This document shows positions 1-64,000 of a DNA stretch of 64,000 nucleotides, piece after piece. The notes beneath the pieces are model-generated. The model saw only the letters and a list, made by a program, of their open reading frames with translations. It had not been told where the DNA came from and searched no databases. A program made the translations under genes and the position numbers. The stretch is from positions 192,001 through 256,000 of the forward strand of contig CAWHAA010000002.1 in assembly GCA_963827275.1 (NCBI GenBank). Reading direction: 5' to 3'. Within the stretch, counting starts at the first letter, position 1, and every line of letters starts with the position of its first letter. Source of the stretch: an uncultured Spirochaetota bacterium. Its GTDB lineage: Bacteria; Spirochaetota; UBA4802; UBA5550.

Positions 1-1115
1 CGGGAGCTGACGCGCCGGAAGGGCTTTACACTTATTTCATAACCTGCACCGACAAGGCAGGCAACAGCGCACACGCCGAGATCCGCGAGATCACCCTTAC
101 CAGAAAATATGAAATCGCCGACATCACCCTCTCCGGTGAGTTCTTTTCATTCGCCCGGGACAAGTCCCTGAACCTGTTCCCGGCGCTCTCAAGCGCCTAC
201 GGCCTCACCGAGTGGAAGGTGGTCATCCAGAACCAGAAGCTGAAAATCCTGAAAGAGATAACAGGCGCGGAACAGGTCCCGCGCATGATACCGTATGACT
301 GCCTGGACAGCGACGGCTCGCGCCTTGCGGACGGAGTGTACTACGCGAGCCTCGCCGCCTCGTATAAAAGCGGCAATGCGCCCGAGTCATTTAAAAAAAT
401 GTTCGTGATTGACAGCACTCCCCCCCGGCTCGCCGTTTCCCACTCCCCCGGGCTTTTTTCGCCCGACGGCGACCGCGAAAACGATATGCTGAAGATCCAG
501 GCGAAGGTACGGGACGATACCGCCATACAGACCTGGCGGATAACGATATACGCTTCCTCGGGTGAGGTCTTCAAGACCTTTTCCGGCAAGGGTCCGGTCC
601 CGGAGGAGATCATGTGGGACGGACTCGGGGACAATCTGGATATTGTCGAGTCCGCAGCGGATTATAAAATTGTCCTTGAAGCGACGGACGCGGCGGGCAA
701 CAGCGGCAGCTCCGACCCTGACCGGCTCGAGGTGGACGTGCTCGTGCTGGTGACGGAGCGGGGACTGAAAATACGCATCAGCAACATCGAGTTCCCGTTC
801 GGCACCGACGAGATCAAGTACCGCGGCCGGTTGATCCTTGACCGCGTGTTCCAGATACTTCAGAAATATGAAAACTATGATGTCCTCATAGAGGGCCATA
901 CGGACGATATCGGCAAGGAGGAGTACAACCTCGAGCTGTCCGAGCGGCGGGCGAAAGCGGTCAATGATTTTCTTGCCGGCAGGGGAATACGGATCGACCG
1001 GCTGTCGTTTGTCGGGATGGGCGAGACGGTCCCCCTCTATCCGAACATCAATGATGAAAACAGGAGGCGCAACCGCAGGGTTGAATTCATGCTGATAAAA
1101 AAGGAACGGGAATGA
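1..1115 (+). CDS. OmpA-family protein with repeated Ig-like (FlgD/CHU-like) domains, 5'-truncated by window edge
   Basis: Frame is open from position 3. Contains repeated WDG / D.AGN / FSPDGD motifs and a C-terminal OmpA_C domain (IEGHTDDIG...YNLELSERRA...NRRVEF). Confidence 0.85.
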   Translation, partial: GADAPEGLYTYFITCTDKAGNSAHAEIREITLTRKYEIADITLSGEFFSFARDKSLNLFPALSSAYGLTEWKVVIQNQKLKILKEITGAEQVPRMIPYDCLDSDGSRLADGVYYASLAASYKSGNAPESFKKMFVIDSTPPRLAVSHSPGLFSPDGDRENDMLKIQAKVRDDTAIQTWRITIYASSGEVFKTFSGKGPVPEEIMWDGLGDNLDIVESAADYKIVLEATDAAGNSGSSDPDRLEVDVLVLVTERGLKIRISNIEFPFGTDEIKYRGRLILDRVFQILQKYENYDVLIEGHTDDIGKEEYNLELSERRAKAVNDFLAGRGIRIDRLSFVGMGETVPLYPNINDENRRRNRRVEFMLIKKERE

Positions 1116-1900
1116 TGCTTGTCGTCTTTACCGACCTTGACGGCACCCTCCTCGACCATGATACCTACAGCCATGCGCAGGCCGGGGAGGCGCTCGCGCT
1201 CCTGGGGGAAAAGGGTGTGCCGCTCGTCATGGTGTCGAGCAAGACCTTCCCCGAGATGAAGGCCCTTTACGACGAGCTGCGCCTCGCCGCCCCCTTTGTG
1301 TTTGAAAACGGCGGCGGCATCTACTGGCCGGAGGGCGGCGGCCGGACAGAGTCCCTGGGGATGAGCGTGCCGGAGCTTGCGGCGGGGAGGGACGCGCTCG
1401 AGGCGGCGTTCGGGGAGGCGGTCCTGTTCATCACCGACATGGACGCGGCGGAGATATCGCGCCGGACCGGCCTCCCGCGCGAGCGGGCGATCCTTTCCCG
1501 GAAGAGGACGGCATCGCTTCCCTTCGTCCTTTCTTCAGGGAAAGCGGTCGGGGCCGGGGAGCTCTCCCGCATCAACGATGCCGTGCGCCGGGACGGCTTC
1601 AGCGTGACCAGGGGAGGTAGGTTCTATCATTTTTCCTCCGCCGGCTCTGACAAGGGCGCCGCTATCGCGCGGGTGACCGGATATTACCGGGCGGCCTGCC
1701 CCGGCCCCGTTACCACTGTCGGCATAGGCGACAGTGAGAATGATCTCCCGATGCTCGGGGCGGTCGATATTCCCGTACTGGTGCGGAAGCGCGACGGGAC
1801 CGTGATTGCCCACGGGGATGCGCGGGTGATGGTGACGGCGGGGGCCGGGCCGGCCGGTTTCAACGAAGCAGTGGTACGGATACTAAGGGACGCGTCATGA
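1112..1900 (+). CDS. mpgP: HAD-IIB hydrolase, mannosyl-3-phosphoglycerate phosphatase family
   Basis: FTDLDGTLLDH motif I, SSKT, ENGG, GGRFYH, GDSENDLPML motif. ATGA overlap with upstream gene. Confidence 0.75.
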   Translation: MMLVVFTDLDGTLLDHDTYSHAQAGEALALLGEKGVPLVMVSSKTFPEMKALYDELRLAAPFVFENGGGIYWPEGGGRTESLGMSVPELAAGRDALEAAFGEAVLFITDMDAAEISRRTGLPRERAILSRKRTASLPFVLSSGKAVGAGELSRINDAVRRDGFSVTRGGRFYHFSSAGSDKGAAIARVTGYYRAACPGPVTTVGIGDSENDLPMLGAVDIPVLVRKRDGTVIAHGDARVMVTAGAGPAGFNEAVVRILRDAS

Positions 1901-1976
1901 GGACACCGCCAGACGCGTGCGGTGCGGCCGCCGGGCTCAAGCGGCGGACTATAACAGAGGAGAAACAGGGGCGACT

Positions 1977-2435
1977 ATGAAAATATTACTAAACCTGATA
2001 CTTGACCTGTTCACATGGCTGTTCGACCGGGCCAAGCTGCTGCTCACGATAATCTATGAAAAATTTTTAGAGATCAACGTCTTCGAGAAGGGGATCGTTG
2101 TCACCGTGGTGCTTGCCTTCGCCGCAGTGGTGGCGCCCATGGCGAAGTACATGATCTTCGACATGTATTTTTCGATCAATAATCCTGCGGCGCATTACAT
2201 GATCGGCATCGTCCTGCTGATGCTGGTCACCATATACTTCAGCGGCGTGGTTTCGCTTGGGCTGCGTATTGTATCAAACCTGTCATACCTGATATACATC
2301 ATTTACCTTCAGGCGGCGCATGAAATCAGCAAGGCGCCGTATGATCTCTCGTTCGGCTATTACCTTAACATCCTCTGCCCCGTGGTCTATATCCTGCTCG
2401 CGCTCGGGAGCGCCATGGCGGACCGGGGGAGATAG
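1977..2435 (+). CDS. Hypothetical membrane protein (about 4 TM)
   Basis: ATG at 1977 after a purine-rich tract; hydrophobic segments; host-like codon usage. Confidence 0.65.
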   Translation: MKILLNLILDLFTWLFDRAKLLLTIIYEKFLEINVFEKGIVVTVVLAFAAVVAPMAKYMIFDMYFSINNPAAHYMIGIVLLMLVTIYFSGVVSLGLRIVSNLSYLIYIIYLQAAHEISKAPYDLSFGYYLNILCPVVYILLALGSAMADRGR

Positions 2436-2500
2436 GCATGATCATGCCCGCTGTTCCCCGGCGGGGCGGTGGTGGTGAGTCGGCGGCAGGCGGAAGCGGC

Positions 2501-3478
2501 CTACTCTGAATAAAATATCTTCAGCAGCGGCAGGCGCTTTTTTACCTCCGGCGCGTTGAGCGGGTAAATTGAAAGGATTTTCTTTCCGCCCCTGGCGACG
2601 GCAATGGTGTAGGGCTGTTTCAACACGCGCGACAGGTGGTAAAAAGCGGCAAGCTCGGACAGGTCTTCCGCCCAGGAGAGGCTCCCGTAGAGTGAAACGA
2701 ACGGCGATCCGGAGAGTTCCGCATAGACGGCCGCCGCACTCGAAAGGTTCAGTTGCGGCGCGCTGAGGCCGTAAAACGCCACCTTCCCTGTGAACAGATA
2801 ACGGCGCTTTGGGACATCATAGTCATTCCATACGTTTCTGGTAAAATCGTTCCCGGCGGTTGTAATCCTGAAATGACGTTTATACTGGCGGTCGGTGTAG
2901 GGGGTGACCGGTTCGATATAATCAACCAGGTGGGTCGCTTCATGCAGGAGGATATACAGGAACCCGCTATATTTTGAGCCGCAGTCGATGGTGATTTCAT
3001 ACGACGGGTCATCGGGCCTGAAGCAGGTCCGCTCCTTTTCGGTAAGCAGCGCCGATATGCCCTTTCCCAGTACCGACGGGTTGAATACCATGACCGCGTA
3101 CACGCGGTCGTCCCGGTCAACGACCCATTCCGTAAGGCCGCTTCCCTTGAAATTCTTAATAAAATAGATGCCGATAAGCCTGCCCTTCATGAGCTTTCGG
3201 TGGCGCGGCGGCAGGTCGGACATGGCCTGCCGGATTGACGCCATCTCTCCCGGTCCGGGAAGATACGGTTCGTATTCGGGCGCGTTGTCCAGCTTTTTCA
3301 GATACTCCAGCAGAAACGGGGGGGGCGCGGCAACGCGCGCAGCAAGCAACGTGCCGGGGTTAAAGCCGTACGACTCGAGGACGCGGGACGACTCGCGGCG
3401 CACGCCGTCATCGCATCCGCAGAGACACACGGCCCCGATGGCAATGACAATCAGCTGTATGAGAACGGTCCTTTTCAT
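2501..3478 (-). CDS. Putative lipoprotein with HExxH zinc-metallopeptidase-like motif
   Basis: Signal peptide with LCGC lipobox-like sequence, LLHEATH motif, downstream WAEDLSE. Confidence 0.6.
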   Translation of the reverse strand: MKRTVLIQLIVIAIGAVCLCGCDDGVRRESSRVLESYGFNPGTLLAARVAAPPPFLLEYLKKLDNAPEYEPYLPGPGEMASIRQAMSDLPPRHRKLMKGRLIGIYFIKNFKGSGLTEWVVDRDDRVYAVMVFNPSVLGKGISALLTEKERTCFRPDDPSYEITIDCGSKYSGFLYILLHEATHLVDYIEPVTPYTDRQYKRHFRITTAGNDFTRNVWNDYDVPKRRYLFTGKVAFYGLSAPQLNLSSAAAVYAELSGSPFVSLYGSLSWAEDLSELAAFYHLSRVLKQPYTIAVARGGKKILSIYPLNAPEVKKRLPLLKIFYSE

Positions 3479-3804
3479 GTTCCGGCTCCGGGGGTGATCG
3501 ATACATATTCACGAGAGACCGTGAAAAAAATGCGAGCGGATTTTTTGTAACAAGCGGTTTTTTTTGATGTACAGATAGTGAAATACAGCGGCCCTGGCCG
3601 GTCCGCCCGGCGCAGCGATGAGAATGAAATGCCTCGATTAAATTTTTGTAGACCGGTTTTTCGATCTGCGCTTCTATGACACTGATATAATGGTTGAAGT
3701 AAGATCTACGAACGCCGCAGCACGCGACACACGGGCCCTGCGATGGCGCATCTGACTCAAGACCGCCCGGCACGCGGCGAATACATTTCATACGGAGGTA
3801 TGCC

Positions 3805-5679
3805 ATGACAAAACACCAGTTCCAAACAGAAGTAAACCAGCTTCTGCACCTGATCATCCATTCACTCTATTCCCACAAGGAGATATTTCTGAGGGAGCTC
3901 GTGTCCAACGCCTCGGACGCCATGGACCGGCTCAAGTACCTGACCCTGACGGACGGGCAGTACAAGGGCGTGCAGTTCGATCCGCGGATCGACATATTTT
4001 TCGATGAGAAAAAAGGGCAGACCCTCACTATCGCCGACACGGGGATAGGGATGAACGAGAAAGACCTGGAAGAGAACCTGGGCACAATAGCCAAATCGGG
4101 GACCAGGGGCTTCGTCGAGCACCTGACCGGCGACGCGCGCAAGGATTCAAACCTGATCGGGCAGTTCGGGGTAGGATTTTACTCCTCCTTCATGGTCGCG
4201 GAGCGGGTCGATGTCATCACCAGGAAAGCGGGCGAGGAGAAAGCGTATAAATGGACGAGCGACGGCAAGGGCGAATACGAGATAGCGGAAGCGGAGCGCG
4301 ACACGCAGGGCACCACCGTGACCCTCTACCTGAACAAGGAGGGGCACGAGTACGCGAACCGGTGGCAGATCGAGACGGTCATCAAAAAATATTCGAACCA
4401 CATTCCCTTTCCCATATACCTGCATTACGAGGGCACGCGCTTCGAGGGGGAGGGAGAGAACAAGAAAGAGATAAAGGAGCCGAAATCGGAGCAGATCAAC
4501 GCCGCGTCGGCGCTCTGGAAGAGGCCCCGGACGGAGCTCAAGGACGAGGATTACAACGAGTTCTACAAGTCGATTTCGCACGACATGGAGGAGCCGCTGC
4601 TCAGGATCCACACCCACGCGGAAGGCAAGATGGATTACACCACCCTCTTCTTTGTCCCGGGCCGCGCGCCCTTCGACCTGTTCCGCGCCGATTACCAGCC
4701 GGGGATCAAGCTGTACGTAAAGCGCGTCTTCATCACCGATGACGACAGGGAGCTGATGCCGGTGTATCTCAGGTTCGTGCGCGGCGTCATCGATTCAGAG
4801 GACCTGCCCCTGAACGTGAGCAGGGAGATACTCCAGCAGAACCGGGTCCTGGCGAAGATAAAGTCCTCATCGGTCAAGCGGATACTGGATGAGCTGGTCA
4901 AGCTCCAGAAGAATGAGCGGGAAAAGTACAACCAGTTCTATAAGGAGTTCGGCATCCCCGTGAAGGAGGGCCTCTACCAGGACACGGAAAACCGCGAGAA
5001 GCTCCAGGACCTCGTGATGTACAAGTCCACGTCAGTTGACGGCTACACGACCCTGGCCGAGTACAAGGATAGAATGAAGCCTGACCAGGACGCGATATAT
5101 TACATCACCGGGACCAAAGAGGACAACCTGCGCAATTCGCCGCTCCTGGAGATGTACAAGAACAGGGAGATCGAGGTGCTGGTGATGGACGACGAGATCG
5201 ACGATATCGTCATCTCCATGGTGCCCCAGTACAGGGACACGCCCCTGAAGTCAGTGAACCGGAGCGACGCGGCCGAGAGCCTCAAGACCGACGAGGACAA
5301 GCAGAAGGAAAAGGACATCGAACCGCTGATCGCAAAGATCAGGGAGGCGCTCGGCGACCTGGTGAAGGACGTGAAGGCGAGCACGCGCCTCTCGGATTCC
5401 CCCTCCTGCATCGTGGCGGACGAGAACGACCCGACCATCCAGATGCAGCACCTGTTCAAGGCGATGGGCCAGAAGAACGTGCCCGACTTCAAGCCGATCC
5501 TCGAGATCAACCCCGGGCACGAGATCATCAAAAAGCTGGAGACGAGCGATGACGCCGCGGTGATTGCGGACATCAGCCACCTGCTGCTCGAGCAGGCCAT
5601 GCTGATCGAGGGCGTGGAGCTGAAGAGCCCGGGCGAGTTCGTGAAGCGGCTGAACCGGGTCATGGGGAAGGCGCTGTAG
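3805..5679 (+). CDS. htpG: Molecular chaperone HtpG (Hsp90)
   Basis: FQTEVNQLL, LYSHKEIFLRELVSNASDA, IGQFGVGFYS, DSEDLPLNVSRE. GGAGG RBS. Confidence 0.98.
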   Translation: MTKHQFQTEVNQLLHLIIHSLYSHKEIFLRELVSNASDAMDRLKYLTLTDGQYKGVQFDPRIDIFFDEKKGQTLTIADTGIGMNEKDLEENLGTIAKSGTRGFVEHLTGDARKDSNLIGQFGVGFYSSFMVAERVDVITRKAGEEKAYKWTSDGKGEYEIAEAERDTQGTTVTLYLNKEGHEYANRWQIETVIKKYSNHIPFPIYLHYEGTRFEGEGENKKEIKEPKSEQINAASALWKRPRTELKDEDYNEFYKSISHDMEEPLLRIHTHAEGKMDYTTLFFVPGRAPFDLFRADYQPGIKLYVKRVFITDDDRELMPVYLRFVRGVIDSEDLPLNVSREILQQNRVLAKIKSSSVKRILDELVKLQKNEREKYNQFYKEFGIPVKEGLYQDTENREKLQDLVMYKSTSVDGYTTLAEYKDRMKPDQDAIYYITGTKEDNLRNSPLLEMYKNREIEVLVMDDEIDDIVISMVPQYRDTPLKSVNRSDAAESLKTDEDKQKEKDIEPLIAKIREALGDLVKDVKASTRLSDSPSCIVADENDPTIQMQHLFKAMGQKNVPDFKPILEINPGHEIIKKLETSDDAAVIADISHLLLEQAMLIEGVELKSPGEFVKRLNRVMGKAL

Positions 5680-5739
5680 GGTGCGCCTCCCGGACCCCCG
5701 GAGGCGGGCCTGCAGGAAAATTGTGTTGCAGGGATGAGA

Positions 5740-5772
5740 TAAAAAAAGAGCGGCCATCTGGCCGCTCTTTTT
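5740..5772. terminator. Bidirectional intrinsic terminator between htpG and the porin gene
   Basis: AAAAAGAGCGGCCA-TC-TGGCCGCTCTTTTT hairpin flanked by A and T tracts between convergent genes. Confidence 0.85.
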
Positions 5773-5791
5773 GTGTTCGTTCACATTAAAG

Positions 5792-7263
5792 TTAGAAGCT
5801 GAACATTAAGCCGGTGTGGTACTTGTAGTCCATGGAAGCGGTGGCGCCTTTCCACTTGGTCTGGTGCCTGCCGAACTCGAAACCGAGGGTCAGGTAGTCG
5901 TTCATGAACCACTGCGCGCTGGCAAGGATCGCCTCGTTCCAGAGAATGGTGTTTACAGGGATGAAGCTCTTGTTGCCCTTCTTGCCTCCACCGTAACCGG
6001 CGGCAAGCATGACGGGGATCGGGCCGATTTTTCTCAGGTCGAGCACTAACTGGCCATAGCCGCCCTGCATCGGGACGCCGAGCATTTTTGTGCCTGCATA
6101 ATTTTCATACACGCCGGTGCCAAGGCCCACGCCAAAGGTGTCCATGTTGTTCCCGCGCCAGTACGTGGCGATCAAAGATACGAGGGACACTGAAATCTTG
6201 GTGAAGGCCTGTGCCGAATACGATTTGGTAATTCTGCCAAATTTTTGCGGCAGAGTTTGACCGAGAATTGTTGCAGCAATGGGATGAATCCTGACCAAGA
6301 TACCTAAATTGGCAAAGGTAAAAGCGTGTTTTTCAAGCTGGTAGTGGCCGCTGCCGCCCAGGGTTATGTCAACCAGTGAGTGCGGCTTCATGACAAAAGT
6401 GAGCCGCGCCCGGCCGCCCGGGTACCTGCTCGCTTCGCCCGGTCCGCGGTCATCCATCACAACGCCGTTGACGCCGGGATAGAGGTTGAGGATATCGCTG
6501 TTGCACTGTTAGCAACACGTGTAGCGTCAGCCCCGCCCATTGCGCGGGCGGCGGAAACTTCAACCGTCAGGTTGTAGTTTTCATTACCGACCTTCTGGCC
6601 GAGGGTAATCTGCGTTTCACGCTGGAACAGGTTACCGTTCTGGCCGAACGGGATATAGGTCACCGAAACCGGCTGGGCCGGCATGGCCATGAGGACCGAC
6701 CAGGTCTGACCTATGAGGAGGAACGTGCCGGTTGACGCCCAGTCGAGCTTTGCATACGCGTGGCGCATGGTGGGCATGCCGGAGCGCTCTCCCGTGCCGG
6801 AAGTAGAAGCGTCGCCCCAGAAGTCCAGCTCAATATTGGCCATGGTGTCTGCCCCGAGCACCCTGGGACCGGTAATATTCAGGCCAAGGCGGGTTGAACG
6901 CATGTCCATCACAAAAGATCCGTTCCGCTGTGATTTGGTCTTTTTGAGGGTAAATTCTCTCTGATTTGCTGTTTTCGGAATTGCTAATGGATTCCAATAT
7001 ACATAGTCGTTTGCGGCCCAGAACGGACCGGATTCGTTTGTAACATCGTTCGTATTATAGACCATGTCGAATTTAACGAAACCGTAGAGCTGGGCTTTCA
7101 AATAATCGCCGCTGTAGATCATCAACTTTTCTTTGCCTTTCGGCTTTACCTGCTGAATGGGCTCTACCACTTCTGGTGCTTTCTTTGCCTGCGCGAAAAG
7201 GTCCGTGCCGGAAATAATGAATGCAGCCAGGAGGAAGAGCCCGAAAATGTGTTTACGTAACAT
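5792..7263 (-). CDS. DcaP-like outer-membrane porin, split by one frameshift near 6500-6520
   Basis: Signal peptide; LYGFVKFD, STRLGL, IELDFWG, MRHAYAKL, LLIGQTWS motifs; C-terminal Phe (GLMFSF). ORFs 6457-7275 and 5792-6460 join through NSDILNLYPGVNGVVMDD in the alternative frame. GGAGG RBS before ATG 7263. Confidence 0.7.
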
Positions 7264-7564
7264 AAAATCCTCCAAAACAAATTTTTTAGCGAATTTTGCA
7301 TATGCTTAAAATAAATCAAACATTTTTTGTAACAAATGGTAAATTATTCAGGGAGATACCATTACCCTGAAACGTGGAGGTACAGGCCATTACGAGCGTA
7401 ACAAAGAGATTTGTGCCGGGTTTTTTGAGCAAATTATTGGATAAAAAAATCCCTTGAAATCAATACTATTAATACGGCATGGCGGCAGATTGTTTAATGG
7501 TCACGACGTATCGGGAGTATCCGGAATGATCCGCTTTGACCAATGACACTATGTGAAATACCCT

Positions 7565-8206
7565 CTAATTGCTTTTTTCAAGGGTTTCAACTGCTTTATC
7601 GACTACCGGTATCCATTCGGAATCCTTGAAATAGGTTTTTGTCTTCTTTAAAAATTCCAGCTCGTCCTCCCTGGTCTTGCCGCTTTTCGTCAATATGCCG
7701 CAATAGGTGGTGCCGTACATGAACGACTTCAATAAGTTATAATAATGGAGCTGCGCCTTGTCGCCGTTCTGCTCGATGTTCTGGTACAGGTTTTTCATCT
7801 GGTTCTCGATTACCAGGGCGCCAATGTACAGCACCTGGTTGGGCGCGAGTTCGACTACCGTGCTCTGGATCGCGGCCGCGTCATAAAATGTGTTGTAGCT
7901 GTTTTCTGTCTGGGTGAAAAAGGAGGCAACGGCCGCGTATTTCCCCGGCTTTGCGTTGATGAGATAGGCGTAATCCCCCCTTGTGTAATTGCTGGGAATG
8001 ATCTTGTTCCCCAGATTGTCCCCGTCTTTTTCATCGAGCTTCACAAAGTAGATGGTTTCGGGCTTGTTGCGGAAGATGCTCAGGGTGATGGTTTTCACCG
8101 ATATCCCGATGACCGAGCTATCCTTGTCATCGACGACCCGGAGGTTTTTCGGAAGGCCGCATCCGAGCGCAAACATGACGATCAGGCACAACGCTGTTTT
8201 TTTCAT
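7565..8206 (-). CDS. Hypothetical lipoprotein
   Basis: MKKTALCLIVMFALGC lipobox; AGGAG RBS; directly downstream of purM. Confidence 0.7.
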   Translation of the reverse strand: MKKTALCLIVMFALGCGLPKNLRVVDDKDSSVIGISVKTITLSIFRNKPETIYFVKLDEKDGDNLGNKIIPSNYTRGDYAYLINAKPGKYAAVASFFTQTENSYNTFYDAAAIQSTVVELAPNQVLYIGALVIENQMKNLYQNIEQNGDKAQLHYYNLLKSFMYGTTYCGILTKSGKTREDELEFLKKTKTYFKDSEWIPVVDKAVETLEKSN

Positions 8207-8227
8207 AACGAGTCTCCTGGGATTATA

Positions 8228-9262
8228 TCATACAATGACAACGGGTGCGTCCGCGCGCTCGACGACCGCGCCGATGACGCGGGGGGATTCGCCCGATTTT
8301 TTCAGCTCTTCCACGGCCCGGTCCGCCGTGTCCGTTCCGACAAAGAGCATCATGCCGATGCCCATGTTGAAGGTGGTGAACATCTCCGCGTCCGCGACAG
8401 AGCCTTCCTTCTGGATGATCCTGAAAATGGCCGGCGGTTCAAAGGACGCCCGTTCGATGCGGACGCCCGCGCCGTCGGGGAGGATGCGGGGTATGTTTTC
8501 ATAGAAGCCGCCGCCGGTGATGTGGACGATCCCCTTGACGGCGACGCCGGCGGCGAGGCAGTTCATGACGCTCCGCGTGTAGATCCGGGTCGGCTCGAGC
8601 AGCGCCTCGCCCAGGGTCGCGCCGAGGTCGGCAAGCTTCGTTGCGGCAGTGTATTTTTTTATGTCGAAAAAGAGCTTCCGGACCATGGAATATCCGTTGG
8701 AGTGGATCCCCGAGGAGGGGAGGCCGATGACCGCGTCGCCGGGCCGGATGCCTTTCCCGTTTATGATCGCCGGACGGTCAACCACGCCCACCGCGAACCC
8801 CGCGATATCGTAATCGTCGGCCGGCATGACGCCGGGGTGCTCCGCCGTCTCGCCGCCCACCAGGCTGCAGTCGGAGAGGCGGCAGCCTTCCGCGAGGCCC
8901 CTGACGATGTCCACGAGGACGTCCTCCATGAGGCTCCCGCAGGCGATGTAATCAAGGAAAAAGAGGGGCCGGGCGCCCGATACGACGATGTCGTTGACGC
9001 ACATGGCCACCGCGTCGATGCCGATCGTGTCGTGCTTGCCCATCATCTGGGCGATTTTCAGCTTCGTGCCGACCCCGTCGGTGCCGGACACGAGCACCGG
9101 GTCCCTGTACCCGGGGAAGGCGCCCGAATAGAGCGCGCCGAACCCGCCGATGTCAGTGATCACCCTGTCGGAAAAGGTGGAGCGGACGATGGGCGCGATC
9201 CGTTTGACGAAACTGTTCCCGCCTTCGACATCGACGCCTGAATCCTTGTATGTTAGGCCCAT
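8228..9262 (-). CDS. purM: Phosphoribosylformylglycinamidine cyclo-ligase (AIR synthetase)
   Basis: TYKDSGVD, GGFGAL, TDGVGTK, GGETAEHP, SSGIHSNGYS, HITGGG, TFNMGIG. Confidence 0.97.
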   Translation of the reverse strand: MGLTYKDSGVDVEGGNSFVKRIAPIVRSTFSDRVITDIGGFGALYSGAFPGYRDPVLVSGTDGVGTKLKIAQMMGKHDTIGIDAVAMCVNDIVVSGARPLFFLDYIACGSLMEDVLVDIVRGLAEGCRLSDCSLVGGETAEHPGVMPADDYDIAGFAVGVVDRPAIINGKGIRPGDAVIGLPSSGIHSNGYSMVRKLFFDIKKYTAATKLADLGATLGEALLEPTRIYTRSVMNCLAAGVAVKGIVHITGGGFYENIPRILPDGAGVRIERASFEPPAIFRIIQKEGSVADAEMFTTFNMGIGMMLFVGTDTADRAVEELKKSGESPRVIGAVVERADAPVVIV

Positions 9263-9364
9263 GCAAACCTCGCGATTGTATGGATTACATACGTACGATG
9301 TGAAATTAAGGCAAGAAGAATTTTTTTATTATGAGCGACCGCTCCGTCCGTGCAGAGCGGGGTG

Positions 9365-10111
9365 CTATTTAAGGGTTTTTTTCAGCGTCTTCTCGAGCCA
9401 GTCGATATGCTCGATCATGGCGGATTTTGCCGCTTCAGCATCGCCTTTTTCAATGGCGGCGATGATCTTCATGTGCTGGGTGAAAAAGATGTCGGACACT
9501 CCCTGCACCGGCGCCAGCTTCTGCCTGCTGTAGGGAAGGGCGCCCTTCAGGAGGGAGGATATTGATTTCATCACCTGCGCGAAGATGGTGTTGTTTGTCG
9601 CGTCGGCAAGATCGTTATACATCTTCGCGTAGAGCTTCCCCCCGTCCGGGGAGGCGAGGAGGTTCTGTATCCCGATTTTTTCAGCCTCGGCCCTGAATTT
9701 TTTCAGGCCCGCGACCTGTGACCGGGTGGCGCGCCGCGCCGCCATGCCCGCCGCCTCGGAATCGATGATACGCCTGACCGCGAGGAGCTCCCATATCTTC
9801 TCATGGTCAACCGAGAGGAGCTCCTCGATGCGGGACTCGAGGGCGGGGCCGCCCGACAGTCTCACGAATTTGCCCCGGCGGCCGTGGGACTCGATGAACC
9901 CCTTCGCCTCCAGGAGCTTCATCGCCTCGCGGAGCGAAATCCGGCTGATGCCGAAGGTCTTTGTCATGTCGTGCTCCGAGGGGAGCTTGTCGCCCGCTTT
10001 GAGCTTCCCCGATGAAATCAGCTCTATGACCTGTTTTGCGACCAGGCTCGGGATGCCGGGGGATTTCTGTATCCGGTTGAGGGGCGTGTTTTTCTGCTTG
10101 TCGACGGGCAT
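9365..10111 (-). CDS. FadR/GntR-family transcriptional regulator (HTH + FCD)
   Basis: GDKLPSEHDMTKTFGISRISLREAMKLL winged HTH; C-terminal H..I..AI..GD.E.A...M..HI. Start taken at MPVDKQ. Confidence 0.9.
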   Translation of the reverse strand: MPVDKQKNTPLNRIQKSPGIPSLVAKQVIELISSGKLKAGDKLPSEHDMTKTFGISRISLREAMKLLEAKGFIESHGRRGKFVRLSGGPALESRIEELLSVDHEKIWELLAVRRIIDSEAAGMAARRATRSQVAGLKKFRAEAEKIGIQNLLASPDGGKLYAKMYNDLADATNNTIFAQVMKSISSLLKGALPYSRQKLAPVQGVSDIFFTQHMKIIAAIEKGDAEAAKSAMIEHIDWLEKTLKKTLK

Positions 10112-10253
10112 TGTCTGACTCCGCTCGCTGGGTCTCTCTCCGCGCGCCCGCTCATAGCAACGACGGGCGGCGCGGCAACCTCCATACCTTAGGCCACCGG
10201 GCGCCGGCATCAACGATAAAATTGGCCGTTACGGAAAATCGCGTCAATTTTAC

Positions 10254-10304
10254 ATTGACATATTGTAAGTCAAAATGGTATATTTTGTATGACAGTATGT
10301 CAAT
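10254..10304. promoter_or_regulatory. Overlapping divergent sigma70 promoters with candidate FadR operator
   Basis: ATTGACATA (10254-10262) and TATGTCAAT (10296-10304) form an inverted pair of TTGACA boxes. TTGTATGACAG (10285-10295) resembles the FadR-family TnGT-Nx-ACnA operator. Confidence 0.55.
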
Positions 10305-10367
10305 AAAAATAATCGCCCGCAGCGCCTGTTTCAACCGGGGATGCCCGGCAGGAAGGGGAAAGAAACG

Positions 10368-11676
10368 ATGAAAAAGAAGGGTTCTCGCGTTGCAATCATA
10401 GACGGATGCCGGACGCCGTTCCAGCGCTCCGGGACCGGGTACTATGATACCATGGGATGGGAGATAGGACGGTACGCCGTGAAGGGCCTTGTCTCACGGA
10501 TCCCGGTGCCGGCCGAAGAGATCGGGCATGTCATCTTCGGCACGGTGGCCCCTGACATCACCACGACCAATGTCGCCCGCGAGATCATGCTCGGCGCCGG
10601 GCTCCCGTACACCATACCGGCGCATACCAACACGGTCGCCTGCATCTCCGCCGGCGCGGCCATGGGAAACGGGGCGAACATGATCCTCTGCGGGGACGCG
10701 GGCGCGGTCATCGCCGGCGGCGTGGAGACCTTTTCCGATCCCGCGATCAAGGTGTCACAGGCCTACCGGCGGTTCATCCTCGACATGACCATGTACCGGC
10801 GGCCGAAAACGATCGGCGGAAAGTTGAAGCTGCTCAGGAAGATGAGGCTCCGTGATTTCGTCATGCCGGAACGTCCCGCCCTCGGGGAATACTCGACCGG
10901 CCTGATCATGGGGCAGAACGCCGACCGGCTGGCGATGCGGCTCGGGATATCACGGGAGGACCAGGACCAATACGCGGCCCTCTCGCACGAGCGCGCCTGC
11001 AGGGCGCAGCGGGAAGGGAGGCTCAGGGACGAGATCGTGCCGGTGGTCCTCCCGGGGAAAACAGTTGCGATCGCCGAAGACAACGGGCCGCGGGAGGACG
11101 CGACGGCGGAGCGGCTTTCGAAGCTGCGCGGCGCCTTCGACCGGAGATACGGCACGGTGACCGCGGCGAATTCCTCGTTTCTCACCGACGGCGCCGCGGC
11201 GGTGCTCCTCATGGGAGAAAAAAAAGCGAAAGAGCTCGGCCTGAAACCGAAGGGCTATATCCGGTCCCACGCCTTTACCGGGCAGGACCTCTGGGAGGAG
11301 CTGCTGCTCGGGCCCGCCTTCGCCATCCCGGCCGCCCTGAAGAAGGCGGGGCTGAAATTCTCCGACCTGGGCGTGATCGAGATACACGAGGCGTTCGCGG
11401 CGCAGATGCTGGGCGTGATCCAGTGCCTCGAATCTGACCGGTTCGGGCGCGAGAAGCTGGGCCTGCCCGGCAGGGTGGGGAAGGTGCGACATGGAGAAGG
11501 TCAACATATACGGGGGGTCGCTCTCCCTGGGCCATCCCTTCGGCGCGACCGGTGCGCGGCTCATGACCACCTGCTGCAACCGACTCATCGAATCGGGCGA
11601 GAAGTACGGCGTCATCGCCGGGTGCGCGGCGGGCGCGATCGGCGGCGCGATGATCATAGAAAACGCGCGGGCATAA
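10368..11676 (+). CDS. fadI: Acetyl-CoA C-acyltransferase (thiolase, FadI/HADHB-like), one frameshift near 11486
   Basis: IDGCRTPF, catalytic Cys in [43 protein letters not shown] and GCAAG lie in the +1 frame (ORF 11491-11676). Confidence 0.85.
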
Positions 11677-11692
11677 TGGAAGGAGCGGGGAG

Positions 11693-13818
11693 ATGAAACA
11701 CATACAGGTTGCGGTCACGAAAGACAAGGTGGCGGTGATCACCATTGACTACCGGGGCTCGAGCGTGAACAAGGTGTCCGGCGCGCTCCTTGAAGAGATC
11801 GAAGGCATGCTCGCGAAGCTTGATCTCGGAGCCATCATCGGGCTGGTCATCGTGAGCGGCAAGGAGGACAATTTTATCGTCGGCGCCGACGTGGACGAAG
11901 TGGCCGCGATGAAAAGCGAGCGTGAGATCAGGGACTATATTTCGACGGCGCACCGGATCATCAACCGGATCGACGAGATGCCGGTGCCCGTGGTCTGCTG
12001 CGTCCACGGGAACTGCCTGGGCGGCGGCCTCGAGGTCGCGCTCGCGGCCGATTACCGGATCGCGGCTGACTCGACCGGCACGGTGCTGGGGCTGCCCGAG
12101 GTGATGCTGGGCCTTCTCCCCGCCGGGGGCGGCACACAGCGGCTCCCGCGCCTCATCGGCCTGCGGCAGGCCCTGCCGATGATGCTGGCGGGCAAAAACG
12201 TGCGCGTCCGCAGGGCGAAAAAGCTCGGGCCTGATCGACGAGATCGTGACGCCGTACGGGCTCAGGGAGATCGGCGTCATGAAGGCGCGCGAGCTGGCGA
12301 AAAAGGGCTTCAAAAGAAAGAGGAAGCGGTCGTTCGTGGATGCGTTTCTGGAATCGTTCCTCGGACGGGGGATCGTGTTCAAACAGGCCCGCGCAGATGG
12401 TGATGCGGCAGACGCGGGGCCTTTATCCCGGCGCCGCTTGAGATCATCGATTCGGTGGAGTACGGCTACAGGAAAGGGATAAAGGAAGGACTGTGAGAAG
12501 GACATCGACCGGTTCGTCAAGCTGGTCATGACGCCGGAAGCGAAATCGCTCATGACGATCTTCTTCGGCATCACCGATTTGAAGAAAAATCCCTACAAGA
12601 AAAAGGCGCGAAGAGCGTGAAAAAGCTCGCCGTTATCGGCACCGGGCTCATGGGCAGCGGCATCGCGTCCGTGTCCGCGTCGGTGTGCGATACCATATTG
12701 ATGAAGGACATGAGCCTTGACGCGGCGGCCCGCGGGATGAGCGAGGTATGGAAGGGGATCGCGAAACAGGTGAAGTCCGGGGCGGTGCGGAGGTTCGACG
12801 GCGACATCCTGTACGGGAAGCTCGTTCCCTGCGACGATTACACGCGCTTTAAGGGCACTGACATCGTGATCGAGGCGGTGTTCGAGGATATCGACCTCAA
12901 GCGGAAGATACTGAAAGACGTCGAGGAAGCGGCGGACGGGGCAACCATCTTCGCGTCCAACACCTCGGCGCTGCCGATCACGTCGATCGCAAGGGGATGC
13001 AAGACGGCCGGAGAACGTGATCGGCATGCATTATTTTTCGCCGGTGCCGCGGATGCCGCTCCTGGAGATCATCAGGACGAAGACAACGGCGCCGCGGGTG
13101 ATTGCGACCGCGCTCGAGCTCGGGATCAGGCAGGGCAAGACCTGCATCATCGTGAAGGACGGGCCCGGGTTCTACACCACGCGGATCCTCGCGCCGCTTC
13201 CTCCTCGAGAGCAGCCGCGTGGTCGCCGAGGGGGGCGAGATCCGCGACGTGGACCGGGCGATGCAGGCCTTCGGCTACCCGGTGGGCCCCATGACCCTGC
13301 TGGACGAAGTGGGCATCGACGTGGGCATCCACGTGATCAGGGAGGTGCTGCCGCTTTTCGAGCCGCGGGGCATCACCGCGCCCGTGGATTTCTCTGTCAT
13401 GAGGGAGAAGGGATTCCTGGGCCGCAAGAGCGGGAAGGGCCTGTACCGGTACGATCTTCCGAAGAAGAAGGGCGGGAAGCCGGTAAACGAAGAGGTATAC
13501 GGACTGTTCGGAAACGCGCCGCGCAGAAAAATCGATGCTGAAGAGACGTGGCACCGCGTCAGCCTGATGATGGTGAACGAGGCGGTCACCTGCCTTGAAG
13601 AGGGCGTTATCTCCACGCCGCGCGACGGCGACATGGGCGCGGTGCTCGGCCTGGGGTTCCCGCCGTTTCGGGGCGGGCCGTTCCGCTATGTCGACGCGGC
13701 GGGCGCCGGGGTCATCGTCCGGATGATGGAGCGCCTGGCGGAACAGCATGGGAAGCGTTTTACCCCTGCGCGGCTGCTCAGGGAGATGGCGTTGAAGGGG
13801 AAGAGGTTTTATACATAA
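11693..13818 (+). CDS. fadJ: Fatty-acid oxidation complex alpha subunit (enoyl-CoA hydratase / 3-hydroxyacyl-CoA dehydrogenase), about 7 frameshifts
   Basis: [94 protein letters not shown] appear in order across ORFs 11693, 12246, 12617, 13017 and 13219. Confidence 0.85.
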
Positions 13819-13978
13819 CGCCGCTGTTAAACTTCTGTATAATACCATGTTCACACGGCCGCATCACTGACCCTGGTGCGGCCTTTGTATTGAATTTGAT
13901 ATTGCATTATTTATCCGCGTATGATTGCATGAGCCATGCGCGGCAGCGCCTGATACTTACATGGACAAGGAGCGTAGT

Positions 13979-15145
13979 ATGAACGGCCCCCTCGACGGCA
14001 TGAAGGTCCTTGATTTCACCTATCTGCTCCCCGGCCCGTACGGCACCATGCTTCTTGCCGATATGGGCGCGGACATTATAAAAGTGGAAAACAGCGAGAG
14101 CCCGGACATATTGCGGCTCCTGCCGCCCTACGTCGGCGGGGTCGGGGCGGCGTACGCGCACGTGAACCGCGGGAAAAAATCGTTGTCCATTAATCTGAAA
14201 AAGCCGGAAGCGCTGGATGTCATCTATGCGCTGGTGCGGGAATATGACATCGTGATCGAGCAGTTCCGTCCCGGCGTGATGGCGCGCCTGGGCCTGGGGT
14301 ACGAGAGGATCAGGGAAGAAAACCCGGCGGTCATCTACTGCTCCCTCACCGGGTACGGACAGACCGGCACGTACGCGCAGCGCGCCGGGCACGATATCAA
14401 CTACATGGCCCTGTCCGGCGTGGAGTCGTTTTCAGGGAGAAAGGAGACCGGCCCCGTGCTTACCGGGATCCCTGTCGCGGACATCGCGGGCGGATCGAAG
14501 AACCTCGCCCTCGGGGTGCTTGCGGCCTACATCGGCCGGGCGCGCACCGGAAAAGGAGAACGCCTGGACATCGCCATGACCGACGGCGTGTTCGCCATGT
14601 CGTTCTTCGCGGCCGCCGGGTACCTTGCCGGCGGAAGCGAGCCCGCGCGGGGGGAGATGCTTTCCGGCGGCGGGCTGTACGATTTCTACGCCACGTCCGA
14701 CGGCGGGTACCTGTCCGTGGGCCCGGTGGAGCAGAAATTCTTCGCCGCCTTCTGCGACTGCATCGGGTGCCCTGACATGGCGCCGACCGGGATACTCAAC
14801 TGGAACAACAAGGAGCGCGCGGCGAAGGTGATCGCGGAAAAGCCGCTCTCATACTGGCGCGAGGTTTTCAAGAAGTGCGATGCCTGCGTGGAGCCGGTGT
14901 ATACCCTCGGCGAGGCGGTCGCGAACCCGCCGCTTTCGGAGCGGGACATGGTGGTAGAGGTGAGAACCGCGGACGGGACCGCCGTGCGCCAGATCGGCAA
15001 CCCGATCAAGTTCGCATCCGGCCACTATTACTCGTCCACGGCAGGCGCGGCGCTCGGGTTCCATAACGACGTAATCCTTTCCGCTATGGGATATTCAATC
15101 GACGAGGTGCGCCGGTTACGGGAGGGCGGCGTCATAGGGAACTGA
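13979..15145 (+). CDS. CaiB/BaiF family III CoA-transferase (alpha-methylacyl-CoA racemase-like)
   Basis: GPLDGMKVLDF, LPGPYGTMLLADMGADIIKVE, NRGKKS, EQFRPGVMARLGLGY, AGHDINYMALSG. Confidence 0.9.
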   Translation: MNGPLDGMKVLDFTYLLPGPYGTMLLADMGADIIKVENSESPDILRLLPPYVGGVGAAYAHVNRGKKSLSINLKKPEALDVIYALVREYDIVIEQFRPGVMARLGLGYERIREENPAVIYCSLTGYGQTGTYAQRAGHDINYMALSGVESFSGRKETGPVLTGIPVADIAGGSKNLALGVLAAYIGRARTGKGERLDIAMTDGVFAMSFFAAAGYLAGGSEPARGEMLSGGGLYDFYATSDGGYLSVGPVEQKFFAAFCDCIGCPDMAPTGILNWNNKERAAKVIAEKPLSYWREVFKKCDACVEPVYTLGEAVANPPLSERDMVVEVRTADGTAVRQIGNPIKFASGHYYSSTAGAALGFHNDVILSAMGYSIDEVRRLREGGVIGN

Positions 15146-15214
15146 TCGCCGCTGCCCGCATACTGCTCCCCATCTATTGATTTGCTGCCGTATATTATTT
15201 TCTTCAAAAAAAAT

Positions 15215-15241
15215 TAAAACTTTTTTTCATGCTGATACGTA
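15215..15241 (+). promoter_or_regulatory. Candidate ECF sigma autoregulatory promoter
   Basis: TAAAAC-N17-CGTA, close to the SigW-type TGAAAC-N16-CGTA consensus, just upstream of an ECF sigma gene. Confidence 0.5.
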
Positions 15242-15255
15242 GTACTATACGAACA

Positions 15256-15804
15256 ATGAAATCGCTCGAATCGACCACCATAACGCTGAACGCGATGCTG
15301 TCGGGGGACAGGGAAGGCCTGTTCCGTTTCGTGTGGCAAACGTACCGGACGAGACTCTACTATTATTTAACCGAGGTCATGCGGTGTCCGCGGGAGGAGG
15401 GCGAGGACCTTCTCCAGGAGGTCATGATGAAGGTGCATGATAACCTGGACCGGTACCGGGCGGGACTTTCGTTCAACGCGTGGATCTATGCCATCGCGCG
15501 CAACCATTGCATTGATTATAAAAGGAAGATGAACGCAAGGCCCTGCGGCGAGGAGATGGGGGAAATGGCGGGAACGACACCGGATCCGTTCGAGGAGGTA
15601 TGCAGCGGTGAAGTGAGCCGGGCGGTACGAGCGAGCCTGGACGCGCTGGATGATGATGACCGCGAGATGGCCTACCTCCGGTATTTCGAGGGGCTCAGGT
15701 ACAGGAGTATCGGCGCGGTGACGGGGATGAACGTGAACAGCGTTAAAACAAGGATGCGGGCGGTCGAAGCGCGCCTGCGCCGGGAGCTGAAAGGATGGCT
15801 CTGA
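15256..15804 (+). CDS. ECF (sigma-70 group 4) RNA polymerase sigma factor
   Basis: Region 2 EDLLQEVMMKV...FNAWIYAIARNHCID; region 4 LRYFEGLRYRSIG...VNSVKTRM. Confidence 0.9.
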   Translation: MKSLESTTITLNAMLSGDREGLFRFVWQTYRTRLYYYLTEVMRCPREEGEDLLQEVMMKVHDNLDRYRAGLSFNAWIYAIARNHCIDYKRKMNARPCGEEMGEMAGTTPDPFEEVCSGEVSRAVRASLDALDDDDREMAYLRYFEGLRYRSIGAVTGMNVNSVKTRMRAVEARLRRELKGWL

Positions 15805-15805
15805 T

Positions 15806-16117
15806 ATGAAATTGAAAAAGGCCCTGAGGGGGTATTACCGGGAACAGGTTGAGGCGGTGAAGCTCTCCGGCGGGTATGCGATGCCTGTCTCCGGCGGCAC
15901 AAGGACCGGGTCGCTGGCGTTTAACGTCGCGTTTCATGCGGTCCTGATGGCGCTGATCGCTGGGGCGATGATATCAGGACGCTTCCAGCCTTCTTTACTG
16001 GAACGGCGGGTGCTGGTGATCAGCGAACAGTATAATATTCATGAGCGTGTGACAAATTTTCTCGACGATCTTGTCAGTGAGATAAAAATCAACAGAAGCG
16101 AGAGAGGAAAATTATGA
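15806..16117 (+). CDS. Putative single-TM anti-sigma factor
   Basis: Starts 1 nt after the sigma stop; one TM segment (FNVAFHAVLMALIAGAMI). Confidence 0.55.
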   Translation: MKLKKALRGYYREQVEAVKLSGGYAMPVSGGTRTGSLAFNVAFHAVLMALIAGAMISGRFQPSLLERRVLVISEQYNIHERVTNFLDDLVSEIKINRSERGKL

Positions 16118-16585
16118 AAAGAATGTTCGTCGTGTATGCCGGTGTAACGATTGGTCTGTTTATGCTGGGGATTGTGTTTGCGAAGAGCAATATCATGATA
16201 ATGATCGATATGCCCTCGCTCATGCTGGTGCTCGGCCCGGCGGTCCTGATGCTGCTGAGTCATTTCGGCCCGAAAGAGTTCATCGGTGCCTTCAGGGCGG
16301 CCATGGAAAAAAACAGAGCGAGCGGACTTGAATTGAAAAATGCGCTCCTGTTCTTTTCAACCGCGCAGACGTTGATAATCGCGTCAACCGTCGCTACCGT
16401 TTTTCTCGGGCATCATCATGATACTGGACAACATCGGCAGGGGATTGACGGAGAGCGGCACAACGGTCGCCTGGTGGATGGCCGTTGACGTTATTGCGAT
16501 TCTCTACGCCGGCGTATTGACGATGCTCATCACCGTTCCCTTTAAAAGCGCCCTGCAAAAAAAATTGAATGAGTTGAACGACTGA
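16114..16585 (+). CDS. Small MotA/TolQ/ExbB-like membrane protein (about 156 aa), one frameshift near 16408
   Basis: IDMPSLMLVLG resembles a MotA N-terminus. Removing one G gives LGIIMILDNIG...MAVDVIAILYAGVLTMLITVPFKSAL, similar to MotA TM3/TM4; stop at 16583-16585. Confidence 0.55.
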
Positions 16586-16587
16586 CC

Positions 16588-17673
16588 TCAGGAAACGTAC
16601 TCTGCCACCCGGTCCCCGACCTGGGTGGTGGAGAGCCCCATCTTGCCCGCTTCCATGGATTTCATGTCCTTTTCGATGACTTTCATCGACGCCCTTCTCG
16701 ATACGGTCCGCCGCTTTTTTCTCGCCCAGCGTCTCCAGCATCATGGCGCCGGCGCAGATGGCGGCGAGGGGGTTGATGGCGTTCTTGCCGGTCCACATCG
16801 GCGCGGTGCCGCCGATCGGCTCGAACATGCTCACCCCTGCCGGGTTCAGGTTGCCGCCCGCGGCGATGCCCGAGGCCGCCCTGGGTGATCGCGGCGAGGT
16901 CGGTGATGATGTCGCCGAACATGTTTTCCGTGACGATGACGTCGAACATCTCGGGGCTCGCGATCATGTAGAGGCAGGTCGCGTCCACGTGGTAGTACTC
17001 CCGCTTCACGTCAGGGTACTCCTTCCCGATCTCGGCGAAGACGCGGTTCCAGAGCTCGTACATGTAGGTGAGCACGTTCGACTTGCCGACCAGGGCGAGC
17101 GTGTTCGCCGGTCCCACGCCGCGGGCCTTCTTGCCGTGCGTGCGGGCGTATTCGAAGGCGTAGCGGAGGCAGCGCTCCACCTGCGCGTAGGTATAGACCA
17201 TGTTCTGCACCGCGGTCTCGTCCTTCGTGCCGGGCCGCGACAGGCCGCCCATGCCGGTGTACATGCCGCCGCTGTTCTCGCGGACGCAGCAGTAATCGAT
17301 CTCTTTCGGGCCCTTGTTCCTGATCGGGCACTCCACGCCGGGAAAGAGCCGCACGGGCCGCAGGTTGATGTACTGGTCGAGCTCGAAGCGCAGCTTCAGG
17401 AGGATGCCCTTCTCCAGTATCCCCGGCTTCACGTCCGGGTGCCCGATGGCGCCCAGAAAAATGGCGTCGAATTTTTTCAGTTCGGCGACGGCGTTTTCAG
17501 GGAGCACCTCCCCGGTTCTCATGAAGCGCTCGCCGCCGAAATCGAACGTTGTGAAATTGAGCGAAAGTTTCTCCGACCGCCGCAGCGGCGTTCAGGACCT
17601 TGAGCCCTTCCCCCACGACTTCCGGGCCGGTGCCGTCGCCGGGTAATACCGCGATGTTGTATGATCGTGCCAT
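16588..17673 (-). CDS. leuB: 3-isopropylmalate dehydrogenase, several frameshifts
   Basis: MARSYNIAVLPGDGTGPEV start at 17673; FLGAIGHP, LRFELDQYINLRPV, VRENSGGMY, ENMFGDIITDL, SMFEPIGGTAP, INPLAAI across ORFs 16683-17522 and 16394-16834. Confidence 0.8.
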
Positions 17674-18035
17674 GGGGGCCTCCTGGTGAAAAAATAGGTA
17701 CGGGGATTTCGTTTAACGCACGTGGGTAAAATGTCAAGATAAATCGCGGCGCAGCGGCAGCGGGCGGTGCGGCCGCCATACTGCCCGCCGGCATCAGGAC
17801 CTGTAAGAGGAGTGAATGCATTGGTCCCTGGTTGATATGACGAGCCTGGTATTTTTTATCGGAATGATAATTTCATTATTATTCAAAATACTGATAAAAA
17901 AATATTAATTTGTACAGTTTTTTATTAAAAAACTTGCAAAAAAACTGTGCTCTATATTTCATGATTTATAAATACAAAAATATATAGAATGGCAGTATAT
18001 TAGTTTCGCGTAGTGTAATTCCCGGGGGGGAACTG

Positions 18036-19523
18036 ATGGTTGTAGCCAAAACATCAAAGATGGCCGCCGATTTTGACCGGGGGGAAACCATCGGCCTGTC
18101 GTTAAGCTATCATAATAAAACGGTAATCCGCTTTATCAGCTCTGTCATAACCAAAATCCTGGCACGGAACAACCTGATCTACCTGCAGGACACCATCATC
18201 ACCATTCTGCGGGAAATAATTGTCAATGCGGTAAAGGCAAATTCAAAACGCCTCTATTTCGGCTTCCAGAACCTTGATATAAACGACTCCGATGAGTACG
18301 CGCAGGGAATGGAGAGCTTCAAGACCTATATCGTGGAAAACCAGGATCTGGTCGCGGAGGAGCTGAAAAAAAGCGACTACAAGGTGCTCGTGTACCTGAA
18401 AAAATTCGAGTCCGGCTTCAGCATCCACGTGCGGAACAACACCCCGATCCATCCGACCGAGATGCAGCGGATCAACATGCGCATTGACAAAGCGAAGACA
18501 TATAATGATTTTTCCGAGGTGTACTGCGATGTCACCGATAACTCGGAGGGCGAGGGCCTCGGGCTTGTCCTCACGGTCCTCTTCCTTAAAAACTCCGGCA
18601 TCGGCGTCAATTCGCTGAAGATATCATCGGATGACAGCATGACCCAGGCGTCGCTCGTGGTGCCCTTCCAGCTGAAGCCGGTCGCGGTCATGAACAAGAT
18701 ACAGCAGCAGATACTCAACGAGGTGCGCGATCTGCCGACGTTCCCCGAGAACATACTGGAGCTCGAAAAGCTCTGCTCCAACCCGGAGGTCGATTACCGG
18801 CTGGTGGCGGACCGGCTGTCGGTCGATCCGTCGCTCTCCGTGTCCGTGCTGAAGCTTTCGAATTCCGCCGCGTTCATTACGAGGAGGCGCATCGACACCA
18901 TCAGCGAGGCGATCAACCTGATAGGGATGAAGAACCTCAGGTCGATCATCATCGCCTCCAGCGCGCGGCGCATCCTCGATGAACGCTACTCCTCGTTCAG
19001 GCAGGTGTGGGACCATTGCAACAAAACGGCGTTTTACGCACGCCAGCTCTCCCTCGCCTTCGGGCAGGGCAAGATTGCCCAGAGCGTTTACCTTGCCGCG
19101 CTCCTGCATGACCTGGGAAAGATCGTGCTCCTGTCCACGAGCTCGGCCCTTTCCGAGTGGATGTTCACCATCACCCGCGACCGCGGCATGCGGACCTCCA
19201 CGGTGATCGAGGAGGTTTCCATCGGCATCAGCCATTCCAGCATCGGTGAAAAGATCGCGCGCAAGTGGAACCTGCCGGAATACCTGGTGGAAACTATCCA
19301 GTGGCACCATGCCCCCCTGAATTGCAGCGAGGAATATCGCGACATCGTGTATATAACCTACCTTGCCAACAAGCTGTGCGGCATAGAGGACAGGAGGTTC
19401 GATTTCTACTATCTCGAGGAAGAGGTCCTGCAGCGGTATAACATCGACAACGAGAAGGCCTTCGAAGACCTGCACGCCGAGTTGAAAAAAAGGTACCAGG
19501 AACAGGACCACCAGAAAAGCTGA
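18036..19523 (+). CDS. HDOD-domain signalling protein with N-terminal GHKL/HATPase-like domain
   Basis: N box LREIIVNAVKA, G box GEGLGL; HDOD LPTFPE, DPSLSVSVLKLSNSA, LLHDLGK, H..IG..IARKWNLP. Confidence 0.85.
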   Translation: MVVAKTSKMAADFDRGETIGLSLSYHNKTVIRFISSVITKILARNNLIYLQDTIITILREIIVNAVKANSKRLYFGFQNLDINDSDEYAQGMESFKTYIVENQDLVAEELKKSDYKVLVYLKKFESGFSIHVRNNTPIHPTEMQRINMRIDKAKTYNDFSEVYCDVTDNSEGEGLGLVLTVLFLKNSGIGVNSLKISSDDSMTQASLVVPFQLKPVAVMNKIQQQILNEVRDLPTFPENILELEKLCSNPEVDYRLVADRLSVDPSLSVSVLKLSNSAAFITRRRIDTISEAINLIGMKNLRSIIIASSARRILDERYSSFRQVWDHCNKTAFYARQLSLAFGQGKIAQSVYLAALLHDLGKIVLLSTSSALSEWMFTITRDRGMRTSTVIEEVSIGISHSSIGEKIARKWNLPEYLVETIQWHHAPLNCSEEYRDIVYITYLANKLCGIEDRRFDFYYLEEEVLQRYNIDNEKAFEDLHAELKKRYQEQDHQKS

Positions 19524-20179
19524 GGCGATACCGGGCGCCGGATAACAGGGTGACCGGCGCTCTCCAGGTTTCGTGTGCCGCCGCCAGGTCCTTTCCCCGG
19601 CGCCGGCAATGGTGTGATGCGTTTCATGGCGTAAAAATTTCTTGAAATATGCGCATATAGATTGTTTCTTGTTATTGCAGGGTGCCATGCCTCCCTCGGG
19701 GTGTGCGGCCGGGAAGGACGCTTGCCTGTCAATGTACGCGCATGGCACAGGGGAAGGGCCTATCTTGAAAAAAACATGCTTCATTATTTCTTTCCCGGGT
19801 GATAGATGAAAATTCTGGTTTTGTATCAGGCGTCCGCCGCTGCCCGGGCGGGATGGTCATGGAAGGAAACATGGGGATCGGCCTCATTGACGAATTCGGG
19901 CTCTTTCTCGGGAACGTGGAGAAAAAGGATATCGAGGTCCTGCGCGTCAGGTTGTACAGCCATCCCGGCTTCTTTTCTCTCTTTCTTACCATGAAAGATC
20001 ATGATGACTGACAGCAGTATGCCTTGTTCATAGAAAGTCGCTACGGTAGCAGCGCGCGGTGTGCCTTGACGGACATCGTATTCCCGTTGTGCTCGAAGAG
20101 CGGATGAAAGAGATACGGGATTTTTTTGAGGCCAGATGAATGGCCGGATTCGGACAATAAAAGAGGCCGGGACTGCAAA

Positions 20180-20812
20180 ATGAAAAAGCTTGAAACAACA
20201 CGGTCGATCATCCCCCGAAGCGTTATACGGCTGTACCGGAAGGGGTTCGGGTATGCCAGGCTCACCGTCCTCGACAACAACGAGTATTATCTCTCGGCGA
20301 TATCGGACGAGGAATTCTTTGATTACTGCAGGGAGAATGACACGGTTGAAGCCTATCTCTGGGTCGAGGACGTCGCGTCGTACCAGTTTGCCCTTACGGT
20401 GACCGGTAAAATTGCCCCGGGCCCCCGCGTCCTCTTTTTCGGCCATACCGATAAAATCACGAGGAGCCCGGTTCGGAAGTGCATCACCGCGGCGGTCACT
20501 ATCCCCATACAGTTCTTTGCCTTCGACCCGTCGGATAACGGCGCGAGCATATCCACGGAAAAGATTGTCTGTCATTCGGGATCGGTGGTCCTGCTGTCGG
20601 ACCGGGAAGCGGCCATTCGCAGCGATGCGGACCTGCGCGCTGCGAAGTTCATCAAGGGGACGATCAGGATCAAGGATGAAGATTTAGAACTGGTGGGGAA
20701 AATCGAGCTCATCAACGATGAGAAAAAAATATATACTGTCCTGTTTACCGGCATGCATGACAAAGAGAGGAACCATATTCTGGATTACGTGTTCAGCATT
20801 TATCGCGAGTAA
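20180..20812 (+). CDS. YcgR/PilZ-like domain protein (degenerate motifs)
   Basis: Two-domain layout ending in VLFTGMHDKERNHILDYVF, typical of PilZ C-termini. Confidence 0.55.
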   Translation: MKKLETTRSIIPRSVIRLYRKGFGYARLTVLDNNEYYLSAISDEEFFDYCRENDTVEAYLWVEDVASYQFALTVTGKIAPGPRVLFFGHTDKITRSPVRKCITAAVTIPIQFFAFDPSDNGASISTEKIVCHSGSVVLLSDREAAIRSDADLRAAKFIKGTIRIKDEDLELVGKIELINDEKKIYTVLFTGMHDKERNHILDYVFSIYRE

Positions 20813-21004
20813 ATGATCCCTGTGGTGACGTAAACCGGTATGATACAGGCTCCATTGATATTCCTTCTTTATTATTGAAGATTTTCATTATTTTTAACCT
20901 GTTTTTGTACATTTTTAATAACTATTATGATAATTTATACCGAAATTCTATAAAGAGATCGCTTACAGGCGATTGGCAGTACATTATAGGATCATCAGAG
21001 ACAC

Positions 21005-21961
21005 ATGAAAATGATTACGCGTTATCCTGTTATTCTGGCGGTGCTGATAGCGTTCGCTGTGCCCGGCTTTTCTGCCGGGTACGACACCGGTTCGCTGCGG
21101 GTACATATCAGGATGGATAAGAAAGTATTCTACTCCGACGAGGACGTGGACCTCCAGGTGTGCGTGAAAAATGTTTCGGATAAAAAGAATTATTTTCTCG
21201 TGTACGACCCCTCTGACGGCGAATCGCCCGATTATACGACTTTCCAGCCGATGGTATATGACATGGACGGCCGGGAGGCGGAGATCACGGTCCCGTACCG
21301 GATCGAGGACCGCGGCATCGGCGACCTGGTCGCGGGACTGGACAAGCGCATGGTGGAGCTGGCCCCGGGGGAGATGTTCATCCACACCGCGCGCCTCAAG
21401 GGGCTGTTCAGGCTCCGCACCGGCACCGTGTACCGGGTCAAGGGGCTTTTTTACCCGACCTTCGAAGAGGGCGGGGCGATAACAAGCGACAACGAGTTGT
21501 CGTTCAGGATCATCGAGGCCAGGCAGTACAACAAGCCGAGCGGCGTTGACGCGGTCGACCGGTCGCTGTCGCCCGATGAAGTAATGTCGCTGATCCTGCA
21601 GGCTGAAAAGGAGAGGGACTGGGACAAGTGGGTAAAATATGTTAATGTTGAAAAATATATCGGAGCGTTCCCCGAGTTCGTTCAGACGTACCGGCGCGCA
21701 AATTTCGAGGAAAAATCGAGGATTGAAAAAGATTTCATCCGTTTCGTGACACGGGAACGGGACGATTATCTGCTTGATTATAAAATTATCAGGCAGGATG
21801 TTGAAAAAAAGCGTAACATTGCGTATGTTTATGTCATAGTGGACCGCTTCGGCACCAGGGTGACCAATCGATACCGGTGCAGGTATACGCTTGAGCAGTA
21901 CAAAAATCTGTGGCTCATAACCGACGAGGTGGCCACGGTGATAAAGGGTGTTAAACGATGA
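21005..21961 (+). CDS. Secreted hypothetical protein, translationally coupled to fliM
   Basis: Signal peptide (AVPGFSA); ATGA overlap with fliM; host-like codon usage. Confidence 0.75.
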   Translation: MKMITRYPVILAVLIAFAVPGFSAGYDTGSLRVHIRMDKKVFYSDEDVDLQVCVKNVSDKKNYFLVYDPSDGESPDYTTFQPMVYDMDGREAEITVPYRIEDRGIGDLVAGLDKRMVELAPGEMFIHTARLKGLFRLRTGTVYRVKGLFYPTFEEGGAITSDNELSFRIIEARQYNKPSGVDAVDRSLSPDEVMSLILQAEKERDWDKWVKYVNVEKYIGAFPEFVQTYRRANFEEKSRIEKDFIRFVTRERDDYLLDYKIIRQDVEKKRNIAYVYVIVDRFGTRVTNRYRCRYTLEQYKNLWLITDEVATVIKGVKR

Positions 21962-22983
21962 CTGAAATCCTATCACAAGACGAAATCGATGCCCTGTTGA
22001 CCGCCATATCGACCGGCGAGGTGGACACCACGGACTATTCTGCCGCCAAGGAGCAGAAGAAGGTCAAGATCTACGATTTCCGCCGCCCGGACAAGTTTTC
22101 AAAAGACCACATCCGGACTTTGCAGATGATGCACGAGACCTTCGCCCGGCTCACGACAACGGCGCTCTCGGCGCAGCTCCGCGCCCTGGTCGGCGTCCAC
22201 GTCGCGTCGGTTGACCAGCTTACCTACGAGGAGTTCATCCGCTCCATCCCGAACCCCACCACCCTCGCGGTCATCAACATGGACCCGCTGAAGGGCTCGG
22301 CGGTGCTCGAGATCGACCCTTCGATCACCTTTACCATCATCGACAAGCTGTTCGGCGGGATGGGCGAAGCAACGAAGATAAGCCGGGAACTCACCGATAT
22401 CGAGCTCTCCGTCATGGAGGGTATCATTGTCCGCATACTCGGGAATTTACGGGAGGCGTGGTCCAACGTCATCGACCTCCGGCCGCGCCTTGGCAACATT
22501 GAAACGAACCCGCAGTTCGCGCAGATCGTGCCGCCGAACGACATGGTCGTTCTCATCACCCTCGAAACGAAGGTCGGCGAGGTCGAGGGCATGACCAACC
22601 TGTGTATCCCCTACATCTCGATCGAGCCGGTCATCTCCAAGCTGTCGGCGCAATACATGTATTCCAGCATCCGCAAGGGCGCGACGGACGAAAACCTCTC
22701 GGTCATCCAGAAGCGGCTCGAAACCGTCATCCTGCCGGTCGTGGCGGAGCTGGGCGAGGTACAGATCACTGTCCAGGAGGTCCTGCGGCTCACCCTGGGG
22801 GACGTCATAAAGCTTCCCGATACCAAGGTCGGTTCCGACATGACCCTCAAGATCGGCGGCCGGAAGAAGTTCAAGTGCCGTCCGGGCGTTGTTTCAAGCA
22901 GGATGGCGATCAAGATCGGCGACCGTATCGAAGAAGTCCCTGACGAACTGCTGATTTCGAAGAGAAGCGATGATGACTTCTGA
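21958..22983 (+). CDS. fliM: Flagellar motor switch protein FliM
   Basis: ILSQDEIDALL CheY-binding peptide, YDFRRPDKFSKD, ETNPQFAQIVPP, C-terminal SpoA domain. Confidence 0.97.
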   Translation: MTEILSQDEIDALLTAISTGEVDTTDYSAAKEQKKVKIYDFRRPDKFSKDHIRTLQMMHETFARLTTTALSAQLRALVGVHVASVDQLTYEEFIRSIPNPTTLAVINMDPLKGSAVLEIDPSITFTIIDKLFGGMGEATKISRELTDIELSVMEGIIVRILGNLREAWSNVIDLRPRLGNIETNPQFAQIVPPNDMVVLITLETKVGEVEGMTNLCIPYISIEPVISKLSAQYMYSSIRKGATDENLSVIQKRLETVILPVVAELGEVQITVQEVLRLTLGDVIKLPDTKVGSDMTLKIGGRKKFKCRPGVVSSRMAIKIGDRIEEVPDELLISKRSDDDF

Positions 22984-22988
22984 GATAG

Positions 22989-23414
22989 TTATAAATCATT
23001 TTTGTAAATTATTGTCGGATTGATGGCAACAACATGATATATGCCATTAATATTTGCGATTGTATCTCTTATAAACTCTGTCATGCTCTCCCTGGAGTGG
23101 CTGCTTTTTACAAAATCTGAGATCTCTCGCCTTATTGACAGAAGAAGAGACTCCTCGGGTGACTTGTACAGACTTATGCCGCCAAATACATTCCAGTGCC
23201 GGCTTTTATCGGAACCATCTTCCTTGTTCCCGGGCAGTAAAAAATTTTCCAGTGCTATGGAGCTGGGCAGTTTTTCTTTGGGAATTATTTTTATCCAGGC
23301 AAAGGGAACCCGTATTGCTTCATCGATCATGCCGACCGCGCTTTTTTTGTTTCCAGATTTAATACGCAATGCCTCTCTGAATAACAAAATCATCGGCAAA
23401 TTATGATTCTGCAA
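22989..23414 (-). CDS. Hypothetical protein in a low-GC islet (true start may lie near 23524 across a frameshift)
   Basis: 141-codon ORF in AT-rich DNA; no recognisable motif. Confidence 0.4.
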   Translation of the reverse strand: MQNHNLPMILLFREALRIKSGNKKSAVGMIDEAIRVPFAWIKIIPKEKLPSSIALENFLLPGNKEDGSDKSRHWNVFGGISLYKSPEESLLLSIRREISDFVKSSHSRESMTEFIRDTIANINGIYHVVAINPTIIYKNDL

Positions 23415-23551
23415 TTGTATATCTATATGCGAAGGACTCGTTTTCGCAACAGACCGTAAATATCTTCTATCGTATTGGGCGAATAATAATAAGTGAATAA
23501 CTCTGGCAAAAAATCGTGCTTCATATATATTTCATGTATACGGGATACCGG

Positions 23552-23580
23552 AAAAAATCCGCCATCGGCGGATTTTTTTT
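23552..23580. terminator. Intrinsic terminator (bidirectional form)
   Basis: AAAAAATCCGCC-ATC-GGCGGATTTTTTTT. Confidence 0.75.
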
Positions 23581-23649
23581 AGTGATACGGGAACACAAAA
23601 AGCTCCATGTGCGCCGGCATCAGTACCGCTGAATATTTACGGTATGATA

Positions 23650-23847
23650 TTATTTCCTGATAAAAAAGAAATATCCCAGATACACAAATGAAATAACCGC
23701 GATCGCCCAGACCAGCGGGATGATGCCCAAAAAGAATTCACTGAAATACGCGCCAAGCAGTATGCCAGCAGTCAATAACCCGATTTTTAAGATGCCCCAG
23801 GAAACGACCCCGAGATCGGATGTTTTTCTCAATAAGTTGTTCAGCAT
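23650..23847 (-). CDS. Small 2-TM membrane protein
   Basis: Strong AAGGAGG RBS 7 nt before ATG; two hydrophobic helices. Confidence 0.7.
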   Translation of the reverse strand: MLNNLLRKTSDLGVVSWGILKIGLLTAGILLGAYFSEFFLGIIPLVWAIAVISFVYLGYFFFIRK

Positions 23848-24051
23848 GGTGCGGCCTCCTTTTTGATGGCGGTTCTGATGCCTCTGGATGAATTACGGAA
23901 GAATTCAGGTTACTATAAAATAGCGCGGAACATGAATCAAGGCAAGGAAAAAACCGGTCAGAATACAGTGTTGATCGGGTGAAGCATAAGGACGCCACTG
24001 GCAGAAGGAGTGCAGGGGATTGAAAATATTGAAAGAATTAAGGGGAACGAA

Positions 24052-25083
24052 CTACCGGGTGATTCTGTTCAGGTACGGCATCGGGTCAACAAACTCGGTG
24101 CCGATGATGATCGCGTAATGGCAGACATAGCGCGCGGTCTTGCCGGTTCTTCCGACATACCCTATGATTTCGCCCTTCGATATCTGCTGGTCAAGCTCAA
24201 CCGATACCCGCTGGCAGTGGGAATACGACGTGGTAAACCCGTACTTGTGCTTTATCGACACCAGAAGCCCCCGCACCGGGTCCCAGCGGATGTCGCTGAC
24301 CTTTCCGGGAGCGGTGGCCCTGATCTCGGCGCCGGGAAACGATTCTATGTCGATGCCGCTGTTGAATTCGGTTTCAGCGGCGTACATGGAAGTGCGCTGG
24401 CCGAACCTCGATATGATATAACCGTTCACGGGCCATATTGACGGCGTTGTCTCAATTATTTTTTTGCGGTACTCGAGAAATACCTTGATCTTCGAGAGCA
24501 GCTTTTTCGTCGTCCTGAGTTCGCGCTCGACTTCCTGTATGTTCAGGATCTCTATCGGGGGTGATGGATCTATTTCGCCCTCGCCGCCCGCGCCGTCCTC
24601 GAACGTCGGGTTCGGGTTGTGCACGCCGCCCTTTGCCCAGAGCGAATCGATATCGCTCCCGGGGGTCAGAGAGTAGAGGTGCGTGATCTCCGGCTTGAAT
24701 TTCTGGAAGATATCGTAGAGCTGGTTGATTTCTTCCTTGTATTTCTTTATCTGTATCTTTGAATTGACGCCGTATTTTTTAAGCTTCGACACTTCCTTTA
24801 TCGTTGATGAATGGTTGATGATCAGGACCGAAGTGACCGTGACCGTGGCGGTGATAATGCCGCCGATGATCGCGATGGCGAAAATCGTGACGTGGAAATT
24901 GACGATCCTCTTTTCAGAGTGGGGAATGAACATGATGGTAATGCGTTCCTTCCCCTTGGCGACAAAGCGTTTCCGCAGGTCATCGAGCCTGGCTTTTTTG
25001 GAGCTAAGATGATCTGACAGAAACTGCAGTATGTTTTTCTGCAGGTCGTTCAGGTTTGTTTCTTTAAAAGGGTTAAGGCTCAT
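24052..25083 (-). CDS. M23/LytM-family protein (TM + coiled coil), degenerate Zn site
   Basis: TPSIWPVNGYIISRFG, SGIDI, IRATAPG, TSYSHC, IGYVGRTG, VDPMPYL. Confidence 0.85.
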   Translation of the reverse strand: MSLNPFKETNLNDLQKNILQFLSDHLSSKKARLDDLRKRFVAKGKERITIMFIPHSEKRIVNFHVTIFAIAIIGGIITATVTVTSVLIINHSSTIKEVSKLKKYGVNSKIQIKKYKEEINQLYDIFQKFKPEITHLYSLTPGSDIDSLWAKGGVHNPNPTFEDGAGGEGEIDPSPPIEILNIQEVERELRTTKKLLSKIKVFLEYRKKIIETTPSIWPVNGYIISRFGQRTSMYAAETEFNSGIDIESFPGAEIRATAPGKVSDIRWDPVRGLLVSIKHKYGFTTSYSHCQRVSVELDQQISKGEIIGYVGRTGKTARYVCHYAIIIGTEFVDPMPYLNRITR

Positions 25084-25289
25084 GGCTGAATGTTATATGA
25101 CAACTGTATCCATATGTTCTTTGATGTAATACTATCTACGTCGTTCCGCCGCAAAATATTCAAAAAAAATTAATAGATATAATTCTTTTGTATAATAATA
25201 TTTATCGGTAAATTTATGTCAAGTTTTTCTTATTTTACGGATTAATCAATAATTTTTTGTTACGCCGCACAAGCGATTACAGTGCGCTG

Positions 25290-26219
25290 TTATATGGCCC
25301 GGTTCTTTTCATCCGCCAGTTTTAAAAGCCCGTACAGGCTTTCGCAGTGGGGGACGGGGACATTGAGCCGGTGTGCGATCCGTACCGTATTTCCGAGTAT
25401 TGCCTCCACTTCCATGGGGCGTCTGAGCTCGTAATCCTGGAGCATGCTGGTCCTGGTCGGCGCCATCGACCGGGTGTCCGCTACAATCTTGTCAATGGCC
25501 GATGCCGGGACCGGGTGCCCCGCTTTTTCCGCCAGTGCGGCGATCTCCGTCATCACTGCGACCGCCAGCTTAAGCGTCGGCTCAGATCCGGTCATCTCCG
25601 CGGTGGTGGCGCCCCCGCAGAGCACCGAGATGGGGTTGAACGGGGCGTTCCACATTAATTTTCTCCACCGGGCCGCGACGATGTCATGATCGATGTCGCA
25701 GGGGACGCCCGCACTCCTGAAACGACGCGCCAGTGCCTCGATCTGTTCCGAGGTGCCTGACGGGTACCGGCCAATGATTGCCCGGCCGTAGTCCATGTGC
25801 GCTATGACGCCGAACGCGGGCCGGTGCACGCTGATAAATGCGATAGCGCTGATGATTTCATTGTCCGGGAATGCCGCAGCAACCGGGCTTTCAATCTCTA
25901 TGCCGTTTTGCAGAAGCACGATTGAGGTGGCCGGGTACACCGCTTTTTTGATCAGGTCCGGGACGTTGATTTCCGGCAGTACTTTTGTCGCCACAATGAT
26001 AAAATCCGGCTTTTCGCCGTATTCCCCGGCATCCCGGATCACCTGCACGGGGTTGAATTGGTAATCCCCCGCCACGCTGGTGATCGTGATCCCGTTTTTT
26101 TTCACCGCCTCATAATCCGAGCGGCACAGGACTGACACGCGCGAACCCGCCTGGGCCAGGCGCGCCCCGTAATAACTGCCGACAGCACCGGTCCCCACGA
26201 GTAAAATATCCTGTTTCAT
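25290..26219 (-). CDS. panE: 2-dehydropantoate 2-reductase
   Basis: VGTGAVGSYYG, VATK, LLQNG, WRKLMWNAPFNP, TSMLQD, EVEAILG. Confidence 0.9.
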   Translation of the reverse strand: MKQDILLVGTGAVGSYYGARLAQAGSRVSVLCRSDYEAVKKNGITITSVAGDYQFNPVQVIRDAGEYGEKPDFIIVATKVLPEINVPDLIKKAVYPATSIVLLQNGIEIESPVAAAFPDNEIISAIAFISVHRPAFGVIAHMDYGRAIIGRYPSGTSEQIEALARRFRSAGVPCDIDHDIVAARWRKLMWNAPFNPISVLCGGATTAEMTGSEPTLKLAVAVMTEIAALAEKAGHPVPASAIDKIVADTRSMAPTRTSMLQDYELRRPMEVEAILGNTVRIAHRLNVPVPHCESLYGLLKLADEKNRAI

Positions 26220-26488
26220 AATCCTGTCCCCCTGCCGGTATCCGGCCGGCGCCAGATGCCATTTTTTTTCACCAGACATCTAAAAAAGATGCCGGCGCAT
26301 CAATCAAGCATTAATCCGAATTAATCATTGACATGAAAGGGCATACAAATGAGATATTTTATATCCCGGCGGGGTGGACCGTGTGATGCGCATGATATGA
26401 ACAATTGACGAAAATTGGTCATTATGAGGACGCCCTTCGCGCCGCGGGGAACGTATTTACACACTTTGAAACTCTATGGAGGACTACC

Positions 26489-26890
26489 GTGACTTTTTGG
26501 CAGGAATGGGGCGGCTATATATTGATTCTCATCGCACTCCTGGTCATAGCGGCCGGGGTGGTTGCATATCGTATCATAAAGAAAAAGGTCCAGAAGAAGA
26601 TGGACGACCAGCAGCACCTTGTCAACCAGCACAAGGTACCGGCGTCGATTCTCGTCCTTGAAAAAAGGAAGGACAAGATCGCGAATGCAAATATACCAAA
26701 ATCGGTCATCGAGCAGATCCCGGCGGTGTACAAGATCAAGAAAGTGCCCATCGTGAAGGCGAAGATCGGCGCTCAGGTGATGGACCTCCTGTGCGACGAG
26801 GATGTGTTCGATAAGCTGCCCGAGCGGAAGACCGTGCGGGTTGAACTCGCGGGGATTTTCATCGCGGCAGTCAAGCAGGGGAAAAAATAG
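26489..26890 (+). CDS. Single-TM hypothetical protein
   Basis: GTG start after GGAGGA RBS; N-terminal TM followed by a basic soluble domain. Confidence 0.7.
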   Translation: MTFWQEWGGYILILIALLVIAAGVVAYRIIKKKVQKKMDDQQHLVNQHKVPASILVLEKRKDKIANANIPKSVIEQIPAVYKIKKVPIVKAKIGAQVMDLLCDEDVFDKLPERKTVRVELAGIFIAAVKQGKK

Positions 26891-26893
26891 CCG

Positions 26894-27217
26894 GTGGAAG
26901 ACGGTATAGTAATTTTCTGCACCGTTCCGTCACGGGACGTCGGCATGAAGATTGCGGACCACCTGGTCGGGGGTGAGCACGCGGCGTGCGTGAACGTCAT
27001 CCCGGGATTGACCTCTGTCTACCGCTGGAAGGGAGCCGTCTGCTCGGAAGAGGAGCTGCTATTGATAATAAAGACCAGGAAACAGCTTTTTGACGCGGTA
27101 TGCGGCCGGATACGTGCCCTGCACCCCTACGAAGTGCCGGAAATACTATCGCTCGATATTTCAGAGGGAAGCGAGCCGTACCTGAAATGGATTTTAGATT
27201 CCACCCGGGTGTGCTGA
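26894..27217 (+). CDS. cutA: Divalent-cation tolerance protein CutA
   Basis: AACVNVIPGLTSVYRWKG, E.LLIIKT, HPYEVPEI, YLKWI. Confidence 0.93.
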   Translation: MEDGIVIFCTVPSRDVGMKIADHLVGGEHAACVNVIPGLTSVYRWKGAVCSEEELLLIIKTRKQLFDAVCGRIRALHPYEVPEILSLDISEGSEPYLKWILDSTRVC

Positions 27218-27499
27218 TCCAGAATGTGGCTATTCCGGCGGTTCTTAAACAAAAAATATATAAGAATTTTTTCCAGTTTGACATGCTGTTGTTTTTTAAA
27301 AGTTATTTCTTAATTTTTTTCTTGATAAAAATTAAAAAACGCTCATAAATGATCGTGTAGTGCGCTATCTGTTTTTTCGAACAATCACCCGGATACCGAA
27401 AAAGATTGAATTTCTCGTTTTTTAAAATAATTACAAAAAAATTTCTAAGATTAATATTGATTGTACCGTTTATATTAATTACATTATTAGGCGGGAGAA

Positions 27500-27961
27500 A
27501 TGAACAGAATAACTAACAGCATTCTCAGCAACAGGTTTGTTAGGCTTATTGAAGAGAATCATCAGGTCATCATCGAGCATTTCATGAATGATGTTCTCCG
27601 AAATAAGAAAACTGTCTCTTACGCCAAGCTGGATGCGAATGACCTTTATGAAATAGGCAGCAGGGTGTACCGGGAGCTATCCAAGTGGATCGCCAAGGAT
27701 CTCCCGAAAGAAGAAGTTAAGCTGTATTACCAGAAATTGGGCAAGATCAGGCGAAATGAGGGCATTCCGGCGTCGGAGTTCTTTCAGGCGCTTGTTCTTT
27801 TGAAACGTCACCTGTGGCTGTTTATCCAGGGGCAACTGGAAAACGAGATGACCGATTACAAGCAGGCGATGGAGGTGAATAACCGGGTTGTCCTTTTTTT
27901 TGACAGGGCCGCGTATTACATGCTGACCGGTTATGAAGAAGAGTACAGGAAGAAGTGGTAA
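27500..27961 (+). CDS. RsbRD N-terminal-like (globin-like sensor) domain protein
   Basis: Y..LG..RR.EGIP.SE...AL.LLKRHLW and FFDRA.YY...GY pattern; GGGAG RBS. Confidence 0.6.
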   Translation: MNRITNSILSNRFVRLIEENHQVIIEHFMNDVLRNKKTVSYAKLDANDLYEIGSRVYRELSKWIAKDLPKEEVKLYYQKLGKIRRNEGIPASEFFQALVLLKRHLWLFIQGQLENEMTDYKQAMEVNNRVVLFFDRAAYYMLTGYEEEYRKKW

Positions 27962-28028
27962 TTTTTTTTAATAAAAAAAAATTTTTTCTCAAAAACTCTT
28001 GACAAATTTAGGCATAAAAAACTAATAT
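27960..28028 (+). promoter_or_regulatory. rRNA operon promoter with UP-element-like AT tract
   Basis: TTGACA at 27999-28004, TAATAT at 28023-28028, A/T tracts upstream. Confidence 0.6.
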
Positions 28029-28207
28029 CATTTTCTCATAAGGGATGGTTTTGATGATATTAAAAACATCGCTTAACAAAATCAAAGGGTTACTCGAAAC
28101 GGTTACCTAAGATTTTAAAATAATTAAGCGCCTGAAACAGGGCGAACTGATTGTTGAAAAATCTCCAATATTGATACATATCTTGGGGATTTTTTTGTCA
28201 CTTGTGA

Positions 28208-28234
28208 TAGTTCTTTGAAAACTGGGTAGTATTA
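28208..28234 (+). promoter_or_regulatory. rRNA leader boxA and 5' arm of 16S processing stalk
   Basis: TAGTTCTTTGAAAACTGGGTAGTATTA is complementary at 25 of 27 positions to 29884-29910 and contains a boxA-like GTTCTTTGAAA. Confidence 0.8.
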
Positions 28235-28300
28235 TAAAAACTACCTCTGTTAATTTCTTAAATTCATAATTTGGAACCAAATTATCTTTATGATAATATT

Positions 28301-29848
<1,548 letters not shown>

Positions 29849-29958
29849 AAAAGGAAAGACAATCGTTAACAGGGGCAACAATTTAATACTACCCAGTTTT
29901 GAGAGAACTATAGCAACAAGCCTATTTTTTCCTATAGGCCTGACACTGATATCAACCA

Positions 29959-30032
29959 GGGCCTGTAGCTCAGTTGGCTAGAGCGTACGACTGATAATCG
30001 TAAGGTCGGTGGTTCGATTCCACTCAGGCCCA
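29959..30032 (+). tRNA. tRNA-Ile(GAU)
   Basis: GGGCCTG/CAGGCCC acceptor stem, anticodon loop CTGATAA, GGTTCGATTCC T arm. CCA not encoded. Confidence 0.97.
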
Positions 30033-30045
30033 ATGGGATAAAATA

Positions 30046-30118
30046 GGGGGTGTAGCTCAGTTGGGAGAGCGACTGCCTTGCACGCAGTAGGTCATCGGTT
30101 CGATCCCGTTCACCTCCA
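30046..30118 (+). tRNA. tRNA-Ala(UGC)
   Basis: GGGGGTG/CACCTCC acceptor stem with G3:U70, anticodon TGC, GGTTCGATCCC T arm. CCA not encoded. Confidence 0.97.
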
Positions 30119-30372
30119 AATGTCAATGATCAAGTGGGGCTTAAACCCCACCCGATCAGAGACAAAAACCTCGTCTTCACGAGGCATGATCTTTCAAAAC
30201 GGTTAAGCCAAATTTTTAACAGAAATCAGGTTTAACAATTTCGTCGAATTAAAAGAGAACATGAGTGCCGAATTATGCTGTGACCGCATAATGGATTCTG
30301 AGAGCCGTGTTGCGGCTCTCGCTCCGAAATTATGAAGGCGCCCGTAAAGGCGTTTTCATGATAAAATAATAT

Positions 30373-33367
<2,995 letters not shown>

Positions 33368-33373
33368 TATTAT

Positions 33374-33408
33374 AATACGCCCAGGGGAAACCCTGGGCGT
33401 ATTTTTTT
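33374..33408 (+). terminator. Intrinsic terminator directly after 23S
   Basis: AATACGCCCAGGG-GAAA-CCCTGGGCGTATT followed by a T tract. Confidence 0.9.
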
Positions 33409-33598
33409 ATGCACAATACCCGGGAATCAATTATTAAAGAGGGTTCGAGTTTCGCACCAATTGAAGCAAAATTTTATTGTTGTATTATTAGGAAGCTGTT
33501 TTATCATTAACGTGTCCGTAATTATACGTCTCGACGGCTTGAAGTGCCGGCATATTGAGATTCGCTTTGTCAGATAACGATGCACCGGGGATGCAGAA

Positions 33599-33922
33599 AT
33601 GGAGATAGATTCTCGAGAGCTGAAATCTCACAAGATACTCGCACCGAACGGCGATATTGATTATTTCACCGTAGGAGAACTGAAAAAGGCGGTGTTCGGG
33701 TTGATACAGGAAAAAACCAGGAGCATCGTCATTGACCTGAAAAAAGTAGAATATATAGATTCTTCCGGTTTCGGCATGATCGTCACCGCATGCCGGGCAA
33801 TGAATGACTATAACGGCAAGCTGGGCCTCATGAACGTACGCGATGACATCATGGCGCTGTTAAAAGTCGCCACATTCAACACGATAATGAAAATCTACAA
33901 GAGTGAAAAAGAATTGAAATAG
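33599..33922 (+). CDS. STAS-domain anti-sigma-factor antagonist (RsbV/SpoIIAA-like)
   Basis: GDIDYFT, IVIDLKKVEYIDSSGFG with the conserved phosphorylatable Ser. Confidence 0.9.
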   Translation: MEIDSRELKSHKILAPNGDIDYFTVGELKKAVFGLIQEKTRSIVIDLKKVEYIDSSGFGMIVTACRAMNDYNGKLGLMNVRDDIMALLKVATFNTIMKIYKSEKELK

Positions 33923-33962
33923 CGCCCGCGGGCGTCGCCGCCGCTTGAGTGCGTGAAGTCCA

Positions 33963-35381
33963 TCACACCATAACGCGGCTTTCGACCGGGAACCGTATCG
34001 TGAACTGCGTTCCATCCCGGTCCGACTGGATATCCACCGCTGCGTTATGGTCCTTGAGTATCTTGCTGCAGATGGAGAGCCCTATCCCCGTCCCGTGCCC
34101 CCGCTTCTTTGTGGTAAAAAATGGGGACCATATCTTATGCTTGATGTCCTCCGATATACCGCTTCCGTTGTCCTGGATCATCATCAGGACCGCGCCGCCC
34201 GATGTTGAGGTGGTGATCCGTATGGTGCCGCCGTCGTCCTGCGATTCGAATTCCTTTTCAAGAATCGCGTCTTTTGAATTCAATATAATATTCACGATAA
34301 GTTGTTCCAGTGAAATCCTGTCGCCGAAGATCCTGGGGATCGCGTCATCGAGCATGAAGACGAGATCAATGTTTTTCTTCTTGAGCTGGAGATGAATGAG
34401 GTCGATCGCCTCAAGGATGACCTTGTTGAGGTCGATCTGTCTGATTGAAAAGGGGGTCTTTTTCGAGAAGTTTCTGATGTGGTCGATTATGGATGAGGAT
34501 TTATCGACCAGCGAGCAGATCCTCAATAATTCAGACACGGCCTGCAGGTTTTCGAATTCTTCGGAATTGATGTCGTCTATCATGTTCTGGGCGATGCCCT
34601 TGATGCCGGTAAGCGGCTGGGCGAGTTCATGCGCGATGCCCGCAGTCAGCTCGGCGAGGCTGGCATGGCGCGCCATCTGCGAAAGTTCCAGGTCTTTTTC
34701 CGCGATTATCTTTCTGCACGATTCATTGCTCTGCTTCAGCCGGGTAATGCGGCGGTTCAGCTTGTTGTTCAACTCGTTTACGATGTTGAACTGTGAAAGG
34801 ATCCCTTCCATCCTGTTTTTTAAATTATACGCCATGAGGAGCGTGACGATGATGTTCATCAGTCCCGCCGAGAGAATGAAGTGTATCTCGTTGAGGGCAT
34901 ACACCGCAAGGGAGAGATAGGCAAAATTCAAAAAGATGGCCCCGAGCAGAAACAGCGATATCGGCTCATGCCTGCCGGGAAATATCATGTAGATGATATA
35001 GAGATAAAAGGAGATATGGAGGAGGTAAATTATCAGTGAGATCATTCCGGGCAGGAACACCATGGCGAACAGCGCCACCGCGCATATTGCATAGATCGGC
35101 ACAAGCGAGGTGTAACGGTAATGGTTGTACTTGTGCCGGATCATGTGGGAGAGAGTGACCGGGTACAGGCACAGGCCGAGCACCGTCATGAACGGGATCG
35201 TCTCAATCTCCAGGACGTTGTTGTACCGTAAAAAAAGCGGTGTGACGATAAGCAGGATGGCAATGCTGTCCGGCAGGAGGCGCTTGGCGTACCCGATGAA
35301 AAAAAACAGGATCCCGATACACAACTCGATGACTGAAGCGTAGAAGATGAAATTGATCGAGATTGTATAGAATAGTTCCAT
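33963..35381 (-). CDS. Multi-TM sensor histidine kinase
   Basis: About 7 N-terminal TMs; H box IAHELAQPL; NIILNSKDA; QDNGSGI; PFFTTK; GTGIGL. Confidence 0.92.
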   Translation of the reverse strand: MELFYTISINFIFYASVIELCIGILFFFIGYAKRLLPDSIAILLIVTPLFLRYNNVLEIETIPFMTVLGLCLYPVTLSHMIRHKYNHYRYTSLVPIYAICAVALFAMVFLPGMISLIIYLLHISFYLYIIYMIFPGRHEPISLFLLGAIFLNFAYLSLAVYALNEIHFILSAGLMNIIVTLLMAYNLKNRMEGILSQFNIVNELNNKLNRRITRLKQSNESCRKIIAEKDLELSQMARHASLAELTAGIAHELAQPLTGIKGIAQNMIDDINSEEFENLQAVSELLRICSLVDKSSSIIDHIRNFSKKTPFSIRQIDLNKVILEAIDLIHLQLKKKNIDLVFMLDDAIPRIFGDRISLEQLIVNIILNSKDAILEKEFESQDDGGTIRITTSTSGGAVLMMIQDNGSGISEDIKHKIWSPFFTTKKRGHGTGIGLSICSKILKDHNAAVDIQSDRDGTQFTIRFPVESRVMV

Positions 35382-35415
35382 AATTTGCGTTAATTTTCAG
35401 GATTGAATAACTTCA

Positions 35416-35451
35416 ATTGACATCTGGATTTAAAATTTATAACATGTCAAT
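35416..35451. promoter_or_regulatory. Divergent promoter pair between the histidine kinase gene and ychF
   Basis: ATTGACAT (35416-35423) and ATGTCAAT (35444-35451) inverted TTGACA boxes with an AT-rich spacer. Confidence 0.5.
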
Positions 35452-35538
35452 GTTTTATTGTTACAGCGTAACACATATTTGACGGGCGGGCCGGAGGGCG
35501 CTCGGGCCGCGCCTGCCGTAGTAGCCAGGAAAATGCAT

Positions 35539-36624
35539 ATGGGCGTAGCGTGCGGCATCATAGGGCTCCCGAACGTGGGGAAATCAACGATTTTTAACGC
35601 GCTCTCAGGCGCGGGCGCGCAGATGGCCAATTATCCCTTCTGCACCATAGAGCCGAACAAGGGGATTGTGCCCGTGCCGGACGAACGGCTTAAAACAATC
35701 GCCGCGCTTACCCACAAGGAGCATCCCATCCCCACGAGGATAGAGTTCATCGATGTTGCCGGTCTTGTCAAGGGGGCGTCGAAGGGTGAGGGGCTCGGCA
35801 ACAAGTTCCTGGGCCACATCCGGAACGTTGACGCCCTGGTCCACGCGGTCCGCTGCTTTTCGAACGATGACGTGGCGCATGTGACCGGCGACGTCGATCC
35901 GGTTCGCGATATCGAGATTATCAACACGGAGCTGATCCTCGCCGACATCGAGATCATTGAGCGGGGGCTCGACAGGGAACTGAAGCTCGCGCGCGGCGGC
36001 GACAGGAAGTCAAAATCGAAGGCGGCGGAGCTGGAACGCTTCATTGCGCACCTGAACGACGGGAACATGCTTCGCACGCTCGAAACAAGCGACGAAGAGC
36101 GCGTAACGCTCGCCGAATTCGGCGTTATCACCGATAAGCCGGTGATCTACCTGGCGAATATCGACGAAGAGAAGGATTCACGGAAGTACGTGGACACCGT
36201 CGCGGAATACGCGGCCAGGCAGGGGGCGCAGCACCTGTATCTCATCGGCAAGCTCGAGGAGGAGATCTCCGAGCTGCCGGAAAATGAAAAGCGGGAATAC
36301 CTTGATGCCATGGGGGTGTCTGAATCGGGGCTGGACCGGCTCATCAAAACGGCATATACGCTTCTGGGCCTAATCACCTACTACACCGCCGCGACCGAAC
36401 TGCAGGCCTGGACGCTCCGCGCCGGGACCCCGGCCGCGGCGGCAGCGGGAAAGATACATACCGATTTTGAAAGGGGCTTCATACGCGCGGAGGTGTTCCG
36501 GTATGATGACCTGGTGCGGCTCGGATCGGAAAAGGCCGTCAGGGAGCACGGTCTCTTCCGCTCCGAGGGAAGGGACTACATCGTGCAGGACGGCGATATA
36601 ATAAAGTACCTGTTCAACGTGTAG
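35539..36624 (+). CDS. ychF: Redox-regulated ATPase YchF
   Basis: GLPNVGKSTIFNAL, NYPFCTIEPN, DVAGLVKGASKGEGLGNKFL, IHTDFERGFIRAE, YIVQDGDII. Confidence 0.97.
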   Translation: MGVACGIIGLPNVGKSTIFNALSGAGAQMANYPFCTIEPNKGIVPVPDERLKTIAALTHKEHPIPTRIEFIDVAGLVKGASKGEGLGNKFLGHIRNVDALVHAVRCFSNDDVAHVTGDVDPVRDIEIINTELILADIEIIERGLDRELKLARGGDRKSKSKAAELERFIAHLNDGNMLRTLETSDEERVTLAEFGVITDKPVIYLANIDEEKDSRKYVDTVAEYAARQGAQHLYLIGKLEEEISELPENEKREYLDAMGVSESGLDRLIKTAYTLLGLITYYTAATELQAWTLRAGTPAAAAAGKIHTDFERGFIRAEVFRYDDLVRLGSEKAVREHGLFRSEGRDYIVQDGDIIKYLFNV

Positions 36625-36700
36625 GGCCGTGTCGTAAAAGTCCCGTCGGGTTATTACCGGTTACGTTTTTCTGTTATGATTAATTTAAAGCTAAAGGATA

Positions 36701-37471
36701 GTGGCCATGATTGAAAGACAGATTTATCAGCTTGTTCTCTACGGCTTCATGGGCGTGGCGGTGATTACGTTTATCTCTCTCTTTTTTATTACCGCCCCCT
36801 ACGGCAGGCACGCGAAGAAGGGCTGGGGGTTCCTGGTCCCCAACAAGGCCGCATGGGTCATCATGGAAGCGCCCGCGTCCCTCCTGTTCCTTCTGTATTT
36901 CCTGATCAGCGACAAGGATATAACGGCCACCCTTGTCGCGCTGCAGGTCATCTGGCAGATACACTATTTCCACCGCTCGTTCATATTCCCTTTCATGCTC
37001 CGGAGCGACGAAAAGGTCGCGATATCAATCATCATATTCGGCATGATCTTCAACTCCATCAACACCTACATCCAGGGCCGCTGGGTGTACAGCTTCTCGC
37101 CGGCGGGGGCATATCCGGCCGAATGGCTCGCGGACCCGCGCTTCATCATAGGCGTGGTTATCTTCGCCGCGGGGTTCGTCATCAACAAGCACTCGGATGC
37201 CATTACGCGGAGATTGTGGGACCCGCAGGACCCGGGATACAAGATCCCCTATGGCGGCATGTTCCGCTTCGTCTCCTCGCCCAACTACCTCGGGGAAATC
37301 ATAACCTGGATAGGATGGGCCGTGATGACATGGTCCCTTGCCGGGCTCTTTTTCGTCGTATGGACTGCGGCGAACCTGGTCCCGCGGGCGCGGGCAAACC
37401 ACAAATGGTACCTTGAAAAATTTCCGGAGTATCCGAAGAACAGAAAGGTCATGATCCCGTATATCTACTAA
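36701..37471 (+). CDS. 3-oxo-5-alpha-steroid 4-dehydrogenase (SRD5A) family membrane reductase
   Basis: APYGRH, AWVIMEAP, HYFHRSFIFP, YKIPYGGMFRFVSSPNYLGEI, NLVPRA, H.WY..KF.EYP..RK..IPY. Confidence 0.85.
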   Translation: MAMIERQIYQLVLYGFMGVAVITFISLFFITAPYGRHAKKGWGFLVPNKAAWVIMEAPASLLFLLYFLISDKDITATLVALQVIWQIHYFHRSFIFPFMLRSDEKVAISIIIFGMIFNSINTYIQGRWVYSFSPAGAYPAEWLADPRFIIGVVIFAAGFVINKHSDAITRRLWDPQDPGYKIPYGGMFRFVSSPNYLGEIITWIGWAVMTWSLAGLFFVVWTAANLVPRARANHKWYLEKFPEYPKNRKVMIPYIY

Positions 37472-37479
37472 GGGTACGG

Positions 37480-38169
37480 TTATTTCTTTTCGTAGGCGGT
37501 CTTGAGCTCGTTGAGCTTCTGCTTCTTTTCCCTGATGCCGTTCCGGTAGCCGGCTATTATCCTGCCGAAATCTATGTCGCCGGTGATGATGTTCTTGCGT
37601 TCGGTCTCGATGAACCCGAGGTCGGTGGTGATCTTAACCTGGCTCGCCACCTGGGCGTACTCCCTGACCCGTTCCCAGTAGGGCAGGGCTTCGGCATAGT
37701 GCCGTTCGGCAATGTCGAGGCTTTCGCTTATCTCCTGCGCATAATCCCAGTTGTAAAAGAGGACTTTCTGCTTGTCGTAGCGCGATGCAATCGAAAGGTA
37801 GCTCCTCATGATCAGCATGTTGATATGCATGAACATCAGGTTCCGGTATTTGAAGTATTCCCGGTCTGATTCTACTTTTACGAGGGCCATGGAAGGGTGA
37901 CGGAACTTGCGCTGGAGGGCCGTCTTGAGCCCCTCAATGTTTTTCCTGAGGGTGTTTTCATTATAGTAGAGCTTCAGCCCGTAGAGCTCATAGTAATCTT
38001 CGAGGTAATGGGGGACGGTCTGGTAGTGGAGCCGTATCTGCGGGATGTAGTCCGAAAAGGGGACATACCGGTCCCGTTCCTTTGGCTTGCTGAAATACTG
38101 GTACTGGTAATCCTCCGCGCTCAGCGCGGTAGCGGTTAACAGGAGTATGATGATAATATTTTTCTTCAT
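37480..38169 (-). CDS. Secreted conserved hypothetical protein (spirochaete-type)
   Basis: Signal peptide (MKKNIIIILLLTATALSA); Tyr-rich and helical; strong host codon bias. Confidence 0.75.
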   Translation of the reverse strand: MKKNIIIILLLTATALSAEDYQYQYFSKPKERDRYVPFSDYIPQIRLHYQTVPHYLEDYYELYGLKLYYNENTLRKNIEGLKTALQRKFRHPSMALVKVESDREYFKYRNLMFMHINMLIMRSYLSIASRYDKQKVLFYNWDYAQEISESLDIAERHYAEALPYWERVREYAQVASQVKITTDLGFIETERKNIITGDIDFGRIIAGYRNGIREKKQKLNELKTAYEKK

Positions 38170-38220
38170 GATCGGTGTATCATGTGAATGTCAAACATTG
38201 TAACGTGCCGTCATTCTGTA

Positions 38221-38248
38221 GTATCGGACAATCAGCAGGGAAAATTGA
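38221..38248 (-). promoter_or_regulatory. Candidate sigma28 (FliA) promoter
   Basis: Minus strand TCAA-N16-TCCGATAC about 50 nt upstream of ATG 38169; compare consensus TAAA-N15/16-GCCGATAA. Confidence 0.45.
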
Positions 38249-38280
38249 GCGGAATTGGGCCGGCCGGGGGGGTATCCGGG

Positions 38281-39153
38281 CTACTCTGAAAAAAACAATT
38301 CAAGGTATTTTCTCAATGCACGGGCGTACTCGAGCTTGATACCCGTCTCAACGGCCCAGGTTGACTGGGGGAATATGCTGAGGTTTGCTCCCAGGATCCT
38401 CTCTGCTTCGAGGATGAAGGAATAGGCCATGCTTTTTTTGAAATACCCGCGGTTGTGCCGGTCGAAAAAAATCTCCTTGTGCGCCTGGTGAAGGTTTTCA
38501 TCCCCTTTGCGATATACCCGGTAGGCCTCAACATCGGCCTGGTTGGCGTAGGTATCGATGATATTCATGCATTCCGATGCGCGGTAGAAATAATAGAGCA
38601 TGGTCGTGAATACTTCGAAATGCTCCAGAAGTTCCGGGTCGTCGGTTTTGTCTTTCAGGCGCCTTATGGCGTGATAACACTTGCGCACTGAAAAAACCAT
38701 CTTGTTGAATATGGCCCTGTTCGAGACTTTGTCCCGCAGCGGCAGGTTGTAGAGGTTGTACTGGAAGTAGCGGTACAGGGCGTCCTTTGAGGTTTCGCGC
38801 AGGTTTATGAATTGCTTCGTGAGGATTTCGGAATCGATGATGTCCTTGTATGGCTTTCTTGGCTCTTTCTGCGCTCCGGCGGGGGGCGCGGGAGGCGGGG
38901 CCGGTTTATCAGGGGGCGGTTCCTCGCTAAAGCGGCAGCTCATTATGGTCGAATATGCCACGTTGAGCTTGGTCATCGCCTGGTTCGCCCATTCGGCACG
39001 GTGGGGATTCTTGTCAGGGTGAAATTTGAATGCGAGCTTCTTGTATGCAGCGGATATCTCTTCATCGGTAGCGCCGGAAGACACATTTAAAAACAAATAG
39101 TATTGATCGATATTCTCCAATGGATTTTCCTGAGATGCAAAAATATGATTCAC
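38281..39153 (-). CDS. J-domain (DnaJ N-terminal) protein with helical C-terminus
   Basis: YYLFLNVSSGATDEEISAAYKKLAFKFHPDKN with intact HPD; Pro-rich linker. Start uncertain. Confidence 0.85.
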   Translation of the reverse strand: MNHIFASQENPLENIDQYYLFLNVSSGATDEEISAAYKKLAFKFHPDKNPHRAEWANQAMTKLNVAYSTIMSCRFSEEPPPDKPAPPPAPPAGAQKEPRKPYKDIIDSEILTKQFINLRETSKDALYRYFQYNLYNLPLRDKVSNRAIFNKMVFSVRKCYHAIRRLKDKTDDPELLEHFEVFTTMLYYFYRASECMNIIDTYANQADVEAYRVYRKGDENLHQAHKEIFFDRHNRGYFKKSMAYSFILEAERILGANLSIFPQSTWAVETGIKLEYARALRKYLELFFSE

Positions 39154-39327
39154 CGGACCGGGGCATGAATCCGGGGACAGGGCCTGAATTATTTAAATTA
39201 ATTTATTAATGGGTTGAAAAAAAGCAATTTATAATGAATTTTGATCCTTCCTTAATACCGATACATTGAATCTCCGACTGCATCAATAATTCACTATTTT
39301 TTTAAATTACAAGAATAAAAAATTTTC

Positions 39328-39370
39328 TTGACATATAAACTCATGTATGCTTATTATTTGTATAGATAAT
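39328..39370 (+). promoter_or_regulatory. lexA promoter with candidate LexA operator
   Basis: TTGACA at 39328-39333, TATTAT at 39352-39357; imperfect palindrome ATTATTTGTATAGATAAT at 39353-39370 (14 of 18 symmetric). Confidence 0.5.
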
Positions 39371-39389
39371 AAGCCGGGGGGATCCGCTA

Positions 39390-40010
39390 ATGGCAACGAA
39401 AGAAAAACCAAAACAGCTCACCGACAAACAGGAACGTATTTATGACTTTATCAAGGGATCGATAAAGGGCTCGGGGTTCCCCCCGACGGTACGGGAAATC
39501 GGTGAACAGTTCAATATCACTGTCAAGGGCGCCTACGACCATGTGAAAGCGATAGAAAAAAAAGGGTTCATCAAAACAGAACAGAACAAGTCACGCGCAA
39601 TAGTGGTGCTCGGGGAAGATGATGAAATCCCGGTTGATGCCATAACGATCCCTCTTCTCGGAAGGATCGCCGCCGGCTCCCCGATAATGGCGCAGGAAAA
39701 TATCGAAGAATATCTCAGCTTCCCCAAATCCATGTTCCGCAGCGGCGACTATTTTGCCCTCCATGTCAAGGGCGACTCAATGATTGAGGGCGGGATTAAT
39801 GACGGGGATATCGCCATTATCAAGAAGCAGAATAATTGCAATAATGGAGAAATTGTTGCTGCGTTGCTCGAAGACGAGGCAACATTGAAGAGGCTCAAGG
39901 TTTCCGGCAGCAAGGTAATGCTGATGCCCGAAAATCCGGCGTATCAGCCAATTGTTGCTGAAAATGCCTCGATCATGGGGAAGCTGGTCGCTTTATTCCG
40001 CAAGTATTAA
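39390..40010 (+). CDS. lexA: SOS repressor LexA
   Basis: GFPPTVREIG wHTH, Ala-Gly cleavage site RIAAGSP, catalytic Ser (GDSM) and Lys (TLKR). Confidence 0.96.
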   Translation: MATKEKPKQLTDKQERIYDFIKGSIKGSGFPPTVREIGEQFNITVKGAYDHVKAIEKKGFIKTEQNKSRAIVVLGEDDEIPVDAITIPLLGRIAAGSPIMAQENIEEYLSFPKSMFRSGDYFALHVKGDSMIEGGINDGDIAIIKKQNNCNNGEIVAALLEDEATLKRLKVSGSKVMLMPENPAYQPIVAENASIMGKLVALFRKY

Positions 40011-40181
40011 TGTGCCGATAGCATTGTTTTTCAATATATAAAACCCGCTTGAAGAAATCATTTATTTTTTAATGATGATTTTATTCTTGTATTTGATCCA
40101 CAGATCCGTTTATCACGTCTAATTATCTGCACTATGAGCGCAACCAACATGTCTATGAAAGATTTTAAGGGGGGTGGTGTT

Positions 40182-43088
40182 ATGGCATTACGAATAGCCA
40201 TCGCGGGGCTCATGCTCCTGGCAAGCTCCCTGTCCTATGGCAACGAGTGGCATGACGAAGCCGATCGCTGCTGGAATGAAGCGCTAAAATTCAAAAAACA
40301 GCACGATTACAAACAGACGATTGAATATCTAAAGCGCGCGGTTGCTGCCGAAAGGAAAAACGAGGAGCCGCGGAGTGAAGAGCTTATCGCCCAGCTCACC
40401 GAGCTCGGTCGCGTCCATGACATCCTCGGGGAGCATGAACGCTCCCTCCATTATTACACGCTTGCCATGAATGCTTCCCGAACGTACGAGAACGCCGAGC
40501 AGGAGATCGCGTCATTAAACAGTATCGGTGAAACATTTGGCAATCTCGGCCGGTATGAAGAGGCGCTTGCGTCTCATGAACAGGCGCTGGCTACTGCCGT
40601 GAAGAAAGGCTACAGGGACCGTGAAATGCAGGCGCGTTCCAGCATGGCGGCGGCCTACCGGGCCCAAAAAAAATTTGATAACGCGCTCAGCGAGTATGAA
40701 AAAGCCCTTGCCGTTGCACGGGAAACCGGGAGCGGGGCGAATATCGCGGTCATTACCAGCAATATGGGTACTCTCTATTTCTTTAAAGGTAATTTTGACG
40801 AGTCTCTCGCACACTATTCCGAGGCGCTATCCATAGACAGAAAATCAGGAAACGACAGGTCGCTGTCGATAGACCTGAGCAACATGGGAGTGGTGTACGC
40901 GGCTCAGGGAAGGTATGGAGAAGCACTCGGTTATTTCGAAAAGGCGTTAACGATTGACAGGAGCGGCAACGATGAATTGCGTATCGCGTCACGGTTGAAC
41001 CGGATCGGGGAAACGTATTTTAACCTCGGGTACAATGACCGCGCTATTGAATTCTTCACCAGGTCTCTTGAAATCAACACGAAGCTTAATAACAGGATCA
41101 ATGCCGCCGCTCTTCACAACAGCCTCGGGAGGGTGTATGATTCCATGGGCAGGTACGATGAGTCGATGGACCATTATCTCAAGGGCCTTACCCTCAACAG
41201 GAATATAGAATTGGATGAGTCTATCCAGTCCAGGCTCGGCGACATAGGGATGGTATATGAATCCCGTGAGCGGTACGGCGAAGCGGTTGAATATCTGAAT
41301 AAAGCGCTCAGGCGCGATATTCAGAATGAAAAACGGGGGCGGATAGCGCACAATCTTGGCAATCTTGGGAAGGTCATGATTTCAATGAAGCGATATGACC
41401 GGGCCCTCGAATATTTCAGGCAGGCGGAAGAGATAAACAGGGAACTCGGTGACGCGACAGGGGTCGCTGAAGATCTGAAAAACAGCGGCATTGTCTGCTA
41501 TTACCGCAAAGAATACGACGAAGCGGCGGCACACCTTTCGAATGCGCTGGCAACGCTGGATGCAGCGTATGCGGCACCGGGCCGGGCCTTTTTCGATATG
41601 AGGGCCGAGGTGTTCCGCTGGCTCATCGCGGTGCATGTGACGACCGGCAGGCCGGATACCGCGTATGAAATAAACGAGCGCTATTGCGAGGAAAAAGTTA
41701 ACTGCGCTACCGGTGATGCGTTGTGCATGAAAAAGGGAGCGGTCCTGGGCGCTGAGGAGCTGAGGAAAAATATCGGGAAAAACAGCGCGGTGGTGATTTT
41801 CACGAACATCTCGTGGGACGACCCGCAGGTGATTGTCATCGACGCAGGCGGTTCGGTCGGGTATGAGCTTGACAAGGCGGCGATGGTGAATGCCGTGTAT
41901 AACTCCCGGAAAAATGAGATTGAAGCATTCATGAGCCATAAAAAAAGCGATATTATGTTCAATATCGATCAGCGCCTGCGGCGGGACCATTATATCATAG
42001 AATTTGAAAAGATAGTCAACTATTACCGCTTTCTCATTGGGAAAAAATACATCGGCATCGACGAATATGAGACGCTGAAATATCTCGGTAAGACGATGTA
42101 TTCATTTCTATTCAAGAAGATCGAACGGAGGCTTGCTGATAAGGAAATCCTGGTGATTCAGCCCGACGCGTCACTCACGTTTCTGCCATTTGAGACCCTT
42201 GCCATGACAGATGGGAAGTTCCTGGTAGAACGGTTCGAAATATCGTACGCCTATTCACAATCGTCAAGGGCCGGCTTCAAGAAACGACTCTACCCGGCAG
42301 GGAGGAGGTCGATTGTCTCGCTGGTGAACATGAAAACGGATGTTCTACCTCCAGTAAAAAAAATAGATTCTGTCATACATTTCGATCATATAATCAGCGT
42401 TATCACGAAAAAAATTCGTAACAACGAAGAGATCCGCGAAGCATACGGCTTCTTCGGCTCCGGCGGTCTTGTGCCGTCGTACCAGGACGCGGCGCGGCCG
42501 GAAGACCTGAAGGGTGTTGCGCCGGACGCGGCAGTGATTTCCGGCGAGCGGGCCACCGAACCGGAATTGAAAAAGATGTCGGCATCCGGCTTCCTGTCAA
42601 ATTATAAGATCTTTCTTTTCAACGGGAGCGGAATCATCGTCCCGGAGACGCCCCTCCTGTCAGCGCTGGCTGTTACTGCGCGAACAGCCGGGAAAATGCA
42701 GGGAGACGGCCTGTTGAATATAAAAGAGCTGGCGGGGCTCGCGATACGGGCTGACCTGTTTCATGTTGCAGCGCTCAGGATCCCGCCGACCGGCTTCAGC
42801 AGGGGCGAGGGGATCTGGAGCCTGTGCAGCTCAATCAGGGAGGCAGGGGCGCGCGGGGTGTCCGTATCGCTCTGGCCGGTGGATGACAGGGCCAACCTGG
42901 AATTCAGGAACCGGGTGTTTGCCCGGATGCTGAACAAAAACATCCCCGCGGGCAGGGCCATTGCGGAAACAAAACGCGAATTCATACAGGGGGCAACGGA
43001 CCGGGAACCAGGGGGCAGCTCGCGTCCCGGGCAGGGTAATTATGCAAACCCGTATTTCTGGGGTTCCTGGATCTATTATGGCGATTAG
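40182..43088 (+). CDS. Exported TPR-repeat protein with C-terminal CHAT domain lacking catalytic residues
   Basis: Signal peptide; about 11 TPR repeats; CHAT landmarks PDASLTFLPFETL, ATE, GDGLL, GEG, SLWPVDD, NPYFWGSWIYYG. Confidence 0.85.
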   Translation: MALRIAIAGLMLLASSLSYGNEWHDEADRCWNEALKFKKQHDYKQTIEYLKRAVAAERKNEEPRSEELIAQLTELGRVHDILGEHERSLHYYTLAMNASRTYENAEQEIASLNSIGETFGNLGRYEEALASHEQALATAVKKGYRDREMQARSSMAAAYRAQKKFDNALSEYEKALAVARETGSGANIAVITSNMGTLYFFKGNFDESLAHYSEALSIDRKSGNDRSLSIDLSNMGVVYAAQGRYGEALGYFEKALTIDRSGNDELRIASRLNRIGETYFNLGYNDRAIEFFTRSLEINTKLNNRINAAALHNSLGRVYDSMGRYDESMDHYLKGLTLNRNIELDESIQSRLGDIGMVYESRERYGEAVEYLNKALRRDIQNEKRGRIAHNLGNLGKVMISMKRYDRALEYFRQAEEINRELGDATGVAEDLKNSGIVCYYRKEYDEAAAHLSNALATLDAAYAAPGRAFFDMRAEVFRWLIAVHVTTGRPDTAYEINERYCEEKVNCATGDALCMKKGAVLGAEELRKNIGKNSAVVIFTNISWDDPQVIVIDAGGSVGYELDKAAMVNAVYNSRKNEIEAFMSHKKSDIMFNIDQRLRRDHYIIEFEKIVNYYRFLIGKKYIGIDEYETLKYLGKTMYSFLFKKIERRLADKEILVIQPDASLTFLPFETLAMTDGKFLVERFEISYAYSQSSRAGFKKRLYPAGRRSIVSLVNMKTDVLPPVKKIDSVIHFDHIISVITKKIRNNEEIREAYGFFGSGGLVPSYQDAARPEDLKGVAPDAAVISGERATEPELKKMSASGFLSNYKIFLFNGSGIIVPETPLLSALAVTARTAGKMQGDGLLNIKELAGLAIRADLFHVAALRIPPTGFSRGEGIWSLCSSIREAGARGVSVSLWPVDDRANLEFRNRVFARMLNKNIPAGRAIAETKREFIQGATDREPGGSSRPGQGNYANPYFWGSWIYYGD

Positions 43089-43110
43089 AAAAGCGCGCGT
43101 CCCGGCCTGT

Positions 43111-45340
43111 TTATACCTGCTTGATGATGTCCGGGGTTATCGCGGGGATATCCCTGCATCCGGTAAGGATCATCGCCTTCTGTAAATCCTTCTTGAGATA
43201 ATTGAGATAGTACGACACCCCCTCGGCCCCCATGCCGACCGCGGATATGGCGATCGGCCTACCGATGAGCACGGCGCGTGCTCCCAGGGCAAGCGCTTTC
43301 AGTATGTCCACGCCTTCGCGAAACCCGCCGTCTATTATAACAAGGACCCTGTTGTCGGTTTCGCGGACAATTTCCGCCAGGACATCCATTGACCCCATCA
43401 TCTCGTCAAGGACCCTCCCGCCGTGGTTGGACACGATGATGCCGCGGGCGCCTGCCTCGACGGCGGCTACCGCGTCCTTGACGTTCATGATGCCTTTCAG
43501 AAAAAACGGAAGGCGCGTGGAGGAGATAAGCTCTTTTAATTCGGCGAAGCTCTTCGGCCCTACCGACTGGTTTTTCATTGCCATGGTCTTGAACACGACG
43601 GCATCGATGTCCATGCCGACGGCAATCGCAGAGGCCTTTTCCGCGGCCCTGATGCGCATGATGATCTCGCCGTTATCGCTTCTCGGCTTGAAGATGGGGA
43701 TCGCTTTCCCGCCTGATTCGGAGATCGCCTGCAGGCCGATCTTGTACTTGTCGGGGGTCGCGCCGTCGCCGACGAACGCGATGGTGCCTGCCTTGATGCA
43801 CCCGCTGATGACCGCGCGGTTGTAGTCAAGCTCATCGATGGCGCCGCCCATGTTCGTGACCGTGCCCGTTATCGGGGCGGCCATGACCGGGATGGAGAGC
43901 GACAGGTCCATGAAGGAAGTCGTAGGTATCGGGCTGGGTGACGTCGTGGATCAGCCGCGTGTTGATCTTGAACCGTTTCAACGACGCGATATTCCGCCTG
44001 AACGATTCGCCCGTACCGGTGCCTCCCATTCCCGGGACACCGGTAGGGCAGTCCCTGCCGTCACAGGTTTTGCACACGTAGCAGATCTTCTTGAACCGTT
44101 CTTTCGCCGCGAGGTGGATGGTCTCCATCGAGATTTCAGATTCTTCTATCATCTCAAAATTGAGCACCTTTTTGCACTGGTCCACGCTTGCGACCGCTTC
44201 CCCGAGGGTAGATCCGACGGCTATGATGTGGCCGGCCTTTTCAACGTTGGACCGGGGCTGTATGACCTTGTCGCCCGGCTTGACATTGAGAAAGATTTCT
44301 TTTATGCCGGGGACCTTCAGCGCTTCTTCGAGTCCGGTGATCTTTTTAACTATGCCCGGCTTTGTTATTATGGCGCGCTCAATTGCTGTGCGGCTGATGA
44401 CCGGCTCGAGGTTGCCCGGCTCCTGGCCGAGTGCAACCTCGATCGCCGCCTTGATCAGGTCAACACCGCTGGAGAGGGGATAGGTGTAGGCTGACATAAA
44501 GCCGCCGGAGAGGCGCGCGGCGAGCTCGCCGATCATGGGACCGTCCTTCGTTATCTTGATATCGCCCTTTGCCGCGCCGATATCTATTCCGAGGGCGCGT
44601 ATGCCCATGGTCATAATTTCGCATGCCGCCTCCTGCACGTCGCGGGGAAGGGAAGACGGCATGTTGTGGCCTGTTTCGATGAAGTAGGGCGGGTACTCGA
44701 TGATGCGGTCCGCAACACCGGTAAAGGTGATCTCATTGTTGTAAATGATGGCATCGATCGACAGCTCAGGGCCGTCCATGTATTCTTCCATAATCAGTTC
44801 GCCGCTCGGGGACGCATTTTTTGAAAACTTGAATGCGTCGGCGAGCTGGTTCAGGTTGTCGAGGCGCATGACGCCGCGCGCGCCCATGTTGTCCGACGGT
44901 TTGATGACTACGGGGAATTTCAGGATCTTACCGGCCTTCTTCGCATCCGAGAGCGACCATACCGGGAGGAAATTTGGTGAGGGGACGCCATGTTCCTTGA
45001 AGCGCATACGCATCTTGATCTTGTTGGTCGCCGCCTCCGCGTCTTCGAATTTAATGCCGGGAAGGTTCAGCGCGTTGGCGACCGCGGCAACCGCCATAGA
45101 GGCGTCGGTGCCGGCGGTGAGCACGGCGTGTATGGGGGTCAGCTCGTTCTGGGCCTTGGCGACCCTGACGGAGCCTTCGATGTCGCGCGTGCTCATGACG
45201 ATGGGTATGTCGGCTTCCTTCATCCCCTGGGTATTCGGGTTATAGTCGGTCACCACGACCTCGTGGCCCATTTTTTTCGCGGTGAGAATCACCGGCACCT
45301 GGAGTAACCCGCCGCCTATTACCATAATTGTTTTTTTCAC
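43111..45340 (-). CDS. ATP-grasp ligase / FMN-dependent alpha-hydroxy-acid oxidase fusion (about 742 aa), one frameshift at about 43923
   Basis: ATP-grasp: IGGGLLQ, VIKPSDNMGARGV, EEYMDGPELS, ELAARLSGG. Then CYVCKTCDGRDC and an FMN barrel: APITG, LKGIM, VSNHGGRVLD, IDGGFR.G.D..KALALGA. Deleting one base restores PDTSTSFMDLSLSIPVMAAP. Confidence 0.8.
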
Positions 45341-45644
45341 GGCATGCTCCTTGTTCGCACAGTATGGCGCGCCGGTCCGGGCGCCGGTCGATGTTATATG
45401 ACGGACATACGGGACGCCTGTGGCTGTCCGCCAAAACGGTTATGTCGCATTATACACCATGCCGTTTTATTCAGTCAATTATTTAATTGTGCGGGGAAGT
45501 CCACTGCCATGATCCTGCAGGGTGCGTGGGTACGGAACAGGAAATTTGCGGCACGAAAAGACCGGAAAAAAAAATTTGCTTGAATAGTGTGACAGGCTGT
45601 CCGATGATAGCATGCCATTTGAGTTTTCCGCCGCGGGAGGAACC

Positions 45645-46595
45645 ATGGACAGATATCTTACCATTGAAGCAGTACGTCTGACTGAAGCGGCCGCGCTCTT
45701 TGCAAGCAGGCATATGGGCAAGGGCGATGAGGAGATTACGTATCATTCGGCGTCTGACGCCATGCACAAGGTCCTTTCGACGATGGACATCGATGGTGAA
45801 ATAGTGATAGGCGCGGACAGCGCTGAAACGGCGCTGTATGACGGGGTGCAGGTCGGCAGCAAAACGGGGGGCGCTGTCGACCTTGCCGTGAAGCCGCTGG
45901 ACGGGAAGATGACCTGCGCACGCGGCGGACACAATGCGGTGTCGGCGGCGGCGGTTGGCACCAAGGGGGCGTTTTTCAAGGCCCCGTCGCTGCACATGGA
46001 CAAGATCGCGGTCGGCAAGGACGCGAAAAATATCGTGGACATCCACCAGCCGCCGGCGATCAATATCAAGCGGATCGCCCGTGCGAAAGGAAAATATATT
46101 GAGGACCTCACTGTCTGCATCCTCGACCGGAAGCGGAATGAAAAGCTGGTGGAGGAGGTGCGCAAAACCGGGGCCAAGATCAGGTTTATACGCGACGGGG
46201 ACATCACGGGCGCCGTTTCCACCGCTTTCCCCGAAAGCTCAATCGATATCCTCATGGGTATCGGCGGCGCAAAAGAGGCGATCATAGCCGCGGCGGCGCT
46301 CAAGTGCATGGACGCGGACATGCAGGCGCGGTTCGTGGACATAGGCGGCAGGGAGAAGGAGCTGCTCCGCGAGCTTGGCATCGATGACCCGGAGATGATC
46401 TTTACTCCCTCGGACATGATCCGGGGCGAAGACGTGATCGTTTCCCTCACCGGTGTAACCGACGGGGTACTGCTGCCGGGCGTGCAGTACGTTCCCGGCG
46501 GAGCGAAGACCAGCTCGATCCTGTTCAGGCAGAAGACCCATACCCTCCGGTATATCACGGCCATCCACCAATTCGATTATAAGCCGATATTTTGA
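45645..46595 (+). CDS. glpX: Class II fructose-1,6-bisphosphatase (GlpX) homologue with degenerate active site
   Basis: RLTEAAAL, MDKIAVG, LTVCILDR, GAKIRFIRDGD, MGIGG, TGVTDG. GGGAGG RBS. Confidence 0.75.
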   Translation: MDRYLTIEAVRLTEAAALFASRHMGKGDEEITYHSASDAMHKVLSTMDIDGEIVIGADSAETALYDGVQVGSKTGGAVDLAVKPLDGKMTCARGGHNAVSAAAVGTKGAFFKAPSLHMDKIAVGKDAKNIVDIHQPPAINIKRIARAKGKYIEDLTVCILDRKRNEKLVEEVRKTGAKIRFIRDGDITGAVSTAFPESSIDILMGIGGAKEAIIAAAALKCMDADMQARFVDIGGREKELLRELGIDDPEMIFTPSDMIRGEDVIVSLTGVTDGVLLPGVQYVPGGAKTSSILFRQKTHTLRYITAIHQFDYKPIF

Positions 46596-46623
46596 CGGGG
46601 CAGCGCGACACTGGTATATTGAA

Positions 46624-47544
46624 ATGAAAGACCTGGAAGAACTGCTGAATACGATTGTTATCGATATCCGGAAACAGAATTGCGAGCGGGGACCGGGAGC
46701 CATCCCGCAGTCCGACAGGTTTTACGATTATCTGACAACTACCTATTCCGTGATCCCTTACACCATCCCCAAGCTCATCAAGATACTGGTGGACACGCAT
46801 AAGATTTTCTCATTCAATACCGTTGAAGGGAACAATAAACAGCAGGTGCGAAGGGTCGAGGGATTTGTCGTCGCGGAGGGCAACATCATCAAAACGCTCC
46901 TCGAGATTTTCAGCGATGAACTGACGCGCGAATTTTCACACGAGTTCTCCACCAAGTATCCGGTCGAAAGGATAATCAAGGAATTTTTCCCGAAGCTAAA
47001 GGAGTATAACAACACGCCCCTCGGCAGGAGCGCGAATATCGTGATCAACCTGATGAGCTTGCAGGCGAACCTCGAACGGGCGATCATGCAGTTTAATCCG
47101 AAGTGGCAGGAAAAGCAGCTCAAGATCGAGATCGAGAAGACGGGCGGGCTTGCTTCGTTCATCGACAGCCAGATTTCAATCCGCGGAAAGGCGGGGAGCG
47201 CCGCTGATAACGAAAATGACAAAAACCGGCGCGTTACCGACACTCCGAAATACGAGGAATTTAAAAAATACATGAGCAAGAACACCATCGAGAAGACCCT
47301 CGTGGTGTACGGGGCGGAATTTTACTCCCGCGTCTGCTTCAGGGAATACAGGTTTTCACTGGTCCAGAAGCTCATCGAGGACGACCGAATAAACGACGCA
47401 AATGACCTTCTCATGGTGAAGAAGATGCTCAAGAAAACCCGCGAAAATTCCGACCAGGACACAAACCTGCAGCAATACGCCCTTGACATCAATGAGCTTG
47501 AAAAGGCGATCAACCAGAAAATCAAGGCGGCCGGTGCGAAATGA
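46624..47544 (+). CDS. Hypothetical protein
   Basis: 306-codon ORF with host codon bias; ATGA overlap with the next gene. Confidence 0.75.
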   Translation: MKDLEELLNTIVIDIRKQNCERGPGAIPQSDRFYDYLTTTYSVIPYTIPKLIKILVDTHKIFSFNTVEGNNKQQVRRVEGFVVAEGNIIKTLLEIFSDELTREFSHEFSTKYPVERIIKEFFPKLKEYNNTPLGRSANIVINLMSLQANLERAIMQFNPKWQEKQLKIEIEKTGGLASFIDSQISIRGKAGSAADNENDKNRRVTDTPKYEEFKKYMSKNTIEKTLVVYGAEFYSRVCFREYRFSLVQKLIEDDRINDANDLLMVKKMLKKTRENSDQDTNLQQYALDINELEKAINQKIKAAGAK

Positions 47545-48758
47545 AGCGCGTTGCCGTGATCGGCGGGGGAGCGTCGGGCTGCATCGCCGCCTGCTTTGCC
47601 GCGGGCGGCGGCAATTCGGTCGTCCTTTTTGAAAAGCAGAAAAAGCTTGGGAGAAAGGTGCTCGTCAGCGGAAACGGGCGGTGCAACATCACCAACCGTA
47701 ACCTTTCAGCGGGGTGCTACCATGGTGGCAATCCACGGTTCGTTAACAATGTCTTTTCACGCTTCGGCTTCGATGAGACGGTGGATTTTTTCAAATCAAT
47801 CGGTCTCCCCCTTGCGGAGGAGAAAAACGGGAAGATGTTCCCCGCGTCGCTGCAGTCCGCATCGGTGATGCGGATCTTTGAATACGAGCTCGGTCGCCGC
47901 GGCGTCGAAGCGAGGACGCACCGCAGGATCGAGGCTATACGGCCAACGGGAAGCGGGTACACACTGGTCACGGCGGGGCACGAGGCGGAGGAATTCGACG
48001 CGGTGATTCTCGCCGCCGGGAGCTGCGCCAATCCCCCGTCGGGCGGATCGCGCGACGGGTACGAGCTCGCCCGGCAGATGAAGCACACGGTGCGCGAGCC
48101 GTTCCCCGCCATACTGCCGGTCACCATCCCCCTGAAGATCATCCATCGCCTCCAGGGCGTCAAGTGGGACTGCGCGACGCGGGTGACAATGGGAAAAAAA
48201 ACCCTCGCCTCATCTGAAGGAGAGCTCCTTTTCACCGCGTACGGCATCTCGGGACCGGCATCGCTCGAGATATCGCGCGCGGTCAACGAGACGGTGCTCC
48301 GGGGCCAGTCACCGCAAATAGTCATTGACCTGTTTCCCGGGCGAGGGGAGAAAGAGCTTGAGGATGTAATCGGGATGCTGTGGGCGGACGGCTCACGGAG
48401 CGCCGCGCTGAGCCTTACCGGGATACTGAAAAGTCCGATGCCCGACGTGCTGCTCCGCATGGCGGGGATCGACCCCGCGGCGCCGGTAGGACAGCTCGGG
48501 AAGGAGATGCGCGGCGCGCTGGCCCGCGTCCTGAAAGGACTCACCCTTGAGCCCGGGAAGCCGCGGGGCTTCGATGAAGCGGTGGTCGCCGCCGGGGGCG
48601 TGGACACTGACGAGGTGAACCCGGCGACCATGGAGTCGCGTCGCGCGAAGCGCCTGTACATCACCGGCGAGCTCCTCGATATCGACGGGGACAGCGGCGG
48701 GTACAACCTCCAGTTCGCCTGGAGCACCGGCGCGCTCGCCGGCCTGGCGCAGCATTGA
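47541..48758 (+). CDS. HI0933/BaiN-family flavoprotein
   Basis: IGGGASG, GRKVLVSGNGRCNITN, GELLFTAYGISGP, GGV...EVNP.TMES, GELLDIDGDSGGYNLQFAWSTG. Confidence 0.93.
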   Translation: MKRVAVIGGGASGCIAACFAAGGGNSVVLFEKQKKLGRKVLVSGNGRCNITNRNLSAGCYHGGNPRFVNNVFSRFGFDETVDFFKSIGLPLAEEKNGKMFPASLQSASVMRIFEYELGRRGVEARTHRRIEAIRPTGSGYTLVTAGHEAEEFDAVILAAGSCANPPSGGSRDGYELARQMKHTVREPFPAILPVTIPLKIIHRLQGVKWDCATRVTMGKKTLASSEGELLFTAYGISGPASLEISRAVNETVLRGQSPQIVIDLFPGRGEKELEDVIGMLWADGSRSAALSLTGILKSPMPDVLLRMAGIDPAAPVGQLGKEMRGALARVLKGLTLEPGKPRGFDEAVVAAGGVDTDEVNPATMESRRAKRLYITGELLDIDGDSGGYNLQFAWSTGALAGLAQH

Positions 48759-48767
48759 AAGCGTGGA

Positions 48768-49016
48768 TCAGAACAGCATGACGAACCCGTCGACCGTGGC
48801 GATGCAGGCGCAGACGCGCTCAAGGTGCGATTCTGAGTCGAATTCGGCGGTGATGGTGTAGGAGATGAAGGTGCTGTTCCTGCTCGGCCGGTGGTCGATC
48901 TGGGCGTCGAGCCCGTGTTCCGCCAGAAGGGCGGTGATCGCGTCATGGAGGTCCTGGCGCAGGTAGAACACCGACTTGAAGGTGATTTCGGCGGGGTAGG
49001 TGATTTCTTTCTTCAT
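48768..49016 (-). CDS. DUF493/YbeD-like small ACT-fold protein
   Basis: ITYPAEITFK...RPSRNSTFISYTI...VDGFVMLF pattern. Start at MKKEIT. Confidence 0.7.
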   Translation of the reverse strand: MKKEITYPAEITFKSVFYLRQDLHDAITALLAEHGLDAQIDHRPSRNSTFISYTITAEFDSESHLERVCACIATVDGFVMLF

Positions 49017-49077
49017 GGGTTCATCGAAACCGGACCCCCGCGTGTTTGTCAAGTCTATATGGGAGAGGCACGTACAC

Positions 49078-50412
49078 ATGGAAATGATGAAGTTACACCT
49101 GCTGCAGCCGTTCGTTATAGCCCTCTTCCTGGGCGCCCTGCTCGGCTTTGAACGGACGTTCGCGTCGCGCATGGACCATGAGACCACCGATTTCCTGGGC
49201 GGTATCCGCACCTACTCTCTGGTCGCGCTGTTCGGCTCCCTGATGACGTTTCTCGGGGACCATTACGCGCATGAGCTGCTCTACCTCGGGTTTGCCGCAA
49301 TCATCGCCATGACCGTCATTTCCTATTTCCTCTCTTTCAGCAAGCACAACGAGGGGGGCATCACGACCGAGGTGAGCATGCTCATCTGCTTCACCATCGG
49401 CGTTATCACGCAGAAAAACCAGCTCGTGCTGGCGCTGTTCATCGCCATCATCACCGCGGTAGTGCTGCACCTGAAGGACTACCTTCACCGGCTCGGCGCG
49501 CTGGTGGAAAAGGACGACATCAGGGCGACACTTATCTTCGCCATCATAACCTTCATTATTCTCCTGTTCGACCCCGACTTCACGGTTCTCTTGCAGGATA
49601 TCGGGATGCTCAACAGCGCCGTCTTTGAACGTTTTCCCGGCCTAAGTGACGTGCAGGTGGTCAACCCCTATACCGTGTGGATCATGGTGGTGCTGGTGTC
49701 CGCCATCGGGTTCACCGGCTATATCGCTATCAAGATACTCGGGCATAAAAAGGGTATCGGCCTTACCGGCTTGCTGGGCGGGCTCGCGTCAAGCACGGCC
49801 ACGACCGTCACCTTTTCCAGGAGGAGCAGGGAAGGCGGTGAAAACGGGTCCGCCTATCCATATGCCCTTGCCGTCATCCTGGCCTGCTCCACCATGTTTC
49901 CACGCGTGCTGCTGGAAGTGCTTATCATCAACCCGCTTTTGCTCGGCAACCTGGTCGTCGTGATGGGGTCCATGGCGCTGGCCGGTTTTATTTTCTGCTT
50001 TGTCCTCTGGAAAAAAAGCGGGAAGGAAAAAAACGAAGAGGTGGCGTACCAGAACCCGTTCAACATCTCGCTGGCGGTCAAATTCGGGGTCATATTCGCC
50101 GTCATCGTCTTCATCTCCCGCATTGCCGAAGTGCTTTTCGGGGACAGCGGTATTTATATCATCAGCGTCCTGACCGGGCTTTCCGATGTCGACCCCATGA
50201 CCCTTACCATGAGCCAGATCTCCCGCGATGACCCGTCGAAGCTGTCCCAGGCCACGATCGCCATCACGCTGGCCGCGTTCGCGAACACGGCGATGAAGGG
50301 GGCGATGGCGGTGTTTCTCGGGTCAAAAAAATTTAAAAAAATCGTGCTGCTCGGCTTCGGGATCGTCCTCCTGGCGGGGGCGCTGGCGCTGGCGATTGTG
50401 AACCTGGTGTAA
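49078..50412 (+). CDS. MgtC/SapB-family membrane protein (with DUF4010-type C-terminus)
   Basis: ALFLGALLGFER, GGIRTY, GITTE, LLGGLASSTATT, GLSDVD. Confidence 0.88.
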   Translation: MEMMKLHLLQPFVIALFLGALLGFERTFASRMDHETTDFLGGIRTYSLVALFGSLMTFLGDHYAHELLYLGFAAIIAMTVISYFLSFSKHNEGGITTEVSMLICFTIGVITQKNQLVLALFIAIITAVVLHLKDYLHRLGALVEKDDIRATLIFAIITFIILLFDPDFTVLLQDIGMLNSAVFERFPGLSDVQVVNPYTVWIMVVLVSAIGFTGYIAIKILGHKKGIGLTGLLGGLASSTATTVTFSRRSREGGENGSAYPYALAVILACSTMFPRVLLEVLIINPLLLGNLVVVMGSMALAGFIFCFVLWKKSGKEKNEEVAYQNPFNISLAVKFGVIFAVIVFISRIAEVLFGDSGIYIISVLTGLSDVDPMTLTMSQISRDDPSKLSQATIAITLAAFANTAMKGAMAVFLGSKKFKKIVLLGFGIVLLAGALALAIVNLV

Positions 50413-50445
50413 ATGGCCGCACTATTGCAGCCATGATGCCAGACA

Positions 50446-50471
50446 AGAAAGCCCCCTGCCGGGGGCTTTCT
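50446..50471. terminator. Hairpin terminator between convergent genes
   Basis: AGAAAGCCCCC-TGCC-GGGGGCTTTCT. Confidence 0.65.
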
Positions 50472-50480
50472 CATTCGCTG

Positions 50481-51125
50481 TTATTTCGGTATCTTGTTGT
50501 AATCATCAAGAAATTTTTTTATGCCGATGTCCGTCAGCGGGTGCTTGATGATTTTCTGGAATACGTCGAAGGGGATCGTCGCGATGTCGGCGCCGATCAA
50601 CGCCGCGTGTTTTATGTGCAGCGGGTTTCTGACCGACGCAACGATGATCTCGGTCGTGAAATCGTAATTCGCGAATATGGCGGAGATCTCCTCCACCACT
50701 TCCATCCCCTCGGAGCCGATATCGTCAAGCCGGCCGATGAAGGGGGAGATGTAGGTCGCCCCCGCCTTGGCGGCCATGAGCGCCTGGAGCGAGTTGAAGC
50801 AGAGGGTGACGTTGGTCCGGATACGGTCTGAGGCGAGGGTCTTTACCGCGCGCAGTCCGTCTTCAATGAGGGGGATCTTGACGTTGATGTTGTCGCGGAT
50901 CTTTGCGAGGTCCCGCGCTTCCCTGACCATGCCGTCATAATCGAGGGAGATGACCTCCGCGGAGACCGGCCCGTCGACTTCCCTGGCTACTTCCGTCAGC
51001 ACCTCGCGGTACGGCCTGCCGATCTTGCTGACCAGCGACGGGTTTGTGGTCACGCCGTCAAGGATCCCCAGTTCCCTGGCACGACGTATCTCCTTGATAT
51101 CAGCGGTATCTATGAAAAACTTCAT
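50481..51125 (-). CDS. tal: Transaldolase / fructose-6-phosphate aldolase family
   Basis: [20 protein letters not shown] (Schiff-base Lys), [28 protein letters not shown]. Confidence 0.93.
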
Positions 51126-51249
51126 TGCTGCACCTCTTGGATGTGAATGTATGAATGGAGCATCCACAATGGTGCGAATTATGTCAAACAGTTTTGGATT
51201 TTAACAGAACATCAGGTGCAGGAAATCCCCGCAGGGGCACCGGGTACGG

Positions 51250-54200
51250 ATGGCGCAATTGGAATTGACACGGTCCTTGCCATTGGCCATTATGCGCCTG
51301 CCATGGGATCAGTTGTTCAAGAAATGGATGAAGGAGATAGAGGCCCTCTTTGCCTCCCCCGCGGGATTCATCTTCCTGATTGCGCAGTGCCTGTTGCTCG
51401 GGTGGAGCTTCGGGTCGTCGGCGGGCAGCTGCAGTACCCTGAGCGGACTTATGGCGGCCGGTGATCTGCCGGCTGCATACCTGTCGCCGCTTTCGGATCT
51501 TACTGTCCCTGTTTTCAGGAGCGCGTATCTGTACCCGGCCCTGCTCCTGCCCGTTGTTGTTTCCGGTCTGCTGCGCGGAGGTTCGCCGGGCGTGTCGCTG
51601 AATTTTATAGGCCAGCCTTCAGCAATTATCCGCGGACTCGGCGCCAAATTCGGCGCGGCCGTCATATACCTCGCAGCCTCCCTCGCGCTCTCCCTGCCGG
51701 CGCTTCAGTACTGGCGCATGCTCGGGGGCAGCGTGTATGCCTCCGAGACCGCGCTTCTGTACGCGGGATATTTCCTGAACGGGGTCCTGACCATCTCAGT
51801 ATCTTTTCTTTTTGCCTCGCTGATACGAAGCAGGGCCATCGCCTCGTTCGCGTCAACAACGCTCCTGGCGCTGCCGCACCTGCTTTATTTTATCAAAGAA
51901 TGCAACGGCGCCGATTATACGCCCCTCGGGGCGATGACGCTGGAAGCGGTGTCGTCTTTTGAGCGCGGTATCGTGTCACCGGGTGCATTTCTTTATTTTA
52001 TTGTCCCGGCGATCGTTGCGTTCGCCCTTACAGTGAGCGCGCAGGTCCGGGGCAGGAAGATGAAGATGCGGGTACTTGCCGCGGCACTGGGGTTCGTGGC
52101 GGCGGTTTCCATCTCAATGATGGCCCCGGAAGCGCGCGGGTTCCTTGCTTCGCATGTCGATATATCGGACCGCTACAGTGCCCCCGCCGCTTCTTCTGTC
52201 GTCACACGGGCAAAACAGATCATCACTCTTTCTGCGCTCCCCTCCGTGTACGATGTTCCGGCGGGCGATGGGGGCGGTGCGGCCGGATGTCCTCTCTCGA
52301 TCACGGAAAAGGACCTGCGTGATATCCGGGTCGTCTACTGGGCGCTCATCCCGCTGCTGATCGGACTTATGGCAGGGGCACGCGCGGTCAGGCAGATCCG
52401 CATGCCACACGGAGCGAAGCGGGTCACGGTCATGACTGCCACCTGGCTGGCGCTGGTGCTGGCCTGCGCCCTGGCGCAGGACTTCTATATCAAGAACAGG
52501 CCATGGAAGGTCTTCCCGTCGGTCAGGGAGGTGCTGCCCCGGTGGGCGTGGGAGCGTGGAGAACCGCCCGGCGCCGGCAGCGCGCCGGAGGCCGTTCCAA
52601 AGAATATCGCCGGGACAGAAATGCCCCGTGATCCGAATTTCATCTACGCGGGTGATGGATATCAGAATCTTAACCGTTTCTTCAAGAGGCTCGCCGACCT
52701 GCAGGCGGGGCGGCGTGACACGGTCAGGATCGTGCACTACGGTGATTCCCTCATCTGGGGCGACTGCTTTTCCCGGACAATGAAGCGCCGGTTCCAGGCG
52801 GAATTCGGTGACGGGGGCCGCGGCATCGTGCCGCCGGCCGCAACCATGGCAACGGCGCTGCAGGACCATACCAATACGACGAATCCCGGCGGGTTCGACC
52901 AGCACGCCGTGCGGCACGAGTTCCGGTACCTGGGTAATTTCTATCCGGCGCCGGCGGAAAACCGGTACGTGGGGTTCACGGGCGAGGGCGCGTTTCTCCG
53001 CTCGCCGCTTTCAGAGATACACATGGAATCGCCCGCCGGCAGCCGGAAGTGGCGCCGCGTGCAGCTTTTCCTGCGGCAGCCGGCGGACGCGGCACCCGGC
53101 TCGTCGTCGTACTGCGTGCGCCTCGATCACGACGCGGGCACGGCGCGGCAGGTACTCGCCCCGGCCGGCGCATCGCCCGGCGCGGTGACATTTCTGGTAC
53201 CGCCGACGGGAACTATTACCGCCCGGTTTGAAGGCTCGGCCGGGCCGCTCCCCTCGGTTGACGCGGTCAACCTTGAAACAGAGAGCGGCGTCGCCTACAG
53301 CACGGTCGTCAGGATGGGCATACACATGGCCTGGCTGAACGCCGTACCTGAGGGACACCTGGCGCCGCTCCGCGAAATCGCTCCGGACCTGCTCATCTTC
53401 CAGTTCGGGGTGAACGAGGCCGCCTCGCTCGGCGGGTTCCCGGAGTTTACGGCGGAGACCCTGCGGGCCCAGGTGAGGGAATGGCTCGCGAAGGTAAAGC
53501 GGCTCTTCCCGGATACCGATGTCCTCGTCGTGGGACCGCCGGAACGGCTCCGCATGCTGCAGGGGGCGCTGGTCCCGATGGAGGAGACGATGACCGTGCG
53601 CAGTATCCAGCGCGAGGAGGCGGCGCGGGCCGGCATGGCCTTCTTTGATACCTACGATCTCCTCGGAGGGCCGGGGCAGATGCTGAACATGGTAACGACC
53701 GGCCTGGCCATGGACGACTACACGCACTTCACCATGCGGGGCGGGGACACGGCGGCAGGCGGGATGTACGATTCGCTCATGAACGCCTTCAGGAAGACAA
53801 ACGGGCGGCCGAAGCTCGACCTCAGGGCGGGGGAGCGGACCGCCATCATGTTCAATTCAGCGTCATACGCCTACTTCCTCGCCGTGACGGTCATCATCGT
53901 CCTCCTGATCGGCAGGCGGGCGGGGCCGCGGTTCGTGTTCCTCGCCGGCGCGTCGTATTATTTTTACACGACATGGAACGTATGGCCCGCGGCCTGCCTT
54001 GCGGTGACCACCGTGACCGATTATTCCATGGCGCTCCTCATCCACCGGGCGCGGAAGGGCGGGGGGCGGGGCTCCGGCTACCTCGCCGTGTCGCTCGCGG
54101 TCAACCTCGGCATCCTGTTTGTCCTGAAATACTTTGATTTCTTTTCCGACCTCGCGGGCAGGGCGGCCTATGCCATGGGCTGCCAGGCGTCGGTGCCGAT

Positions 54201-55254
54201 ACTGAACATCCTGCTGCCGGTCGGGATATCATTTTACACCTTCCAGTCGCTCTCCTACACCATCGACGTGTGGCGCGGCGCGATGAAGCCGACGGCCAGT
54301 CTCCTGAAATATGCGCACTACGTATCGCTTTTTACCCAGCTCCTGGCCGGGCCGATCGTGAAGGCGCGGGAGTTCCTGCCAGCCGTTAAAAACGGGGCGG
54401 GCCACTTCATGGTGACGCACGGGCATTTCTCGGCCGCACTGTTCCTCATCCTCGGGGGACTCGTCAAGAAGGCGGGCGCCGACTGGCTGGGGGGCTCCAT
54501 CGTCGACCGGGTGTACGCGAGCCCGGGCATGTTCACGCCGCTCGAGACCCTGGCGGCGGTGTACGCCTACGGGCTCCAGATATACGGCGATTTTTCCGGC
54601 TACAGCGACATCGCCATCGGGAGCGCCATGCTGCTGGGCTACAATCTCACGGAAAACTTCCGGCGTCCCTACGCCGCGGCCTCGGTGTCCGAGTTCTGGC
54701 AGCGGTGGCACATCTCGCTCGGGAACTGGCTGCGGGAGTACCTCTACATCAGCCTGGGCGGGAACCGGAAGCGGGTGCTCTTCAACCTCGGGATCACGAT
54801 GCTCCTGTGCGGGCTGTGGCACGGCGCTGCACTCCCGTTCGTGCTATGGGGGGCGTACCACGGGCTGGTCATGATCGTCGAGCGGATGTTCAACCTGAAC
54901 CGGACGACAAGAGGGAGGCCGCTCGTGCGCGGCATCAGGGTGTTCGCAACCCTGCACGTGGTCCTGTTCGGGTGGATCATCTTCAGGTCGGATTCATGGG
55001 AGACCTTTACCGCGGTCCTGCGCTCCCTGTCGCGTCTCGAGGCGGGGGCGCCGAATGTGGGCGCGCTCCTGGCCGGGGTGATGGCGCTCTTCTACGCCGT
55101 GCATTACACGCCGGTCGCGTGGAAGGAGCGGCTGAAGGCCGCGTGGGCGGGGCTCCCGGCGACCGTGCAGGGATGCGCCGCCGCGTGCATAACGATTCTC
55201 CTCTACAACGCCGCCACCGCGGACGTGAAGCCGTTTATTTACTTCCAGTTTTAA
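51250..55254 (+). CDS. Fusion of ABC-2/GldF-like permease, SGNH acyltransferase/hydrolase and MBOAT O-acyltransferase with FIYFQF tail
   Basis: Single 1334-codon ORF. N-terminal multi-TM region (KEIEALFASPAG, SFERGIV); SGNH GDS at 52741, FGVNE, DYTH; MBOAT PVGISFYTFQ, DFSGYSDIAIG, FWQRWHISL, GLWHGA. Exact start uncertain. Confidence 0.85.
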   Translation: MAQLELTRSLPLAIMRLPWDQLFKKWMKEIEALFASPAGFIFLIAQCLLLGWSFGSSAGSCSTLSGLMAAGDLPAAYLSPLSDLTVPVFRSAYLYPALLLPVVVSGLLRGGSPGVSLNFIGQPSAIIRGLGAKFGAAVIYLAASLALSLPALQYWRMLGGSVYASETALLYAGYFLNGVLTISVSFLFASLIRSRAIASFASTTLLALPHLLYFIKECNGADYTPLGAMTLEAVSSFERGIVSPGAFLYFIVPAIVAFALTVSAQVRGRKMKMRVLAAALGFVAAVSISMMAPEARGFLASHVDISDRYSAPAASSVVTRAKQIITLSALPSVYDVPAGDGGGAAGCPLSITEKDLRDIRVVYWALIPLLIGLMAGARAVRQIRMPHGAKRVTVMTATWLALVLACALAQDFYIKNRPWKVFPSVREVLPRWAWERGEPPGAGSAPEAVPKNIAGTEMPRDPNFIYAGDGYQNLNRFFKRLADLQAGRRDTVRIVHYGDSLIWGDCFSRTMKRRFQAEFGDGGRGIVPPAATMATALQDHTNTTNPGGFDQHAVRHEFRYLGNFYPAPAENRYVGFTGEGAFLRSPLSEIHMESPAGSRKWRRVQLFLRQPADAAPGSSSYCVRLDHDAGTARQVLAPAGASPGAVTFLVPPTGTITARFEGSAGPLPSVDAVNLETESGVAYSTVVRMGIHMAWLNAVPEGHLAPLREIAPDLLIFQFGVNEAASLGGFPEFTAETLRAQVREWLAKVKRLFPDTDVLVVGPPERLRMLQGALVPMEETMTVRSIQREEAARAGMAFFDTYDLLGGPGQMLNMVTTGLAMDDYTHFTMRGGDTAAGGMYDSLMNAFRKTNGRPKLDLRAGERTAIMFNSASYAYFLAVTVIIVLLIGRRAGPRFVFLAGASYYFYTTWNVWPAACLAVTTVTDYSMALLIHRARKGGGRGSGYLAVSLAVNLGILFVLKYFDFFSDLAGRAAYAMGCQASVPILNILLPVGISFYTFQSLSYTIDVWRGAMKPTASLLKYAHYVSLFTQLLAGPIVKAREFLPAVKNGAGHFMVTHGHFSAALFLILGGLVKKAGADWLGGSIVDRVYASPGMFTPLETLAAVYAYGLQIYGDFSGYSDIAIGSAMLLGYNLTENFRRPYAAASVSEFWQRWHISLGNWLREYLYISLGGNRKRVLFNLGITMLLCGLWHGAALPFVLWGAYHGLVMIVERMFNLNRTTRGRPLVRGIRVFATLHVVLFGWIIFRSDSWETFTAVLRSLSRLEAGAPNVGALLAGVMALFYAVHYTPVAWKERLKAAWAGLPATVQGCAAACITILLYNAATADVKPFIYFQF

Positions 55255-56389
55255 CCGCTGCGCCGCCGGAGGGGCTCGGCTGGACCGTGCGGAGCCGCCG
55301 CGACGGCTGCGCCTCTTCGGTTTTCGCAAGCGACGGCGTCCCTGCCGGCACGATGTGGCCGTAGCCGTCCCTGATATCGATGACGGTCTTGAACCGCTTC
55401 GACAGGTTGCGGATCAGGGCCAGGAACCCGTTCGCATGCCGCCCGGAGAGGACGTAGGGCTGGAACTTGATCTGCCGGTTCCTGCCCGCGAGCGGCACCA
55501 CCCTGATGCGCTCGAGCCGGCTCCCTGAAAAGTAGAGGCCCACCGCGATGTTGTCGCGCTCGATGGGATTGATGTAGCCGTTTATGAAGTTGCCGAGGGA
55601 GTACACGATGGGCCGGTCGCGGTACATCTCGATCCCCTGCGGCCAGTGCGGATGGTGCCCGATGACCGCGTCAGCGCCGGCGTCAATGATCGCGTGGGCC
55701 TCCGCGACCTGCTCCTTCATCGGTATGTGCGTCTGCTCGATGCCCCAGTGGAGCGAAACCACCACAATGTTGTCCTCCAGCTTGTACGCCGCGATATCGT
55801 CGCTGATCATCCGGAGGTCGAGGGGGGATATCCCCGGGCCTTCGTCAGTCGCATAATATTCCGCGGGGGGACGGTTGCAGTAGGAGAGGATGATTATATT
55901 CGTGTCGCGGAATGTTAATATGGCCGGCCGCCGCGCCCGGGCGAGGTCCCATCCGCCCCCCGTGCGGCGGATGTTCAGGCGGTCGAGCGCCGCGAGGGTG
56001 TCTTCCATCCCCTCGACGCCGTAATCCATGAGGTGGTTGTTCGACAAGGATACCGCGTCTATCTTCAGGTCTTTCAGGCACGCGGCATCGCCCGGCTTGA
56101 TGCGGAATATGAACGGCTTGTCTTCCACGGGCGTGCCGCGGTCGGTTATGGGCGATTCGAGGTTCGCGACAATGAAGTCGTACTTGAGGAGCTCTTCCTT
56201 GATTTTCCAGAAGGGGTACTCCACGCCCCTGTCGTGGATGTGGCGCTCCGCCTCGTTGGCAAGGAGGATGTCACCCACGAACAGGATGGAGAAATTCTGC
56301 GATGCCTTGCCGGCCGCATGACGGGTACCGGCCGCGAGAGCGGCCACGGCGACGATACAGATGACGGCATACAGTGTTCCGCGTTTCAT
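55235..56389 (-). CDS. CapA / PGA_cap family metallophosphatase-like protein
   Basis: FVGDILL, ANLESPIT, SNNHLMDYG, SLHWG.E, GADAVIGHHPH, YSLGNF. Confidence 0.9.
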   Translation of the reverse strand: MKRGTLYAVICIVAVAALAAGTRHAAGKASQNFSILFVGDILLANEAERHIHDRGVEYPFWKIKEELLKYDFIVANLESPITDRGTPVEDKPFIFRIKPGDAACLKDLKIDAVSLSNNHLMDYGVEGMEDTLAALDRLNIRRTGGGWDLARARRPAILTFRDTNIIILSYCNRPPAEYYATDEGPGISPLDLRMISDDIAAYKLEDNIVVVSLHWGIEQTHIPMKEQVAEAHAIIDAGADAVIGHHPHWPQGIEMYRDRPIVYSLGNFINGYINPIERDNIAVGLYFSGSRLERIRVVPLAGRNRQIKFQPYVLSGRHANGFLALIRNLSKRFKTVIDIRDGYGHIVPAGTPSLAKTEEAQPSRRLRTVQPSPSGGAAVKTGSK

Positions 56390-56513
56390 GGTGATATAAT
56401 TACATTGGCGGAGATTCGTGTTGTCAATAAATAATTCACGTATGGTGGCAGGAGCTCCCCACGGCGGGCGATCGGAACGGCCCCTTCCATCAAATGATTA
56501 AATAGCGACATAA

Positions 56514-56547
56514 TAAAAAAAAACGCCGGCTGGATGCCGGCGTTTTT
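56514..56547 (-). terminator. Intrinsic terminator of the Loa22-like gene
   Basis: AAAAAAAAACGCCGGC-TGGAT-GCCGGCGTTTTT. Confidence 0.8.
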
Positions 56548-56568
56548 GCCCCGCGAGTATGGCCGTAA

Positions 56569-57069
56569 TTACTTTTGCACGATGCCGAAGGTGACCCGGC
56601 GCTGCTCGGCCGCATTCGCGTCCGCGCTGCCCAGGGTCTCCGACGAGCCAACGCCCTTGTAGACCATCTTCGGGGAGGAGATGCCGGCCTTGCCGAGCGA
56701 ATCGTACACTGCTTTCGCGCGGTCGGTGGAAATCTTCATGTTGCCCGGCTTGTTTCCCTCGGCGGTCTCGGGGCCGCGCGCGTCAGCGTGGCCGCGGACT
56801 TCAAGCACGTACCCTTCGGGGAGATTGTTGATGATCTCCTTGATGACGGGCGCCGCGACCTTTGCCCACTTGTCCCACTCCTGCGCCGGGACCTTCGAGC
56901 TCTTGTACGCGAACCCGGTCACGGGATATTTCGCGAGCTGGGCGTTCGATGCGGAGATGGCGCCCATGTCGACCCCGGCTTTCTCGGTCTCTTTCACCTG
57001 CTCTTTCGCGCACGATGTGATAAGAAACATTCCTATGATAACTGTGATAACTATTGTTAGTTTTTTCAT
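56569..57069 (-). CDS. OmpA-domain lipoprotein, Loa22-like
   Basis: Lipobox LITSC; GFAYKS, W.K..APVIKE, LPEGY.LE..GHADA.GPE.AEG.K.GN, KG.GSSE, RRVTF. AAGGAG RBS. Confidence 0.85.
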   Translation of the reverse strand: MKKLTIVITVIIGMFLITSCAKEQVKETEKAGVDMGAISASNAQLAKYPVTGFAYKSSKVPAQEWDKWAKVAAPVIKEIINNLPEGYVLEVRGHADARGPETAEGNKPGNMKISTDRAKAVYDSLGKAGISSPKMVYKGVGSSETLGSADANAAEQRRVTFGIVQK

Positions 57070-57254
57070 ACTTACACTCCTTTTGTATGATAATAAAGAA
57101 AGTTACCGGCATTAACGGTATTTGTCAAATAAAATTTATATGGAATAGAGGGCGCTTTGTGATAATACGATACTACTACACCCCGGGCGGAGCGGCGCAA
57201 ATTAAATATTTGACATGGAACGGGCGCGGTTTACTATCACCACGAGAGCGAGCA

Positions 57255-58100
57255 ATGAATACCAGGGTAATCCCCGCACACCAGATAACGAACGCGATAG
57301 TGGACCTCATCTACAAGGCGAGCTTCAGCCTGCCCTACGCGGTGCAGAAGCGCATCGGAGAGATGGCGGACAACGAGGATTCCGATCTCGCGAAGACCGC
57401 GCTGCGCGTGCTGGTCGAGAACTGCGCCATCTCCGCGGAGGAGGGCCTCCCGCTCTGCCAGGACTGCGGCATCGTCATCGTGTTCCTGGAGATCGGCCAG
57501 CAGGTCCTGATCGACGGCGGCGTCGCCGACGCGGTGGACCGCGGCGTGGAGGAGGCGTACCGGCGCTTTTATCTCCGGAAGTCGGTGGTGGCCGACCCGC
57601 TGAAGCGCACCAACACCGGCACCAACGCACCTGCGGTCATACATACCGACCTCACCGCCGGCGACCGCGTCTCGCTCACCGTATACCTGAAGGGGGGCGG
57701 CTCGGAGAACATGTCGTCGCTGCGGATGTTCCGGCCCACCGACCCGGAGAAAGCCATCATCAATTATATAGAAGATACTGTCGTGAAAGCGGGCCCCAAC
57801 CCGTGTCCGCCGCTCTTCCTGGGCGTGGGGATCGGGGGCACCGCGGACACCGCCATGCTGAACGCGAAGAAGGCGGTGCTGCGCGGGCCGGGGACGCGGC
57901 ACCCGGACCCGGCATACGCCGACCTGGAGGCCCGCATCGAGGAGCGCCTGAACAGGACCGGCATCGGGCCCCTGGGGTTCGGCGGGAGGAACACGGTCGG
58001 CGGCGTGTTCATACGCGAGGCGCCCACCCATATCGCCATGCTGCCGGTGGCCCTTAACCTGAACTGCCACTCGCTCCGTTACGGGACGGTAGAGCTATGA
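57255..58100 (+). CDS. Class I fumarate hydratase alpha subunit (Fe-S; tartrate dehydratase alpha family)
   Basis: PLCQDCG, YLRKSVV.DPL.R.NTG.N.PA, KGGGSEN, GPNPCPP, GIGPLGFGG, HIA.LPVA.NLNCH. Confidence 0.9.
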   Translation: MNTRVIPAHQITNAIVDLIYKASFSLPYAVQKRIGEMADNEDSDLAKTALRVLVENCAISAEEGLPLCQDCGIVIVFLEIGQQVLIDGGVADAVDRGVEEAYRRFYLRKSVVADPLKRTNTGTNAPAVIHTDLTAGDRVSLTVYLKGGGSENMSSLRMFRPTDPEKAIINYIEDTVVKAGPNPCPPLFLGVGIGGTADTAMLNAKKAVLRGPGTRHPDPAYADLEARIEERLNRTGIGPLGFGGRNTVGGVFIREAPTHIAMLPVALNLNCHSLRYGTVEL

Positions 58101-58651
58101 CGGGCGAATGGCGGAGCATCACGACCCCCCTCACGGAAGGGGTCATCGAGTCGCTGAAGAGCGGCGACCGCCTGCTCCTGACCGGGACCGTGTTCGCCGC
58201 GCGCGACAAAGCGCACGAGCGGCTCTGCTCCATGGCGGCGCGCGGCGAAACGCTCCCGATCGACCCGGCGGGGCAGCTCATCTACTACATGGGGCCGAGC
58301 CCGGCGCCGCCGGGCAAAATCATCGGCGCGGCCGGTCCCACCACCTCGTCGCGGATGGACGCCTTCACCGAAGAGATCTTAAAAATGGGCGTGAAGGGCA
58401 TGATCGGCAAGGGAAAGCGCGACCACACGACCCGCGAGCTCCTGGCCTGGCACCGGGCCGTGTACTTCGCCACCTTCGGCGGCGCCGGCTCGTACCTGGC
58501 GAAGCGGATCACGGCGGCGACCTGCGTCGCGTTCGAAGACCTCGGCGCGGAGGCGGTGTACCTGCTCCGTGTCGAGCGGTTCCCCCTCATCGTCATCAAC
58601 GACATATACGGCGGCGACCTGTATGAAGATGCGCTTCAACAGCGGGGCTGA
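58097..58651 (+). CDS. Class I fumarate hydratase beta subunit
   Basis: LKSGD...LTG....ARDKAH, GPTTSSRMD, MIGKG, GGAG, EDLGAEA, D..GGDLY. Confidence 0.9.
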   Translation: MTGEWRSITTPLTEGVIESLKSGDRLLLTGTVFAARDKAHERLCSMAARGETLPIDPAGQLIYYMGPSPAPPGKIIGAAGPTTSSRMDAFTEEILKMGVKGMIGKGKRDHTTRELLAWHRAVYFATFGGAGSYLAKRITAATCVAFEDLGAEAVYLLRVERFPLIVINDIYGGDLYEDALQQRG

Positions 58652-59219
58652 GTTCGAAGAATTCAAGGAGGAGCTGCGCCGCAGGCTCGCGTCGCGGCCG
58701 AACCGCGAGCTCGAGGAGACCGGGCTCAAGCACTCGGCCGTGATGGTGCTCCTCATGAACAGGGACGGCGCCGCGCACGTGCTCCTCACCCGCCGCACGA
58801 ACACCGTGTCCACGCACAAGGGGCAGGTGGCCTTCCCCGGCGGCGGCATGGACGACCACGACGACGACTACCGCGCCATCGCCTACCGCGAGACCTTCGA
58901 GGAGGTGGGCATCCCCCGCGACAGGATAGAGTACCTCGGCAGGTTCGACGACTACGTGTCGATCTCCGGGTACCACGTCACCTGCTTCATCGGCGCGATC
59001 GAATACCCCTACGAGTACCGGCTCAACCGGGACGAGATCGAGAGCCACTTCGAGGCGCCGCTCGCAATGTTCGTGGAGCAGAAGTTCGACCGCACCGAGA
59101 TCTACAACTTCGGGGGAAAGGACTACCGCATCTTCTTCTACTACCACGATGGCTACGAGATATGGGGCCTCACCGCGCGGATACTGACCGACTTCGGGGA
59201 GAAGATCTGCAGGGACTGA
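58629..59219 (+). CDS. Nudix hydrolase, CoA pyrophosphatase type
   Basis: LLTRR....THKGQVAFPGG, Nudix box AYRETFEEVG, IWGLTARIL. Start at 58623 or 58629. Confidence 0.9.
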   Translation: MRFNSGAEFEEFKEELRRRLASRPNRELEETGLKHSAVMVLLMNRDGAAHVLLTRRTNTVSTHKGQVAFPGGGMDDHDDDYRAIAYRETFEEVGIPRDRIEYLGRFDDYVSISGYHVTCFIGAIEYPYEYRLNRDEIESHFEAPLAMFVEQKFDRTEIYNFGGKDYRIFFYYHDGYEIWGLTARILTDFGEKICRD

Positions 59220-59225
59220 CGGGGC

Positions 59226-60065
59226 CTATCCTCCGCACCGCCTGATGATCTCCTTCGCCGCCTTCAGCGACCCGTCAATCGCCAGCGCCTCATGCGCGCG
59301 CCTGCAGGCGTTCGCCGCGTCCTTTTCCCTTTCGTACGACAGTGCCATCGCCAGCGGCAGTTCCGGGTCGTCCCCGAAAAAGGGAAGGTATTTCCCGCAT
59401 GTCTCTATGCACGCGGCCGCCTGGCCGGTGTCAAGGTACATGGCGATGAGCCCTTTGGCCAGTCCCCGCTCCCCGGGCGTAAGCGCTTCATCGTCTTTTG
59501 CATTGTCGATGCGGATGTCGAGTTTTTTTTCGGAAAACACCGCGACAAGGGAGATGCCGTGTCTCCAGAGGCAGCTGCATCCCATGTCGTTGAAGTCCCG
59601 GACGTCCCAGCCGGAGAGGTGCGTTTCGTACGGATTGTTGAACTCGGCCCCCTGCCTGAAGTACAGGTAGGGCGTTGATATCACCGTGCAGCCGGAGCGC
59701 CCCCTGCATAATTCGATGAACGCGCGTCCCTCGTCTTTCCTGAAATGCTCAAGGATGTCGAGGGCCAGTATCATGTCGTAGCAGAGGTTGTTTTCACGGA
59801 GGACTTCAAGGGCGTTGCCGATGAAAATACGGTCGTAAATATAGTCATGCACCGGCGTCAGGTATTTTTCAAATATCTCGATGCCGTCGATCTGCATGGA
59901 CCACCCGGCATACCCCTTCTTTTTGTCCGGCCGGAGGTCGAAATACTCGCGGATCAGAAAGCCGGTTTTTCCGAAGCCGACGCCGATATCGAGCACCGAC
60001 GCCGGTTTTACAAGGCCGACCAGGCCCAAGATGCTTTCCATGGCGCTGAACGCGCTGCTCGGCAT
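59226..60065 (-). CDS. Class I SAM-dependent methyltransferase with C-terminal TPR-like helices
   Basis: VLDIGVGFGKTG, IDGIE, YDMILALDILEHF, ISTP. Start taken at MPSS. Confidence 0.8.
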   Translation of the reverse strand: MPSSAFSAMESILGLVGLVKPASVLDIGVGFGKTGFLIREYFDLRPDKKKGYAGWSMQIDGIEIFEKYLTPVHDYIYDRIFIGNALEVLRENNLCYDMILALDILEHFRKDEGRAFIELCRGRSGCTVISTPYLYFRQGAEFNNPYETHLSGWDVRDFNDMGCSCLWRHGISLVAVFSEKKLDIRIDNAKDDEALTPGERGLAKGLIAMYLDTGQAAACIETCGKYLPFFGDDPELPLAMALSYEREKDAANACRRAHEALAIDGSLKAAKEIIRRCGG

Positions 60066-60138
60066 GGCTGAATCTCTCCAAAGGTTTTTGAAACAACGCC
60101 GCCCCGGGGATGCGCTTTCCATGGGCGCGCGGCACCTG

Positions 60139-61008
60139 TTACAGGCCGACAATCATGTCCACCAGCTGGTTCGCGCCGTTTTCGTCGAATTGAAACGATT
60201 CGCTCGCCCGTACCCGGAGCCGCTGGTCGCTGAACCTCACCTCGTGTATCTCGAAGATCGCTTTTTTCCGGAAATAATTCGCCTCCCACACCTGGTTGTA
60301 CCCCGCGCCGCATATCACCAGGTCAACCGCGTTGAAGCAGTCCACGACCGGGAATATGAGGTCCCGACCCAGCGAAAGCCTGACCACCTCGTACTCCCGG
60401 TCCAGGTACGCGTACTGCTCAAGGTGCCGGTCGTAGTCGCCGGGGCCGCCGCTGAAGCTGTAGAGCGCGACCTTCCTTGACCCGTCGAGCCGGAGCCGCC
60501 GCAGCGCGGCCGCCCGGTCCAGGATCTCGTCGCGGTCCCTGACCACGAGCGGGTTGATCCGCTCCATGGCGATGCCGCTCGTGAACGGCTCGATCGCGAG
60601 CACGCGGTCGTACTGGCCGGTGTCAAACACCATGTCCCCGCCGGGCAGGGGCACCCTGAAATGGCTGTCGTACGCCTGGTCGGAAAGGTATATCTTTTTG
60701 CAGGGCAGCTCCCGGATGAAATGGTACGGCGCGAACCAGGTATGGTTCACGAGGAGGACGTCGGGCTTCAGCTTCTTCAGGGTCTTGTATAAAACAGAGG
60801 CGCGGCAGTTTTTTTCAGAAAGCTCGGTTTCGGTTTCGAGGGGGACCTTTATGTTGTGGAAGTCGTCCGCCAGGCGCGCCGCCGGGGAGGTGTGCACCAT
60901 GGCGTACCTGCACGTCACCCCCTTCCGCGCCAGGGCATTGCCGATGGCAATGCCGGTGACGAGCCGGCCGGCGCCGGTGATGCCCGAGGTGTAATAGACG
61001 ACGCGCAC
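60139..61008 (-). CDS. GT-B glycosyltransferase-like protein
   Basis: N-terminal G.TG.G.L, PDVLLV, C-terminal D.FNAVDLVICGAGYN..WE, DQ..R, NGA. Confidence 0.6.
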   Translation of the reverse strand: MRVVYYTSGITGAGRLVTGIAIGNALARKGVTCRYAMVHTSPAARLADDFHNIKVPLETETELSEKNCRASVLYKTLKKLKPDVLLVNHTWFAPYHFIRELPCKKIYLSDQAYDSHFRVPLPGGDMVFDTGQYDRVLAIEPFTSGIAMERINPLVVRDRDEILDRAAALRRLRLDGSRKVALYSFSGGPGDYDRHLEQYAYLDREYEVVRLSLGRDLIFPVVDCFNAVDLVICGAGYNQVWEANYFRKKAIFEIHEVRFSDQRLRVRASESFQFDENGANQLVDMIVGL

Positions 61009-61011
61009 GGA

Positions 61012-62325
61012 TCAGCAGGTGGAGTAGAGCCGGAAAAAATTGTCCGTATTGACGTACGCATTCCAGCCGGAACCGGTGATGTCGTCAAACGATATGATGC
61101 GGTCAGTTAAATCGTTCGGTCCCCACTTCGTCGATGAAATAGAGCTTCCTGTTCGTCACCGCTATGAATTCGCGCGGGCCGAGAAAGGGATCGGCAGCGC
61201 CCGGCCTGCCTGAGAGATACACGGCCGGCGTTATGTTCGTCTGCAGGTCAAGCGGAAGCCGGACAATATAGGGGACGCTACTGAGCCCGAGAGGTGGAGC
61301 GCCAGCACCGTTCCAATTGGTATAGGACGCGTACAGGTACCCGTTTTTTACAGTCAGGTCAAACGTGGTATAATAACTGGAAGGATATGAAACAATTACT
61401 CCCGGGACTTCAGTATTGGGATTTATACAATACTATCATATTCGAAGTGCCAGTACCTGTGACAAATCTCCAATTGCAATAAATATACCCGCTTGTTTCA
61501 TCGACACAGATGGTGTTAAAGGTGCCGCTCCCAATGATCTGTAATATCAAACAGGGCTTCAGGTGCCCCGCCGGTGAGGTTCAGTCTATACACCGTGTAG
61601 GGGGTAGAAGTCATTAAATAATAGAGCATGTTTCTGGTTCTGTCAATGGCTATGGATTGTACGCTGATTGAGCTGACCAGCGGTACGCAGGTCCCTGACG
61701 CCAGGGTGCTGTTCATGTCGTCCATCCGGTACACGCCGCCGGCGGCGTCGGCATATCTATTCGCGAAATAGATCCTGCCCTGGGAGTCAAAATCGACATC
61801 ATACGGATATAACGCAGCCAGGCCGATGTTCGCCGCGTTACGGCTTATTCTGTTCCCGCCGTTTATGGAATCAATCATGACTAATTTCCCTGCATAACTG
61901 CCGCCGCCGTAATCCGGTATCACCAGCCTCATCTCGTCAAGCTTCATCTCCACCTGCAAGCTTGCGGTGGCGCCCGGGGACACGTTCATCAGGGAAATCC
62001 CCCGGAACGAGCCGGCGGGACTCGGGGAGCCCGGCCTCACGAACGCGGTGACTTCGAAGCGGTTGATCCCCGGCCTCACGTGCAGGGTGATGACGCCGGT
62101 GGGCGGAACGTCCTTTTCGATTACGCTGAAGTCCGGCCCGGTGACTCTGATCCTGATGCTGCCGATGGGCGCCGGCGCCTCGGCCTCGACCATGGCGAGG
62201 TCAAGGAGGACCTTTGTCTGGTCGAGCAGGGGGATGTTATGGCTTTCCATATCGTCGCAGGAGAACAACGCTAACGACAGAAGTGCTGCCGCCGCGGCGA
62301 TACGGCTGATCGGATTATGCTTCAT
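61012..62325 (-). CDS. Surface lipoprotein (Ig-like + beta-propeller-like), three frameshifts (about 61535, 61422, 61120)
   Basis: Lipobox LFSC; PYDVDFDSQGRIYFAN. Reading continues in shifted frames through IIGSGTFNTICVDE, FLGPREFIAVTNRKLYFIDE and DRIISFDDITGSGW...FFRLYSTC to the stop at 61012. Confidence 0.65.
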
Positions 62326-62635
62326 GACGGTCTCCGGTTGTCTTCATGGATGTGGGTCGTATTTAAAATATAGACAGGGGATGGAATTTTCAACTCTTTT
62401 TTGGCAAAAAAACCGGGCGATCCGCGGACAGGACAAGAACAGCGATGCGGCCCGCCGCTGCCTCATCAGCCACAGGCCGGCGCGATTTTTTTTGTTTCTT
62501 CCCCCGTTTATTGTATGTTATTAGAGACAGCGCCGAGAGGCGAAAATTAAAAAGGATTGCGTGAAAAAGATTTGCATTTAATCATGCAGAGGGGTAGTTT
62601 TGCTAACAACGTACACCGTCTGCGGGGAGAAAGTG

Positions 62636-63370
62636 ATGAAGAAACAGTATGTCGTGATACCGTCCATGTTCGCCATGCTTCTTTTCGCCGTGTCCGGCTT
62701 TGCCGAGATCAGGGTCGTGTCCGTGAAGGGGACCGCCGCGTACAAGGCGGGAGGGCAGTGGGTGCCGCTCCAGGCCGGGACCGCGCTCGCGGTGGGGAAC
62801 AAGGTGAGCACGGGCGTCAAGTCGAACGCGGTGATTAAAATACACAACCACACGGTCACGGTGCAGCAGCTTACCATCATGAAGATAAGCGAAAGCCTCG
62901 AGGACGGGAGAAGCTCCTCGACGAGGCTGTCGCTGCGGCGCGGCGCGGTGCGGGCGAAGGTCGCGAAGAACGCGCGGATCAGGACCGTGTTCAAGGTGTC
63001 CACGCCGGTGGCGACGTCGAGCGTGCGCGGGACCGAGGAGCTGGTCGAGTACTCCCCCACCTTCGGCATGAATGTGTCCGTGATGGAGGGCTCGGTGACC
63101 GGCCAGGGCATAAACGGGACGGAGAATGTCATCTCGGGCAAGCTGAATTTCACGCAGCACCCGCAGAAGGGGGAATCCGATCACCCGATGCGCCGCATCC
63201 AGGACACCGCCCAGACGAAGACCATACCGCGGCAGGTCACCCCGGATGAGCAAAAGGGCGTTGATCTCCACGGCGATGACTTCGAGCTCTGCAGGCCGAA
63301 GACGAAGGCCCTGGTAACCAGGGACACCGTGGTCCCGGTGAAGGTGTACCTGGCATGGCCGAAATATTAA
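62636..63370 (+). CDS. Secreted FecR-domain protein
   Basis: Signal peptide (SGFA); L..G.KVSTG..S.A, L..GAV.A.V, FKVSTPVATSSVRGT, SVMEGSV. Confidence 0.85.
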   Translation: MKKQYVVIPSMFAMLLFAVSGFAEIRVVSVKGTAAYKAGGQWVPLQAGTALAVGNKVSTGVKSNAVIKIHNHTVTVQQLTIMKISESLEDGRSSSTRLSLRRGAVRAKVAKNARIRTVFKVSTPVATSSVRGTEELVEYSPTFGMNVSVMEGSVTGQGINGTENVISGKLNFTQHPQKGESDHPMRRIQDTAQTKTIPRQVTPDEQKGVDLHGDDFELCRPKTKALVTRDTVVPVKVYLAWPKY

Positions 63371-63499
63371 TTAATAGCGAAGGCAGCTGCTGACCCGCGC
63401 CGGCCGGCGCGGATCCGTAACGATATCTGGCGTGTCCCCGCCTCCTCCCGCGGCGCGGACCGGCATCATACAAAAAACATCCGCATGGAGGGGGGCATC

Positions 63500-63946
63500 A
63501 TGAAACGCGCCGCACTTGTTTTTGCCATCATGTTTATTTTTGCCGCAGCGCAGGCCCAGCAGATCCAGTTCATCAACGATCTATCCGCTAAAAAAACCGT
63601 TTCGTTCGGCGAGGCGGTGACCATGTACATGTACACCCTGGGCAGGGCCCCCGCGGGGTTCGACGCGGACGTGGCGGTCCTGAAGGGCATGAAGCTCCTC
63701 AAGGCGAAGAGCTACGACCGGGCGGCCCCGCTCCGGCGCGGCATGATCGCCCTTGTCGCGGCCCGGCACCTGAAGCTGAAGGGCTCGCTCTTCTTCCTGA
63801 TGTTCGACACGCAGCGGTACGCGCACCGCGCCTGCGTGGCGGAGGATATCATGGACGCCGGCACCAGCGAGCATGACACGCTGACCGGCGACGAGTTCCT
63901 CGAGGTCATCGCGAAGATAGCGGAGCGCATGGAGGCGGCGAAATGA
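63500..63946 (+). CDS. Secreted hypothetical protein
   Basis: Signal peptide (AAAQA); GGAGG RBS; ATGA overlap with the next gene. Confidence 0.75.
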   Translation: MKRAALVFAIMFIFAAAQAQQIQFINDLSAKKTVSFGEAVTMYMYTLGRAPAGFDADVAVLKGMKLLKAKSYDRAAPLRRGMIALVAARHLKLKGSLFFLMFDTQRYAHRACVAEDIMDAGTSEHDTLTGDEFLEVIAKIAERMEAAK

Positions 63947-64000
63947 AACGGACGGCATCCATAGCGATTATGCTCCTCGTCACCGTGGCCGCCGCGCCGC
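63943..64000 (+). CDS. Secreted protein, 3'-truncated by window edge
   Basis: MKRTASIAIMLLVTVAAAP signal-peptide-like start with GGAGG RBS. Confidence 0.55.
   Translation, partial: MKRTASIAIMLLVTVAAAP

Follow-up and report, generated by a model that had tools for sequence, protein, structure and literature searches.

Acylation of bacterial polymers has been divided into systems that pair an MBOAT protein with a separate SGNH protein and systems that fuse an AT3 domain to an SGNH domain (2025; PMC12148441); in the Discussion of the same paper, too, MBOAT systems are said to rely on an SGNH protein that is separate. Attempts to reconstitute the transfer from PatA to PatB failed owing to non-specific labelling (PMC12148441). 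The esterase Ape1 has GDS(H/F) as its motif I (PMC1199599) and carries an inserted domain labelled CBM35 (PMC12148441, Discussion). Bacteroides species O-acetylate their peptidoglycan with gene clusters that lack patB (PMC1199599), to the extent of 69% in B. fragilis and 27% in B. thetaiotaomicron (PMC1199599, Table 1). To the initial annotation of the locus described here, no described protein with its architecture (a permease-like region, SGNH, MBOAT and Tyr tail in one chain) was known, and literature searches found no SGNH-MBOAT fusion.

Reading frame and start codon

The locus lies in the window, by which is meant the whole 64,000-nucleotide stretch of DNA analysed, from an uncultured Spirochaetota bacterium. 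An open reading frame of 1334 codons, without an internal stop, runs from 51250 to 55254 on the forward strand, as do all the features given below. This uninterrupted frame is as first reported, and only the start differs. Residue numbers are those of the 1334-codon frame counted from 51250. The five DNA runs covering 51310/51311 (from five studies; related strains about 96-98% alike) all lack a base found there in the window; this surplus base is an instance of the indel errors noted at the outset. Its removal brings ATG 51303 into frame. This ATG is also in frame in homologue P0002 (97% identical), and the pattern upstream of the start ATG is common to 8 of 10 relatives. The likely true start codon is therefore 51303-51305, which would give a protein of 1316 aa, and codons 1-21 of the listed frame are likely not real. 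Were the extra base real in this strain, ATG 51292 would be the alternative start, with a product of 1320 aa.

The SGNH-MBOAT fusion is real and is neither chance nor an artefact of assembly, because the 120 homologues listed include at least 27 longer than 1150 aa, 10 of the 16 same-genus genomes have open frames of 1314-1366 aa with no stop within the match, and gap-free contigs of related-strain DNA span 51709-55438 (run X1) and 52139-55364 (run X2). Between them these contigs bridge both domain junctions, for which a check against accurate reads had been advised. RNA runs X20, X23 and X24 gave short pieces only. The 27 long homologues come from several sources. An internal start for the MBOAT at ATG 53848, raised earlier as a caveat, was rejected: among 11 genomes, a single one has ATG at this codon and another has TTG.

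The catalytic core

The ninth transmembrane (TM) helix, a signal anchor followed by a linker (52405-52629), matches the N-terminal end of family members of 950 aa and leads into an Ape1-like SGNH domain (52630-53799), recognized by phmmer, Foldseek and conservation. The GDS motif starts at residue 498 (nt 52741), making S500 the catalytic Ser; the block II residue is G690, the GxN motif occupies residues 720-722 (N722), and D823 and H826 lie at nt 53716-53727. An MBOAT domain of AlgI/PatA type (53845-55230; Pfam, conservation and structure match) carries N1136 and the catalytic H1191 (nt 54820), the latter aligning with the WHG motif of DltB. The C-terminal Tyr acyl-shuttle motif with the stop codon (55231-55254), assigned from conservation of the tail in homologues, reads PFIYFQF (nt 55231-55251), with Y1331 at nt 55240. 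The GDS, GxN, DxxH, MBOAT His and tail motifs stand where the initial annotation had placed them. Pfam MBOAT matches residues 1014-1215 (E 1.5e-26; 93.9 bits against a cut-off of 27) and Lipase_GDSL_2 matches residues 702-830 (E 1.8e-6), below its own cut-off. With an MBOAT as its membrane domain, the protein matches no AT3 domain at an E of up to 1. In place of the separately encoded SGNH partner of AlgI/PatA-type systems, the SGNH domain is fused to the MBOAT in frame.

Of 118 alignment rows, 115-118 retain the catalytic Ser, Asn, Asp and His, the MBOAT His and the tail Tyr (114-118 for S500, G690, N722, D823 and H826 of the SGNH domain; 116 for H1191; 115 for Y1331), and the C-terminus is FIYFQF or FIYFRF in 107 of the 120 listed homologues. 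Block II, its position set by alignment to 4K3U, has Gly in 114 rows, Ser in three and Asn in one. The catalytic domains have a mean identity of 69-77% and a dN/dS of 0.08-0.09.

The initial annotation missed the class of the SGNH domain, which on its sequence and modelled fold is of the Ape1 type, esterase-like and CBM35-bearing, and not of the PatB, AlgJ or DltD type. Against Ape1 (4K3U), phmmer gives an E of 8.8e-17 and Foldseek an E of 1e-19, with a TM-score of 0.87-0.89 over the target and an alignment that spans the whole Ape1 chain. The strands of the model and the 4K3U alignment place an inserted beta-sandwich (52867-53280, limits approximate) where Ape1 has its CBM35. The DUF459 profile scores 12.8 bits, under its cut-off of 27.2, and finds weak matches in 9 of 28 family members (best E 0.0019); PatB is absent among the rows listed by Foldseek for the whole 949-aa model. 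Motif I is GDSL in this protein, and GDS is followed by H in none and by F in two of the 226 fused proteins, out of 236 examined, in which the motif could be read.

In the model nine TM helices precede the SGNH domain, and the charges of the loops alternate according to the positive-inside rule (net +4.8 before TM9), so the domain is predicted to be periplasmic. The modelled C-terminal end consists of a TM helix, a peripheral helix, a further TM helix and the tail, the same arrangement as in PatA, where the Tyr is periplasmic (PMC12148441). A complex prediction with the MBOAT half and the SGNH half scored 0.00, a value informative in neither direction.

The reading we favour, with modest conviction, is that of a single-chain acetyl relay onto an envelope glycan. 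By analogy with PatA/PatB (PMC12148441), acetyl from cytoplasmic acetyl-CoA would be handled by H1191 of the MBOAT, moved to the protein's own C-terminal Y1331, passed to S500 of the predicted periplasmic Ape1-like domain and delivered to the glycan, most likely peptidoglycan. The CBM35-type insert and the Bacteroides clusters (PMC1199599) point to peptidoglycan, with chances about even against another glycan. The N-terminal module, a decayed transporter subunit, would likely serve only as a membrane anchor, without transport. The frame, the domain order and the conserved residues uphold the one-chain relay, SGNH then MBOAT with a Tyr tail, that was proposed at first, its activity being predicted.

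The N-terminal module

The region ahead of TM9 had been called ABC-2/GldF-like with a collapsed GldG-like remnant, and the first of these descriptions has held. TM1-6 (residues 22-266; 51313-52047) form a decayed core of an ABC-2 (type V) permease, assigned from hhalign and a match to NosY. The source, from profile comparison, is a 437-aa ABC-2 permease belonging to an ATPase-permease-lectin cassette: hhalign gives a probability of 100 (E 3.3e-41) against this donor family and 96 (E 2.4e-9) against GldF orthologues. The modelled module matches NosY with a Z of 17.4 and an rmsd of 3.1 Å over 226 aligned residues, a six-helix type V fold, and its structure matches include KpsM, Wzm and TarG; Foldseek alone gives a weak result for this fold (E 0.27). 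Duplication of the genome's own GldF-like gene was rejected as an origin, the donor profile scoring the module at 130 bits and that gene at 66.

The second description was right in kind but wrong in source. TM7, a short periplasmic loop and TM8 (52048-52404) are, by alignment to the donor, the remnant of a mostly deleted periplasmic module, which comes from the compact 437-aa permease family. The ABC_transp_aux and GldG periplasmic domains gave no significant profile match, only their terminal helices aligning (E 0.04-0.7), and GldG was rejected as the direct source. Partly kept are the Asp that follows TM7 and the GxPL motif that precedes TM8 (D283 in 16, G396 in 23 and P417 in 27 of 28 rows), while D316 and R318 are deleted in all 28.

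An acidic residue in the TM2-TM3 coupling loop has a role in working ABC-2 permeases. Here this cytoplasmic loop is eroded and modelled with low confidence, and the Glu found in it in 40 of 50 donor rows occurs in none of the 26 fused rows that cover the position. The module has a dN/dS of 0.25 against about 0.08 for the catalytic domains (11 genomes) and 0.03 for the intact GldF-like gene of the genome, and evolves roughly eight times faster than the latter.

Purifying selection on the module and its kept fold are more than a plain anchor might need, and count against the anchor reading. They would suit the same relay with a module that has taken up a new, ATP-independent job, such as dimerizing the enzyme, docking it on the machinery that builds the cell wall or offering it an acceptor linked to lipid. 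Membrane domains of type V ABC transporters function as dimers, and the dN/dS across the 11 genomes is far below 1; the module stays in frame in all 12 long-form genomes, with its structural Gly, Pro and Trp residues kept and its fold intact in the model (pLDDT 86). Its mean identity, however, is only 31-40%, compared with 69-77% in the catalytic domains, homologue P0028 has lost a large part of it and P0011 and P0023-P0025 smaller parts, and most of the family (93 of the 120 listed homologues) does without it altogether. A new job for the module is thus unlikely, and the decayed anchor remains our preferred reading.

The core family and the role of its SGNH domain

Anchor, SGNH domain, MBOAT and Tyr tail together make up a core of about 950-1000 aa, which is a widespread family, with hundreds of proteins in Spirochaetota and Bacteroidales, that the initial annotation had overlooked. 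Within the genus of the window the gene is absent from 6 of 16 genomes. Among 80 Bacteroidales-type loci, taken in order of similarity to a fused-clade query, 70 carry the fusion without a further SGNH gene in the DNA examined, three have an SGNH and an MBOAT gene as a pair, and in two complete and two cut-off loci the MBOAT gene is preceded by two SGNH genes. In a quick SGNH tree with long branches, the fused domain groups with the first SGNH gene of these split SGNH-SGNH-MBOAT clusters and not with the second, which bears GDSH. This grouping, together with the gene order, suggests that the 'esterase-like' Ape1-type subfamily may be the missing transferase where PatB is absent, rather than an esterase. 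The mapping of the split-cluster genes to ape1b and ape1c rests on gene order, and the length difference given for 1c (PMC1199599) was not seen among the split-cluster genes compared. The second gene, with GDSH as in solved esterases, is the one dropped in fused loci. One query, run against five genomes, found no separate GDSH-type esterase, and a word-limited search of 7996 candidates returned only three stand-alone close SGNH homologues (23-27% identity) and one partial fusion.

Against a transferase stand the Gly at block II in nearly every row and the closest solved structures, which are proven esterases. PatB and pneumococcal OatA replace this Gly, and the replacement has been tied to transferase activity (PMC12148441), but OatA of Staphylococcus aureus is a transferase that keeps it (reviewed in PMC9487903), so its retention is not decisive. 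No cell-wall or polysaccharide genes are consistently linked to the gene, which counts against the assigned role.

The chain could instead join a writer to an eraser, with the SGNH domain acting as an Ape1-like O-acetylesterase and the MBOAT Tyr feeding a different, separately encoded transferase. Such a division would agree with the best structural matches, Ape1 of N. meningitidis and C. jejuni with their inserted carbohydrate-binding domain, with the kept Gly, and with DUF459 (PatB-family) matches, not linked to the locus, in 4 of the 5 genomes searched, two of which have strong ones. The window's own genome, though, yields a weak match (30 bits) and genome G028 none; no second SGNH gene lies at the 70 fused loci or beside the 12 long-form spirochaete loci, and the gene that was dropped is the GDSH one. 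A futile cycle would also be the likely result of placing an esterase beside an acetyl-Tyr donor. We consider this arrangement distinctly unlikely, and retain the SGNH domain as the putative transferase of the relay.

Donor cassette, history and comparison with known systems

None of 29 donor cassette loci contains MBOAT, SGNH or other acetylation genes. The cognate ATPase of the cassette was not found in the 12 fusion genomes (79-99% complete), where its profile scores at best 158-176 bits against 350 in a held-out donor genome, and no ATPase gene is present in the 12 long-form loci. In genome G028 a decayed lectin gene (E 8.7e-20, 21% identity) lies directly downstream of the fusion. The likely history is that an SGNH-MBOAT gene for 950 aa came to stand in the cassette, flanked by its permease gene and its lectin gene, and was then fused in frame to the permease, with loss of the ATPase and, later, of the lectin gene. 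A functional link to the convergent capA gene was rejected and the neighbourhood taken as probably incidental, since in three of the four gene-lacking genomes read tal stands next to capA on one strand; the fourth is rearranged, and G005 and G006 were not among the four.

The initial annotation had suggested that polymer export is coupled to acetylation and had advised a search for a partner ABC ATPase. The module would then be a working permease that borrows an ATPase, for example a GldA-like one, to export the polymer under acetylation. Its type V fold, KpsM, Wzm and TarG among its matches and a GldA-like ATPase gene elsewhere in the fusion genomes speak for this, but that ATPase has an intact permease of its own in 31 of 31 genomes (91% mean identity). 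Loss of the coupling Glu in an ill-modelled loop, the failure to find the cognate ATPase at the loci or in the genomes, a donor cassette free of acetylation genes and the absence of the module from most relatives make export coupling very improbable. That the long frame is an assembly artefact, or the MBOAT made separately, is largely refuted despite the indel at 51310/51311, given the long homologues of several sources, the contigs across both junctions, the ATG in a single genome and a dN/dS below 1 in every segment.

The SGNH-MBOAT family fills the missing cell in the division of acylation systems, and a fusion would make the full relay accessible in a single protein. The fusion also marks out the first SGNH gene as candidate transferase of the patB-less Bacteroides clusters, which, if true, would revise the view that takes Gly at block II and CBM35 as marks of esterases. 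The N-terminal module is a traceable case of an enzyme that captured and eroded an ABC transporter subunit, the third gene of the cassette still adjoining it in one genome. A bolder synthesis, offered tentatively and with an expectation well below even, is that CBM35-bearing SGNH domains of Ape1 fold that have the canonical oxyanion Gly form a second peptidoglycan O-acetyltransferase class, a substitute for PatB in Bacteroidota and spirochaetes whose own carbohydrate-binding module would aim acetylation, and that the captured permease is an ATP-independent scaffold dimerizing the enzyme or passing on a lipid-linked substrate.

Among known systems, the GldF/GldG and NosY-type ABC-2 (type V) permeases share the six-helix fold and sequence profile of the N-terminal module, but here the coupling-loop Glu, the periplasmic domain and the cognate ATPase are missing. 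The AT3-SGNH fusions OatA, OafA and OafB likewise join a membrane acyltransferase with a Tyr intermediate to an SGNH domain in one chain, although theirs is an AT3 fold that precedes the SGNH domain and has its Tyr in a loop, whereas here the SGNH domain comes first, the membrane domain is an MBOAT and the Tyr is C-terminal. Ape1 (PDB 4K3U, 8GKD/8GLD) resembles the SGNH domain over its whole chain, inserted beta-sandwich and block II Gly included, but is a separate esterase with GDSH, while the domain here shows GDSL/I/Q/M, has a TM helix as its anchor and is fused to an MBOAT. PatA and PatB of Neisseria and Campylobacter (PMC12148441) have the MBOAT catalytic His, the C-terminal Tyr hexapeptide (FIYANF in PatA, PMC12148441; FIYFQF here) and the periplasmic SGNH domain, but as two proteins instead of one chain, and PatB is of DUF459 type, with the block II Gly replaced and no carbohydrate-binding module, where the present domain has both the Gly and the insert. 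The Bacteroides ape1b-ape1c-pat cluster (PMC1199599) also has an SGNH gene upstream of the MBOAT gene and no ape2 or patB; by comparison, the middle gene is absent here and the first is joined in one chain with the MBOAT.

The SGNH-MBOAT core and its predicted relay

The open reading frame at window positions 51250-55254 (+) combines a permease-like N-terminal module, an SGNH domain, an MBOAT and a C-terminal Tyr tail. Its core (residues 386-1334) belongs to a large, apparently undescribed family. Residues 430-1334 matched 502 proteins among 8000 scored candidates; the 120 listed, named as Spirochaetota or Leptospiraceae, include 27 of more than 1150 aa and 93 shorter ones. Searching with P0110, a distant member, gave 824 proteins out of 7994 candidates, and nearly all of its 120 listed matches (Bacteroidales, with one Chloroflexota label) have both domains. 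Automatic annotations of homologues already name both. The SGNH region is matched in 23 of 81 whole genomes, the window's own included. The fusion frame is open in 10 of 16 same-genus genomes (1314-1366 aa) and in G028, from a different genus (1233 aa), and in 11 of the 81 the match lies in proteins of ~950-990 aa. Genomes G022 and G042 have three matches apiece, and L049:7147-13023 in G022 carries two 950-aa SGNH-MBOAT genes in tandem. The window's genome has nine further MBOAT genes (contigs C4, C7, C8, C9 and C10); eight end in the Tyr motif and most are followed by a separate partner gene.

S500, N722, D823, H826, the MBOAT H1191 and the tail Y1331 are each found in 115-118 of 118 aligned proteins, and the initial annotation had placed its motifs correctly within the frame. 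Pfam recognizes the MBOAT (E 1.5e-26), with a GDSL match below threshold, and with 11 genomes compared, dN/dS is 0.087 in the SGNH domain and 0.076 in the MBOAT. The top Foldseek match to an AlphaFold model of the core (pLDDT 89.8, pTM 0.70) was Ape1 of N. meningitidis (E 1e-19; over the target, TM-score 0.87-0.89), followed by C. jejuni Ape1 and DltB in that order, and a sequence search was concordant. From this match the SGNH domain is predicted to include, like Ape1, an inserted beta-sandwich; according to PMC12148441, that of Ape1 is a family 35 carbohydrate-binding module, which PatB lacks. Identity with PatB was rejected on this insert, on the block II Gly (retained in 114 of 118 rows) and on a DUF459 score of 12.8 bits, the cut-off being 27.2.

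Nine membrane helices are modelled in the N-terminal part (pLDDT 86.1, pTM 0.86), and the net loop charges alternate in sign along them (+1.1, -0.7, +0.1, -0.6, +1.8, -0.8, +2.9, -2.0 and +4.8; 25-28 rows). The predicted topology therefore has the N-terminus inside, TM9 running outward and the SGNH domain in the periplasm. We think it somewhat better than an even chance that the acetyl group would pass from His to Tyr to Ser inside one chain, with the N-terminal module as a relic anchor. Chances are about even that the putative acceptor is peptidoglycan. The long form is flanked by genes for a transaldolase and, convergently, a CapA-family protein, each in at least 11 of 12 loci, but as these two genes are adjacent in three genomes without the fusion, they are uninformative on substrate. 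In the window, the CapA/PGA_cap-family gene (55235-56389, -) runs antiparallel to the fusion and shares its final 20 bases. Genes of ~566 and ~367 aa present in most same-genus relatives are absent at 46595-46624 and 56389-56569.

The N-terminal module and its origin

A search of 1.84 billion proteins with a profile of 12 N-terminal modules yielded 675 relatives; among those not fused, the best matches are ABC-2 permeases of 423-462 aa, here the donor family (profile-profile probability 100, E 3.3e-41). Foldseek alone gave weak matches; the model aligned best with NosY (Z 17.4; rmsd 3.1 A over 226 aligned positions), and further type V ABC membrane domains ranked below it. G33, P83, W138, G142, G143, G156, G225 and P417, all structural residues, are retained in 25-27 of 28 rows. 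Mean identity of the module is 31-40% and dN/dS ~0.25 in 11 genomes, in which an intact GldF-like gene has 91% and 0.03. The same relay with a repurposed module is fairly unlikely.

The donor cassette (29 loci in diverse bacteria, L121-L149, e.g. L127:307-3019) encodes a short ATPase, a 437-aa permease that has a small periplasmic domain, and a secreted lectin-like protein. The ATPase gene lies directly upstream of the permease in 27 loci and the lectin gene downstream in 24, the exceptions being cut by contig ends; none of the 29 has an MBOAT or SGNH match. Hosts include Deltaproteobacteria, WOR-3, Aminicenantes, Gammaproteobacteria and Nitrospiria, and the lectin-like protein is 58-80% identical across distant phyla. 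Directly after the fusion in G028 is a decayed lectin gene (L041:11390-12217; E 8.7e-20 with a profile built without it), 21% identical to a family otherwise at 58-80%; no copy was found in the rest of the 81 genomes, and no unfused permease in any of 81 relatives. On the simplest reading, the enzyme gene would have come inside the cassette and then fused to the permease. Elsewhere in the donor family, permeases carry C-terminal haem-binding (P0150, P0154, P0194) or lectin domains, and L140:1-2679 encodes a PEP-utilising enzyme fused to the lectin-like domain.

Related gene clusters, and the rival readings: esterase, export, artefact

Out of 579 confirmed metagenome loci we surveyed the top 80, many of them short, in a ranking by similarity to a fused-clade query. 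Seventy carry the fusion, and no further SGNH gene lies within their available DNA; two are cut inside the gene, one has a lone SGNH gene near the DNA end, three have SGNH and MBOAT pairs, and four have two consecutive SGNH genes, two of these complete with an MBOAT gene. The last resemble the Bacteroides order ape1b-ape1c-pat, without ape2, where peptidoglycan O-acetylation is 27-69% (PMC1199599); the ape1b/1c labels are from gene order only. A quickly built tree of 42 domains with flagged long branches (four rows of unreadable motif skipped, one mis-cut row trimmed) groups the fused SGNH domains with those of the first gene in clusters of three, separately from those of the second. The second gene has GDSH, as do solved esterases; among fused proteins, all 226 whose motif could be read lack it. 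That the fused SGNH domain, for all its likeness to Ape1, is an esterase tethered to the MBOAT is unlikely. We infer that the product of the first cluster gene would accept the acyl group from the MBOAT and transfer it, the second being a dispensable esterase, and the core family makes the missing-PatB question testable.

The initial annotation had suggested that acetylation is coupled to polymer export, as an exporter-like module might imply; we consider this very unlikely. A TM2-TM3 Glu, which we take to be part of the ATPase-coupling helix, is found in 40 of 50 donors versus 0 of 26 covering fusion rows, H144 and W193 are nearly lost and the donor periplasmic domain is deleted. The cassette ATPase profile, which gave 350 bits with a held-out donor genome, reached at most 158-176 bits in all 12 fusion genomes, its best matches there being GldA-like genes, and the cassette's own ATPase was not found in them. 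The window genome's GldA-like ATPase (L002:6309-7136; G000:C4:566287-567135) has 276 aa versus 308-337 in 20 relatives, with an apparent frameshift past residue ~223 that is probably another assembly indel.

The 1334 codons contain no stop, and with long homologues, open frames in relatives and related-strain contigs crossing both junctions gap-free (X1 51709-55438, X2 52139-55364, X5 as two pieces), the long frame is almost certainly no artefact. One base at 51310/51311 is missing in all five related-strain DNA runs covering the 5' end, so ATG 51303 is the likely start, giving a probable protein of 1316 aa; as these are other strains, the extra base is an assembly error or peculiar to the window's strain. 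At 51288-51305, a short motif ~11-16 bases before this ATG is common to eight of ten relatives; no Shine-Dalgarno sequence is evident, and the motif may be a -10 element from which an almost leaderless mRNA starts. The proposed internal MBOAT start falls away, ATG 53848 being an ATG in one of 11 genomes and the preceding purine run coding for a Gly/Glu/Lys stretch. Overlapping frames of 502 and 266 aa at 43111-45340, one of ~760-780 aa in relatives, reflect a probable frameshift error.

Comparison with known systems

In line with the initial annotation, literature searches turned up no description of an SGNH-MBOAT fusion; a passing mention, e.g. in Dlt work, is possible. Passages of PMC9558356 and PMC9487903 mention none. 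PatA has a periplasmic N-terminus, and a closing series of TM, peripheral helix and TM brings its Tyr back to the periplasm (PMC12148441); the core model predicts the same C-terminal helices. That source divides known systems into an MBOAT with a separate SGNH protein and an AT3-SGNH fusion. The present protein differs from the former in having both domains in one chain, and from the latter in that its membrane part is an MBOAT rather than AT3.
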